64,000 nucleotides of DNA, from NCBI RefSeq assembly GCF_006345805.1, contig NC_043000.1, positions 108,872,001-108,936,000 of the forward strand, in the 5' to 3' direction. This DNA comes from Octopus sinensis. Taxonomy: Eukaryota. Every line of letters starts with the position of its first letter. The first letter of the stretch is position 1. Shown piece by piece: positions 1 to 64,000 of the stretch. The position numbers were made by a program, and so were the translations under genes. Under the pieces are notes generated by a model, which saw only the letters and a program-made list of their open reading frames with translations, did no database searches and had not been told where the DNA came from.

Positions 1-107
1 AATCAACTCCCGGTACTTATTCTATTCGTTTCTTAAGTCGAACTGCTAAGTTACAGAGATGTAAACAAACCAACACCGGTTGTCAAGTGGCGGGTAAAGA
101 TAGACAC
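1..107 (-). mobile_element. SINE family A, partial internal/3' part cut by window edge
   Basis: Diverged match to the SINE A body at 1768-2237 (cttattctat..gaactgctaagttac..gtaaacaaaccaacaccggttgtcaag). Confidence 0.6.
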
Positions 108-180
108 ACGTACACACACGCACACACACATACATACATACATATATACATACACACATGCATACATAGATGTATTCAGT

Positions 181-203
181 AAATAATAATAATAATAATA
201 ATA

Positions 204-273
<70 letters not shown>
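181..273. repeat. (AAT)n microsatellite; second array at about 699-777
   Basis: Direct reading; the two arrays bracket the R4/Dong fragment. Confidence 0.95.
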
Positions 274-697
274 TAAGGCCAACAGGCCAGATATAGTTGT
301 CAGAGATCATGAAGGAAAAAAATGCTTTCTAATTGATGTATTAATACTAGCAGATAACGAGTCTCTAAAAGAAATGAAGAAACTTTCAAAATACAAAGAT
401 CTGGAAATGGAGGGAACTCGAATGTGGAGTCTAAAAACAGAACCAATTCCTATCATAGTAGGTGCATTAGGCATGATAAAAAATATTCAGACAAATACAT
501 AACAAAAACACCAGGACTTACAAACACATATAACATACAGAAAATTGCACTACTAGGCACTGCACACATCCTACGCAGAACACTTTCCATACAATAACCA
601 TCAGAGCATCACAACAAATCACAGCACATACCCAAGGCACACAGAGCTGCGCTCGGTAGTGAAGTGAAAGCACGCCATAAAAATAAAACTACTAAAT
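274..697 (+). mobile_element. 5'-truncated R4/Dong-clade non-LTR retrotransposon (RLE domain + 3' UTR)
   Basis: Translation KANRPDIVVRD..CFLIDV..KYKDLEME..MW..PIIVGALG is the PD-(D/E)xK restriction-like endonuclease C-terminus typical of R4/Dong elements. Both ends abut (AAT)n. Confidence 0.8.
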
Positions 698-698
698 G

Positions 699-756
<58 letters not shown>

Positions 757-778
757 CAATTATAATAATAATAATAAT

Positions 779-1394
779 CCTTTGTACATCGACCCCAGTG
801 CGAAGTACCTATTTCTTTACTGCCCACAAGGGGATACAGACAGAGGGGACAAACGGATTAAGTCGATTATATCGACCCCAGTGCGTAACTGGTACTTATT
901 TAATCGACTCCGAAAGGATGAAAGGCAAAGTCGACCTCGGCGGAATTTGAACTCAGAACGTAGCGGCAGACGAAATACCTATTTCTTTACTACCCACAAG
1001 GGGCTAAACACAGAGGAGACAAACAAGGACTGACAAACGGATTAAGTCGATTACATCGACCCCAGTGCTTCACTGGTACTTAATTTATTGATCCCGAAAG
1101 GATGAAAGGCAAAGTCGACCTCGGCGGAATTTGAACTCAGAACGTGAAGACAGACGAAATACCTATTTCTTTACTACCCACAAGGGGCTAAACACAGAGA
1201 GGACAAACAAGGACTGACAAACGGATTAAGTCGATTACATCGACCCCAGTGCTTCACTGGTACTTAATTTATTGATCCCAAAAGGATGAAAGGCAAAGTC
1301 GACCTCGGCGGAATTTGAACTCAGAACGTAACGGCAGACGAAATACGGCTACGCATTTCGCCCGGCGTGCTAACGTTTCTGCCAGCTCGCCGCC
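779..1394 (-). mobile_element. SINE family B, head-to-tail multimer (one tRNA-like head plus repeated units of about 183 bp)
   Basis: Head GGCGGCGAGCTGGCAGAAACGTTAGC with B-box GAGTTCAAATTC. The cgaccccagtg motif recurs at about 790, 874, 1057 and 1239. Confidence 0.85.
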
Positions 1395-1767
1395 ATAATA
1401 ATAATAATAATGATGATGATGATGATGATGATGATAATTATAAGCTTTAAGGTTATGAATGTTCACCGTATATTGGCTACAGAAAATAGTCTAATACAAG
1501 CTCCCGACGGAAAAAAAAAGTGGGTTTCCGTACGCCTGGGAATCGATTTATAAAAAAATTTCACTCGTCACCCCTTCTTCATTTAACACAGAATACGCGC
1601 GCGCACACACATGCACGTCGACCCGGGGCTACAGTAGAAGACTCGAAAACCTCAATAAAGTTTTGAATATGTAAAAAAAAAAAAACCTGTTTGATCCTTT
1701 TGGTAGTGAGAAAAAAGAAACATCCAACAAATATTGTTTGATCTATTTCTTCAGGCTTTTCATAATA

Positions 1768-2032
1768 CTCTTTTACTTGTTTCAGTCATTTGACTGCGGC
1801 CATGCTGGAGCACCGCCTTTAATCGAGCAACTCGACCCCGGGACTTATTCTTTTGTAAGCCCAGTACTTATTCTATCGGTCTATTTTGCCGAACCGCTAA
1901 GTAACGGGGACATAAACACACCAGCATCGGTTGTCAAGCAATGCTAGGGGGACAAATACAGACACACAAACACACCAGCATCGGTTGTCAAGCAATGCTA
2001 GGGGTACAAATACAGACACACAAACACACACA

Positions 2033-2072
<40 letters not shown>

Positions 2073-2237
2073 TACGACGGGCTTATTTCGGTTTCCGTCT
2101 ACCAAATCCACTCACAAGGCTTTGGTCGGCCCGAGGCTATAGCAGAAGACACTTGCCCAAGATGCCACGCAGTGGGACTGAACCTGGAACCATGTGGTTG
2201 GTAAACAAGCTACTTACCACACAGCCACTCCTGCGCC
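1768..2237 (-). mobile_element. SINE family A, full length, with a 57-bp internal tandem duplication
   Basis: tRNA-like head GGCGCAGGAGTGGCTGTGTGG..GGTTCAGTCCC, CORE-like CTTGGGCAAGTGTCTT, internal (TA)n, tail GGCGGTGCTCCAGCATGGCCGCAGTCAAATGACTGAAACAAGTAAAAGAG. Duplication at about 1917-2030. Confidence 0.9.
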
Positions 2238-2999
2238 TATAATGTTTAAGATAATTAGTAATGGATTAAGTGAAAAGCTTTCAAATGAGACGGTAGTGGA
2301 GTGAACGTTGAGAAGAGGATGTACGAACAATATTGCTGGCCTTGTGCCAAAATTAGAAAGAATTATGAATGTTAAGCATTTCCCAAAATTAGTCATTAAA
2401 AATTTATTTATTTATCTGATAATTATTTAAATATGAGAGTAGAGTTTCGCTAAAAGAGGTTTTAATGTATGTCAGCTTCCAAGATGAGAAGCGCAGAATG
2501 AGGAGAAAACAGTTGGTGATGAAATCAACGTTAAATAAAATGTTTCTGTTGACGATACTGTTGCTGCTGCTGCTGCTGCTGCTGTTGCCGTTGATGAGGA
2601 TGATAACTGGTGAGGATCATCATCACCATGAAATTTTATGACTGATTAGTCAGGGTAAAAATTTTAAGAGGAAGTCTTTCGCCAAAAAAAATTTTAATTG
2701 GTCGTAAAGGATTGTTATTGTTAATCCCATTGCCATGGCAACCATCACCATCACCATCACCATCATCATCATTATTATTAGTATTGTTGTCGTTGTTGTT
2801 TTTGTTGTCATTTAGTTTTTTTTAATGTTTTTTTTTGGTTAAATATTTATATTTCAGGAGGATGTTAAAACCGTTCCCGAGACCAGATTCGCAAACCAGG
2901 AATGTAAATTGGCCTTCGAAATTAGGAGAGATTACTGGAAATAAACTTATATACGCCCACTCTTGATATATATGAATGCATCTATCTACCTACCTGTCT

Positions 3000-3020
3000 A
3001 TATGTATGTATGTATATATA

Positions 3021-3110
<90 letters not shown>

Positions 3111-3306
3111 TATATATTCATATAGACAATCATATACATATATATACATACATATACGTATATATATATACATACATATACGTATATATATATACATATA
3201 CATATATATGTATATATATACGTATATATATACATACATATACATATATATGTATATATATACGTATATATATACATACATATACATATATATGCATATA
3301 TATACG

Positions 3307-3341
<35 letters not shown>

Positions 3342-3385
3342 GCATATATATACGTGTATATATACATATATATATATATATTATA

Positions 3386-3430
<45 letters not shown>
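3000..3430. repeat. Compound (TA)n/(TATACATA)n microsatellite
   Basis: Direct reading; it explains the YIYI pseudo-ORFs. Confidence 0.95.
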
Positions 3431-3434
<4 letters not shown>

Positions 3435-3840
3435 TTTCGTCGTTTTTTCCCTTTTGCCTGCGTGGTTTGTTTTCAAGTGCTTTGGTTTTTCTGGGAACCC
3501 CCTTTAAAGTAGAAGGAATAGCTAAGATTTTTTGACTACTATTTCTAAACTTCGGTATGTGGTGAAGCAAAGGGTTGCTAAACCCTATTTATAAAGTATA
3601 TATATATATATATACATACATATACATACGTATATATACATACATATACATACATAAATGCACACACACACATACATATATATATATACACACATTCATA
3701 ATATGTACATGCGTGCTCATTTACACTTACATAGGCATTTATATATTTACGTTTTTATACGCATGTGCATAAATGCATTTATATTTATATGGAATATAAA
3801 AGATATTGAAGTAAAAAAAACAAAAAAAATAATGTAAGAT

Positions 3841-3872
<32 letters not shown>

Positions 3873-4224
3873 AGAAGAAAAGAAGAAGAAGAAGGTGATG
3901 GTGATGAACTAAGAGAGGAATGAAGAAGATGTAAGCTTTTTATTTGTTGTTCATCCGGATTTCTTGGGAGAAGAATGCAAATGTCAACGGCAGCTGTTGT
4001 TGTTTATCACTGGGGCACAATGGCGGTGTAAGATCTTCAGCACTGTTCAAGACAGATTTAGGTAAGATAAAATGGTAAATTTATTCTTTCGTGCTGAAAT
4101 ATTTCAATGAACGAAAACGCTAAATATAGAAGTATCCAAAATTCTGTCTGCCTCGTTTTTCTTAATATGCAAAATCTGTACATCACTTCTAACAACCTAT
4201 ATGTACATACATACATTCATACAT

Positions 4225-4444
<220 letters not shown>

Positions 4445-4838
4445 ATATATGTATGTATATATATATATATAGAGAGAGAGAGGGGGAGAGAAAGAAAGAG
4501 AGATTATACCCCCATACCAATGCGCAAGAAAATGACTGAATTGTTCTTTTGTATTCACTCTACAATGGATTATATTAATCCTGTCCTATGGAATATGTCA
4601 CATATTTCGGGGGTAGCCAGATGAAGGGAGGAAGTGAGTAATGTCGGGTACCCAGGCCATGGTAACTGAAGCTCTCCAGCTGGTCATGCGAGTACAATGC
4701 ATGATTTGTTTAACGTGTCCTGCCTCTCTTTCTCACACACGTGCGTACGCGCATGCACCACCATAGACATACATACACAAGCAAACACCACCACGGGAAA
4801 GCGTGACCGCAACTAGAGTCCAAGGGATTATATATATA

Positions 4839-5655
4839 TAGTGAAAAAATATTGTCTGGCATGGTCTCATCACATGAAGCTAATAGTAGCGCATAAAAAC
4901 ATATATTGTGTTTATCAAATAATATAGTTTCATGCGATGAGAGCATGCCAGACAATATTTTTTCACTAGCCGTGTCTCAGCACAATTTTCAGGCACTTCT
5001 CATATGGATTAACAAACTAAAAATGGGGCGATAGGATGAGAGAAAAAGTGAGAAAAGGCGAGAAAGATGTAGATATAACAAATAGAAGGTTGAAAAACCG
5101 AAAAATGGAAAAGGAACAGAAAGAAGCAAAAGGATCTGAGTTCTTTCAGCTACGCATGGCTTGCCTTTTTCCGATCCGTTAACATATGGCGTAGAGTTTT
5201 CGACTATTTTCCTCTTAATCGTATGTGGTGTGGCGTTCGATTTCAAACACCATACCTGGCTAGACAACTTAGCTTTACTTTTATCATGTATGGGGCTTGA
5301 AGTCGAACACCATACAACATACAATAAAGTGGAAAATAATCGTAAACTCCACACCATATGTTAACGATTAAAAAATGTAAGCTATGTGTAGCTGAAAGAA
5401 CTCAGATCCTTTTTGAATCTAAGAACTGTAACACGGCTAAATTCTAGATCCGAAATTTTCAGCGGTTCTTTCTCGCTTTTTCTCGCTTTTCCCCTCATCC
5501 TATTGTCACATTTTTAGTTTGTTATGCCATGTAGGCAGAGCCTAAAGATTGTGCTCAGACACCAGATAAGTTTTAAAATATTGTTTGGCATGCTCTCATC
5601 ACATGAAACTTCTAGCAGCATATAAAAGCATATCTTGTGCTTATCAAATAATATT
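4839..5655. repeat. Fold-back (long imperfect palindrome, 4926-5610) with an extra 44-bp-arm hairpin at 4839-4968
   Basis: Several segments pair in inverted order around about 5270 (e.g. AAGGATCTGAGTTCTTTCAGCTAC about 5129 vs GTAGCTGAAAGAACTCAGATCCTT about 5388). Hairpin arms 4839-4882 and 4925-4968 have 3 mismatches in 44 bp. Confidence 0.85.
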
Positions 5656-6228
5656 TATCTCTTGCCAGACGGAGTGCTTTTTTTGTTGACCTTACCATCA
5701 CGGAACGTTATGTTATGTATGAAATATAAGTGAGTAACAAAGAGGTACAGGTGTCAATTCATAACGGCTATTTCGAACGACTCCTTTAATTGATTAATGA
5801 GAGCATTATATCATTGCAAAGAAACCGTTTTCGTCAGATGGATTCATGATCTTCAAACAGAAAGGACAGTTCAACTTCTTCAAAATGTTTAACAACTTCA
5901 CCGAGTAAAAGTATTTACATTGATCTTGCTACCATTCTGTTGGCCAATGTAAATATTGTTACTCATATTGTATTCACCTATCCCGGAATCTACGTTTCGT
6001 AAGTATTATAGACAGTATTTTTACTATAAAGTTCATATCTGAATAGCTACGAGCAGATTTCTTCACTCAGATGGCTCTTATTATCTATCTGCATACACTG
6101 CAAGAACATCATGTGGCCGGCACTTATGCACCAAGTTTATGCATATGCATGTAACTCAGACCTAACAAGGTGCTTCAATTTAAGTAGCTCAGTCAACTGA
6201 ATTGGGATTGCATTACACACACACACAC

Positions 6229-6260
<32 letters not shown>

Positions 6261-6499
6261 CATGCATATGTATACATACATGCATATGTATACATATATG
6301 CATACGTATACCTACCTACATACATTGATTTATATGGTAAATACTATCTACTGACGGTCGGGATTTGGCCAAACCACTCAGCTAAGAGGATTTTTATCTC
6401 TTATTTCTAGCAACGTAGTTGCTACCCTGCACCGTCAGTCACAAATAATGACAATTGAATTCTTCCGTTTTGGTTTTATATTGCTTATATCCACCTTTG

Positions 6500-6550
<51 letters not shown>

Positions 6551-6552
<2 letters not shown>

Positions 6553-8040
6553 TAGTTTCAGCTCAGAGCTGTGGCCATGCTACACTGTTATTGAGAGCCT
6601 CCTCCAATATGTGGCATTTGGTGAATAAGGGAGTTTGATATCGTTACCCTCATTTGCACCTCTTTGCCGCGAGGTAGGTTCATCTGAGACTCTCGGCAGG
6701 AAGAGGTCCAGTTTTCATTTAAAAACATCTACATCCACTTTGTGTAGGTCCCCCAGGTTCTTAAGGAGAATATTAAAAAAACTGTGGGTTCCTAAAACCC
6801 AGGCTGTTGTAGTAACTGGTCCTGAAGCGCGAGTGCATTGTTGAGATCTTTGGCACTGTGCAGTGTTGACCCATTCTGGCATTTGTGTAACTTTCAATGC
6901 CAAAATTTGGCAGAATTCCTTCCAAGATCTTCCAGATATATATTACTGTATACCTATCCCGCTTTCGCTCCAGGGTGTAGAGTCACAGCCGTTTCAGTTT
7001 TTCCCAGTAGCTGCGCTGTTGCAATGAGACGATCTTTGTGAATCTTCGCTGGATTGCTTCAAGGTCGGCTGTTAATTTTATACTCCCATAGCTGGGAGCA
7101 GTAATCCAGGCGGCTGAGGGCCATCATAGTTTCCTTCTCATTGGTTCTGAACGTTCTTAGGATCCATCCAGCCAGTCGTCTGCACTTTGCCACCATCCTG
7201 GTAATGTGCACTTGGAAAGAGGTATCATCACTCATGCCGATACCCAGGTCCCTCACTGATTTAAGCTCTGGGATTGTAATCCGCTGTGGATCAGTGAACC
7301 CTGTAAGTTTTATATTCAGTTTTGAATGCTCGTAGCGCAGGGCTTGGAATTTTTCAGCATTAAACTGCATATCATTGTCCTCAGCCCATCTGAAAATTAA
7401 GTCCAGCTCTTGCTGCAGATGCGCAACATCGTTGAGGTCTCTGTATTTTTTGCGTGACTTTCGTATCGTCTGTGCAACTAGCTAGGGTGGGTGTCCGGGC
7501 AGCTGAGGGCATATCTGAGAGGGCCATTTTGAAAAGCAGTGATCCCAGGACGGTAGCCTGTGGAACACCGCTCACTATTTGTGTTTACATATAGATGGCT
7601 CCATTGGCCACTACTGCCTGACTTCTATCTTTCAGAAAGTCATGTAACCATTCTCCAAGTTTTCCAGCTATACCGAGATCACGCAGTTTGTGGCATATCA
7701 TACCATGATACACCTTGATTTGTTGAGTAACTGCGTCAACACCCAGTCATAATGTTGTAAGAGCTGGGCCAGGCAGCTCTTACCTGGTGGAAATCCAACA
7801 ACACGAAACGTTCTAGATTCATGCCAATGTCAGGTGTGGAGAGACATTTCGGTCAGTCCTCTTTTTGGATCATTTTCCAGTCTGCTTCGTGGAAGTTCAG
7901 ATTGGAGAGATTTTGGGTGCTGCCTTTAGGCTGTATGTCTCTGGCTACTTTCAGCCCAAACATAGACAGCTCTATTATGTTGTGGTCCGAAACTAATGTC
8001 GGCGTCACTTTCACATCATGAACGATGTCCGTATTTGAAA
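6551..8040 (-). mobile_element. CR1-group LINE, internally deleted copy (APE C-terminus + RT + 3' tail), subfamily beta
   Basis: SGVPQATVLGSLLF, DDTKV, QFNAEKFQAL, WILRTFRT, SRLDYCSQLW; tail AGCATGGCCACAGCTCTGAGCTGAAACTAG at 6551; DNA matches the 42283-43900 copy. Confidence 0.85.
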
Positions 8041-8107
8041 AAATCTATTACAAAATAAAAAAAAAAAACACTACACGCTTTGAATTTCAGTGCATTTACA
8101 AATCCCG

Positions 8108-8192
<85 letters not shown>

Positions 8193-8216
8193 CATATATA
8201 TATTTATATATACATA

Positions 8217-8543
8217 GGCGTAGGAGTTGCTGTGTGGTAAGTAGCTTGCTTACGAAACACATGGATTTGGTAGACGGAAACTGAAAGAAACCCGTCGTAT
8301 ATATGTGTATATGTATGTGTGAGTGTGTGTGTGTGTGTATGTGTTTGTGTCTCTGTGTTTGTTCCCCAACATCGCTTGACAACCGATACTGGTGTGTTTA
8401 CGTCCCCGTAAAGTAGCGGTTCGGCAAAAGAGACCGATAGAATAAGTACTAGGCTTCCAAAGAATAAGTACTGGGGTAGGTTTGCTCGACTAAAGGGGGT
8501 GCTCTAGCATGGCCACAGTCAAATGACTGAAACAAGTAAAAGA

Positions 8544-8545
<2 letters not shown>
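8217..8545 (+). mobile_element. SINE family A with internal deletion, flanked by (TA)n on both sides
   Basis: Head at 8217; deletion joins ACATGG to ATTTGG; tail ends AAGTAAAAGAG at about 8545. Confidence 0.85.
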
Positions 8546-8627
<82 letters not shown>

Positions 8628-8960
8628 GTGTATGTTTACATATAGAACTATGACTTCTTGTGTACTGGGTCTGCTTACTAACGTCTCGTTTCTGCCTCTT
8701 GCTTTACTTATATCAATTGTTTCTTCTGCGCTCATACACTTTCTGCTTCTCTCAAACTCGACCGATCTTTTTTCCGTTTCATCTCCGTTTTATTACTTTA
8801 CATTACAGACATTCAACTGTTGTTGTTGTTGTTGTTGCTTGGCTGCTGAATCTCCTCATACTCCACCTCACTGCTAGCTTTTACTTCTCAGAACTATCAT
8901 CACCTCTGCCGTCACCCACATTAGATCCATTTTGTAAAAGCAGCTTTTGATGGACGAGAT

Positions 8961-8996
<36 letters not shown>

Positions 8997-9508
8997 CTAC
9001 GTGATGATTTCGCAGAACTTGTCCTATGGTACAGCTACAAATAGGTCAGTTTATCCATGGGAACCGACTTTGCTCCAAAGCGTCCCCCCCCCTTTTTCCC
9101 CCCTTTCTGCAGCTGTCTCCCTGACAAGCATGCCTATCCATCTCCCTTACTATTTGCTTCGCTTTATCAGTCTATCTGCCATATTTCTCTCTTCGTAACC
9201 TTCTCATCTAACAGCTTCTCTTTAACGGAGATCTACTTGTCTGGCGAGTGATTGGAGCTGACACTCTTATGTTGAAACGAAAACAATTACAGCCTGAAAG
9301 ATCTTTCTTAACCGGTCAAAAACACACAAAGGCTGTTAATTTCACACAAACATTTATTCTTTCGTGTTAAAATTTTCGTTGCACCAAACTGTGACAAAGT
9401 TTCACTGCACCTCAGTCTTTGGATGTTAGTTAATTACTAATATATGTCTTTCGTGCTATAATTGTTTACTTTTTCCAGATAATGTCAATATTTACAAACG
9501 TGTGGTTA

Positions 9509-11175
9509 CGAGGGTCAGCTGAAAAGTTCATAAGCTGACCAAGATACTCTCATGGAATGTGACAAAATGAGTTTTTTTTTTTCAACATAATCCCTTTGCA
9601 GTCCACACACTTCATCCATCAGTGCTGCTGTGCTTGGATCCTATTGGGGAAGAAGCTCTCATCCTGTTAGTCAAAAACGTCATCAACAACAGATATGATG
9701 TCTTCATCACTGCGGTACTGGTTCCCAGCCAAGAGTTTTATTTTTCATATTGGGGAACAAATGACAGTCAGATGGGGCCAAATTAGGAGAATAGGGTTGG
9801 TGGTCAACCAGTTTAAAGCCACAGCAATTATTGAAACCAGGGACGTCTGTGTTGGACCATTGACTTCATGAAACAAGACCCCGTTCGTCAGTTTTCCTGG
9901 GCGTTTTGGTCTTGATAATCTTTCGTAACTGCCTCAACAAGCTGGCATAGTACTCTCCATTGATGGTGTAGCCCTTTTTAAGATAGTCAAACACAGTGCT
10001 TTTTGCATCCCCCGAAAGTGGGGCCATCACCTTTTCTGCAGAGGAAATGACCTTGGCCTTCTTTGGAACAGGTGACTCAAAGTAATGAACACACCACTCA
10101 TCCTGAGTGAGGAAACGTTCAAAGAAACTAGCTGGGTCTGCCTCAAACAATGTAAGATTTTGTAGGGATATGATCAGCCCGGTGCGTTTTTTGATCAGGT
10201 GTCATTCACCAAGGCACCCACCGAACAGAAACCACCGATCAGGTGTCATCCAGACGTGGTAACCACCGAGCAGAAACCTTTGTCATGCCAAGTTCACTGT
10301 AAAGAATATTCTCAACTCTCTCACGGGATATTCTAATTGCATTCACTATTTCATTTATAGTCAATAACCTGTGATCCATCACAATATGGTGGACACGATT
10401 AATGTTTTCACCAGAGGTGGAAGTTTCGGGACATCCAGACTATAGGTCATCTTCAAGACTATCCCTTGCTTACCTAAATTCAGCTGACCCCTTTTGCACT
10501 CTGTCACTTGTTTCAGTCATTTTACTGTGGCCATGCTGGAGCACCGCCTTTAGTCGAGCAAATCGACCCCAGTACTTATTCTTTGGAAGCCTAGTACTTA
10601 TTCTATCGGTATCTTTTGCTGAACCGCTAAGTTACGAGGACGTAAACACACCAGCATCAGTTGTCAAGCGATGTTGGGGGCGGGGACAAACACAGGCACA
10701 CAAAAACATACATATATACATATATACGACGGGCTTCTTTCAGTTTCCGTCTACCAAATCCACTCAGAAGGCTTTGGTCGGCCCGAGGCTATAGTAGAAG
10801 ACACTTGCCTAAGGTGCCACGCAGTGGGACTGAACCCGGAACCATGTGTTTCGTAAGTAAACTACTTACCGCACAGCCACTCCTACGCACTGTTGATAAA
10901 GCTGGAGCATCATCGCCCAATGTGGCAGCCGTATCAACATGAATGCCCTTGATGGGGTCAGCCCCTTTTCTGCAGGTACTTGATGACATTACGATGCTAA
11001 ATTTTGTCCGTTTTCAAAAGAAATCGCAACTAGTTACTTTTGAAGTCTTCTCTGAAGAGTCAGATGTCAGAAACAATGCAGCAATTAAGAAAAATATAAA
11101 CTAATGCATGCAAAAGTTCACAGCTCTAGCACCACTCCTTCATAGCCAGCCTGTGACCTTTTAAGCCCATCCTCG
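9509..11175 (-). mobile_element. Degenerate mariner transposon with both TIRs and TA TSD, interrupted by SINE A
   Basis: TA-CGAGGGTCAGCTGAAAAGTTCATAAGCTGAC at 9507 and its inverse ending ..AAGCCCATCCTCG-TA at 11177. Transposase pieces VIKYLQK..ATLGDDAPALST, LEDD.RSG.P, KVMA..FDYLKKGYTINGEYYASLL. Confidence 0.85.
10506..10888 (-). mobile_element. SINE family A nested in the mariner
   Basis: Full head, body and tail; mariner coding sequence (LST|VQK) continues on both sides. Confidence 0.9.
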
Positions 11176-11250
11176 TAGGCCAAATACGTTTAAGACATAG
11201 TTTGACTTCCAAAGGCAATTTCACTGCAGTTTACCGAGGTTAAAAAATTT

Positions 11251-11470
11251 CTTTTGCTTGTTTCAGTCATTTGACTGCGGCCATCTTGGAGCACCGCCTT
11301 TAGTCGAACAAATCGACTCCAGGAATTATTCTTTGTAAGCATAGTACTTATTCTATCGGTATCTTTTGCTGAACCGCTAAGTTACTGGGACGTAAACACA
11401 CGTAAACTTCGGTTGTGAAGTGATGATGGGGTGGGGTGGGGGTGGGGGGACAAACACAGACACAGAAACA
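11251..11470 (-). mobile_element. SINE family A, 3' half
   Basis: Tail cttgtttcagtcatttgactgcggccatcttggagcaccgcc plus body. Confidence 0.8.
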
Positions 11471-11589
11471 TATATAAGTAAAATATTCGACCTAACCTAA
11501 GGTTTGTTTCTTATCGCTGCTTCACGCTTCAGCTCCTATATTTGTTCTAAGCGGGCGATGGGCGAGTGAGAGCCAGTCACTAATATCGG

Positions 11590-11761
11590 TTTCAAATTCT
11601 GACACAAGGCCAGCAATTTCGGGTGAGAGAACCGCAGCGTACAACTGGTACTTAGTTTATCGATCCCGAAAGAATGACGGGCAAAATCGACCTTAAAGAC
11701 GGACGAAATGCCGCTAAGCATTTTGACCGTCGTGCTAATGATTCTGCCAGCTCACCGCCTT
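11590..11761 (-). mobile_element. SINE family B, diverged
   Basis: Head ctgccagctcaccgcc, core ttatcgatcccgaaagaatga, tail variant gacacaaggccagcaattt. Confidence 0.7.
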
Positions 11762-12013
11762 ACACAAATGGATAACTAGATAGAAATATGGTTAGAAAAA
11801 AAATAAAAAGATATCAAGAAATATGACAGCGTGACAAGGAGATAATAAGGGGGTGAGAGAAGATGAGAAAAAGAGAAAGGAAGAGATAAAGGCAGATATG
11901 TTTAGAGAGATAGGGAGGGGGACAGGGAATGAAAGAGACAGAGAGAGAATATATATGTGTGTGTGTGTCGCCCTCTCTCTCGCTATATCCATATCTATAT
12001 CTATGCATGTGTG

Positions 12014-12075
<62 letters not shown>

Positions 12076-12182
12076 GAGACATGTATTTAGACAGCCTTGT
12101 ATACTTAAACATACAGATGCATAGATATACAGGCACAACAACCATAGAGAGGAGGAGGAGGAGGAGAGAAAGAGAGAGAAAG

Positions 12183-12233
<51 letters not shown>

Positions 12234-12616
12234 AAGAGGTGAGCGAGTATGAGAAAAAGTGAATATAAGAAGCGTAAGTGACAAAGTCAAATTCAGAGCA
12301 ATTTCAGATGATAAATATGTCGTCAACAAGCAACATCCGTTGATATCTTTATTTGACGTCTTTCCCTACACAACCTGACACTCATCAAGTAACATATTGA
12401 ACGACACACAAATACACAAATAAGAGAACAAAACATAGTCTTATATAGAAGTACATACGCAAATGGACGCAGCAGCAGCCATATTTATGATTAAAGCCAG
12501 ATGGGAGGCTAATGAGAGGGGGGAGGGGTGCAGCAGCAGCAGCAGCAGCAGATAATTGCAGCAACATATTGTTCTGCCTCTATTAAGAGACTTTGTCGTT
12601 TGTCTGTCTCTCTCTC

Positions 12617-12648
<32 letters not shown>

Positions 12649-12655
<7 letters not shown>

Positions 12656-12683
12656 ATTTGTACTTTGGTACTTTGGTTCCAAC

Positions 12684-12725
<42 letters not shown>

Positions 12726-12760
12726 GTTGGAACCAAAGTACCAAAGTACAAATACACACA
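12649..12760. repeat. Perfect 112-bp palindrome centred on (AT)18
   Basis: TGTGTGTATTTGTACTTTGGTACTTTGGTTCCAACCCA-(AT)18-TGGGTTGGAACCAAAGTACCAAAGTACAAATACACACA. Confidence 0.95.
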
Positions 12761-12770
12761 TATATATATA

Positions 12771-13490
12771 TAGGTGGGAACCAAAGTACATAATACGGTT
12801 TTTTTTTACGTAAATGTCAAAAACAATATTTAGATGTTTGTACTTACCTATATTCAACCGCATGTATCAATTTCTGCTGGGTCTGTAAAGAAACATGAAA
12901 TCGAGAATTATCCTGAAGGAAAATGACACCCTTGTGATGGACAAATTCTGGACATTATTCATTGATTGCTTCCTTTAATCGTTCTAAGTACAACGTTTGT
13001 TTTGCAGAACAATCCCGTAATACACAACGCCTTTCCAATCCCACCAAATACATAGATTCACCTTCTTTGGTTACTGACCGGTTTTTGGAGGGATTAAAGG
13101 TCGTTCATTTTGTTTTCCCCTGAGTCTTTTTCGCTCTACATTGTTGTAAAGAATCCAGTTTCCGTCACCTGTCGCCGTTCTTTTAAAAATGGGTCGCTTT
13201 TGTTGAGTTTGTGTAGAGAATCGCAGATGGAAATGCTGCCCATAATGTTTTTTTTCCTTTAAAATTCGAAACATGCTAAAAATATGGCTGTTCGTGTATC
13301 TCGCTGCTTTTAAATGCCTTAAAACTGTCATGAGACAAGCGGAGGATCTCTTGTGATATCTCGTGTTGTGTGGGCTCGATTACTTTTGATTGACGTTTCG
13401 ATTCGGTCATCGTCAACGATTCTAGGGCTCCTGCAACTTTCACGGTCTTCCAAATCAAAATTTCTATCTACAAACAGTCCTTTCAGCTAT
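12771..13490 (-). mobile_element. Mariner (Mos1-like) transposase relic with one TIR
   Basis: TIR-like TAGGTGGGAACCAAAGT at 12771. Minus-strand pieces PIFKRTATGDGNWILYNNVERKR and KGVIFLQDNSRFH resemble mariner TGDE/HHDNARPH motifs. Confidence 0.75.
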
Positions 13491-13630
13491 GGCACCATTA
13501 ATGGCATCTATTTTACTTGCTGTTTTCGCGCACGCACAGACAGACAACAGACAGACAGTCAGGCAAACAGCCAGCTAGACAGACACAGACACACACACAC
13601 ACACGCACACACACACACACACACACACAC

Positions 13631-13856
13631 GAAGGTGCGTGACTTAGTGGTGAGGGTGATGAATTCATGAGCGTAAGATTGTGGCTTCGCTTCTTGGAGT
13701 AGGCGGTGCGTTCTTGAGTAGAACATTTCATTCCACGTTGCTCCGTTCCACCCAGCAGGAAAAAATGAGTAATCCTGCGACGGACCGGCGTCCCCTCCGG
13801 TTGGGAATATATGCACCGGAGAAACCGGCCCTTATGAGTCTATAGGACTCGGGAAG
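13631..13856 (+). mobile_element. tRNA-derived SINE with a V-domain-like core
   Basis: Head GGTGCGTGACTTAGTGGTGAGGG; central CCTGCGACGGACCGGCGTCCCCTCCGG resembles the V-SINE motif CTGCGATGGACTGGCGTCCCGTCCAGG (recalled, not aligned). Confidence 0.55.
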
Positions 13857-13920
13857 TATTATTTATACTTTTTTTAATCTGTACACACACACATATACGC
13901 ATAAATATATATGTAATGTC

Positions 13921-13952
<32 letters not shown>

Positions 13953-14012
13953 AATATTAATATATACATATATATATATATATATTATATATATATATAT
14001 ATATAATATATA

Positions 14013-14066
<54 letters not shown>

Positions 14067-14074
14067 CATATATA

Positions 14075-15328
14075 CAGGGGTTGGACAAAATAATGGAAAC
14101 ACCTAGCATCATAGCATCATAATTTTGAAATATTAATAAAACCATCAAAATCTTATTTTTATGTTTTTTTAATTTATTATTAGTGTTGCTTAATATCTTT
14201 TGCTAAAATTGCTGTGTCTTTTCATATATCATCAGAAAAAGTTAATTAAAATTCATTAACATGACAGATCTATTGGACTTTCAAAGAGGTCAAATTGTTG
14301 GTACTCGTATGGCAGGTGCTAGCATAACAAAAACAGTTGAAATGTTTGGTGTATCAAGAAGTATTGTCTTGAAAGTAATGACAGTCTTTAAGAAAAAGGG
14401 AAAAACCTCCTCATCGAAACAAAACTTCAGAAGAAAACCAAAACTTTCAGATAGGTACCGTCGGTTTCTTATGCAAATTGTTAGAAAGGATCACATAAGT
14501 ACAGGTCCCAGAATTACTGCAAAGCTTAATGACTACCCCGAGAACCCAGTTTTCACAAAAAGTGTTCCCGGGAGCTGCACAAAGCCATATTTCACAGGAG
14601 GGACACAATAAAAAAACCACTACTTCCAAAAACAAACATTGCAAAGCATTTAGAGTGGAGTAAAAACCTACAGATTTGGTCCCTGCAGCAGTGGAAGAAT
14701 GTCATTTTATCAGACGAGTCATCCTTTACCTCATTTCCAACCACCAGCCGAGTATATGTATGGAGACAGCCAAAAGAAGCGTTTGATCCACACTGCCTTC
14801 TTCCAATTGTTGAACATGGAGGAGGATCTGTGATGATCTGGGTATTATATCTTGGTAATCTGCCGGCCCAATGATTTCCCTTCATGGCAGAATAAAGAGA
14901 CTATTTAAGCATTTTATCTGATCAAATTCATCCTGTGGTTGCGGAACTGTTTCTGGAGGGAAACGCAATCTTTCAGGATGATAATGCACCAATTCACACT
15001 GCTAAAGTTGTTACTGAATGGCATGAGGAACATTCTAGTGAAATTGAACATCTTATCTGGCCACCACAGTCCCCAGATCTCTATATTATTGAACATTTAT
15101 GGTGCATTTTAGGAAAACAAGTAAGGAGTCGATATCATCATCACTTCAAGAACTGGAGACTGTTTTAGCTGAAGAAGGGACAAAAATTCGTTTGGAAACA
15201 ATTCAAACTTTGTACGAGTCCATACCTCGTAGAATTCAAGCTGTAATTACAGCCAAAGGCGGTCCTACTCCCTATTAAAATAAATTTATTTGAAATTTTC
15301 AGGTGTTTCCATTTTTTTGTCCAATATG
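14075..15328 (+). mobile_element. Tc1-like transposon, about 1.25 kb, TIRs of about 28-30 bp, TA TSD, frameshifted transposase
   Basis: TA-CAGGGGTTGGACAAAATAATGGAAACACCT and AGGTGTTTCCATTTTTTTGTCCAATATG-TA; paired-like HTH (QRGQIVG..GASITKT..FGVSRS), SDES, FQDDNAPIH, WPPQSPDLYIIEHLW. Confidence 0.9.
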
Positions 15329-15662
15329 TATATATATATATATACATACATACGTGTATTCATGTATGTACACGCATACATATATATACATATAAACTCA
15401 TACATATATATAGGTTCAAAAATATATGCATATACATATATGTGTACAAATATGCATAGATTATAGCACACACAAAATATTCACATTCTTAAATGCACCT
15501 GCATATATATCTGTACATGTATGCATACATATACACATATACTCACATGTGCCCATACGTGTACACACACATATGTCTGTACTAGCAACTTATCACACAC
15601 TGTCACATGCATATTCATGTAAATGCACACATACATGCAATTATATTAAAAGAGTAAATTTC

Positions 15663-16280
15663 TAAAATATATAAATATAAAAATGTGAGTGCATATCAGG
15701 TGTTGCTTTGTTGTTAACGATATGCTAATATGGTTATTAATTAAAGGTAGTTGTGTGAATAATAGTTAAACTAATGCAGGTGCTACTGTGTCTATTCATA
15801 AGGTTAGAATAAAAGTCAAATAATTATAAAAGTTAGCAATTGTGTTTGCTCAAACATCGGTAGGAGGTTACACCTGGTGTGTAAAATATGTTAGTTATTT
15901 AGGGTGATTGGTATAAAATTATACTAAATATAGGTGTAATGGAGTCGTAATATATAAATGTATAAATAATAGTTAAATTAAATAATCTACATGAATATAT
16001 ATGTAAAAATGAAAGTATAAAGATATAAAATATATAAATATAAAAATATGTGTGCACATCAGGCATCATTTTGTAGTTAATGATGTGTTAATATTGTTAT
16101 TAATGAAAAATAGTTGTGTGAATAATAGTGAAACCGATATAAATATGGCCAAGCGTGTCTCTTCAAATGCTCGAATGATGGTCAAACGGTTATGAAAGTT
16201 GTCGATTGTGTAAACTGAAACGTTGGTAGAAAGTTACTCGTGGTGTGGTACAAAGGTGTTAATTGGAGGTGATTTTTTTT
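15663..16280. repeat. Diverged tandem duplication, period 363 bp
   Basis: TAAAATATATAAATATAAAAAT at 15663 and 16026; TAGTTGTGTGAATAATAGT at 15748 and 16111. Confidence 0.75.
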
Positions 16281-16689
16281 ATAAAGTTATGTTAAAAGCA
16301 GGTGTAATAGAGGTAGATGCTAATATTAATGGTAGTTTAGACAGGTAGTAATTCGCGGGCTGGGTATTTATATGAGTTGAGCTAAGGATTCGGGGGGAAT
16401 ATCCGAGTATTCCAGTGAGAGACATAATAAATAAATTATTTAAATTTGGAATATGCTTCCAGCAACCCTTTCCTAAAAATAAGAAAACCAGAGCAAAACT
16501 CAAACACAGGTTCACACCTATCTAAAAACGGAACCATTTCCCCTGCCATAAAAGGAATACAAGATCTAACCCTCACTTCATAACCCACCAGCAAAACAAA
16601 ATCGGAGGTATCCCAACATCAAACAGACAATAAGAAATCACTACCCGCAAGATAGACACCCACTCCCATAAAGAGATACCAGCATAATT

Positions 16690-16835
16690 TCCATTCTTCG
16701 ACATACTCATTGGGAAATCCAACAACAAAGTAGAAACAGACATCTACTAGAAGCCCACGGACTCTAAGCAATATCTACCATTCGATTCTTGACATCCCAG
16801 ACACACTAGAATGAATATCCTTTCCAACCTCATCC
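16690..16835 (+). mobile_element. Penelope-like element fragment (RT thumb)
   Basis: Closely matches 28676-28820 (e.g. TAGAAACAGACAT, GACTCTAAGCAATATCT, CCAGACACAC..ATGAATATCC). Confidence 0.75.
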
Positions 16836-17052
16836 GCGGGAATTACCCACCATAACTAATTGATAGCTCAACCAACACACCAACTCAACCACATATTTAT
16901 AAACAGCGGTAACTTTCTTAACTCAAAAAAATTGTTACTCCGTTAGCAACCGGTTTGAACTCCCCCAAGAAGAACTTAAATGAAACTCAAAGAAAAATCA
17001 TTCATTCATACATACATGCATGCATGCATACATACATACATACATACATACA

Positions 17053-17083
<31 letters not shown>

Positions 17084-17129
17084 GCATACGTATACACTTA
17101 CATATTTATATATACATCCACACATACAT

Positions 17130-17356
17130 GTGCCTGTTTTTGTGTTTGTACCCCAACCCACTATTCGATAACCAGTGTTGGTTTGTTTATGTTCCCGTAA
17201 TTAAACGGTTCGGTAAAAGTGACCAGTAAAATAAGTACCACACTTAAAAAAAATGTAAGCCCTGGAGTCAATTTGTTCGGCTCAACCATCCAAGGTGGTG
17301 CTCCAGCATGGCCACAATCCACTGACTGTAACAAGTAAAAGATAAAAGATAAAAAG
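17130..17356 (+). mobile_element. SINE family A, diverged 3' half
   Basis: GGTGCTCCAGCATGGCCACAATCCACTGACTGTAACAAGTAAAAGATAAAAG tail. Confidence 0.75.
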
Positions 17357-18014
17357 ATTATCCATGTAAATATGTTTCCAATTAGAATCCAACATGGAAT
17401 TCTCAAGTTGCTGAACACGATCTACCGTTAACTCGTTTTAACCCGAAATTTTGTTTACAGTTTTACGTATAACGAATTAATTAAAGGGTTAGACTATATA
17501 ATGTTTCCCAAATATATATACACTGACTCAAATATAAATATTTATGTATACATATCTATAGATATAATTAGATATTCTTATACACCTACATAAATACATA
17601 CACACACACATTTGTATGTATGTATAAATGTATATGTATATATGTGTGTATGTATATATGTAGAGTGTGCATGTATGTATATATATATATATATACGCAC
17701 ACACACACATATATATAACGCTAGTGTAAGCTAAGATAGAGAAGTACAACATAAGTGCTTAGACTTTTTAATTTCCTAAATTCCATTTTCGTATTCAAGG
17801 CAAAGTAATCCAGCAGAACATGAATTAGCGAGAAATCCGTAGCTTGAGCGAGTAATGAATAGACAAAAGACAGACGAGAAGCAGGAATTATTTGTATAAG
17901 ATCTTACATATATGTTTTCATAGTAAAAGATGAGGATAGGATTTTACAGCTGTTTCAAACATTCGGCGACTAGGCGATTTAATTATATTATATTATGTAA
18001 ACAAGCTTACATCA

Positions 18015-18365
18015 TCAATGCGTTTGAGATGTTGGTTTATAGGAACATGTTACAAGTCTCTTATAAGGACTAACGGACAAATGAATAAGTGTTACAAGAA
18101 GGTGAAAGACGATAACTCCTGAACATTACAAAAAAACGAAAAAAATGAAGGAGCAAAAGCGCATCTATTATGGCCATATTTGAAGAAGCAGAAGTCTGGA
18201 AGACATTATCATGGAAGGAAGAGTAGAAAATAGTCGACCAAGGGGCAGGCAAAGAACTCAGTGGATGGACAATACAATATCCCGCGCTAGTTGGATAAGA
18301 GCGGCAACTGGAGAACTTGCACTTAATCGGGAAGACTTTCGTTGGAGTAGAATCAATGAGACGTA
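18015..18365 (+). mobile_element. RTE-clade LINE 3' coding relic
   Basis: Broken frames read AFEMLVYRNML..TN..V and YYGHI..SLEDIIMEGRVENSRPRGRQRTQWMD, the characteristic RTE/BovB C-terminal motif. Confidence 0.7.
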
Positions 18366-18612
18366 GGCGTACGATACACGACGACGATATAATGGCGCAA
18401 TAATTATACACAGCAAATAAGTAAAAATATTATCAACTCGCATGAAACACGACACGTTAATAACTTCAAGCTGAATATATTCGTCGGAATAAGTGGTGAA
18501 TGCCACTCGCAGATCCGAAACAACTGTAAAGACCTTGTAATAGGTATATGTACATATAACATCTCATATAAATAAATTCCTACCATCTATAATTGTTTGC
18601 CCACTCTCCCTA

Positions 18613-18648
<36 letters not shown>

Positions 18649-18650
<2 letters not shown>

Positions 18651-19552
18651 AGGGGTATCCAAAAGTAACTGGAAACGCTCTCTGTGGGACAAGCCCTTAG
18701 TAGTTCGGGCTTCCGCCGTTAGAAGCCACTTGATGCAACCCTCAACCATCATTCTACCGACCGGAGTCGTCAGATGAAGTCGTACTGTCATGTGGTACGT
18801 CTTTAATTTGCAGTGCTTCTCCCCAGATCGTCGATTTTTGCGAAGACTGAAACGATGGAACAACGTGCTTCCATGAAATTATCTTTTCTGCTCGGGAAAA
18901 CGGCGCCCGAAACATTTGTCATGCCTCAAACAGCTTACAAAGACGCTATCAGGTGCAAAACACAATTTTTCGAGTGGTTTTCACAATTTAGGAATTGTCC
19001 CTTGTTGATTGAAGACCAGCCTCGTTCAGTGTGACCGTCGGTCACCCGAACGAATGAAAGCATCATGAAAATTCATGAACTGATCTTGGAGGACCGTCAC
19101 TGAACAATTGATGAACTTGTTGATATGACTGTGTGTCCAGGGGTTCCTGCCAATGAATTTTGATCGAGGAATTGCGAATGAAAAGAGTTGCAGCAAAATT
19201 TGTGCCTCGCTTGGTCACGGAAGATCAAAAGCAGTCACGAATGAATGCGTGACGTGAGCGGAAAGAACAGCTGGAAGTTGATCCGAACCCCTTTTTGAAG
19301 GTCATCGCTGGCGATGAAAGCTGGTGCCACGAAGTTTGCTGATAGGGAAGAAGTGAAAAAAAAAATCCAACGGAGGAGTTAAAAGGCATCACTTCGCAAG
19401 AGTTCCAGCACCGTTTCGAATAGTAGAAAACGCAACCGGACCGATGCATTGCTTGAAATGGAGAATACTTTGAAGGCGAAAAAACGGTAAACGTGAAACT
19501 AAGAGAATAAAAAAAAAACATTGCATTATTCCGGTTTCTTTTGGGTACCCCC
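18649..19552 (+). mobile_element. Internally deleted mariner transposon with both TIRs
   Basis: TA-TGAGGGGTATCCAAAAGTAACTGGAA and TTCCGGTTTCTTTTGGGTACCCCC; MEQRASMKLSFLLGKTAPET..QFFEWFSQF..IEDQPRS; LKVIAGDESWC. Confidence 0.85.
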
Positions 19553-19644
19553 AAAAATATATATATATATATACTTTCGTTACTGATGATTCACTTCAAG
19601 GCGACGTTAAGTTTCTCTTGTATATGTGGTTGAACAGAACTTCG

Positions 19645-19820
19645 TGTTTCTTGTTCCATTCATTGGAGTGTGGCGGTGCTTGGGGCGGTGCTTAAAGCGT
19701 TTAGTCGAACAAATGAACCCTGGTACTTATTTTTTAAGTCTAGAAATTGTCCTATCGGTCTCTCCTGGCCAACTGCAAGACAACGAGTATATAAACAAAC
19801 GCAAAGTTAAACACACACAC

Positions 19821-19852
<32 letters not shown>

Positions 19853-20070
19853 TGTATGTATGTATGTATGTATGTATGTATGTATGTATGTATGTATGTG
19901 TATAGGTACACAGCAGGTTCTCAGTTTACATCCGCCAAATTCACTCACAAGACATTGGGTGGCCGGGGCTATAGTGGAAGACACTTGCTCAAGAGGCCAC
20001 ATATTGGGACGGAAGCCGAGACGAGGTGGTCGCAAAGTGGACTTCTTAACCATGCAGCCATACCTGTGCC
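19645..20070 (-). mobile_element. SINE family A, old diverged copy with internal (TATG)n
   Basis: ctcacaagacattgggtggccggggctatagtggaagacacttgctcaag core; head ends cagccatacctgtgcc. Confidence 0.65.
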
Positions 20071-20505
20071 TAAAAAGTATGAATCCCGTCACAAATTTGC
20101 ATGTCTGTCAGTCAGTCTGTCTGTACACACACACACACACACACAAATTTGGAGGTGAGTTTGGGTAAGAGTGAAAGACAAGTAGATTACATTTTACTTG
20201 GTTGCTCTTTGTTTCTGCTGGAATATTAAAGATTTCAAATTTACCCCTTGATATCAATCTGAAGCAGCACTCAGGTTATGAAGACTAGGTTAATTGGCGC
20301 TGGTAAATATGCTTGTTCTAACTTTAGCAGACGGCCATTTTAACACGCGCTTCTACACCACTCACAACCGGCACAGCTGGCTGTAATATTCCTTCACTTT
20401 ATACGCTTCTACACTTCCAACACCCGCCCGCCCCCCACACCACCACCTCCACTATGATATTCCTGCATGCATTTCTATTTATTACTTAATATCCCTCTGC
20501 AGGCG

Positions 20506-20547
<42 letters not shown>

Positions 20548-20636
20548 TTTCTCTCGCTATATATATATGTGTGTTTGTGTGTGCGTGTACTGATAGGTGT
20601 GTGTGTATGTGGATATATATACGTATGTATTCATAA

Positions 20637-20687
<51 letters not shown>

Positions 20688-20691
20688 GGAA

Positions 20692-20767
<76 letters not shown>

Positions 20768-20808
20768 CACACACACACACATATATAAAACACTCTCACA
20801 CATGATGG

Positions 20809-21006
20809 GGATCTAGTTTTTCTCATTCGCAAAACGAGGCCCCTTTATTTTTGCTCAGATTGCTTTCAATTTTGATATATCGATGCAACTGGGAATTTTG
20901 ATTACGACTGAGACAGGGAGGCCCACATTATTAGAACCGATTTTCAGATTTTTTACTCCCTTTTAAAAGATGTATATTTTGCGAATGAAAAAAAAAAATT
21001 AGATCC
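20809..21006. mobile_element. 198-bp MITE with TIRs of about 26-29 bp and 8-bp TSD
   Basis: TSD CATGATGG at 20801-20808 and 21007-21014; left end GGATCTAGTTTTTCTCATTCGCAAAA, right end TTTTGCGAATGAAAAAAAAAAATTAGATCC. Confidence 0.75.
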
Positions 21007-21186
21007 CATGATGGTTAACGGGTATCTGTAAGGTTGAGGCCTTGATGCATATTTCTGTAGAAAAATGAAAAACAAAACTTTTTGTGAATTCTCTCACTCA
21101 CTCACTCACTCACACACACACACTCTCTCTCTCTCTCTTTATGTCTTACTGTATATGCACTCATACATATACATTCATACGTACAT

Positions 21187-21248
<62 letters not shown>

Positions 21249-21594
21249 CAGACACAATCACACGTATGGACACGTAAATGTGTGTATGTAAATTTATATA
21301 CACCTGTGTATGTGTGTGTTTGTGTGTGTGTAAGGCGTGTTTATATGTAGGGGTTGTGTTCTTGTTTTTTTTTTTGTGTTATCTCTTTTGCAATGTTCGT
21401 TCTCTTTGGCTTTCGTTTATGAATGTATAAAACAAAAGTTATAAGGAAGAAGACTTTTATCTGATGACTCAGTCGTGTAATATTTCAGATCACGTGGTGC
21501 TGAGATAAAGACAGCATCTGCTTGGGTCATACAACTGTTTGACTCTGGTTGGATCTCACCTACATATTTACTGGTGGGTGGAAAGTGGCATTCA

Positions 21595-22320
21595 TGGTGG
21601 TGGTGGTGGTGGTGGTGGCGCTGTTGGTGGTGGTGTTCGTGTCGGCGGCGGCGGTGGCGGTAGTGTTGGTGGTGGCGGTGGTGTTGGTGGTGGCGGTGGT
21701 GGTGGTGTTGGCAGTGGTGTGCTGGCAGTGGTGGTGGTGGTGGTAGTGTTGGTGCTGGCGGTGGTGATGGTTTTGGCAGTGGTGGTGTTGGCGATGGTGG
21801 TGTTGGCGGTGGTGGTGGTGTTCGCAGTGGTGGTGGTGGTAGTGTTGGTGCTGGCGGTGGTGATGGTTTTGGCAGTGGTGGTGTTGGCGATGGTGGTGTT
21901 GGCGGTGGTGGTGTTGGTGTTGGTGGTAGTGTTGGTGTGGCGGTGGTGTTGGCGGTGGTAGTGTTGGTGTTGGCGGTGGTGGTGGTGGTGGTGTTGGCGG
22001 TGTTGGTGGTGTTGGTGGTGGTGGTGTTGGCGGTGGTAGTGGTGTTGGCGGTGGTGGTGTTGGTGGTAGTGTTGGTGTTGGCGGTGGTGATGGTGTTGGT
22101 GGTGGTGGTGTTGGCGGTGGTAGTGGTGTTGGCGGTGGTAGTGTTGGTGTTGGCGGTGGTGGTGGTGTTGGCAGTGGTGGTGTTGGCAGTGGTAGTGGTG
22201 TTGGCGGTGGTGGTGTTGGTGGTAGTGTTGGTGTTGGCGGTGGTGTTGGCAGTGGTGGTGTTGGCGGTGGTGGTGTTGGCGGTGGTAGTGTTGTTGGTGT
22301 GGTGTTGGCAGTGGTGGTGT
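21595..22320. repeat. GC-rich (GGT/GGC)-based minisatellite with a higher-order duplication of about 90 bp
   Basis: Direct reading; trinucleotide phase slips near 21937 and 22305. Confidence 0.9.
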
Positions 22321-22384
22321 TAAATGCCGTCGAGTGACAGTGCCCTATTAAAATAGTCTGTGTTGTTTATATTATTTCTTTTAT

Positions 22385-22647
22385 CTTCTTTTACTTGTTT
22401 CACTCATTGAACGGTGCTCATGCTGGAGCACCGCCTTGAAGGGTTTAGCTGAACAAATCGACCCTAGTATTTATTGTTCTTTTTATGTCTGGAACCTTTT
22501 CTGTAGGTCTGGTTTTCTTGGGACGTAAACAAACCGAGACCGGTTGTCAAGCAATGAAAGTGGGCAGAAACACACTACACACACACACACAACATACAAA
22601 CATACACACATTTATATATATATACACACACACAAACACACACATTT

Positions 22648-22694
<47 letters not shown>

Positions 22695-22845
22695 TCACAC
22701 ACACACACGCGGTTAATTTCCACATAGACTTCCTCTACCAAATCCACTCATAGCTTCCGGTTCATAATAGATGGAACTTGCTCAAGGTGCTGCGCACTGG
22801 GTCTGAAAACGAAACCACGTGGTTTGCATGCTCCTGCCATTTTCA
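22385..22845 (-). mobile_element. SINE family A, old diverged copy
   Basis: ttttacttgtttcactcattga..catgctggagcaccgcc tail; ctaccaaatccactca and ttgctcaaggtgc core. Confidence 0.65.
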
Positions 22846-22994
22846 GTTCAAATCTCTCTCAATCTCTCTGGTTGACTTGTTTTCCTTCTTGTTTTCTTTC
22901 CTTCCGGATCCATAAAACAATCATCAATCAAGAACAGACGTCGACGAATGAAACGATTTTTCTACACCTTAGTTTTGAACTTCCAGCCGATGTT

Positions 22995-23715
22995 AGAAAT
23001 AATAATAATAAGGAGATAATAGAAAAGGAAATGAAAGAGCAACTGAGGATGGAGTATTTCCAAAGACTGAGGTTGGTGCTGAGCTCAAAATTGGCTGGAT
23101 GGAATAAAAACCAAGCAGTTAACATGTGGGCGATTGCATCACTTCGGTATGGAGCGGGAGTTATAAAATGGCGAAAGAGAGAAATGAAGAAAATGGATAC
23201 CACGTCCAGAAAAATGTTTACAGTACACGGAGCCTTCAACCTTAAGAATGACACCGATAAGCTGTACTTGTCCAGAAGAAAGGGTGGGAAAAGTTTGATC
23301 AGTTGCCAGGACTGTATCGAAGCAGAGGAAAACAGCCTAAGGTAGTATATAAAAAATGCTGTGGAGCCACTGCTGAAACACACGAAGAAGACCGGCGTCA
23401 TCAAAACTGAAAATTGTGTAATTAAAAAAAGAAATATCACCAAGTAGTCCGAATTGAAAGTGGAAATGGCAAGACTGTATGAAATGCGAAAGGGTAATGT
23501 AAAAGTGATACCAGTGGTGATCGGAGCGTTGGGCTCAATCCCCTTGAAACTTCAAAACGTCTTAAGGCAACTGGAAATCCCATTCAAGATTTATGTCTTG
23601 CAAAAATCAGTCTTATAGGGCACAGCGCACATCTTAAGGAAAGTATTATCTGTCTGAGGTCCTTGTGACTTGACAGATGACTAAAGACTCCGGTGCATTT
23701 TTACCTACACTGTGT
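22995..23715 (+). mobile_element. R4/Dong-clade LINE fragment, internally deleted (RT thumb joined to RLE C-terminus and 3' UTR)
   Basis: EYFQRLRLVLSSKL..AVNMWAIASLRYGAGVIKW..DTDKLYLSRRKGGKSL, then ELKVEMARL..VIPVVIGALG..TAHILRKVL. Starts at AATAATAATAAT. Confidence 0.8.
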
Positions 23716-23719
23716 TTCG

Positions 23720-24270
23720 AAGGAATAATTATAATAATGAGACGTGGTATGAGCGCAAACCGCAAAGAGTGGCGGAGTCGGAGACTAGCAAAATCCTCTG
23801 GGATTTCCCAATCCAAACAGATCAAGTGCTAGAGAATAACCGACCGGACCTAGTGATGGTGGACAAGGTGCACCACATACGCTATATAGTCGGCGTTGCA
23901 TGCTCCTTTGACCCACGAATAGTCAAGAAGGAAGGAGAAAAGACAGATAAATACAACCCTCTTAAGTACGAAATAGCCCGGCTATGGAAAATGAAGGTGA
24001 ATATAGTGCCAATTATTGTTGGGTCCTTGGGAACTGTATCAGAAGGTATCATGAGGAATATAAAGTCTGCTAGAGACTATACAGAAAATTGGAATAGAGT
24101 GCCCAGTAGAACTGTTACAAAAGATTTGCCTACTTGGCAAATTAGGAATAATCAAGGAAGTATTAGATAGCTGAAAAGAACGGATACCATGTTACCGCAG
24201 GCTGCGGGTAGTAAGTTCGCTACGCATGCAAGACTCCAGGAGCTCCAACAAAACCTGTGATAAAGAGAAA
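23720..24270 (+). mobile_element. R4/Dong-clade LINE 3' fragment (RLE domain), second family
   Basis: WYERKPQRVAE..KILWDFPIQTDQVLENNRPDLVMVDK..KYNPLKYEIARLWKMKVNIVPIIVGSLG. Confidence 0.85.
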
Positions 24271-24276
24271 TAACAA

Positions 24277-24491
24277 TCCTTTCTACTGGAGAAACATGGT
24301 TTCAAATTTGTAGGGAGGGGACTAGTCGATTACATCGACCCCACTGTTTCACTGGTACTTAATTTATCGACCCCGAAAGGATGAAGGGCAAAGTCGACTG
24401 CAGTGGAATTTGAACTCAGAACATGAAGACAGACGAAAATTACGCTGAGCATTTCGCGTGGCGTGCTAACGGTTCTGCCAGCTCACCGCCT
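24277..24491 (-). mobile_element. SINE family B
   Basis: Head ctgccagctcaccgcc, B-box atttgaactcagaac, core atttatcgaccccgaaaggatgaag. Confidence 0.8.
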
Positions 24492-24527
24492 TAATAATAA
24501 CAATAACAATAATAATAATAATAATAA

Positions 24528-25054
24528 GATGCCCTGATGCAGTACCAGGCAGTGGCTCTCATGGCTTCTGATCTTAACTGATTGGAAGTGTTATCATGTA
24601 CATTGTTTTGTCTTGGTATAAAAGATGGGCTACAGCAAATATTCTGCTCAATACCACAGATTTGCTTGTCAGTTGTTTGACCTTAACCAGTTGAGCATGT
24701 CCCTTAGTGGCTGACGATATGTGCATCTCCGATCACAAGCAGAAGTAGTGGGGGAGCATCATAGCCATGTGTTGAGAGGGAAACATGGTGGTTCTTTCAA
24801 CATCCTTAAACAACCCTTATTCAGGGACCGTTTGAGCGGGATGGGCTACTCAACCTGGACAAAATTCTAACTGGGCCCCACCTGCAAGGTCATGTGCTGT
24901 TTATCTTGATATGAGATCCCCATGTCGCGCACATATGGCTGTAATGCATGTGCCTGGTGTACCCTTATCAGACGGGTAGTCATGATGGGTATATTGGGCT
25001 TCGTATATTTTACACCGGTGTCACTTTGATGGCATGAACTGCTCTCTCACTCAA
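24528..25054. other. Non-coding island of about 530 bp embedded in (AAT)n; probable non-autonomous interspersed repeat
   Basis: Higher complexity and GC than its flanks, with sharp edges against (AAT)n on both sides; no ORF; only one copy in the window. Confidence 0.5.
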
Positions 25055-25055
25055 T

Positions 25056-25104
<49 letters not shown>

Positions 25105-25163
25105 TCAAATATATTAGGGCTAATAAATTTTGCCAAATAAATACACAGAGTATGAATGAATGT

Positions 25164-25198
<35 letters not shown>

Positions 25199-25409
25199 AA
25201 CGATGATAATGACACAACCGATAATCGTAATCGATGGGAATTGACTTTTGTTTTTGTTATTTTTCTCTCCATCTTTTCGCTTCAGACAGAATTTGTTGAT
25301 GTTGGGTATTGATAGAAAGTATTCCCATCGATAAACACCAAATACATTTGTTTTTGCTCAAGTTTGCGTATCTTAAAGCCATCCCAAACATGAAACCGAA
25401 AATATCTTT

Positions 25410-25464
25410 CGGGTGTCTTACGGGTGTCTTACGGGTGTCTTACGGGTGTCTTACGGGTGTCTTA
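25410..25464. repeat. 11-bp tandem repeat (CGGGTGTCTTA) x5
   Basis: Direct reading. Confidence 0.95.
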
Positions 25465-25497
25465 TTGCACTTAGTCTGCCATAATTTCTTCATTATG

Positions 25498-25650
25498 TGG
25501 CTAGGGTTTAGACTAATAGTTAGGGTGTTCGATTCATGATCATAAGGGGTTGGGTTCAATTTCTGGATAGAGTAGGGATTTAAGTCCTTGAGCAAGGCTC
25601 TTCATTTCCCGTTGTTCCAGTCTTATTCAGCTGTAATGAATACCAACTGA
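25498..25650 (+). mobile_element. Decayed tRNA-derived SINE
   Basis: tagttagggtgttcgattcatgatc..gggttcaatttctgg..ccttgagcaaggctcttcattt resembles the 13631 element and CORE-type SINEs. Confidence 0.45.
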
Positions 25651-25866
25651 ATTCTGGTGCATCCATTCTCTCTCCCCCTCCCCTCTCTCCCCCTCCCCTC
25701 TCTCCCCCTCCCCCCTCTCTCTGTAACATTCTGGATGCATGGACGAGTGAAGGCCGAGGGAGGAGAGAGTGTAGCTACGTCTGCTAGAGACTACATAAAC
25801 ACTTAGAATAATTAACAAAAATATGGACCATGATTTCGTTAAATGTATTTAAGTGATCCAGTGTAC

Positions 25867-25905
<39 letters not shown>

Positions 25906-25977
25906 ATGTAGTGCCGGAGGTTGGAGGTTTCTCTCATTCTCGACAATCAACAGGACTTGAATCCCTGTGAACGTTGA

Positions 25978-26535
25978 CCCCCATCTCACACCCACTCTGC
26001 CCTACCCCCCTACCTTCTCCACACCCCACCAACACAAAGACAAACACAAGCACACAAGAGACCAAAAACTGCCCCTGCCCCGCCCCGTGAGAAAAAATGC
26101 GTTGTAAGATATGACGGAACAAATAGAGAACTTTACGACGAAATAGACACATGGGACAATGTAATAAAAATAAATACGAGAGGATATTTCAGATTAGCAT
26201 TGCGATACCATTGTATGGTGGCAAACTTGGAAAATTTGTCAAGAATAAAAGACTACGATAAGGACTCTGAATACTGGGTCCAGAAAACTGACAGCAGCCA
26301 ATTACCAAAGAGGATAGATTATCGTGATCTTCGCGATGATTATAATTAGATATTCTTCAGAAGGATGAAGATTAATTGTGTTTTAAAGTCGTACTAACAG
26401 GTAAGATATCGCTTGGAGGTGGGGCCGAACGGCTTCATTTCAGTTTTCATTTTCATCCCTTACATTCGTTTTTTTTTTTTGTCCCCACATGCTATTGTCC
26501 CCTCTATGCTGACCCCTTGTGGGTAATAAAGGATC
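25978..26535 (+). pseudogene. Stop-free 123-codon frame followed by a SINE-B-like tail; possible 3' end of an I-group LINE
   Basis: 25978-26349 is open but lacks an early ATG (..VVRYDGTNRELYDEIDTW..YFRLALRYHCMVANL..). 26493-26533 matches the SINE B tail. Confidence 0.35.
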
Positions 26536-27090
26536 CTTTACATTTAAGGATTACACATGCTGAAGAGAAAATGAATTATGGGACTTCTGTCTACACACAG
26601 CCATTATGGATTATTACAAAGGATTTTACCATGGATTTATATTATTTTTTCAAAATTTTTAGCCCAAGTTTCTACAAATACACGCCTATTCTAGGAACTT
26701 TTTAAACATCTTTATCATACGATTTTAAATAGCATCTCTCTCATTCGATTGACTACACGGAAATTCATCCTTTTCTCTGACGAGTGGATGTATTACCTAA
26801 TAATGATTATCAATTTTGGATTTCAATCTGAAGTGTAATACATACATGAAACGATCGTAAGACAGCTCAAACCTTTTTAAGTAATCCTAATTTATATATC
26901 TATCTATTTATACAATATTATTTATATTATGATCTTCAGTATATTTTGTGAGTTTTTGATGTAATTTTTCCAGCTTTTACTGTATACATATAATCGTTCT
27001 AATTGAATCTCTAAATAGCTTTAAGGTTTTAGACATTTCTCACATTAAGAGCACTTATCAGAAATCCAGCACACTTTATTCTCATTGAGT

Positions 27091-27139
<49 letters not shown>

Positions 27140-27364
27140 GTTTATAGTATTTATACCAAGAGAGGTGACCTTTTACAGGACGCCTTACATGCTAGAGAGG
27201 ACAGCCAAACCACGAAACCACGAAAAAGGGCCACCTCTCTGTTTATAAATATTACACACTTTTCTATATATGTTGTCTACTGACTTATTATGCATGCTGG
27301 CCACCGGCATGAAGGTTTTTCTAAATTTTCTACCCTTATAATTTTCACAGCATATATATATATA

Positions 27365-29525
27365 TATAAATTATTAATCTAACTCACAAGGAACTAACAG
27401 CAAACCAAATAAACATACTTTCCAAAGGACTCAAGTTTACACCCACCCCACAACACCCCAACTACAATGAAATGAAAGAAGACATCGCAGAATTCTGCAG
27501 AAAATTAAGACTTACTGAGGAGCTATACGATAAATACAACGAGGACGAATCGTTAGCCAGAAATAGGAGTAACTACACCCCCTCGAAAGGTAAGAATAAA
27601 ACACTTGATGATTTCTGTGACCACATATCAAATTACCCATATCAACATATGCACAAAAAAAAAACACAAACCAAACTTCAGCAAAAAAGAATGGGCTGAG
27701 TTGAACAAATTAAAACTAGATAAAACAATAACAATCAAAGAGGCCGATAAAGGGAGTGCTGTTGTCTTAATGGATACGACATTTTACATAACTTTGGTAC
27801 TTTCTATGCTGGAAGACACAACATACTATGAAAAGGCACAAAACTACAGTCAACAAAAAATAATGAGGGAACTAAAATCCATATTAAACCCATACAAAGC
27901 AGGGCTCACCGACAAAGAATATGATTATATGACCAATTTCACAAGTAAAACCAGCCAATTCTACGGTATACCTAAGATACACAAAAGTGAGAAAATAAGC
28001 AACGCATGCAAGATAGCTACAGACAAAATAATTAAAGTCCCTAATCCTAATGACCTCAAATTGAGACCCATAATAGCAGGTCCCGCATGCGAAACCCACC
28101 GCCTCAGTAACTTTTTAGACACCCTGTTAAAACCACTCCTCAAACATGTCAAAAGCTATATAAGGGACGACTTAGATATGCTCAATCACCTACCGAATAC
28201 TATAAAAAAAACACCATACTGGTATCCTTCGATGTAGTCAACCTCTACTCCAATATCCCCCACAACCTAGGACTAGAGGCAATCCAATTCTGGCTAGAGA
28301 ATCACGCCAACGAACTACCACACCGCATCAAAAAAGAATTTGTGATAGAAGGGGTTAAATTCATCCTGGAAAATAACTTCTTCGCCTTCAATGACAACTT
28401 CTACCGACAAAAATCGGGGACTGCGATGGGTACACGAATGGCCCCCTCCTTTGCCAACCTAGTCATAGGATACCTAGAGATCAGTCTGTATCGTAAGGTT
28501 CTAGAAAGATATGGCAGCCCTTTCTCCATCTACATAGAAAACAACTGGAAGAGATATCTAGATGACTGTTTCATCCTTTGGCATAAAAATATAGAAAAAC
28601 TCATAGAATTCCAGAAAATTTTAAACGGACTGGACGTAAACATCCAATTCACGATGGAATATAGCCAACAACAACTCCCCTTCCTCGATATCCTCATTAA
28701 GAAAGCTAATAATATAATAGAAACAGACATATACTATAAGCCTACAGACTCTAAGCAATATCTTCCATTCAATTCATGCCACCCCAGACACACCAGGATG
28801 AATATCCCCTTCAATCTAGCAAAAAGGATATGCACTATAGTCTCTAACGCAAACACCAGAGACACACGACTACAAGAACTAAAAGATACCCTAATCACCA
28901 GGAACTATCCACCTTCACTTATTGACAAGTGCATTCAACGTGCCCTTCAACTTAACATCAAGGAACTGAGACATCCCAAATCAAAGAAAAACTTACAACC
29001 AAAAGCCTTACCATACATCTCCACACACAACCCTCTCAATAACGAAGCCTTCGACACCATCCTCCACAACATACCCCTCCTAAAAAAGACCACAGAATGA
29101 ACACAATCCTCCAAACACACACGATCATAAAAAGCAAAAGACAGCCTAGATCCATGAAAAGTCTCCTTACACAAACCCGAATTCACTCTTCAACACAGAA
29201 GCCGACAGTAAAAAAATGTGGAAGACCCAATTGCGGGATATGCGACTATCTAATCGAGGGTTCTGAGTTCTCCTTCAAACAGGGACAACGGTTTACAGTT
29301 AAAAGCAACTTCACATGTGCTTCGGAGAACCTAATATACTCACTAACCTGCTCCGGGTGCCAAGAGCAGTACATAGGCCAAACAAAAAATGGTTTGCGTA
29401 AACGAATGGCCCTGCACAGATCCCAGATAAAAATTCCCCAAAACAGAAAAATAGCTTTTAGCCAACACATAGATACTTGCGCCAACAAAAAAACACCAAA
29501 CTTCAGAATTTTCCCCCTCTACTAA
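27365..29525 (+). pseudogene. PLE reverse transcriptase + GIY-YIG endonuclease ORF, broken into at least 4 pieces
   Basis: LRPIIAGP, LVSFDVVNLYSNIP, GTAMGTRMAPSFANL, WKRYLDDCF, LPFLDI, YYKPTDSKQYL, NLIYSLTCSGCQEQYIGQT..RMALHR. Confidence 0.9.
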
Positions 29526-30320
29526 TTTAGGGACGATACAACCTCGAGACAAAGAATAAGTAAAGAAAATCTCTTTATTACAAAATACAAGCCACTTCTT
29601 AACGGGTCTACGACAAACAATTAATATACCTCAACTTTAGAATAAAAGAAAAAAATATATATACACACACAAATACTACACTCCATAGAATCCATTACTA
29701 ATCAGCCCCTTCATAGCTATATTTACACCCATTCATATTCTCCCTTCTCTGTTTTTTTCTTCTTCTTCTTCTTCCTCTTCTTCTTCATCATCATCGTTAT
29801 CATCATCATCATCGGCGTCATCATCATCGCCACCATCATCACCACCATCTTCTCCTTCTCCTCCTTCTTCTTCTTCTTCTTCTTCTTCATCATCATCGTT
29901 ATCATCATCATCACCACCATCACCATCATCTTCTCCTTCTCCTTCTCCTTCTTCTTCTTCTTCTTCTTCTTCTCCACCCCTACCCCTTAAGTTTGTCACT
30001 AATGTTTTTTAGTATAACACCTACGCTAATTCTATAAACAAGCCTGTCAATATAAATATTCTCCTGAATTGAACTGAGACTGCCAGCCGCCACTGACCAT
30101 TCAAAATACGACCATCAGGGCACTCCCAGATTCTCCCACCCCCCTTTCCTCACCAGCCTTCCCTCTACTACCCTACCAAGAACTCACAACTACCTCGAAC
30201 ACACAAGTGCAAACAAGGGAGTCAGAGAAAGGCAGAATGCCACTTAAATCTGAACACTACTATAGAAATATTCTTTTAAAAAAAACTTTTCTTCTAATTT
30301 TTCTAATTTAATTATTTAAT

Positions 30321-30368
30321 CGTTACAGTTGAAAAGGTCTCAAAATGACCGAAACCGGTACTGAAATG
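30321..30368 (+). ncRNA. Minimal type I hammerhead ribozyme, U3-A8 core variant
   Basis: CAG-TTGAAAA-GGTC(TCAAAAT)GACC-GAA-ACCGGT-A-CTG: helix I CAG/CTG, helix II 4 bp, palindromic helix III, GUA cleavage triplet ending at 30360. Confidence 0.75.
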
Positions 30369-30420
30369 TTCACTATAAAATTATTTTAGCATTTTCTATT
30401 TTTTACTTGTTTTTTCATAT

Positions 30421-30483
<63 letters not shown>

Positions 30484-30645
30484 AACGTATATATATATGT
30501 ATTCAGCATATATATATATATATTCAAACCAGGTGGTGCTATTAAGTTAGGCATGGCCTGGGCCAATAATGGCCGAAACCTATCAAAGTATCAAAGTATC
30601 AAAGTATATACACACATACATGCACATCTATTTGTGTTTGTCTGT

Positions 30646-30695
<50 letters not shown>

Positions 30696-30710
30696 GTATG
30701 TCTGTCTGTA

Positions 30711-30741
<31 letters not shown>

Positions 30742-30806
30742 TTGTTTGTCTGTCTGTTTATCTATCTATCTATCTATCTATCCATCCATCCATCTATCTA
30801 TCTATC

Positions 30807-30916
<110 letters not shown>

Positions 30917-31599
30917 CGTATCTATCTTAGTTTTCGTTGTTCATAAACAAAAGAGTCGATTGGTAAGTGCATTGTATTTATATGAATAGTTTATAAACCC
31001 GCTCAAATTTATTGTTACATGTGAGACCTTTGTCTTGGTCAATATATCGTGTTACATTCATAGACGTACACGTACACGCACGCGCACGTATTCTTTTCAG
31101 ACGCGTTGTTTATTGGATCTTTTGATGTTGTGACAGGGTGCAATAGACTTCATGATAAGGAAAACAATTGCTTTTCACCATTTACATTATTTTTTCTTTT
31201 TCAATATTTTGCTCTATAGTAATTGAGTTTCGATGCGTATATATGTGTGTATATGAGCATTCATGTGCGCACTTGCGTATGTTTCATTCTTTTCGTGCGT
31301 ACGAAGTGCTTATCCTACCTGCCGCGCTTATTGTACAGGCAGAGAAACAATTGCCTACCTCATCTCTTGCTGCTAGTCTCAGTTGAATATATTTATCGCC
31401 TTGATAGATTTCGTCAGTGTTTGCACTGGACTCCCAAATCAGAAGAACTGGTGGCGACATAAGCCCGTCAAAATAGTTGTAAATAAAGATAGCACTCCTA
31501 TTTGAGACTTTAATATTCAACCTATCGAGTTATTCAAGCCTATAGACAAGATCTTGTGTATAAAATCAAATTGACAGAACATGTTTCTTCATAGCTACA

Positions 31600-31790
31600 T
31601 CAATTCCAGTTGAATGCAATTCTGCGAAAAAGATCTTGAAATAAAAATCTTAAAAATGTGGCAACTGAGATCAACAACTGTTTTTGTGATCATCGGTGCT
31701 TTGGGGACAATACCAAACGGAGTTGTTAAACACTATGTCCAAATACCAGGAAACCCCAAAGTATCTTAAATACCAAGATTTATTCTCAAA
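31600..31790 (+). mobile_element. R4/Dong-clade LINE 3' relic
   Basis: KDLEIKILKMWQLRSTTVFVIIGALGTIP. Confidence 0.7.
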
Positions 31791-31989
31791 CTACTTCCAA
31801 CATTCTACGAAAAACACTGTCAACATGGCAATATCTGATAGTCTTAAAACTTTTTTTAAAATCGAAAATGTTATAAATTTAACGGAATCTTAATTCTCTG
31901 AATCTGGTTATTACAATATATCACTGCTGATCATAAGTAACAGTAAAAATTCCTGCCTGCTGCTGCCTGAGACCTGTGGGGCAGATTTG

Positions 31990-33153
<1,164 letters not shown>

Positions 33154-33629
33154 GACGACGGTGATAATGATTTTTTTTACTGGCCACCAGGGCTCAATAA
33201 ATTGAGAACTATATCAAAAAACGAAACTCAACACACAAAAAGATCAATTAAAATGAAAAATGAAAAACATCAACAACAAGAACATAACAAAAGAATTCAG
33301 AAAAATAAACAAATAAAATGCCCAATAGAGGATAGGGTCTGTGGCTCCTCTTGGGTAATACGGGGACAAGCCTACACAAGAAGTTTCGGATTACTCTTCC
33401 GTCTACCGAAGTCATCGCAAGAACTCGTAATGACTTCTTATATTGACATGAAACACTTTCGTAGCAAAAGAGAATATTTAATCAATAGAAGCGTCTCACA
33501 CTTCAGTTTATCGACTTTGGAAGAGTGAAACACAAATTTCTTACTGTTTGTTTCAAAAGTGTCTTCTCTCTCTCTCTCTCTCACGCATTCTCTTTATACA
33601 CATAAACACCAGCACACACATACACACAC

Positions 33630-33795
33630 ACCGCGAAATACTTCTCGCTCTTTCTTTCAGGTTTTTCCGTTCTGATTTTGCCTTCATCTTCTTCGGGGTC
33701 GATTAAATAAGTACCATCTGAGGACTGGGATCGATGTAATTGGCTTGTCCCACCACTAAAATTGCCGGCCTCGTGCCAAAATAATAAAAAGGGAT
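33630..33795 (+). mobile_element. SINE family B, diverged, alternative tail
   Basis: ttgccttcatcttcttcggggtcgattaaataagtacc..ggcctcgtgccaaaat. Confidence 0.6.
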
Positions 33796-34656
33796 GATTA
33801 GGATTAATTTCTACTAGTATTTTTGTTTGTATTATTATTGTTGTTGTTGTTATCATCGGTGATGGCGTTTTACTTATAATCTATTTTTGCTAATCTCTTT
33901 GAAAAACGAAGAAAATGCCGGAATTGATATTCAACTGTGGACATGAATATGTTTGAGAGGAGACCGGGCAAGTGGACATGAACGCGATGGATGACTATAT
34001 CACATGTTGCATGTAGATACACCGGATGCGACAGGTGATGCCGTTTCGTGCTTCGCGCGAGTGACCGGAAAGCGTAGAAAGCAGTGATTAACTTCAAAGT
34101 TTTCTTTAGAACAAGCCAGAAATAATGGCGGATGAATGACCGCACGTCTGATGTGAATTACTCGTGCCTTTACAAATTCGCAAACCACGCCTACTTGACA
34201 ACGGGAATTCAATTACATATTCGAACAATAACCTAGTTCAATGGACAATCAATCAGTAATTGTTGGAATTGAAAGCAGTGTACAAAAACAGCAAGATGGA
34301 ATTTAGTCATAAAGTCTGTTTACCGCTCTGATAAGGGAAAAGGTCATAACGCGCGTATCTCTTAGACAATAAGTTTTCTCAGAGAGGGGAAAAATAATTG
34401 TTCTCCCGGGCAAAGACAAAAGTTTGGAAATTTACAGCAGCATTCATACTCATCAATGTGTGGGGATGTGGACTTTAAACTTATAGGTTAGGGGGCAACT
34501 TTTACATTATGTCTTATTTATTTATTAGATTAATATAAAATTGCTAACCTTATCTTAGAACATAATCACTTCCTCACTGTATATATATATATATATATCC
34601 AGTTAAAAGAAGGAAAGAAAATGGAGATAAGGCAGTTAACAATTATTTATTAACAA

Positions 34657-34710
<54 letters not shown>

Positions 34711-36010
34711 ACACACATGCTCACATCTATCTATCGATCGCTCTATCGATCTATCTATGCACACATGCATACACACACGTGTATTTGTGTCTGTGCCCTT
34801 TAACTTGGAGAACAGTGATATTTCATTATAAGAGACAGGTTAAAAAGCAATATACTTTACATATATGGCAAGGAATGTAGGGAAGGACGAATGCATTTGG
34901 CTGAAATGTTTTTCGTTTGACGGTGGAATTGTGGGTCATAAAATGGTGTGTTACTTTCTTTATTGTGAAATGTATGCACGCGCGCGTGTGTGTAAGGGAA
35001 ATGAGGAAGAAAGAGAGAGGAGAAATGGAGAGAAAGAGAATAAAGAGGGAGAGAAAAGGGGAAACGAGAGGAGGTGAAGTTTAGATGCTCGAAACAATAT
35101 TTTGTGCTTGTGGAGGAAGATAAAAATACACAATCGCAAAAACTACGAAAATGTGCCTCCCCTCATGTTCACATTATTTGGTAGCATAAATATATAAAAA
35201 AAGTTTTTACAGCTAGTCGGATTAGGAACAGATAATTATAATTACAGTAGTTATAATTATAGACGTATGGATAAATAATTATAACTATAAACGCATAGAT
35301 AAACGGATAAAGAAATTGAGAATTCTATATAAGTAAATGCGAAGGCAGTGAAAACGAGATGAATGCTCTTACATTTGATTCCGGTTTGTCTCTCCTTGGA
35401 GGTTCAAATGTCATAGATGTGGAAAACAAACTGGTCTTGATGTGTATTTGTAGAATCTAGACCAGCTTCAGCTTGACATTGAAATTATTCCACAAAGACA
35501 TTGCTTACTTCACTTGAATTACTGTCACCTCTAAGCTATTTAAAATACATCTTATCCAACACCTACACACGTTCAGAAATCCTACTAAAATCAGACTCGA
35601 CATTACATACAAATATAACAAACACATAGATGCATGCATACACATACATACATACATACATACATACATACATACATACATACATACATACATACATACA
35701 TACATGCATGCATGCATGCATACATACATACATACATGCATGCATGCATACATACATACATACATACATACAACTGCAATCTGTGAGAGAAACACTAAAA
35801 ATATGCAAGACTATTCTCAAGTTCCAAATGTGAATTTGTCTATGTTAACTACATCCCAGAGATGGAGTCGTCTCTCTTTATTGGAAACCGGGTCCCACCT
35901 CAGTGGAAGATTTATAATAATTAAAAAAATAGAAGAGACCTACATACATGCACACAATCAGACAGCTAGCTAGTTACACAAATAGATAGCTAGATATGTG
36001 CACCTGTATA

Positions 36011-36062
<52 letters not shown>

Positions 36063-36569
36063 GAGAGAAAGATGACATTTGTTAAACAATGGTTAACTTT
36101 TTCTTCCTTTATTCTTTTCATTTTTCTCCCTTTCTTCATCTCATTTCCTCTTCCTGTTTCAAATTTGAGCTACCTCCTCTTTCTAATCATACACATCTCT
36201 CCTCCCTCGATCTATCCATAGATGCTAACAAAACATTCTCAAATTTCCATTCACACTACAGAACACTTTGGAACGAGAAACATTGAATCCACGGTTCAAT
36301 ACTTTGAAATGACTAAACACGAAATGCTATTAGAACTTAAATACCATGTACAAGTAGCAGTTTTACCAATTCTATACACCATTTTCCTCGAAAAATTGAA
36401 CTGCAACTACAAAATCTTTATATATCTATTCTATAATAATTAGAACTCAAATATCTTCTCAAAACGTCTCTAATGAAGGGATAGCCATAATACCACAGAT
36501 ACAGCTGTATGATAATTTCATTATATATGTCCAGAAAACTCTTCACAGCCTTGGATAAATATATATATG

Positions 36570-36624
36570 TGTGTGTGTGTGTATATATATCTATATATAC
36601 ATATATATGCCTATATATCTATGT

Positions 36625-36688
<64 letters not shown>

Positions 36689-36920
36689 TATGTCTATATA
36701 TCTATGTATATATATATATATATACATATATATGCCTATATATATATATACATATATATGTCTATATCTATGTATATATATATATATACATATATATGCC
36801 TATATATATATACATATATATGTCTATATATCTATGTATATATATATATGTCCATATATCTATGTATATATATATATATATGTCTATATATCTATGTATA
36901 TATATACGTCTATATATCTA

Positions 36921-36970
<50 letters not shown>

Positions 36971-37095
36971 GTCTATATATCTATGTATATGTATATATAT
37001 ACATATATATGACAATATATCTATGTATATATATATATATACATATATGTCTATATATCTATGTATATATATATACATATATATGCCTATATATC

Positions 37096-37135
<40 letters not shown>

Positions 37136-37184
37136 TATGTCTATATATCTATGTATATATATACATATATATATGTCTATATAT
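36570..37184. repeat. Composite TA minisatellite (TGTCTATATATCTATG motif), left flank of the 5S-LINE unit
   Basis: The same motif recurs at 41171-41590 and 41830-42280. Confidence 0.9.
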
Positions 37185-37272
37185 GATTGATTGATTGATT
37201 GATTCTAGTTTCAGCTCACGAGCTGTGGCCATGCTGGGGCACCGCCATTTGGTGTTGCTACATGGTTTTACT

Positions 37273-40200
37273 TCACGAATGCTTTTTAGCAACTGCCATT
37301 TGGTGCATGAGAGAGTTCGATGCAGCTGCCCTCATCTGCACCTCCTGCCGTGAAGTTGGTTCATCAGGGATACCTGACAAGAAGAGATCCAGTTTCATTT
37401 TAAATACATCTGCATCCACCCCATGCAGGTCTCTTAGGTTCTTCGGGAGGATATTGAAGAGCTGTGGGCCTCGGAAGCCCAGGCTATCACAGTATCTTGT
37501 CCTACATCTTGATGGCAAATTTGGAGTCCTAGGCACCACGCAGTGGCGCCCAGTTCTGGCTTTTGTGTAACTCTCGATGCCAAAGTTTGGGACAAGTCCC
37601 TCCAGGATCTTCCAGATGTATATTATGGCATATCTTTCTCGCCTACGCTCCAAGGAATAGAGTTTTAATCTCTTGAGTCTTTCCCAGTAGCTTATATTCT
37701 TCACAGAGGCTATCTTCTTCGTGTAGCTACGTTGGATCGCCTCAAGTTCTGTGATCAACTTGACACTGGATGATGACCATAGCTGAGAGCAATAGTCAAA
37801 GTGGCTTAGGACAAGGTCCTCCAGAGGACCATCATGGTTTCTTGTTCTCTTGTTCTAAAGGTTCTGAGAATCCATCCGGCCAGTCGTCTACATTTCATTG
37901 CCAATTTAGCAACATGTACACGAAAGGTTGCGTCATCACTCATGTAAATACCCAGGTCACGCACTGATTGTGCCTCTGGGATTGCAATTCCTTCGGGTCC
38001 AGTGTATTCATTGGGTATTGCATTTAGTTTTGCATGCTGATAGTATAAAGCTTGAAACTTTTCAGCATTGAACTGCATGCTATTCTTTTCAGCCCACTTG
38101 TATATTTTGTCCAGCTCACATTGCAGGCGTTTAGTGTCCTCAGGGTTCTGTATTGCCTGTGCAACTTTTGTATCATCTGCATAACTTGTGATCGTGGCTC
38201 TCTGCGTGGCTGAGGGCATGTCTGAGAGGGCCATTATGAACAGTAGTGGTCCCAAAACAGTGCCCTGCGGAACACCGCTCACTATTTGCGTGTTAATGGA
38301 AGTGTTAATTGGCTACTACCACCTGACTTCTATCTTTCAGAAAGTCATGAAGCCATTCTCCCAGTTTTCCAACTATGCTAAGATCACGCAGTTTGTGACA
38401 TATCATTCCATGATCGACTTTATCAAAGGCCTTTGCAAAGTCGAGATATATCACTTCCACATTTGAGTGGTTGAGCAGTCGTTTCAGCACCCAGTCATAG
38501 TGTTGTAGGAGCTGAGTTAAGCAGCTTCTTCCTGGTCGGAAACCATGTTGGGTGTCAGGCAGCAAGTCATTTTCTTCAAGGAAGGTGATCAGTTTCCTTC
38601 TGACTATTCATTCCATGACCTTGCTGATGTGTGAGGTCAGAGAGATAGGTCTGTAGTTCTTGGCCTCCGCTCTGCTACCTCCTTTATGAATAGGGCATAT
38701 TTTACCTTCCTTCAGTTTTCTTGGAAGTTTGCCAGCTGCAAGGAAGCTCTGAAAGAGGAACTGCAGTGGTCTTGCTAGGACTCTCTTACATACTTTTAGG
38801 AGGATTGCCAGGTATCCATCGGGGCCAGTAGCTGAGTCTGTTTTCATTTCATCTATACCCTTTATTACATCGTCTTCCTTTATATCGATGTAATCTGTCG
38901 TCGCCGCCTCTGATTTTATATCTGCAGTGGTAAAGAAGTCAGTTGGATTGGTAATTTGGAAATGCCCAAGGGGTGGAGTGAAAACACTCTTGAATTGCTC
39001 ATTCAGTATTTCACTTACCCTCATTGGTTTTCCTGTGAGTGTGCCATCCTTTTCAAGGAGTGGCCCTATCCTACAGTGCACCGTAGCTGTTTCTTTGGCA
39101 TACCTGTAGAAAGTTCTGGGGTTAGATTTTATGTTGTCTATAGCCCAGGCTTCTTTGCCTGCTCTTTCCTTTTCATGGGAGAGTTGCAGACATTTTTCAA
39201 TTTCCAACAGTTTTATTTTCAGGCGGGACTTTTCACTGCTTTCAATTTGTTTGTTTAGGCGATTTGAAATTTTTGTACGCCGTCTCATTAAAATTTTCCT
39301 CTCTCTGGGGATTTTGTTCTTGTGTACTGTGGCCTTTCTCTCTGGGACACATTTGTAGCATATGGCTTGCATTACAGACATGAATTGTTGAAGTTCCACG
39401 TCGATGTCTGGCGAGGAGAGACATTCAGGCCAGTTTTGTTTGAGGATCTCTTTCTCAATTTGTTTCCAGTTTGCCTTATGGAAGTTCAAGCTGGAAAGAT
39501 TCTGAGGGTTTCTTGTAGGCTGCATGTCCATGCTTTCCTTTGGCCCGTACATGGTCAGCTCTACCATGTTGTGATCCGAGAGTAGTGTCGGTGTCACTTT
39601 CACATTATGGATGAGATCCATATTATTTGTGGAGCAGAGATCCAGTGTGTTACCTGCCCTGCTTGGTTGGAGTATTACTTGCTCCATGTACAGGGTGTTG
39701 ATGAGGTTCAGGAGGGACCTCGCCTGTCCTCGTTCACATCTTGTCATTCCTGGGAGAGAAAGGCCCTCGGGCCATCTGACATTGGGTAGATTGAAGTCTC
39801 CCATAAGAAGTACACTTATGTGTTGTTCTAATGTGATTAGAACTTCTTCTATTTTTATAAGGCAGTCTTCAAACTTGCCTACATGGCTTGGGGCATCTGG
39901 AGGGCGATATGTAGCACACACAACTACATCAAGTTGCCTTATATGTACAATTAGTGTGTCACACACCGAGTTTGATTATGACAAAAGGACCTGGGGTGTG
40001 AGGTCCTCACGGATGTACATAACAACTCCTCCATGACTCCTTTCTTTTCTGTCGGTCCGGAGTACAACATACTGTAGTATGTGTAATTCCGCATCTGCTA
40101 TGTCCGGTTTCAGGTGCGTTTCCGTAAGTGCTATGCATAAGGCTTAATTGCATGCAACAAAGTCTCTCAAGAACGGGATTTTTGTCCTGTTACTGAGTGT

Positions 40201-40374
40201 TTGCAGTCCTCTGATGTTCAGTAGGAGGATCGAGGTGAGGTGTATGCTGTTGCCGGCGGTGTCCACCTTGGGTCTATTTGCTGTAGTGGTCTTGTATATT
40301 GTGGGTAGTCCCATCTGCGAGCTTGGGTTTGATGAAGCCAGGTTAGCTGCTGTACAATCTTTTGTGCCATGCAC
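37273..40374 (-). pseudogene. LINE ORF2 (APE endonuclease + reverse transcriptase), with stop and frameshifts
   Basis: LLNIRGL, TETHL, SHGGV, YRPPD, MGDFNLP, SDHNMV; NYRPISLTS, QHGFRPGRSCLTQL, YLDFAKAFDKV, GVPQGTVLGPLLF, YADDTK. TAA at 40144-40146 and at least three frame changes. Confidence 0.9.
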
Positions 40375-40988
40375 AAAAAAGATTCTTGTTCAGCAGCTGC
40401 CCTTTCAACATCATGTTGGCGGTTTGTGGCACGCACCACATCTGCGTACCTCCGTTTTGGGGCAGATGGTGCGTGGTCCATCCCTTTTCCTTTTGTTAGT
40501 TTGTTTCTGATCTGTTTCGTGTCTCTGCGGCAGGGTCCCCGATGTGCAAAACGGCAGCCTGCACCTTCCTCTCCATGCCAGCAGGTACCTCTCAGGTAGA
40601 ACCTACACACCCGTGTGCGCTGTTTGTTTCCATCCTTTTTGGTATATGGATAGTCAGTTTTATTTCTATTCTTGGCTGTTTCATTTTTTGGTTTTGTTTG
40701 AGTTTTTCTTTTAGTTTTTCCTCCTTTTATTTCTTCTTTGGGTTCTTCATCTCCATGGCTTTTGGTGCTGGTAGGAGCACTTGCACTTGGGTTTACTTCC
40801 CGGGCAGGTTTCTCACTTGAAACCTCTTCCCGGGTGTCTACTAGGTGGGGGTGACTTCTTTCATCAGCACCCGTGTCTCCATCCTTGCCATCTTTACTTT
40901 GTTCATTCTCAAAGATTGCATCAAGCGTGCCAATGTGAGATCGTATAAGTGCATAGGAGCGTACAAACTCCTGCTTCTTCCGCTCCAT
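40218..40988 (-). CDS. LINE ORF1, 256 aa, basic low-complexity region plus CCCH zinc finger
   Basis: Open ORF upstream of and overlapping ORF2; CRFYLRGTCWHGEEGAGCRFAH (C-x7-C-x8-C-x3-H) at 40542-40607. Confidence 0.75.
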   Translation of the reverse strand: MERKKQEFVRSYALIRSHIGTLDAIFENEQSKDGKDGDTGADERSHPHLVDTREEVSSEKPAREVNPSASAPTSTKSHGDEEPKEEIKGGKTKRKTQTKPKNETAKNRNKTDYPYTKKDGNKQRTRVCRFYLRGTCWHGEEGAGCRFAHRGPCRRDTKQIRNKLTKGKGMDHAPSAPKRRYADVVRATNRQHDVERAAAEQESFLCMAQKIVQQLTWLHQTQARRWDYPQYTRPLQQIDPRWTPPATAYTSPRSSY

Positions 40989-41054
40989 CTGAGCTATTAT
41001 CCTTTTATAACTACCGCTCTTCAGCGCAGCTGTAATTATATTGTTAAAAGGTAA

Positions 41055-41170
41055 TGCTTACAGCACCTAGGTTTCCCAAGCAGTCACCCATCTAAGTACT
41101 AACTAGGCTCGATGTTGCTTAACTTCGGTGATCGGACGAGAACCGGTGCTTTCAACGTGATATGGCCATA
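41055..41170 (-). rRNA. 5S rRNA: 5S rRNA copy (about 116 nt, first few nucleotides missing); probably a retro- or orphan copy
   Basis: GGCCATATCACGTTGAAAGCACCGGTTCTCGTCCGATCACCGAAGTTAAGCAACATCGAGCCTAGTTAGTACTTAGATGGGTGACTGCTTGGGAAACCTAGGTGCTGTAAGCA: classic metazoan 5S with box A, box C and paired CCTAG/CTAGG helix. Confidence 0.95.
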
Positions 41171-41591
<421 letters not shown>

Positions 41592-41840
41592 AACCTCGCT
41601 AAGATAAATATTTCAATTAACCTGAAGATTGACTGTAACCATAACTCGAATTATTACGAATTGTACAGCCATGAAACGATCGTAGTGTTTTACTCTTTAT
41701 CTTTTATTAAACTTTTAATTCTTTTGATATATATTTAAAATAATATTAATTAATTAATTATATGTATTGGCTTATGTTTTACATTGTTTGATTTGCCTAA
41801 TAGTGGTTGTATCTCTAATTTAATATAATATATATATATA

Positions 41841-41904
<64 letters not shown>

Positions 41905-41985
41905 TGTATATCTATGTATATATATATGTCTATATATCTATGTGTATATATATATATGTATATATATATATATTATGTCTATTTA

Positions 41986-42016
<31 letters not shown>

Positions 42017-42129
42017 GTCTATATATATATCTCTCTCTCTATATATATGTCTATATATCTATATCTATCTATATATATATATGTCTATATATCTATATAT
42101 ATCTATCTATATATATGTCTATATATCTA

Positions 42130-42164
<35 letters not shown>

Positions 42165-42282
42165 ATATATATATATATAAATATATATAATATATATATA
42201 TATATTCATATATCTATATATATTTATATCGATATATATATATTCATATATACGTCTATATCTCTCTATATATATATACATA

Positions 42283-44908
42283 TATTCCATTTGGACCAGT
42301 GTACCCTGTAAGTTTTATATTCAGTTTTGAATGCTCGTAGCAAAGGGCGTGGAATTTTTCAGCATTAAACTGAATATTATTATCCTCAGCCCATGTGTAA
42401 ATTGAGTCAAACTCCTGCTGCAGGTTTGCAACATCGCTGGGGTTCTGTATTTTCTGCGAGACGTTCGTATCGTGTGCGTAGCTAGCAAGGGTGGCTATCC
42501 GGGCAGTTGAGGACATATCTGAGAAAGCCACTATGAATAGCAGTGGTCCCAAGACAGTGCCTTGTGGAACACCGCTCACTATTTGTGTTTTCATTAAGGG
42601 GGCTCCATTGGTCCCTACTGCCTGACTTATATCTTTCAGAAAGTCATGTAACCACTCCCCAAGTTTTCCAGCTATGCCAAGATCACGCAGTTTGTGGCAT
42701 ATCATACCATGATCCACTTTGTCAAAAGCTTTTGCAAAATCAAGGTATGTTACGGCCACATTTGAGTTGTTGAATAACTGCTTCAACACCCAGTTATAAT
42801 GTTGTAAGAGCTGAGTCAGGCAGCTTCTACCTATTCGGAAGCCATGCTGAGTATCACTCAGCAAGTTATTTTCTTCAAGGAATGCGATTAGTTTCCCTCT
42901 GACTATCCGTTCCATGACTTTGCTGATGTGGGAAGTGAGGGAGATAGGCCTATAGTTTTTGGCATCTGTTCTCCTTCCTACTTTATGCATTGGGCATATT
43001 ATTCCCTCCTTCAGCTTGCTCGGCTGTCTGCCATTTGCAAGAAAGTTCTGGAAGAGAATCTGGAGGGGTTTGGCCAAGGCACGCTTACTCGATTTGAGGA
43101 GGATTGCTGGGAAACCATCAGGACCAGCAGTTGAGTTTGTGTCCACTTCATCTATGGCTAGTAGTATATCTTCTTCGCTAATGTCGACGTATTCCATTGT
43201 AACTGCCTCGTTGGTTATAGATGAGACGGCAAAGAAGTTCACTGGTTCGTTCACTTGTCTATGTTCCAACGGGGTGGTAAAGACACTTTTGAACTGGTCA
43301 TTCAGTATCTCACTGATCATAGTTGGACTGTCTGTGACGGGGCCATCCTTTTGGAAGAGGGGTCCTATCTTGCAGCGTAGTGAGGCTGTTTCTTTGGCAT
43401 AATGAAAGAAGGCTTTTGGGTTTAACTTAATGTTTTTTATAACCCAGGCTTCTTTGTCTGCTTTCTCCCTCACATAGGATTGTTGCAGCCTTTTTTCGAT
43501 CTATCAGTGTTGTTTTTAGGCGAGACCTTCCGCTACTTTTGGCATGTTGGTTGAGTCGATTATCAGCCTTCGTCCGTCGTCTCATGAGGATCTTCCTCTC
43601 CCTTGGAATCTTGTTCATATTCGTTTTGATCTTGTGCTTTGGGACATAGTTCTGGCATATGGCTTTCATAGAAGACATGAAACATTCTAGTTTCATGTCA
43701 ATGTCTGGTGTGGAGAGACATTTCGACCAGTCCTCTCTGAGGATCTCTTTTTGGATCGATTTCCAGTCTGTTTGTGGAAGTTCAGATTGGAGAGATTTCA
43801 GGTGCTTCCTTTAGGCTGTATGTCTCTGGTTACTTTCGGCCCAAACATAGACAGCTCTATTATGTTGTGATCCAAGACTAATGTCGGTGTCACTTTCACA
43901 TCATGAATGATGTCCATATTGTTCGTGAAGCAGAGATCCAGAATGTTATTCGCCCTAGTCGGTCTGAGTACAGCTTGTGCCATGAATAAGGCACTGGTGA
44001 GGTTGAGCAGGGACTCCACCTGTGCTTGCTTGCAATGAGTCAATCCTGAGAGTATGAGACCTTCGGGCCATTTGACGTTGGGGAAGTTGAAATCACCCAT
44101 AAGAAATATGGTCACGTGGTGTTCCAGATTCATGAGGATTTCTTTAATTCTTGTGAGGCAATCTTCAAACTTGCCTATGTGGTTTGGGGCATCCGGTGGG
44201 CAATATGTATTGCATATGACTATATTATGTTGTCGTATGTATACAATTAGAGTGTCACATACCGAATTTGAGTAGGGCAGTAAGTCCTGGGGTGTGAGGT
44301 CATCACGGATGTATACAGCAACTCCACCATGGCTCCTTTCCCTTCCGTCTGTTCGCAGTATGGCAAATTTTGGTACTCGTACTTTTGCATCCTCTATATC
44401 AGGGCTGAGGTGAGTTTCCACGAGTGCTATGCATAGGGCTTGATTGCATGCAGTAAGATATCTCAAGAAAGACATTTTGTTTTTATTTCGATGCGATAGG
44501 CCCTCAATATTTAGTAAAAATTTTGGCGTGATGACTGTGCAGGCGTTAGGGGAGGCAATCGCATGTCTGTTGATTGTGGTGGTCTTGCGCAGTGGTGGGC
44601 AAAGTTCCTTGTTTGCGCTTGATGTAACTAGGTCAGCTGCTGCAGAATCTTTTGCGCCTTGCACAAAACAAAGACTCTTGCTCAGCTGCTGCTTTGTGCA
44701 TAACCTCTGAAGAGTGCACTGCTTTTGCATATTTTTTCTTTGGAGACGATTGGTGTCTTTCCTCAGGGAAATATTTCTCCTTAAGACCCTTTGTAGTTTT
44801 GGCTGGGTCTCGGGTGAGCAAACCGGCAGTTTTTGCCGTCTTCCCCATGCCAACATTTGCCTTGAAGGTAAAAATAACAGGTCCTTGAGTACCCTCCAAA
44901 TTTCTTCT
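42283..44908 (-). mobile_element. CR1-group LINE subfamily beta, inverted 5' segment (ORF1 end, APE, most of RT)
   Basis: CYFYLQGKCWHGEDGKNCRFAH (44814-44879), LLNIEGL, VETHL, MGDFNFP, QHGFRIGRSC, GVPQGTVLGPLLF; ends at YTGPNGI against (TA)n. Confidence 0.9.
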
Positions 44909-45232
44909 TCAGTCGCTTGGACTGCTGCTCTCAACGATGGTCACCACATAATACAAAATTCACGGCGGAACTCGAAGCAATCCAACGAAGCTACACTAAG
45001 AAAATCGTCTCAATCAAACCTATCAGCTACTGGGGAAGACTGAAAGAATTAAAACCATTCTCCCTAGAACGAAGGCGACAAAGTTATGCAGTAATATACA
45101 TCTGGAAAATCATGGAAGGCCTTGTACCAAATTTTGACATTGAAAGTTACTCAAACTGCAGAACTGGGTGCCACTGCATAGTGTCAAAGATCCCAGCATT
45201 GCCATCGAAATACAGGACCAGATACTGTAACA
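44908..45232 (+). mobile_element. CR1-group LINE, 3' ORF2 segment in opposite orientation
   Basis: SRLDCCSQRWSPH..ELEAIQRSYTKKI..SLERRRQSYAVIYIWKI..RTRYCN. Confidence 0.85.
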
Positions 45233-45432
45233 CTTCCGATGTCAACTTATCGCATGAAACAGTTTCTCGGAGGTTACGAGGTTCTGGGTTGCTTGCTCGG
45301 GCATCGGCAAAAAACCTCTGATCTCCAAGAAGAATCAAAGAACCCGTCTTCGTTTCGCTCACGAACATGTCGTTTGGACAGAAGAACATTGGTCGCAGGT
45401 TCATTTTAGTGATGAATCGAAGTTTAATGTGA
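45233..45432 (+). mobile_element. Tc1 transposase fragment
   Basis: SHETVSRRLRGSGLLAR..KPLISKKNQRTRLRFAHEHVVWTEEHWSQVHFSDESKFN (with a frameshift). Confidence 0.85.
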
Positions 45433-45708
45433 TCTGGGTCGATAAATTAAGTACCAGTTGCGTACTGAGGTCGATCTTATCGTCTGCCCCCCCCCACCTC
45501 CCCCAAAATTTCGAGCCTTGTGTCCTGAGTAGAAAAAATATTATCAATTACAATTATTAACCACAAATAATATTAACAATAGTAATATCTTATTTCGAAT
45601 ATTTGCTCATAAACATATTTGCACTGAGGTGGACTGGTTTCGACGCAAAACAAGCCAGAACGCTAATGGAATTACAATGTGACAGATTTAGAATTTTGTA
45701 TCCAGTAA

Positions 45709-45766
45709 CTCATACTGAAGAAGGGTGAGGCCCATTAGGACAGCACCCGACACCATGGTACATGAG
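45709..45766 (+). ncRNA. Decayed minimal hammerhead ribozyme
   Basis: CTCAT-A-CTGAAGA-A-GGGTG..CACCC-GACA-CCATGG-TA-C-ATGAG; palindromic helix III ACCATGGT; GACA instead of GAAA. Confidence 0.55.
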
Positions 45767-46391
45767 CATCTGAATGGCATAGTTCTTAATGGTATGCTTT
45801 TTAATTTCTTAATTCTTTGTCCGTTTATTTTCTGTTATTTTCTGTTATTATGGTCTTTTTTTGGCAATTGAATTGGGACTTTGACTGCTATTTCTAAACA
45901 GGTCGATATTTCGCGCATCTTTATGCTTCGTGCTAATCTTAAATTATATATATATGATTATCACTTGTTTCCTTGTTTGTGAATGAAGTATACAGCGATC
46001 AATGGAGAATGAAGAAGAGAGAAAGATAGAAAGGAAGTGAAATTGAGATGCAAATTAAGAAATGCTGTATCCATCCGCTTCTTATGATTCGATAGTTAAT
46101 CACGTTTTGGCTTCTAATTAAAGTTTTTCAAATTCCAGTTGTCTCGTTACAACATTCAGCCAACGAAAACTAGCATAAAAGCAGTGTCTTCAGCTGGTAA
46201 TTAAAATATCTTTTCTCTTGTGTATTTGTTTTTGTAAACATGTTTCCAGATATGAGAATGGAATCTTGAAGAAAACGTAAAATTACCGTATGTCCCATTA
46301 CTATGGCTGTGAGTTAGCATCAGAGCTTAATTAATTACATGACAGACATTTGGGACACTACCCTGTAGATGATTTCATTATTTTCGTTTCT

Positions 46392-47625
46392 GAGCTGGCA
46401 GAATCGTTAGCACACCGAAAAAAATGCTTCGCCCCCCACCTTTTCTTTTTATGTTCTGAGTTCAAATTCCGCCGAAGCGGACTTTGCTTTTTATCGTTTT
46501 GGGGGTCGATGAAATAAGTAAGAGTGGAGCGCAGGGGTAGATGTTACCGACTATTCCCCTCTCCCAAGAATTTCAGGCCTTGTGCCCAGAGCAGAAGGGT
46601 AATTTTCTTGTTCTTCCGGTTCTTAACTTTTTGAATTCAAATATCACCGAGGCCATTTTTATCTGTCGTCCTTTTGGGATAGAATGAATAAGTACCAAGC
46701 AGGAAATGGGGTCGATGTAATCGACTTCCCTCTCCACACCTAAATTGCAGGCCTTGTGACAAAACTGAGAAAGAATTATTTTCTTTTTTATTATGGCAGT
46801 GATTTGGCAGAATCGTTAGCACACCGGACAAATACTCAACAGCATTTCTTCAGGTTCCTATTCTGAGATCAAATACCACCGAGGACGACCTTGCCTTTCA
46901 TGCTTTCCGGGTCGATGAACTAAGTAACAGTGGAACCCTAGGATTAACGGAATCAACTTCTTCCCTCAAAACTAATTTCTTTTTCATCGTCTTTTCGCTT
47001 GTCGAGTTATAAGATCGTCGAGAAGCAATGGTTTCAATACTCAACCCAGCTTCCACGTTCAGCACTTTCCACACTACTTCCTCTCATTCGAACGTTAACT
47101 GAGAGGTGGCACCACTATTGTAAGGCATTTTGTCAGATACTCAAGCGATTTTGCTAATCCCCCCCGCCTCTACTACTATTACTACAAATAATAATGGCTT
47201 CAAATATTGGCACATGGCCAGCAATTAAGCTGATTACAGTGACCCCAGTTTTCAACTGGAACTTATTGACTCTGAAAGGATAAAAGGCAAAGACGTCCTC
47301 GGTGGAATTTAAACTCAAAACGTAAAGGTAGACGAAATGCTGCTAAGCATTTTGGCCGGCGTGTTAACGATTCTGCCAGCTTGCTATCTGAATAATAATA
47401 ATGATAATTATTATTTCAGGTTTTTGCCACAATGGCAGCTTGGGGGAGGTGAGAATGAGGCAATTACATTGATCCCAGTGTTTCACTGATACTTAATTTA
47501 TCGACCCCGAAAAGATGAAAGGTAAAGTGGACCTCGGCGGAATTAGAACTCAGAACGTAGTGACAGGTGAAATACCGCTAAGCATTTAGCCTGGCGTGAT
47601 AACGAGTCTGCCAGCTCGCCGTCTT
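46392..47625. mobile_element. Cluster of five SINE B copies in both orientations
   Basis: Approximate copies: 46392-46600 (+), 46636-46775 (-), 46792-46965 (+), 47195-47385 (-), 47420-47625 (-). Confidence 0.8.
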
Positions 47626-47626
47626 T

Positions 47627-47660
<34 letters not shown>

Positions 47661-48609
47661 GCAGCAGCAGCAACAACAACAACAACAACAACAACAATAA
47701 TAATGATAATAATAATAATAATAATGAAGAGAATTTCTTTATTAAATTATTATTACGCTAATGATCTTTGCCAATGTTTCTGCGCAAAAACAGTCACTAA
47801 ATTCTTCATTTCACATATTCCTGGAGGTTGAATTCCTTCCTATTTATGAACGCTAACCACGCACAAGCATCGAGGATACATTACAATATGCCATTTAAAA
47901 GAACATAACACAAATATAAATAGAAAATTTCCTGAAAAATGCGCCACCATTCTAGATAAGATTCCGACACCAATACACAGAACACACAAGACACATCATA
48001 AAAAAATAACACCAGAGGAAAATAAGAAAAATTAGTTACCGATTCATTCGGTCGATATTAATCTTTGATCACGTTCCAAAAGCAATATCGATGCCCACCG
48101 ATACAACAAATGATATTACACTATTTAGTATTTAGATACAATACATTTATCCTCGTTTATCGCGGATTTATTAATCCCTGATCCGGGATAACAGTTGTGG
48201 ACTGTGTTATGTTAATCACGAATTTGTCCATGATAACACAAGTCAGCAATCAGCCAAAGATTCAGTTTAGACCACGAAAGCGCACCCAAGCGACCATTCA
48301 CAATGCTCAGGTCAACTTGGGTTCTCGGGACGAAACCTATTTTACCCAAATGTTCTTTTATTTCTTTATCACTGATTCATTTAACCCGTTTTCTTTTTTA
48401 CTTTGAAACAAACACCCGCGATAAACGAGAAAAAGTTATATCTAATTCCGACACTCTCTAATTTGGGGTGGGATCAACATGGCCTTCATCTCCATCATAT
48501 GAATTTTGCCTCTTATCATTCTGTGGCTGATAAAATCGAACCAGTAATACACTTGGCTACAGACCGGAAAATGCAATTTAATTCCTTTTATCCGAGGCCT
48601 GAAATTTTG

Positions 48610-49005
48610 AGGGATGGAGTTAGTTGAGTACATCGATCCTGGTGCTCAACTGATTTTTATTTTATCGACTCTGAAAGGATGAGAGGCGAGATTTATATTG
48701 AGAGCGTAAAGCCGGACATAATACTGCGAACCATTTTGTCCGGCGAATAACTATTCTGTCAGCTTGCCGCATTGACAGCTTGCCGGAGTATTTTCAAATG
48801 CAGGACAAGGCGGTGAACTGGCAAATTGATTAGTAGGCCAGAGACAATGCTTAGCGGCATTTCGTCCTCCGTCTTTATGCACTGAATTCAAATTTCGCTG
48901 CGGTCGACTTTATTTTTCATCCTTTCGGAGGTCGATAAAATGAGTACCAGATGAGCGCTGGGTTTGTGTAATTAACTAACCCCCGCTCACAAAATTTCAG
49001 GCCCT
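48610..49005. mobile_element. Divergent pair of SINE B copies
   Basis: About 48610-48790 (-) and 48825-49005 (+), each with the ttcatcctttcg..gtcgataaa core. Confidence 0.7.
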
Positions 49006-49119
49006 AGAAACCGTGTGGTCGGAACATATATATTTATATAAAACCTTCGACGGAGTAAGTTATAAATAGTTTCACTTTTATTCTTTCACTTTTAATAGTT
49101 TCACTATGTATACACATAC

Positions 49120-49160
<41 letters not shown>

Positions 49161-49163
<3 letters not shown>

Positions 49164-50986
49164 AATTGAACTGGTTTCAGCTCATGAGCTGTGGCCATGC
49201 TGGGGCACCGCCATTCGGTGTTGCGACATAACTTTTACTTCACTAATTCATTTTGGAACTTGAAATTTGGTGTATAAGGGAGTTTGACGTCACTGTCCTC
49301 ATTTGCCCTTCCTACTGTAAAGTTGGTTCACCTGGAACGTTTGACAGTAGGAGAAACTAGTTTCATTTTGAAGACACCTACATCCACCCGTGCAGGTCTC
49401 TCAGGTTCTTCGGGAGGATATTGAAGAGCTGTAGTCTTTTAAAGCCCAGGCTGTTGCAATATCTTGTCCTATATCTTGATGGCAAAGTTGGAGTCTTTGG
49501 CACTATGCAGTGGTGCCATGTTCTAGCCTTAGTGTAACTCTCAATGCCAAAGTTTGGGACAAGTTCCTGTAGGATCTTCCAGATGTTCATTATGGCATAT
49601 ATTTCGCACCTACACTCTAGGGAATAGAATCTCAATCTCTTGAGTCTTTCCCAGTAGCTTATATGCCACATAGTGGCTATCTTCGTGTAGCTTCGTTGTA
49701 TTGCCTCAGGTTATGCAATTAATTTTACACTGGTTGGTGACCATAGCTGGGAGCAATAGTAAAAGCGGCTTAGGAAAAATGTCCTCCAAAGGACCATCAT
49801 GGTTTCCTGATCCCTAGTTCTAAAAGTTCTAAGAATCCATCCGGTCAGCTGCCTGCATTTCCTTGCCAATTTAGCAACGTTCACACGTAAGGATGCATCA
49901 TTACTTATATAAATGCGCAGGGCACGCACTGACTGTATCTCTGGGATTGTAATACCTCCAGATCCAGTGTATTTGGTTTGTATTGCATTTAGTTTTGCAT
50001 GGCGATAGCACCAGGCTTGAAACTTTCCAACATTAAACTGCATGCTATTCTTCTCAGCCCACTTGTATGTTTCATGTAACTTCACGTTTCAGGTGAATAG
50101 CATCTTCAAGTTATGTATCATCTGCATAACCTGTGTTCGTAGCTCTCTGTATGGCTGAGGGCATATCTGAGAGGTCCATTATGAACAGTAGTGGTCCCAA
50201 AACAGTGCCTTGCGAACACCACTATTTGCGTGTCATTGGTGGTGGCCTCATTGGCTACTACTGCTTAATTTCTATCTTTCAGAATGTCATGCAGCCATTC
50301 TCTCAATTTCCCAACTATGCCGAGATCACGCAGTTTGAGACATATTCTATGATCAACTTTGTTAAAAGCCTTTGCGAAGTAGAGATATATCACATCCACA
50401 TTTGAGTCGTTTAGGAGCTGTTTCAACACCCAGTCATAATGTTCTAAGAGCTGAGTTAGGCAGCTTCTTTTTGGGTGTCAGTCAGCAAGTCATTTTCCTC
50501 AAGGAAGGGGATTAGTTTTCTACTGACTATTCGTTCCATGACTTAGCTGATGTGCGAGGTCAGAGAGATAGGTCTGTAGTTTTTAGCCTCTGCTCTGCTA
50601 CCTCCTTAATGAATGGGTCATATTTTGCCTTCCTTCAGCTCTCTCGGTAGTTTGTCAGTTGCAAGGAAACTCTGGAAGAGAGACTGCAGTGGTCTTACTA
50701 GGACTCGCTTACATGATTTGCGGCAAGTCCATCAGGGCCAGTAGCTGAATTCGGGTTCATCTCATCCATAGCCTTCGTTACATCATCTGCTTTTATATTG
50801 ATGTATCAATCATCACTGCTTCTGTTTTTGTATCTGCAGTATCGAAAAAGTCAGCTGGGTTGCTGACGTGCAAGTGTCCTGGGGGTGGAGTGAAAACACT
50901 TTTGAATTGCTCCTTTAGTATTTCACTTATCCTCATTAAGTTTCCTGTGTGAACCATCTTTTCTGAAGAATGGCCCTACACTGCAG
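49161..50986 (-). mobile_element. CR1-group LINE subfamily alpha, 5'-truncated and degraded
   Basis: Colinear with 37185-39080; tail GGCGGTGCCCCAGCATGGCCACAGCTCATGAGCTGAAACCAG(TTCAA)2 abuts (TA)n. Confidence 0.9.
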
Positions 50987-50990
50987 GGTA

Positions 50991-52010
50991 AAGAAGCTTG
51001 ACAGAAAACTAGAAAGTTGTTGACGATGTATGGAGTCCAGCATCCAAAAGCTAATATTAACCGGCTTAACTTGAGGAGAGACCAGGATGGAAAAGGCTTA
51101 ATAGCAGTAGATGTATGTGTATAGATTGAAAGAAAACACCTAGTAGAAAATTTACAGAGCAGCACAGAAAAACTACTAAAGACAGTGTATAAAGAACTGG
51201 TGATGAAGCGCGTAATAAAAGAAAAGGACAAGAACGAAATACAAAGAGAGCGCGTCAGACAGATTGAAGAGAAACTTCTGTATGGTCAATTTTAGAGAGC
51301 CACTGAAGTTGTATGTGGAACAAAATCCTGAGCCTGGTTGAAAAAGGGGCAATAAAAAATAGAAGCAGAGAGCCTATTTGTAGCAGCCCAAGATCAAGCG
51401 ATAAAAACAAACAACTCAAGGAAAATTATATATGGAGAAAATGCCAGAAAAATGTAGAACTTGGAACGAGACAATGAAACCCATTGTGGGAGAATGCCCC
51501 AAGATGGTACAAGAAGACTATAAAAAATGGTGACATAACCAGGTTGTAAAGGCTTTACAATGGAAACTGTGTCTGAAATGGAGACTTGAAGCTGGAAACA
51601 TATGGTGCAATCATCGGGTTGAAAGAGTACTGGAGTCGGAACAATGTAAGATTTTATGGGAATTTCCAATTCAAATGGTCAGGAAGAAAATAATAGACCA
51701 GACATAACAATTATAAAGAAAAGTGAAGTTGGTTACTTACCGACCCATCATGTCCGTTTGATTACAGGATCGAAAAGAAAGAGGATGAAAAACAAAAGAA
51801 TACAATCCCTTAAAATTTGAAATAGGAACAATTTGGAGCAGGAGAGCTGTCAAGGTTGTGCCTGTCAATTGGTGCCTTGGGAACAGTAAACCAATATATA
51901 GACAAATGGCTGAAGGAAATTGAAATAGGATGCCCTGTAAAGCTTCTGCAAAACGTTTGTCTCTTAGTGACCGCAAGAATTATCAACAGGGTTCTAAGCA
52001 CTTGAAAGGA
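50991..52010 (+). mobile_element. R4/Dong-clade LINE fragment (RT thumb to RLE C-terminus), degraded
   Basis: YGVQHPKANINRL..GKGLIAV, ESLFVAAQDQA, KILWEFPIQ, NNRPDITII, EYNPLKFEIG, GALGTV. Confidence 0.8.
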
Positions 52011-52014
52011 AAAA

Positions 52015-53790
52015 GAATATCCACTCAAACAGTTTTGTGTAAATTTGATGATATTCCCTTGTCATTTTATTCATTCCTCCAGGGAGGGATGGTAATAACC
52101 TGCAAACATATTTCTCCTCATGCATTTTGATTATTGAAAAGGAAACAGATTCAGAATATTTTCTGAGAACATGCACTTTTAAGTCTTTTTCAAAATTGCA
52201 GTCGTTTGAAGCAAAATGGTCGACAAGTTCTGTCGAACTACTATTATTGTGCCTGACGTCAAATCTGTGCCCATTAAACCTTTTGTTTAATTGTTCTGTT
52301 GTACAACCAACATAAATCAAGCTGTGTTTCGTGCATTCTGCCGCGTACACCAAATGGGAATCTCGACATGTCCCACCTTCTGTATAAATCATAACATTTC
52401 TGTTATGATTCCTGATGGAATTCACTTGACTCATGTTGTTGTACAATGAACAGGGCTTACCTCCCTTATGTCGGTTTTTCAATGTACAGCGTGCAGAAAC
52501 TCCAATGTTAGTTTTCGTGGAGTCAGAAATAGAGTTCAATATTCTTATTCCGTCTAAAGTCGGCTGAGGAAATATCTGTTTGAAACGAGGATACTTTCCT
52601 GCAACATGCTGGTAACTTTCATGCAACACGTTTGGAATACCAGCGAAATTTCGGTGCCAGTTAATCACTGAAGGAATTCTGTCACATATTGCATTGTGTT
52701 GGCTAAAATCATGCGTGAAGGTTTGACTTACTTTCCTATTTCCTTTAACCGTGATTCACTGTAAGCGCGTTTGACATAATGCTGTACAAAAACATCTGCA
52801 TGTTTCTAGTAATCCCCTATGTCAGTACAAATCCGTTTTATCCAAAAAATATGATGCGAATGATTGGAGCGGCGGTGGAGGTAAATGTGAGATGGCGTGG
52901 GCTTGTAAAATAACTCTGTCACTATTCTGCCTCCAGAAAACTTTTGTGTCCAAAAATTCAACGCTAGTTTTTGAAACACTAGTCGTAAATTTTATGTTGG
53001 ACTTAAAGCCATAGCTTTTAGCATAACAGTCACAGAAATGCAAGAAGTCAATTAAACTATCCCGTGATCCTTCCCAAACAAAAAAGACATCATCAATGAA
53101 CCGCAGAGTATTGGTTCATGACCATGAAGGGATTTGAATGTCTTCAGTAACTGTGTTTCGGATTTCGTCATGAAGACATTAGCGAAATTAACTACCATGG
53201 TTGTACCCATGGCACAACCCTTTGTCTGGTGGTAAAATTTTTGTCCAAATTTCATGGTATTACTTTGTACCACTAACCTCAATAACCTACAGAGAAAATT
53301 TGATGGAATACTTTTGTTTGACCGCTTTTCAAAGACATCCATGCATGCTTCTGCCCCTTCATCGTGGTCAATATTGAGATATAAGGAAGAAACATCCATG
53401 GTTACCAAAAAACAGTTCTTGACAAGGTCTCGGTGCTTAAAAAAGGTGATTCGTTTAGTCATAAAATCAACAACTTTCTCGAATATAGGAACTTAATCTT
53501 TTTCCAACAAGGAGTAGAAAGCCATCCTGCCATTCCGAAATCTTGGCTGTACAACATTCATATCCCCTTTAAATTGGGCGCATTAGAGGAAATCTTACTA
53601 ATTTTTTGTTTATTTTAAGGAGACGGTAAAATATAGGTGTTCTTTCTGACCGTAATATCATGGATTCGGCTTTAATGAAATTGTTTCCCTCCAATTCCAG
53701 AATTATTTTGTCAAGTTCGTCTCCGAAATTGGTTTTTGGATCGACAGGTAATTCTTCATATGAAGTTTTGTCTCTCAAAACTTCTTCACA
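52015..53790 (-). mobile_element. Penelope-like element, second family, frameshifted RT + GIY-YIG
   Basis: PIFYRLLKI..MRPI, LVTMDVSSLYLNI, GCAMGT..NFANVFM, LRFIDDVF, VEFLD, LVYAAECTKHSLIYVGCT..RFNGHR. Confidence 0.85.
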
Positions 53791-54354
53791 AACCGGAAAG
53801 TAGAAAGAACCAGAAAAGATTTCCCGTTAATCTACCATTCTATACTGATTGCTTATTTTATCATACCCCGAAGAATGAAAGGCGGAATTGACGACGATGG
53901 TATTTGAACTCAGAACGTAGGATTTTGGAGTATATACTATATACTAATGATTCTGCGAATGATGAAGCTATTAAAAGCGCACAAAATAATAGCATTTTGT
54001 TCAAAAGTAGGATAAGTGGTCTTAAAATATTTTTTTAAAGAATATACTCGAGATATAATTATGATCCGTGTTTAGGGTTCAACGTTAAGGATTACATTTA
54101 CAATTTATTTCCGGATTATGATCAGCAGCAAGTGTAGCAAGAGCAACCAAAGACTGAGTGCCGAACAGAGGGGAGTATAAGAACTCGGCTTATCTGCCAG
54201 GCAATTCATGTTCGTGTATGTGTGTAAGTAGGGTTTAGTTTGCGGAGTGATTCATAAATTTTTGTATATCTATTTATAAATATCCTTGTTTGGTCACTAC
54301 TAATTAAAATGTTTTAAAATATATTTATATTATCGTTTATTTTCTTTTATTTCA

Positions 54355-54601
54355 ATGTATATTAAGTCACAACTTCCGTTTGTGCTTATTGTTATTGTTT
54401 TGCTATTATACGACATCGTAAACGTAGAACCCAAAAGCACATTGATCTTTGCACTGTTCATAGACAACTTCCTAGATTTCTACTTCAAACGACAATTTGT
54501 TTTGCTCGCCTTTCTATACGAGAGAGCCTTAACTTGTCATTACAAGATCGTTTATTTTTTCACCGTTGACAAAATGTTTAATGTTACTCTCGTGATTAAC
54601 G
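54355..54601 (+). CDS. Candidate upstream exon of the membrane-protein gene
   Basis: Open frame with signal-peptide-like LPFVLIVIVLLL; strong donor G|GTAAGC at 54601/54602 in phase 1, compatible with the 56720 acceptor; alternative phase-1 acceptor at 54463. The F/L-rich composition could equally be AT-rich noise. Confidence 0.3.
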
Positions 54602-54928
54602 GTAAGCTACCTATATATTTTATCTGCTCTTTTCAGTGTAGTAAATGTGTGTTTATGGCTTTATTCGCATTTTAACTGTTTCTTTTTAAAATACTTCTCA
54701 ATTTAATACATTTAACATTTTCTTACATACATACTCACATACAAGTGTGTGTGTGTGTTATCAATATGTGTAGAGATATTCTTAGAATGATACTATGTAT
54801 GACCAGCTTGTTACCAATTAAACTAAAGGTAAAATCTAATCAAGGGGCTTCTACGCTGCTTCCACCTACTCATTTTCACTCATCTTTATACCTTATAACC
54901 ATAATTTGTATATATGTTTTCAACATAA

Positions 54929-55045
54929 ATATTTAATACATGTGTATGTGTAATGTATGCATATAAATGTTATACATTTCTACTAATATTTATATAGAAC
55001 ATATACGTGATACATATGCATTATATATATATAACATGTTTGGTA

Positions 55046-55098
<53 letters not shown>

Positions 55099-55350
55099 AT
55101 GCATATGTATCACGTATGTGTTCTATATATATTAGTAGAAATGTATAATATTTATATGCATACATTACATATACACATGTATTAAATATACGTGATACAT
55201 ATGCATTATATATAATATATATATATATAATGCATATGTATCACGTATGTGTTCTATATATATTAGTAGAAATGTATAATATTTATATGCATACATTACA
55301 TATACACATGTATTAAATATACGTGATACATATGCATTATATATATATAT
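54929..55350. repeat. Compound inverted plus tandem repeat around (TA)n
   Basis: 54929-55032 is the reverse complement of 55088-55189 (few mismatches); a 131-bp unit is then repeated in tandem (55101 and 55232). Confidence 0.9.
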
Positions 55351-56079
55351 ATATACCAATGCATTATATATATATATACCAAACATGTTATATATATATA
55401 TATATATATATCTACACACACACACATACACACACATATGTATGTGTTTATGTACACCTCTGCATATATATTTGCATACGTTCATACATAAATCCAGCTG
55501 CCCGTGGTACATATACATATATTTGTATATATTCACATACACACACATACACCTATGATCCCATATATGTGTAAACTCGTACATTAGTCGTGTAATGTTA
55601 TCTAAATATGACACGCTTAATACAACTCACTCTTGTTTTGTTTTCTTCATCATTCCTAGCTTGCACTTTAACATTTAAAAACACACCGTTCCGTTCTTTA
55701 CTTAGAAGCGAAACACGCACTACATTGGGCCTAGAAGCAGATATATAGTATAAATGTATAAAATTTCGGATTTAAAAATCTGTGTGAAGTCCCTCCGTCA
55801 ACACTTCTCAACGCTAATATCTACATTTGGTGAATTTTTAAAGATACGAATAAAAAATTTGGATGTTAAATTTCTTTGAATTAGAATAGAAAGTCTTGGT
55901 TGTTTTGTCTCCTTAAATCATTGCTTAGCAAGAAGCAAATTGAATTTATCACCTGACTAATCATCCCAGTTGACCTCTGTAACAACTTTAAACTATTTTT
56001 TAACTAAAAGATGGCATTATGTTGTTCTTTTTCTTACATCTTCTCTGTACTTAAAAAGCGATTAATATTTATGTCTTTA

Positions 56080-56215
56080 ATTCCGTCGAGGTTGACTTTG
56101 GCTTTCATCCTTTCGGGGTCGATAAATTAGGTACCAGTTGCGTACTGGAGTCGATCTAATCGACTGGCCGCATCCTCCAAAATTTCGGGCCTTGTGCCTA
56201 GAGTAGAAAAGAATA
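56080..56215 (+). mobile_element. SINE family B, 5'-truncated
   Basis: aattccgtcgaggttgactttggctttcatcctttcggggtcgataaattaggtacc..ggccttgtgcctagagtagaaaag. Confidence 0.8.
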
Positions 56216-56719
56216 TTTATGCCTTTGTTGTTGTTATGTACCGTACGCGTTTACTGTGCGTTGATGACACTACAGCAAGTGTCTTCCTGATTAAGCGCGA
56301 GTTTTCCCATCGCCTGAGGCCACAGCGTTACTTCGTTCCGATCTTCTCATAGTGTACCCCTCGACCCACAAGGAGCTCATCCGTTCTTCGACAGGTCTTG
56401 GTTTTAATGCTACTGGGTATCCAGACACCCTCCTCACAAAATTAGCAAGCTACTCCATTGGGAAGGCCTGTTTAGTCGCCGACTACTCGACCATGGAACA
56501 AGTAGTACTGATTTACATAGTACAAGTAACAGGTCTCATGAGAATATGATGAGATCCCTCATCTGACTCTGTATGGTTGCAAAATGGCCCTCTTAACCAC
56601 ACGCCCATGCCCGCGCCTTAATTAGCCCGGGTTTTCTTGTTCTAAGTCTTATTAACATGAAACCTTAATTTTACTGATTATTAATACAAAACCTTTATGT
56701 CATGTCTTTCTAATTTCAG

Positions 56720-57045
56720 GAAATGATATGTATCATGCACTGCCAACCTGGATTTCTATACTCATCCTTTTCGGAACAATCCTAGTTGTGGTGGCTACGT
56801 TACATTTGTGCTTTAGATATATATGTAGAAGGAACGAAAAATTCAAGAAGGATTTTCATAATGAACTCCGTATATTTAGAGATGAATGCTTCTTCGATGG
56901 ATTCAACAATCCACTGTCGAATAAACAACGTGAAAATTTATTGAGAACTTCACTGGAAATGAACGAAAATCAGTTGCCAAAATGTGAGTCAGTTAAAAAT
57001 CTGAGAAGTGAACTCCGCCAGGCTAAGGCTCAAACGTCCATATGA
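56720..57045 (+). CDS. Probable terminal coding exon of a single-pass type I membrane protein (TM + cytoplasmic tail)
   Basis: Acceptor TCTTTCTAATTTCAG| (phase 1); hydrophobic ISILILFGTILVVVATLHLCF followed by basic RYICRRNEKFKK and a normal-composition tail to TGA. Family not recognised. Confidence 0.6.
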
Positions 57046-57600
57046 CAGGAATTTGAAAATACTCAAACACATACAAGCACACACATGTACACACAAGCGA
57101 GCGAACACGCACGCTCACACACACTCATTCATAAACATAACTATTGGAAATTGAATGTGAAATTCGGTAAAGAAACACGAGATAACAAATTTACTTCATT
57201 TTACTTGAACGTTAATATTTGTTAAAAATAATAATTTTAATACATATGCATGACGAAGGCTAACCTGCCGACATTTCGCCATCACTTTTGCTAATCTCGT
57301 ATATATATAACTTGTTATGCGCACTCACTCACACGCATTCATATGTTCTTTCACATCCATAGAACCAAGATTATTACATTCAGCAACTCAACATAAAACT
57401 TCATCATCATCAATATCATCATCAACAATAGCATATTGACTGTACAAAGGTAAGCTTTGGCAGCAAAGCCGTTCTGGGCGTTAACAGCAGCCTCAAAAAC
57501 CATTCCCCAACAAATCTAAATTTTTTGAGTATGACATGAAAAACAATATCCTATTTTCCTATTTCAAAAATAAGAGTTATACAACTTGTATCTATGTAAG

Positions 57601-57639
<39 letters not shown>

Positions 57640-58025
57640 TTTAAAACATTTTTTTTTGTTAAATAAAAATGTTTCTGTACCCTTTTAAGGTTCTTTGTTT
57701 AATTTTCAGCTTTTGTTTTCTGTTTCAGTTCATTTGATTTTCAGGTTTGCTTTGACATTTTCTCAACATATGTACAGAATATGAAAGTTTGTGATTGTTG
57801 CCCCTCACCAATCACTTGACAATCGGTGTTAGTTTATTTACGTCCTGCTTTTCCTTCCCTGTCGAATTATACGTAGGTGCTCTTACGCTAGTTGATCTTT
57901 ATAAAGTTTCTCAGCAGAGCAGTCTTAGGGTTACGACTTGATAACTTCTTTAGTTGTCGCATATTTTGCGTCGGTATCAGCTTTACTGACGGCGTTGTTA
58001 GATGCCTCTACGAGTTGTTAAAATG

Positions 58026-58189
58026 TCAGGATTGTGGCTATGTGGTAAGTAGCTTGTTTACCAGCCACATGGTTCTGGGTTCAGTCCCACTGCGTGGTAC
58101 CTTGGGCAAGTGTCTTCTACTATAGCCTCGGGCCAACCAAAGCCTTGTGAGTGGATTTGGTAGACGGAAACTGAAAGAAGCCCGTCGTA

Positions 58190-58239
<50 letters not shown>

Positions 58240-58458
58240 TGTGTGTGTTTGTGTGTCTGTATTTGTCCCCCTAGCATTGCTTGACAACCGATGCTGGTGT
58301 GTTTATGTCCCCGTTACTTAGCGGTTCGGCAAAAGAGACCGATAAAATAAGTACTGGGCTTATAAAAGAATAAATCCCGGGGTCGAGTTGCTCGATTAAA
58401 GGCGGTGCTCCAGCATGGCCGCAGTCAAATGACTGAAACAAGTAAAAGAGTAAAAGAG
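58026..58458 (+). mobile_element. SINE family A, full length, well preserved
   Basis: Near-identical to 1768-2237; tail ends AAGTAAAAGAGTAAAAGAG. Confidence 0.9.
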
Positions 58459-59299
58459 GAACGGCAAATAACTGGAACAAAGAATCGTATTTTCATTCCT
58501 TATAAACACACAACTTATTTTACTTGTTAGTCAGTGAACTGCCGCCAAATGAACCGCAGTACTTATTCTAAGACTGGTAATTATTGTATCGGTTTCCTTT
58601 CTGTCGACCGAATAGCTAAGTTACGGGAACGTAAACAAATCAACACCGGTTGACGAGTGGTGTACATACAAACACATATATACACAATGGAGCTTCCACA
58701 CTCTTAGTGCATTGGTCGGCCCAGGGACATCAAATGTCGCACATTGGCATTGAACCTGAAACGGGGCGGTTGTAAAGCAAGCTTCATAACTCGCGTCCAA
58801 AGACAAAATTGAACTGCATCAGATGGATTCGATCCATCGACCTTAGAATAAAGACGTTATATATCATGGCCACAGTCCTCTGCTCCTCCAACTGAGCTAC
58901 TATGAGAACCTCATGGCCCCCTTTTAAAATAAAATGCTTATTTCTTCAATCAGCAGAAGCGATCTGTATTGTAGAACGGTCGATGCCCTTTGACCCCTAT
59001 TGATATATTTCCCATTTCAAGTAGAAATCACAATCTCATTCTTTCACGTCTGCAAAACATCGGTTTATCTTGTAAAAAGAAAACAAAAAAATCTAAAATT
59101 TTTGTGGTTTTGCCGTAATAGTAGCAAAAACAAAAACTGTAGACATCATTAGGAGTAGAAATGGTAGTTGTCGGCGCATAAATTGGTGTTGGTGCTCCTT
59201 TAGTCAAAGCCAAACTTCAGTGTAACAAACCAATACATATATGTATGTATATGTGTCTGTCAGTCTACCTATTAGCAACACTCTTAAACTTATACCTAA

Positions 59300-59386
<87 letters not shown>

Positions 59387-60281
59387 ACCAAAAAAACATG
59401 CAACTAAAAATAAACTGAAACCAATGAAATTTTATCGTTCGGTTTGATTGTCTGTTAGATCTATTAAGAAGATAAAACATGATAAAGTAGGTGCAAAAAA
59501 AAAAGAAAAAAAGAAAAATACAAGTTGGTAAGAAATAAAAAAAATGATTCCAAAAGCTTGGAATATATATTGACAGAGATTATTAACACCGTTTCCCTAA
59601 CTGACACCAACCAATAATAAATCCGATACAAGCAATGGCTAATGAGCCTTCACTAATGATTATCTATCTTGGTTCAATCTCAAAGTGCACACTCTTTCAT
59701 CTGCTCAAAAAGTTAAGTACTGCGCCATTTATTCCAGAATAATCTATTCCGTGTGGTCGAAAATAGAATTTTGATAGTTTCAAGACATTATGGTACATTT
59801 AGAAATAAAAAAAAAATGTTTATTAGGTGTTTTTTTCCCCCCACCAAATAAATATTTAATGCCATTTTTTTCATCTATTCATAGGACTGAACTAGCTTTT
59901 CGTTAATATTTTTTGATTTTCATTTTATGTCTTGTCTGTATCTCTCTATAAAACATTGACAAGATGTACCTCTAGTTTTCAACTGACAGAGTAAAAATAA
60001 AATTATATAAAAAACCCCACTTCCACAACAACATTGGGAAGACTTTCGTTTTAGCGTCATCGATGTTTACGATAAACGACAACGACTTTCACTGACGCTC
60101 GCCTGGACATGAATCTCGTAAGGGAACCGGTTGGACGAAATAATGGAAACGTGTTCTCGAAAGCAAGTTTAGTTAACACAGAAAAAGGCGATGAGCTGGC
60201 AGAATCGTTACCGATATTTAAATCAGGGACTTCAGGTTTTTCTTCTATTCCGACATGTAACCATGTTAAACGTATAATAAT

Positions 60282-60675
60282 AAGGCGGCGAGCTGGAAGA
60301 ATCGTTAGCATGCCGGGCGAAATGCGTAGTCGTATTTCGTCTGCCGTTACGTTCTGAGTTCAAATTCCGCCGAGGTCGACTTTGCCTTTCATTCTTTCGG
60401 GATCGATTAAATAAGTACCAGTTACACACTGGGGTCGATATAATCGACTTAATCCGTTTGTCTGTCCTTGTTTGTCCCCTCCGTATTTAGCCCCTTGTGG
60501 GTAGTAAAGAAATAGGTATTTCGTCTGCCGCTATGTTCTGAGTTCAAATTCCGCCGAGGTCGACTTTGCCTTTCATCCTTTCGAGGCCGAAAAAATAAGT
60601 ACCAGTTGAATACTGGGGTCATGTAATCAACTAATCCCCACCCCTAAATTTGCTGGCCTTGTGCCAAAATCAAAA
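60282..60675 (+). mobile_element. SINE family B dimer; the two units have different tails
   Basis: Head GGCGGCGAGCTGG; junction GAAATAGGTATTTC at 60509-60522; second unit ends GGCCTTGTGCCAAAATC. Confidence 0.85.
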
Positions 60676-60707
60676 GAAAAAGATTATTATTTACAAAAAC
60701 AAGACTC

Positions 60708-61105
60708 TAAGCTGGCAGAGTCGTTAACACACCGGATAAACTACTTGGCGTTATTTCTTCCGGCTCTTCTTCTGAGTTTAGAATCTTTTGAGGTCAACTT
60801 TGTACCTTATTCTTTCAGAGGGTGAAAATAAAGTACCAGCCAAGTACTTGCATCAATGTTATCAACATTACTGGCCTTGTGCCACAATTTGAAATAATTT
60901 TTAATAAAAATCCTTTCTAAATAATCCGGTCTAAACTTTTCGGGAAGGAAGCTAGACAGGTGCATCGACCCAAGTGTTCAACTGGTATTTATTTTATCAC
61001 CCCCCTCGAAAGGATGAAAGGCAAAAGTCGACGGCGGCGGCATTTGAATTCGGAACGTAAAGCGAAAGAAGTGCCGACGTGTCAACAAGTCTGCCAGCTT
61101 GCTAC
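60708..61105. mobile_element. Two diverged, convergent SINE B copies
   Basis: About 60708-60895 (+) and 60945-61105 (-). Confidence 0.65.
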
Positions 61106-61704
61106 TTTAGGAATTATTTATATGCGTTGGGACTGAAAAGACAAATCTGAAGATCCGACTTTAAATGCTTTGAATTATCCAAGTTATTTCTCTAATCATT
61201 TATTCCAAAAATTTTTTGAATGACTGCTGAGTACAAAGTCCAGTACCTGTATGAAAGCTGGGATCAAACGGTGAAACGCCAAACTATATTGTCCTTCACT
61301 TGTGACTCAAAGTATCTATCCTTTGTGTAAAATAAATAAATTGTGTGCAAAGGTCGTGTGAAATTGCATATGACCAGCAGGACATCTCAGACCACGCGTA
61401 TCAAGGTGACGCAAAGGAATTTGAGTATGAAGGATAATTGTTTCTAGGCGCGAGTTTTTGTGTAAAAGAGATCACATGCACGGTGACATTCATGCTGTTC
61501 TCGATGCCATAAATATATAAAATGGTTTCATGCAAGAATCGAAACACCGTCAAAAATGTCAGCATACATGTACTTTCAGCCTTTATTTTCTTCGAAACTA
61601 TCTTATTTGAAACGACACATACAGATAAGATATACAACCCATTCTCACATACATACAGACACGCACTCGTGTGCATATATATATATATTCACACATATTT
61701 AAAC

Positions 61705-61866
61705 GTGTGTTTGTGTCCTCGTAGCATTAGCGGTTTGACGAAAGACACCGACAGAATGAGCTGCAGCCTTAAAAAATAAGTACTGAGGTCGGTTTGTTTG
61801 GATGCATCTTTCAAGACGGTGCCCCAGCATGGCCAAAGTCCAATGACAGAAACAAGTAAAAGAAAG
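61705..61866 (+). mobile_element. SINE family A, 3' part
   Basis: GACGGTGCCCCAGCATGGCCAAAGTCCAATGACAGAAACAAGTAAAAG. Confidence 0.7.
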
Positions 61867-62689
61867 AAGTATTAAAACGCATAAATCTAAAATTATTTCC
61901 ATTATTTTTGTCCTTGACAAAGATTTGTTGAGATTTGACCGTTTGGACGTTAATTTTCTCGTCGACATAACAATGAATTGTTGATCGTTGACAAGTTACA
62001 AAATGCATTAAAAAAGCAAGTGAAATATTGTAAAAGTCACGCAGAATTTTAATAAGTAAAACAGATATCTAGGTATCATACTTAACGTATGTACATCAGC
62101 GATAGGCCTGTTACTGCAGTATTTATCCTGAGATGATACCTCTTAGAGACGTGTTGTCTTAAAAACACAATTAATACTCAAAGAGAGACAAAAATTCGTT
62201 TGTAGCAGCGGCCAAGAAAATGATACGTACTCGCAGCAGTCAGCCTTTCACTCAGACCAGAATTCATTGTCACTAATATAGGAAAAAATGGCCAAAACAT
62301 TCGCAGGCACCGCGAATATCTTCCCGGTTGACCAAAAATTTAGAATACGCAATTGAGGTAATTAAAAAACGCATCTATATATCATACATAATGTAAATGC
62401 ATTGTTATTATATTTCCCTAAATCACGACTAAGTTTCGACGTAGTTTTATGTAAAGTTGAGCAGCGATTAGAATATTGCATGAAGAAGTCATATCTTTCA
62501 AATAAACAGACATGATGATACAAACACGCATTATATTTCTTTTCTCCATCATAAAGCCGGTTACCCGGTTTTCATGGCATATAAATAAGTCGGTTGGAAA
62601 GTCGGTTTTCATGGCATATAAATAACGGTGATCACAACATTATCCCTGAACAGGACGACGGTCCTTTCTTGGGGTTCAAGACAATTTCG

Positions 62690-62850
62690 AGGGAATTGGT
62701 GAGGCAAGTTTATTACATCGAGTCCAGTACTTAAATGGTAGTTTATTGGATCGAATCTGACGACCTTGGCGGGATTTGAATGGCGAACGCAAGAAGACAG
62801 GAAAAAAATGACACTAAACACTTTGTTCGGTGCGGTAACCATTTTGTCAG
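62690..62850 (-). mobile_element. SINE family B, old copy
   Basis: ccagtacttaaatggtagtttattgga..gaccttggcgggatttgaatggcgaacg. Confidence 0.5.
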
Positions 62851-62912
62851 ATCGCCATTGTCGACAATACAATTATATCAATTTAAGCAGAAACATTTTG
62901 ATATGTTATTAT

Positions 62913-63087
62913 TTTACCTGTTTCAGTCGTTTGACTGCGGCCATGCTGGAGTACTGCCTTTAGTTGAGCAATTCGTTCCCAGGACTTATTTCTTGTAAGT
63001 CTAGTATTTATTCTATCGGTCTCTTTTGCCGAACCTCTAAGATACGGGGACGTAAACACACCAGCATCGGCTGTCAAGTGATGTTGA

Positions 63088-63119
<32 letters not shown>

Positions 63120-63163
63120 GTTTGTGTCGAGTTATATATATGTAACTCGACACAAACACACAA

Positions 63164-63208
<45 letters not shown>

Positions 63209-63609
63209 CGACAGGCTTCTTTAAGTTTCCTATTTCTTTATTGCCCACAAGGAGCTAAACATAGAGGGGACAAACAAGGACAGACAAAGAGATTAAGTCG
63301 ATTACATCGACCCCAGTGCGTAACTGGTACTTAATTTATCGACCCCGAAAGGATGAAAGGCAAAGTCGACTTCGGCGGAATTTGAACTCAGAACGTAAAG
63401 ACAGACGAAATACCACTAAGCATTTCGCCCGGCGTGCTAACGATTCTGCCAGACCGCCGCATTTAAGTTTCCGTCTACCAAGACCACCCACAAGGCTTTA
63501 GTCAGCCCGAGGCTATAGTAGAAGACACTTGTCCAAGGTGCTACAAAGTGGGACTGAACTCGGAACCATTTGCTTGGTAAGCAAGCTACTTACCACACAT
63601 CCACTCCTG
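62913..63609 (-). mobile_element. SINE family A interrupted by SINE B
   Basis: Tail at 62913, head ending ccactcctg at about 63609; body resumes after the insert. Confidence 0.85.
63231..63461 (-). mobile_element. SINE family B, full monomer with 11-bp TSD
   Basis: TTTAAGTTTCC at 63220-63230 and 63462-63472. Confidence 0.9.
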
Positions 63610-63819
63610 GTAATAAATAAGAAAGTGATCAGGTAAGAAAGATCCAATCAATGCAAAGCAAGAATTGTGAAAAGAGTTCCGTTGTAAAAGCTTCTCAGTG
63701 AAAGCACAATGGAATCCGGGTTTTATCCTACGTGAGAAGATATTTCGTAACAGCCATTGTCATTTGCTTGAAAGGACATTAACAGTAAAGAGGAAAATAC
63801 TTTTTAATACACACACACA

Positions 63820-63900
<81 letters not shown>

Positions 63901-64000
63901 ATGTATGTATATATACATACATATATGTGTATATGTGCATATATATATATATATATATAATATGTGTGTGTGTGTATGTGTATAGAAACATACGTATATA

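What the first reader, a model, noticed from the sequence alone, without database searches (positions are those of the whole stretch)
37185..41170. 5S rRNA fused to the 5' end of a near-full-length LINE; the pair sits together in one minisatellite
Seen in sequence: a 5S of about 116 nt (41170-41055, minus strand) lies in the same orientation as the LINE, only about 66 nt upstream of the ORF1 ATG (40988). There is no rDNA spacer upstream. The same TGTCTATATATCTATG minisatellite flanks both the 5S 5' end and the LINE (AATC)n tail, consistent with one 4-kb insertion. The 5S internal promoter (box A, box C) looks intact, and a TTTT follows 5 nt after the 5S end. Established: snRNA/5S-L1 chimeras form by template switching in mammals, and 5S-derived SINE3 elements exist. 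Inference: either (a) a template-switch chimera made by a non-L1 (CR1-group) RT, or (b) a LINE family that has captured a 5S head (TFIIIA/TFIIIC site) as its 5' UTR or promoter. Option (b) would be unusual; I know of no described case in cephalopods but cannot check. The TTTT argues against a full Pol III transcript.
Basis: partly seen in the sequence, partly recalled or inferred. Interest (0 to 1): 0.78.

Follow-up and report, generated by a model that had tools for sequence, protein, structure and literature searches.

The report
5S rRNA–truncated LINE chimeric retrocopy
A copy of 5S ribosomal RNA is welded to the front of a dead octopus LINE that has lost its own front end, and the pair entered a TA-rich repeat as one piece; this is a one-off by-product of reverse transcription of a kind already known from mammals and fungi, not a LINE family that uses 5S as its promoter.

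Summary
Rfam finds one 5S rRNA (window 41173-41055, minus strand, 100.5 bits). It lies in the same orientation as an endonuclease/reverse-transcriptase LINE, and the same minisatellite flanks both ends.

The LINE part is not full length, and the 66 nt between the 5S and the ATG at 40988 are not a 5'UTR. Seven other copies of this LINE family in Octopus vulgaris and O. sinensis start ORF1 25 codons further upstream (MAPKWEKKELNLLLRAWTIASGDPP|NNIITAAL...). Five loci, including the closest relative (88% identical in DNA), carry the native start. All five have a CT-rich 5'UTR upstream, up to about 0.9 kb long, and none has a 5S.

The window copy begins exactly at NNIITAAL (41047), 7 nt (ACCTTTT) after the 5S. 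Its ATG is an Ile codon (ATA) in all five of those loci.

The non-LINE part runs from about position 4 of 5S to the first Pol III terminator T-run, so it has the ends of an RNA. A 7-bp duplication (ATATATA) brackets 41170-37185. Removing the insert restores the exact minisatellite core.

Best reading: a single insertion event in which the LINE reverse transcriptase passed from a 5'-truncated LINE RNA onto a 5S transcript. Option (b), a captured 5S head, is not supported at family level. Copy number in the source genome could not be checked.

The parts
41171..41177 (-). Upstream copy of the target-site duplication ATATATA, preceded by CATAG of the minisatellite core
   Evidence: Read from the sequence. 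It pairs with 37178-37184. Removing the insert and one copy gives the exact core CATAGATATATAGACATAT.
41055..41170 (-). 5S rRNA copy, about positions 4-120 of the RNA; the first ~3 nt are missing. TAT before GGCC fits TAC with a CpG transition (inference).
   Evidence: Rfam RF00001, 100.5 bits, E 8.8e-21, model positions 1-120 over 41173-41055. Helices III-V are all standard pairs. One non-standard pair in helix II.
41048..41054 (-). Seven unassigned junction bases, ACCTTTT (TT ACC TTTT if the 5S ends at GCA). They end in the first T4 run, a Pol III terminator-like run. Probably the 3' trailer of a primary 5S transcript (inference).
   Evidence: Sequence. Homology to other LINE copies begins immediately after it.
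40989..41047 (-). LINE ORF1 coding sequence (NNIITAALKSGSYKRIIAQ), codons 26-44 of the family's ORF1. It is in frame with the rest of ORF1 and is not a 5'UTR.
   Evidence: It aligns with NNIITAALKNNGFHRTIDQ of P0123-P0127 and P0129, and with L001, L002, L006, L007 and L008.
40218..40988 (-). Rest of ORF1 (256 aa, open) with an invariant C-x7-C-x8-C-x3-H zinc finger. The ATG at 40988 is ATA (Ile) in the five loci with a native ORF1 start.
37273..40232 (-). ORF2 remnant: apurinic-type endonuclease plus reverse transcriptase plus C-terminal region. Stops at 40146, 39978, 38610, 38307, 38295 and 37808, and at least 2 frameshifts.
   Evidence: Pfam PF14529 and PF00078; three-frame translation and stop coordinates.
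37205..37272 (-). 3'UTR with two conserved stem-loops (GGCGGTGCCCCAGCATGGCC and CAGCTCGTGAGCTG) followed by AAACTAG
   Evidence: Conserved in 5 copies in the window, L001 and L005. Both stem-loops fold in the window element, the 49.1-kb copy and L001; only the second folds in the other two.
37185..37204 (-). (AATC)5 microsatellite tail of the LINE
   Evidence: L005 has the same tail; other copies have different short tails.
37178..37184 (-). Downstream copy of the target-site duplication ATATATA, followed by GACATAT of the minisatellite core
36582..37177 (.). TA-rich minisatellite, 3' flank of the insertion
   Evidence: TRF; 6 exact cores.
41178..42285 (.). TA-rich minisatellite / (TA)n array, 5' flank of the insertion
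   Evidence: TRF; 6 exact cores.

Best explanation
This is a one-off chimeric retrocopy. A stem-loop- and microsatellite-tailed, non-L1 LINE began target-primed reverse transcription at a nick in a TA-rich minisatellite. It copied its own RNA from the (AATC)n tail back to codon 26 of ORF1, about 1 kb short of the native 5' end.

The reverse transcriptase then continued on a 5S rRNA transcript, starting at that transcript's 3' end. The transcript probably ended in its terminator U-run (ACCUUUU). Either the enzyme jumped between templates or the two RNAs were joined beforehand; sequence cannot tell these apart. The enzyme copied the 5S back to about position 4, and the cDNA was joined to the other side of the break, leaving a 7-bp duplication.

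The product (41170-37185, 3986 bp) was dead on arrival as a LINE because it had no ORF1 start and no 5'UTR. It has since collected 6 stops and at least 2 frameshifts in ORF2.

Shown: the parts, their boundaries, the truncation, the absence of 5S in relatives, and the duplication. Inferred: the order of events, the template jump itself, and that ACCTTTT is a 5S trailer.
For: (1) 5S identity and strand.

(2) The LINE part begins inside ORF1. Six annotated Octopus proteins and two further loci start MAPKWEKKELNLLLRAWTIASGDPP (or a homologue) before NNIITAAL. L001 and L002 share this upstream coding homology (local score 50, reached by 0 of 20,000 shuffles).

(3) The closest relative is L002, 87.7% identical over 1.5 kb. 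It matches from element position 129, right after the TTTT, and carries ORF1 codons 1-25 where the window has 5S.

(4) Rfam finds no 5S in about 169 kb of related loci, including the five with native 5' ends.

(5) The 5'UTR of full-length copies is CT-rich and conserved to -915. None of it is in the window copy.

(6) The non-LINE segment has RNA ends: it starts at about +4 of 5S and stops at the first T4 run. There is no 5S upstream flank and no spacer.

(7) The ATATATA duplication pairs the 5S 5' end with the LINE 3' end. The empty site equals the minisatellite core. Random joints do so in 0.75% of trials, and in 0.14% with a duplication as well.

(8) There are seven T>=4 runs on the sense strand, the first directly after the 5S, so Pol III could not make a full-length transcript from the 5S promoter.

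(9) Precedent exists: small RNA/L1 chimeras in mammals, MGL LINE chimeras in Magnaporthe, and the template-switch model for adding small-RNA heads.
Against: Only one locus could be examined, because the source genome could not be searched by DNA. Copy number of this junction is therefore unknown.

The duplication is a simple TA heptamer in TA-rich DNA and is weak on its own.

The 7 junction bases are unexplained unless the species' 5S gene really has ATTACCTTTT at its 3' end, which was not checked.

No microhomology is visible at the jump.

In human, most 5S/L1 chimeras are antisense and truncated. This sense, nearly complete 5S looks more like the U6/L1 type.
Confidence: 0.8

Rival explanations
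1. Captured head: a sub-lineage of this LINE in the source species replaced its 5'UTR and first 25 codons with a 5S head. It propagates as a 5S-LINE unit, or is the founder of a 5S-headed SINE, and the window copy is one member.
For: The 5S internal control region is largely preserved: 100.5 bits, helices III-V intact. ORF1 downstream of the junction is still open for 275 codons and has acquired an in-frame ATG. 5S-headed SINEs with LINE-derived bodies exist. The source genome could not be searched.
Against: All 5 relatives with a native 5' end lack 5S, including the 88%-identical one. The fusion removes the native start codon. A T4 run sits directly after the 5S, and six more T>=4 runs follow. 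The three other copies of the family in the window carry no 5S, though none reaches the 5' end. ORF2 is heavily damaged.
Confidence: 0.07
2. Two separate events, or a later rearrangement. Either a 5'-truncated LINE landed by chance right behind an existing 5S retropseudogene (or the reverse), or a deletion fused a 5S to a LINE that lay downstream of it.
For: The family seems to favour TA repeats (4 of 5 3' ends), so repeated hits in one array are plausible. Another copy, at 42259-44934, lies just across the same array.
Against: No duplication, A-tail or minisatellite remnant lies between the 5S and the LINE; only 7 nt do. The sequence after the LINE tail duplicates the bases upstream of the 5S, not those upstream of the LINE. 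The outer flanks restore the core exactly. The 5S segment ends at a terminator run and begins at about +4, so no genomic 5S flank is present.
Confidence: 0.08
3. Assembly artefact: TA arrays caused a false join that brought a 5S and a LINE together.
For: Long, imperfect TA arrays flank the unit on both sides.
Against: The 5S/LINE junction lies in unique sequence, about 120 nt from the nearest TA array, so any read covering it spans both parts. The flanks are in phase.
Confidence: 0.03

Closest known systems
Small RNA/LINE-1 chimeric retrocopies of mammals (U6/L1, U3/L1, 5S/L1; Buzdin and colleagues; catalogue in 10.1101/2025.02.02.635956)
   Same: A Pol III small RNA lies at the 5' side and a 5'-truncated LINE at the 3' side. 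They are fused directly, inserted as one unit with one target-site duplication, and do not propagate further. Sense orientation and a nearly complete small RNA match the U6/L1 type.
   Different: The enzyme here is a non-L1 LINE with a stem-loop and microsatellite tail in an octopus. Human 5S/L1 chimeras are mostly antisense and cut at 5S positions 46 or 90. The LINE part here is unusually long, about 3.9 kb.
MGL LINE chimeras (WEIRD / Mg-SINE / MGL) of Magnaporthe grisea (PMC2104539)
   Same: Chimeric retrocopies made by a non-L1 LINE, flanked by direct repeats and explained by template switching.
   Different: That host is a fungus, the partner RNA is different, and the switch sites are recurrent. 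Here there is one example, so no site preference can be judged.
SINE3 and other 5S-headed SINEs, and Kojima's model in which a template switch adds a small-RNA head to a LINE derivative (PMC5786205)
   Same: A 5S head joined to LINE sequence that keeps the LINE 3' tail. This has the architecture of the proposed first step.
   Different: SINEs are short, high-copy and transcribed by Pol III. This unit is 4 kb, has a terminator run right after the head, and nothing shows it was ever copied again.
5S-gene-targeting LINEs such as Mutsu (PMC5340908, listed; details from my own knowledge)
   Same: A LINE physically adjoining 5S sequence.
   Different: Those insert at a fixed site inside genomic 5S genes within rDNA arrays, so 5S sequence lies on both sides. 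Here a whole 5S RNA copy lies only at the 5' end, inside a TA minisatellite, with no rDNA.

Membership tests
Small-RNA/LINE chimeric retrocopy (template-switch type) | Two unrelated transcripts fused head to tail in the same orientation, with the LINE 3' end at the 3' side | tested here: met
   5S (41170-41055) and LINE (41047-37185) lie on the minus strand with 7 nt between them, and the LINE tail is intact.
Small-RNA/LINE chimeric retrocopy (template-switch type) | The LINE part is 5'-truncated relative to full-length family members | tested here: met
   It starts at ORF1 codon 26. Relatives have 25 more codons and 0.36-0.9 kb of 5'UTR.
Small-RNA/LINE chimeric retrocopy (template-switch type) | The small-RNA part has the ends of the RNA, not of the gene: no upstream flank, and a 3' end at or near the transcript end | tested here: met
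   It begins at about +4 and ends at the first T4 run, and minisatellite lies directly upstream. Whether ACCTTTT matches the native gene's trailer was not tested.
Small-RNA/LINE chimeric retrocopy (template-switch type) | One target-site duplication brackets the whole unit | tested here: met
   ATATATA at 41177-41171 and 37184-37178, and the empty site equals the core. It is low-complexity sequence, so weak taken alone.
Small-RNA/LINE chimeric retrocopy (template-switch type) | Unique event: the junction is not shared by other loci | not testable with these tools
   The source genome cannot be searched by DNA. ORF1 is not on record. The JGI metagenome scan was empty and uninformative.
LINE family with an integral 5S head / SINE3-like retrotransposition unit | 5S head present at the 5' end of other full-length members | tested here: not met
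   No 5S in L001, L002, L006, L007 or L008, all of which carry native 5' ends.
LINE family with an integral 5S head / SINE3-like retrotransposition unit | Transcribable as a unit from the 5S internal promoter (no Pol III terminator inside) | tested here: not met
   T4 at element position 122, directly after the 5S. T6 at 791, and five more T4 runs.
5S-gene-targeting LINE (Mutsu type) | 5S gene sequence on both sides of the LINE, within a 5S rDNA array | tested here: not met
   The 3' flank is TA minisatellite, and this is the only 5S in 64 kb.
   No reference RT set was available. Features that fit: PF14529 endonuclease, a 3' stem-loop plus a microsatellite tail, and no poly(A). The CCCH-finger ORF1 is not the usual CR1 ORF1. 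It is not L1-like, but the clade is left open.

The most novel reading that the evidence does not exclude
The chimera was not a dead end. In the source octopus genome, the 5S-ACCTTTT-LINE junction founded a lineage: either shortened 5S-headed SINE3-like elements whose body derives from ORF1, or 5S-LINE copies mobilised in trans. The window would then hold the long founder-type form, a caught intermediate of SINE birth from a non-L1 LINE in a mollusc.
Probability: 0.06. Interest if true: 0.65.

Novelty: new member of a known kind. Interest (0 to 1): 0.3.

Why it matters
It shows that fusing a Pol III small RNA to a LINE cDNA also happens with a non-L1, stem-loop/microsatellite-tailed LINE in a cephalopod. 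The process is well documented for mammalian L1 and for one fungal LINE.

The product has exactly the architecture proposed as the first step of 5S-headed SINE formation.

In practice, this 5S hit is a retro-chimera, not rDNA. The ATG at 40988 should not be annotated as the ORF1 start.

The work also defines the native ORF1 N-terminus, the CT-rich 5'UTR and the 3' stem-loops of an Octopus LINE family.

Tried and rejected
- ORF1 alone as a protein query gave only 2 hits. A 4-sequence profile was needed to reach the N-terminal models.
- The ORF2-derived loci L003, L004 and L005 turned out to be 5'-truncated or cut by contig ends, so they said nothing about the 5' end.
- An exact look-up of the window's ORF1, meant to locate the source assembly, found nothing.
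- A degenerate junction pattern against JGI metagenomes found nothing, as expected for an animal sequence.
- A permissive Rfam scan gave over 200 sub-threshold miRNA matches that are TA-repeat noise, and no second 5S.
- I considered reading ACC of the junction as the CC of the LINE's GAT CCG CCG. Only 2 of 7 bases agree, so the 7 nt stay unassigned.
- I considered a 5S-derived SINE as the partner instead of 5S rRNA. I rejected it because no SINE body follows the 5S.
- The octopus LINE paper describes RTE and Dong elements, not this family, so it gave no clade assignment.
Full report
**What is there**

Rfam finds a single 5S rRNA in the 64-kb window, at 41173-41055 on the minus strand (100.5 bits against a gathering score of 38, E 8.8e-21). 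A permissive scan at E<=1 adds no other 5S, only TA-repeat noise. The first six aligned bases are minisatellite ATATAT and form non-standard pairs. Recognisable 5S begins at TATGGCC (41170), about position 4 of the RNA. TAT could be TAC after a CpG transition, which is inference. Apart from helix I, only one helix II pair is flagged as non-standard.

Downstream on the same strand lie:
- ORF1 (40988-40218, 256 aa) with a CCCH zinc finger (weak Pfam hits to Torus and zf-CCCH);
- endonuclease pieces (PF14529) and reverse-transcriptase pieces (PF00078);
- a 3'UTR and an (AATC)5 tail ending at 37185.

ORF2 is broken by in-frame stops at 40146, 39978, 38610, 38307, 38295 and 37808, and by at least two frameshifts. 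The minisatellite core CATAGATATATAGACATAT occurs six times on each side.

**The decisive comparison**

The closest relative I could reach is in Octopus sinensis (L002). It is 87.7% identical to the element from position 129 to 1662, so the match starts immediately after the TTTT that follows the 5S. Upstream of that point L002 has no 5S.

L002 and an O. vulgaris copy (L001) share a short coding stretch there: MSRTWKRDELALFLRGWRCADGDIQ against MAPKLEKKELNLLLRAWTIASGDLP. The local alignment score is 50 and was reached by 0 of 20,000 shuffles.

A profile of four ORF1 sequences (A1) then found five O. vulgaris proteins and one O. sinensis protein that start with MAPKWEKKELNLLLRAWTIASGDPPNNIITAALKNNGFHRTIDQIERKK, or a homologue of it.

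The window's LINE begins at NNIITAALKSGSYKRIIAQMERKK (41047), in frame with ORF1. So the 59 nt before the ATG are ORF1 codons 26-44, not a 5'UTR. The ATG at 40988 corresponds to ATA (Ile) in the five loci with a native ORF1 start.

Those five loci (L001, L006, L008, L002, L007) have a CT-rich 5'UTR upstream. It is conserved to -915 between L006 and L008 (93%) and to -362 in L001. Rfam finds no 5S in any of the eight related loci, about 169 kb in all.

The LINE part of the window element is therefore 5'-truncated by about 0.4-1 kb, and the 5S sits at the truncation point.

**One insertion**

The non-LINE segment has the ends of an RNA. It starts at about +4 of 5S, with minisatellite directly upstream, and stops at ACCTTTT, the first T4 run after the 5S.

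ATATATA occurs at 41177-41171 and again at 37184-37178. Removing 41170-37185 and one copy gives CATAG-ATATATA-GACATAT, the exact minisatellite core. Random joints of the two arrays give an exact core in 0.75% of trials, and in 0.14% with a 7-nt duplication as well.

Between the 5S and the LINE there is no duplication, no A-tail and no minisatellite remnant. This pairs the 5S 5' end with the LINE 3' end in one event.

**Mechanism**

The best-supported account is target-primed reverse transcription of LINE RNA from its tail. The enzyme stopped, or the RNA ended, at ORF1 codon 26. Synthesis then continued on a 5S transcript from its 3' end, which probably still carried a terminator U-run. The cDNA was joined at about 5S position 4.

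Template jumping and prior RNA-RNA ligation give the same product and cannot be separated by sequence. The jump itself, the order of steps and the nature of ACCTTTT are inferred.

Pol III could not transcribe the unit from the 5S promoter. A T4 run follows the 5S directly, and six more T>=4 runs lie on the sense strand, including a T6 at element position 791.

**Comparison with known cases**

Small RNA/L1 chimeras, including 5S/L1, are catalogued in mammals. In that catalogue, human 5S segments are mostly antisense and truncated at positions 46 or 90, whereas U6 is sense and full length. The present case resembles the U6 type.

Chimeras made by a non-L1 LINE are described in Magnaporthe.

Kojima's model for SINE origin has a template switch adding a small-RNA head to a LINE derivative, and 5S-headed SINEs with LINE-derived bodies exist. 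The window element has that architecture but shows no sign of having been copied again.

It is not a 5S-targeting LINE of the Mutsu kind: 5S lies on one side only, and there is no rDNA.

The LINE's clade was not determined. It has a PF14529 endonuclease, two conserved 3' stem-loops, AAACTAG and a short microsatellite tail. It is non-L1 and probably of the tail-recognising kind.

**Limits**

The source genome could not be searched by DNA, so I cannot count loci with this junction. The window's ORF1 is not on record and the metagenome scan was empty. A local 5S-headed sub-lineage therefore cannot be excluded. I give it about 6-7%. Misassembly is unlikely because the junction lies in unique sequence.

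**Verdict**

This is a new example of a known kind of event in a new host and with a different LINE type. Interest is modest.

Noticed in passing
window 37185 (flank 37184-36582), 6549, 49160; L005 17085: In four of five copies, the 3' end of this LINE family is followed within 25 nt by (TA)n of at least 5 units. A random position meets that condition 2-4.5% of the time. The family may target TA repeats, or its tails may seed them.
   Followed up: partly
window 37205-37272; also window ~6560-6620, ~49165-49220; L001 ~13758-13800; L005 ~17090-17130: Conserved 3' end: hairpin GGCGGTGCCCCAGCATGGCC, hairpin CAGCTC-NN-GAGCTG, then AAACTAG and a variable short tail ((AATC)n, TTCAA-like, A-rich). This looks like a tail-recognition signal of a 'stringent' LINE.
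   Followed up: partly
window 42259-44934 (minus) and 44916-45228 (plus): A second, roughly 72%-related copy of the LINE family lies just across the TA array. It lacks both its 5' end (it starts at ORF1 residue 117) and its last ~800 nt, which are replaced by the array. An inverted fragment matching element positions 3373-3685 abuts its 5' end.
   Followed up: partly
L002 45720-46605 (O. sinensis VCDQ01000708.1): The O. sinensis gene model named 'phosphatidate phosphatase LPIN3, partial' (P0002) incorporates ORF1 of this LINE as coding sequence. This is a likely annotation artefact.
   Followed up: no
L006 5086-6000; L008 20717-21645; L001 9470-9831: O. vulgaris copies share a CT-rich 5'UTR, 93% identical over about 915 nt between L006 and L008. 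This is an unusual low-complexity LINE 5'UTR.
   Followed up: partly
window 40480-40550 (ORF1 residues 147-168): ORF1 carries an invariant C-x7-C-x8-C-x3-H zinc finger, with C147, C155, C164 and H168 invariant in A1. From my own knowledge, this is not one of the common LINE ORF1 types (RRM/CCHC, L1-type, PHD/esterase).
   Followed up: no
window 51997-52668 (minus); 28342-29097 (plus): An ORF with a GIY-YIG domain (E 7.8e-05), possibly a Penelope-like element, and a weak RT fragment from another retroelement.
   Followed up: no
window-wide, e.g. 12635-12775, 35625-35773, 63869-63983: TA- and ACAT-rich arrays give more than 200 sub-threshold Rfam matches to miRNA families (mir-297, mir-3149, mir-466 and others). 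All are below gathering score and are repeat noise.
   Followed up: yes
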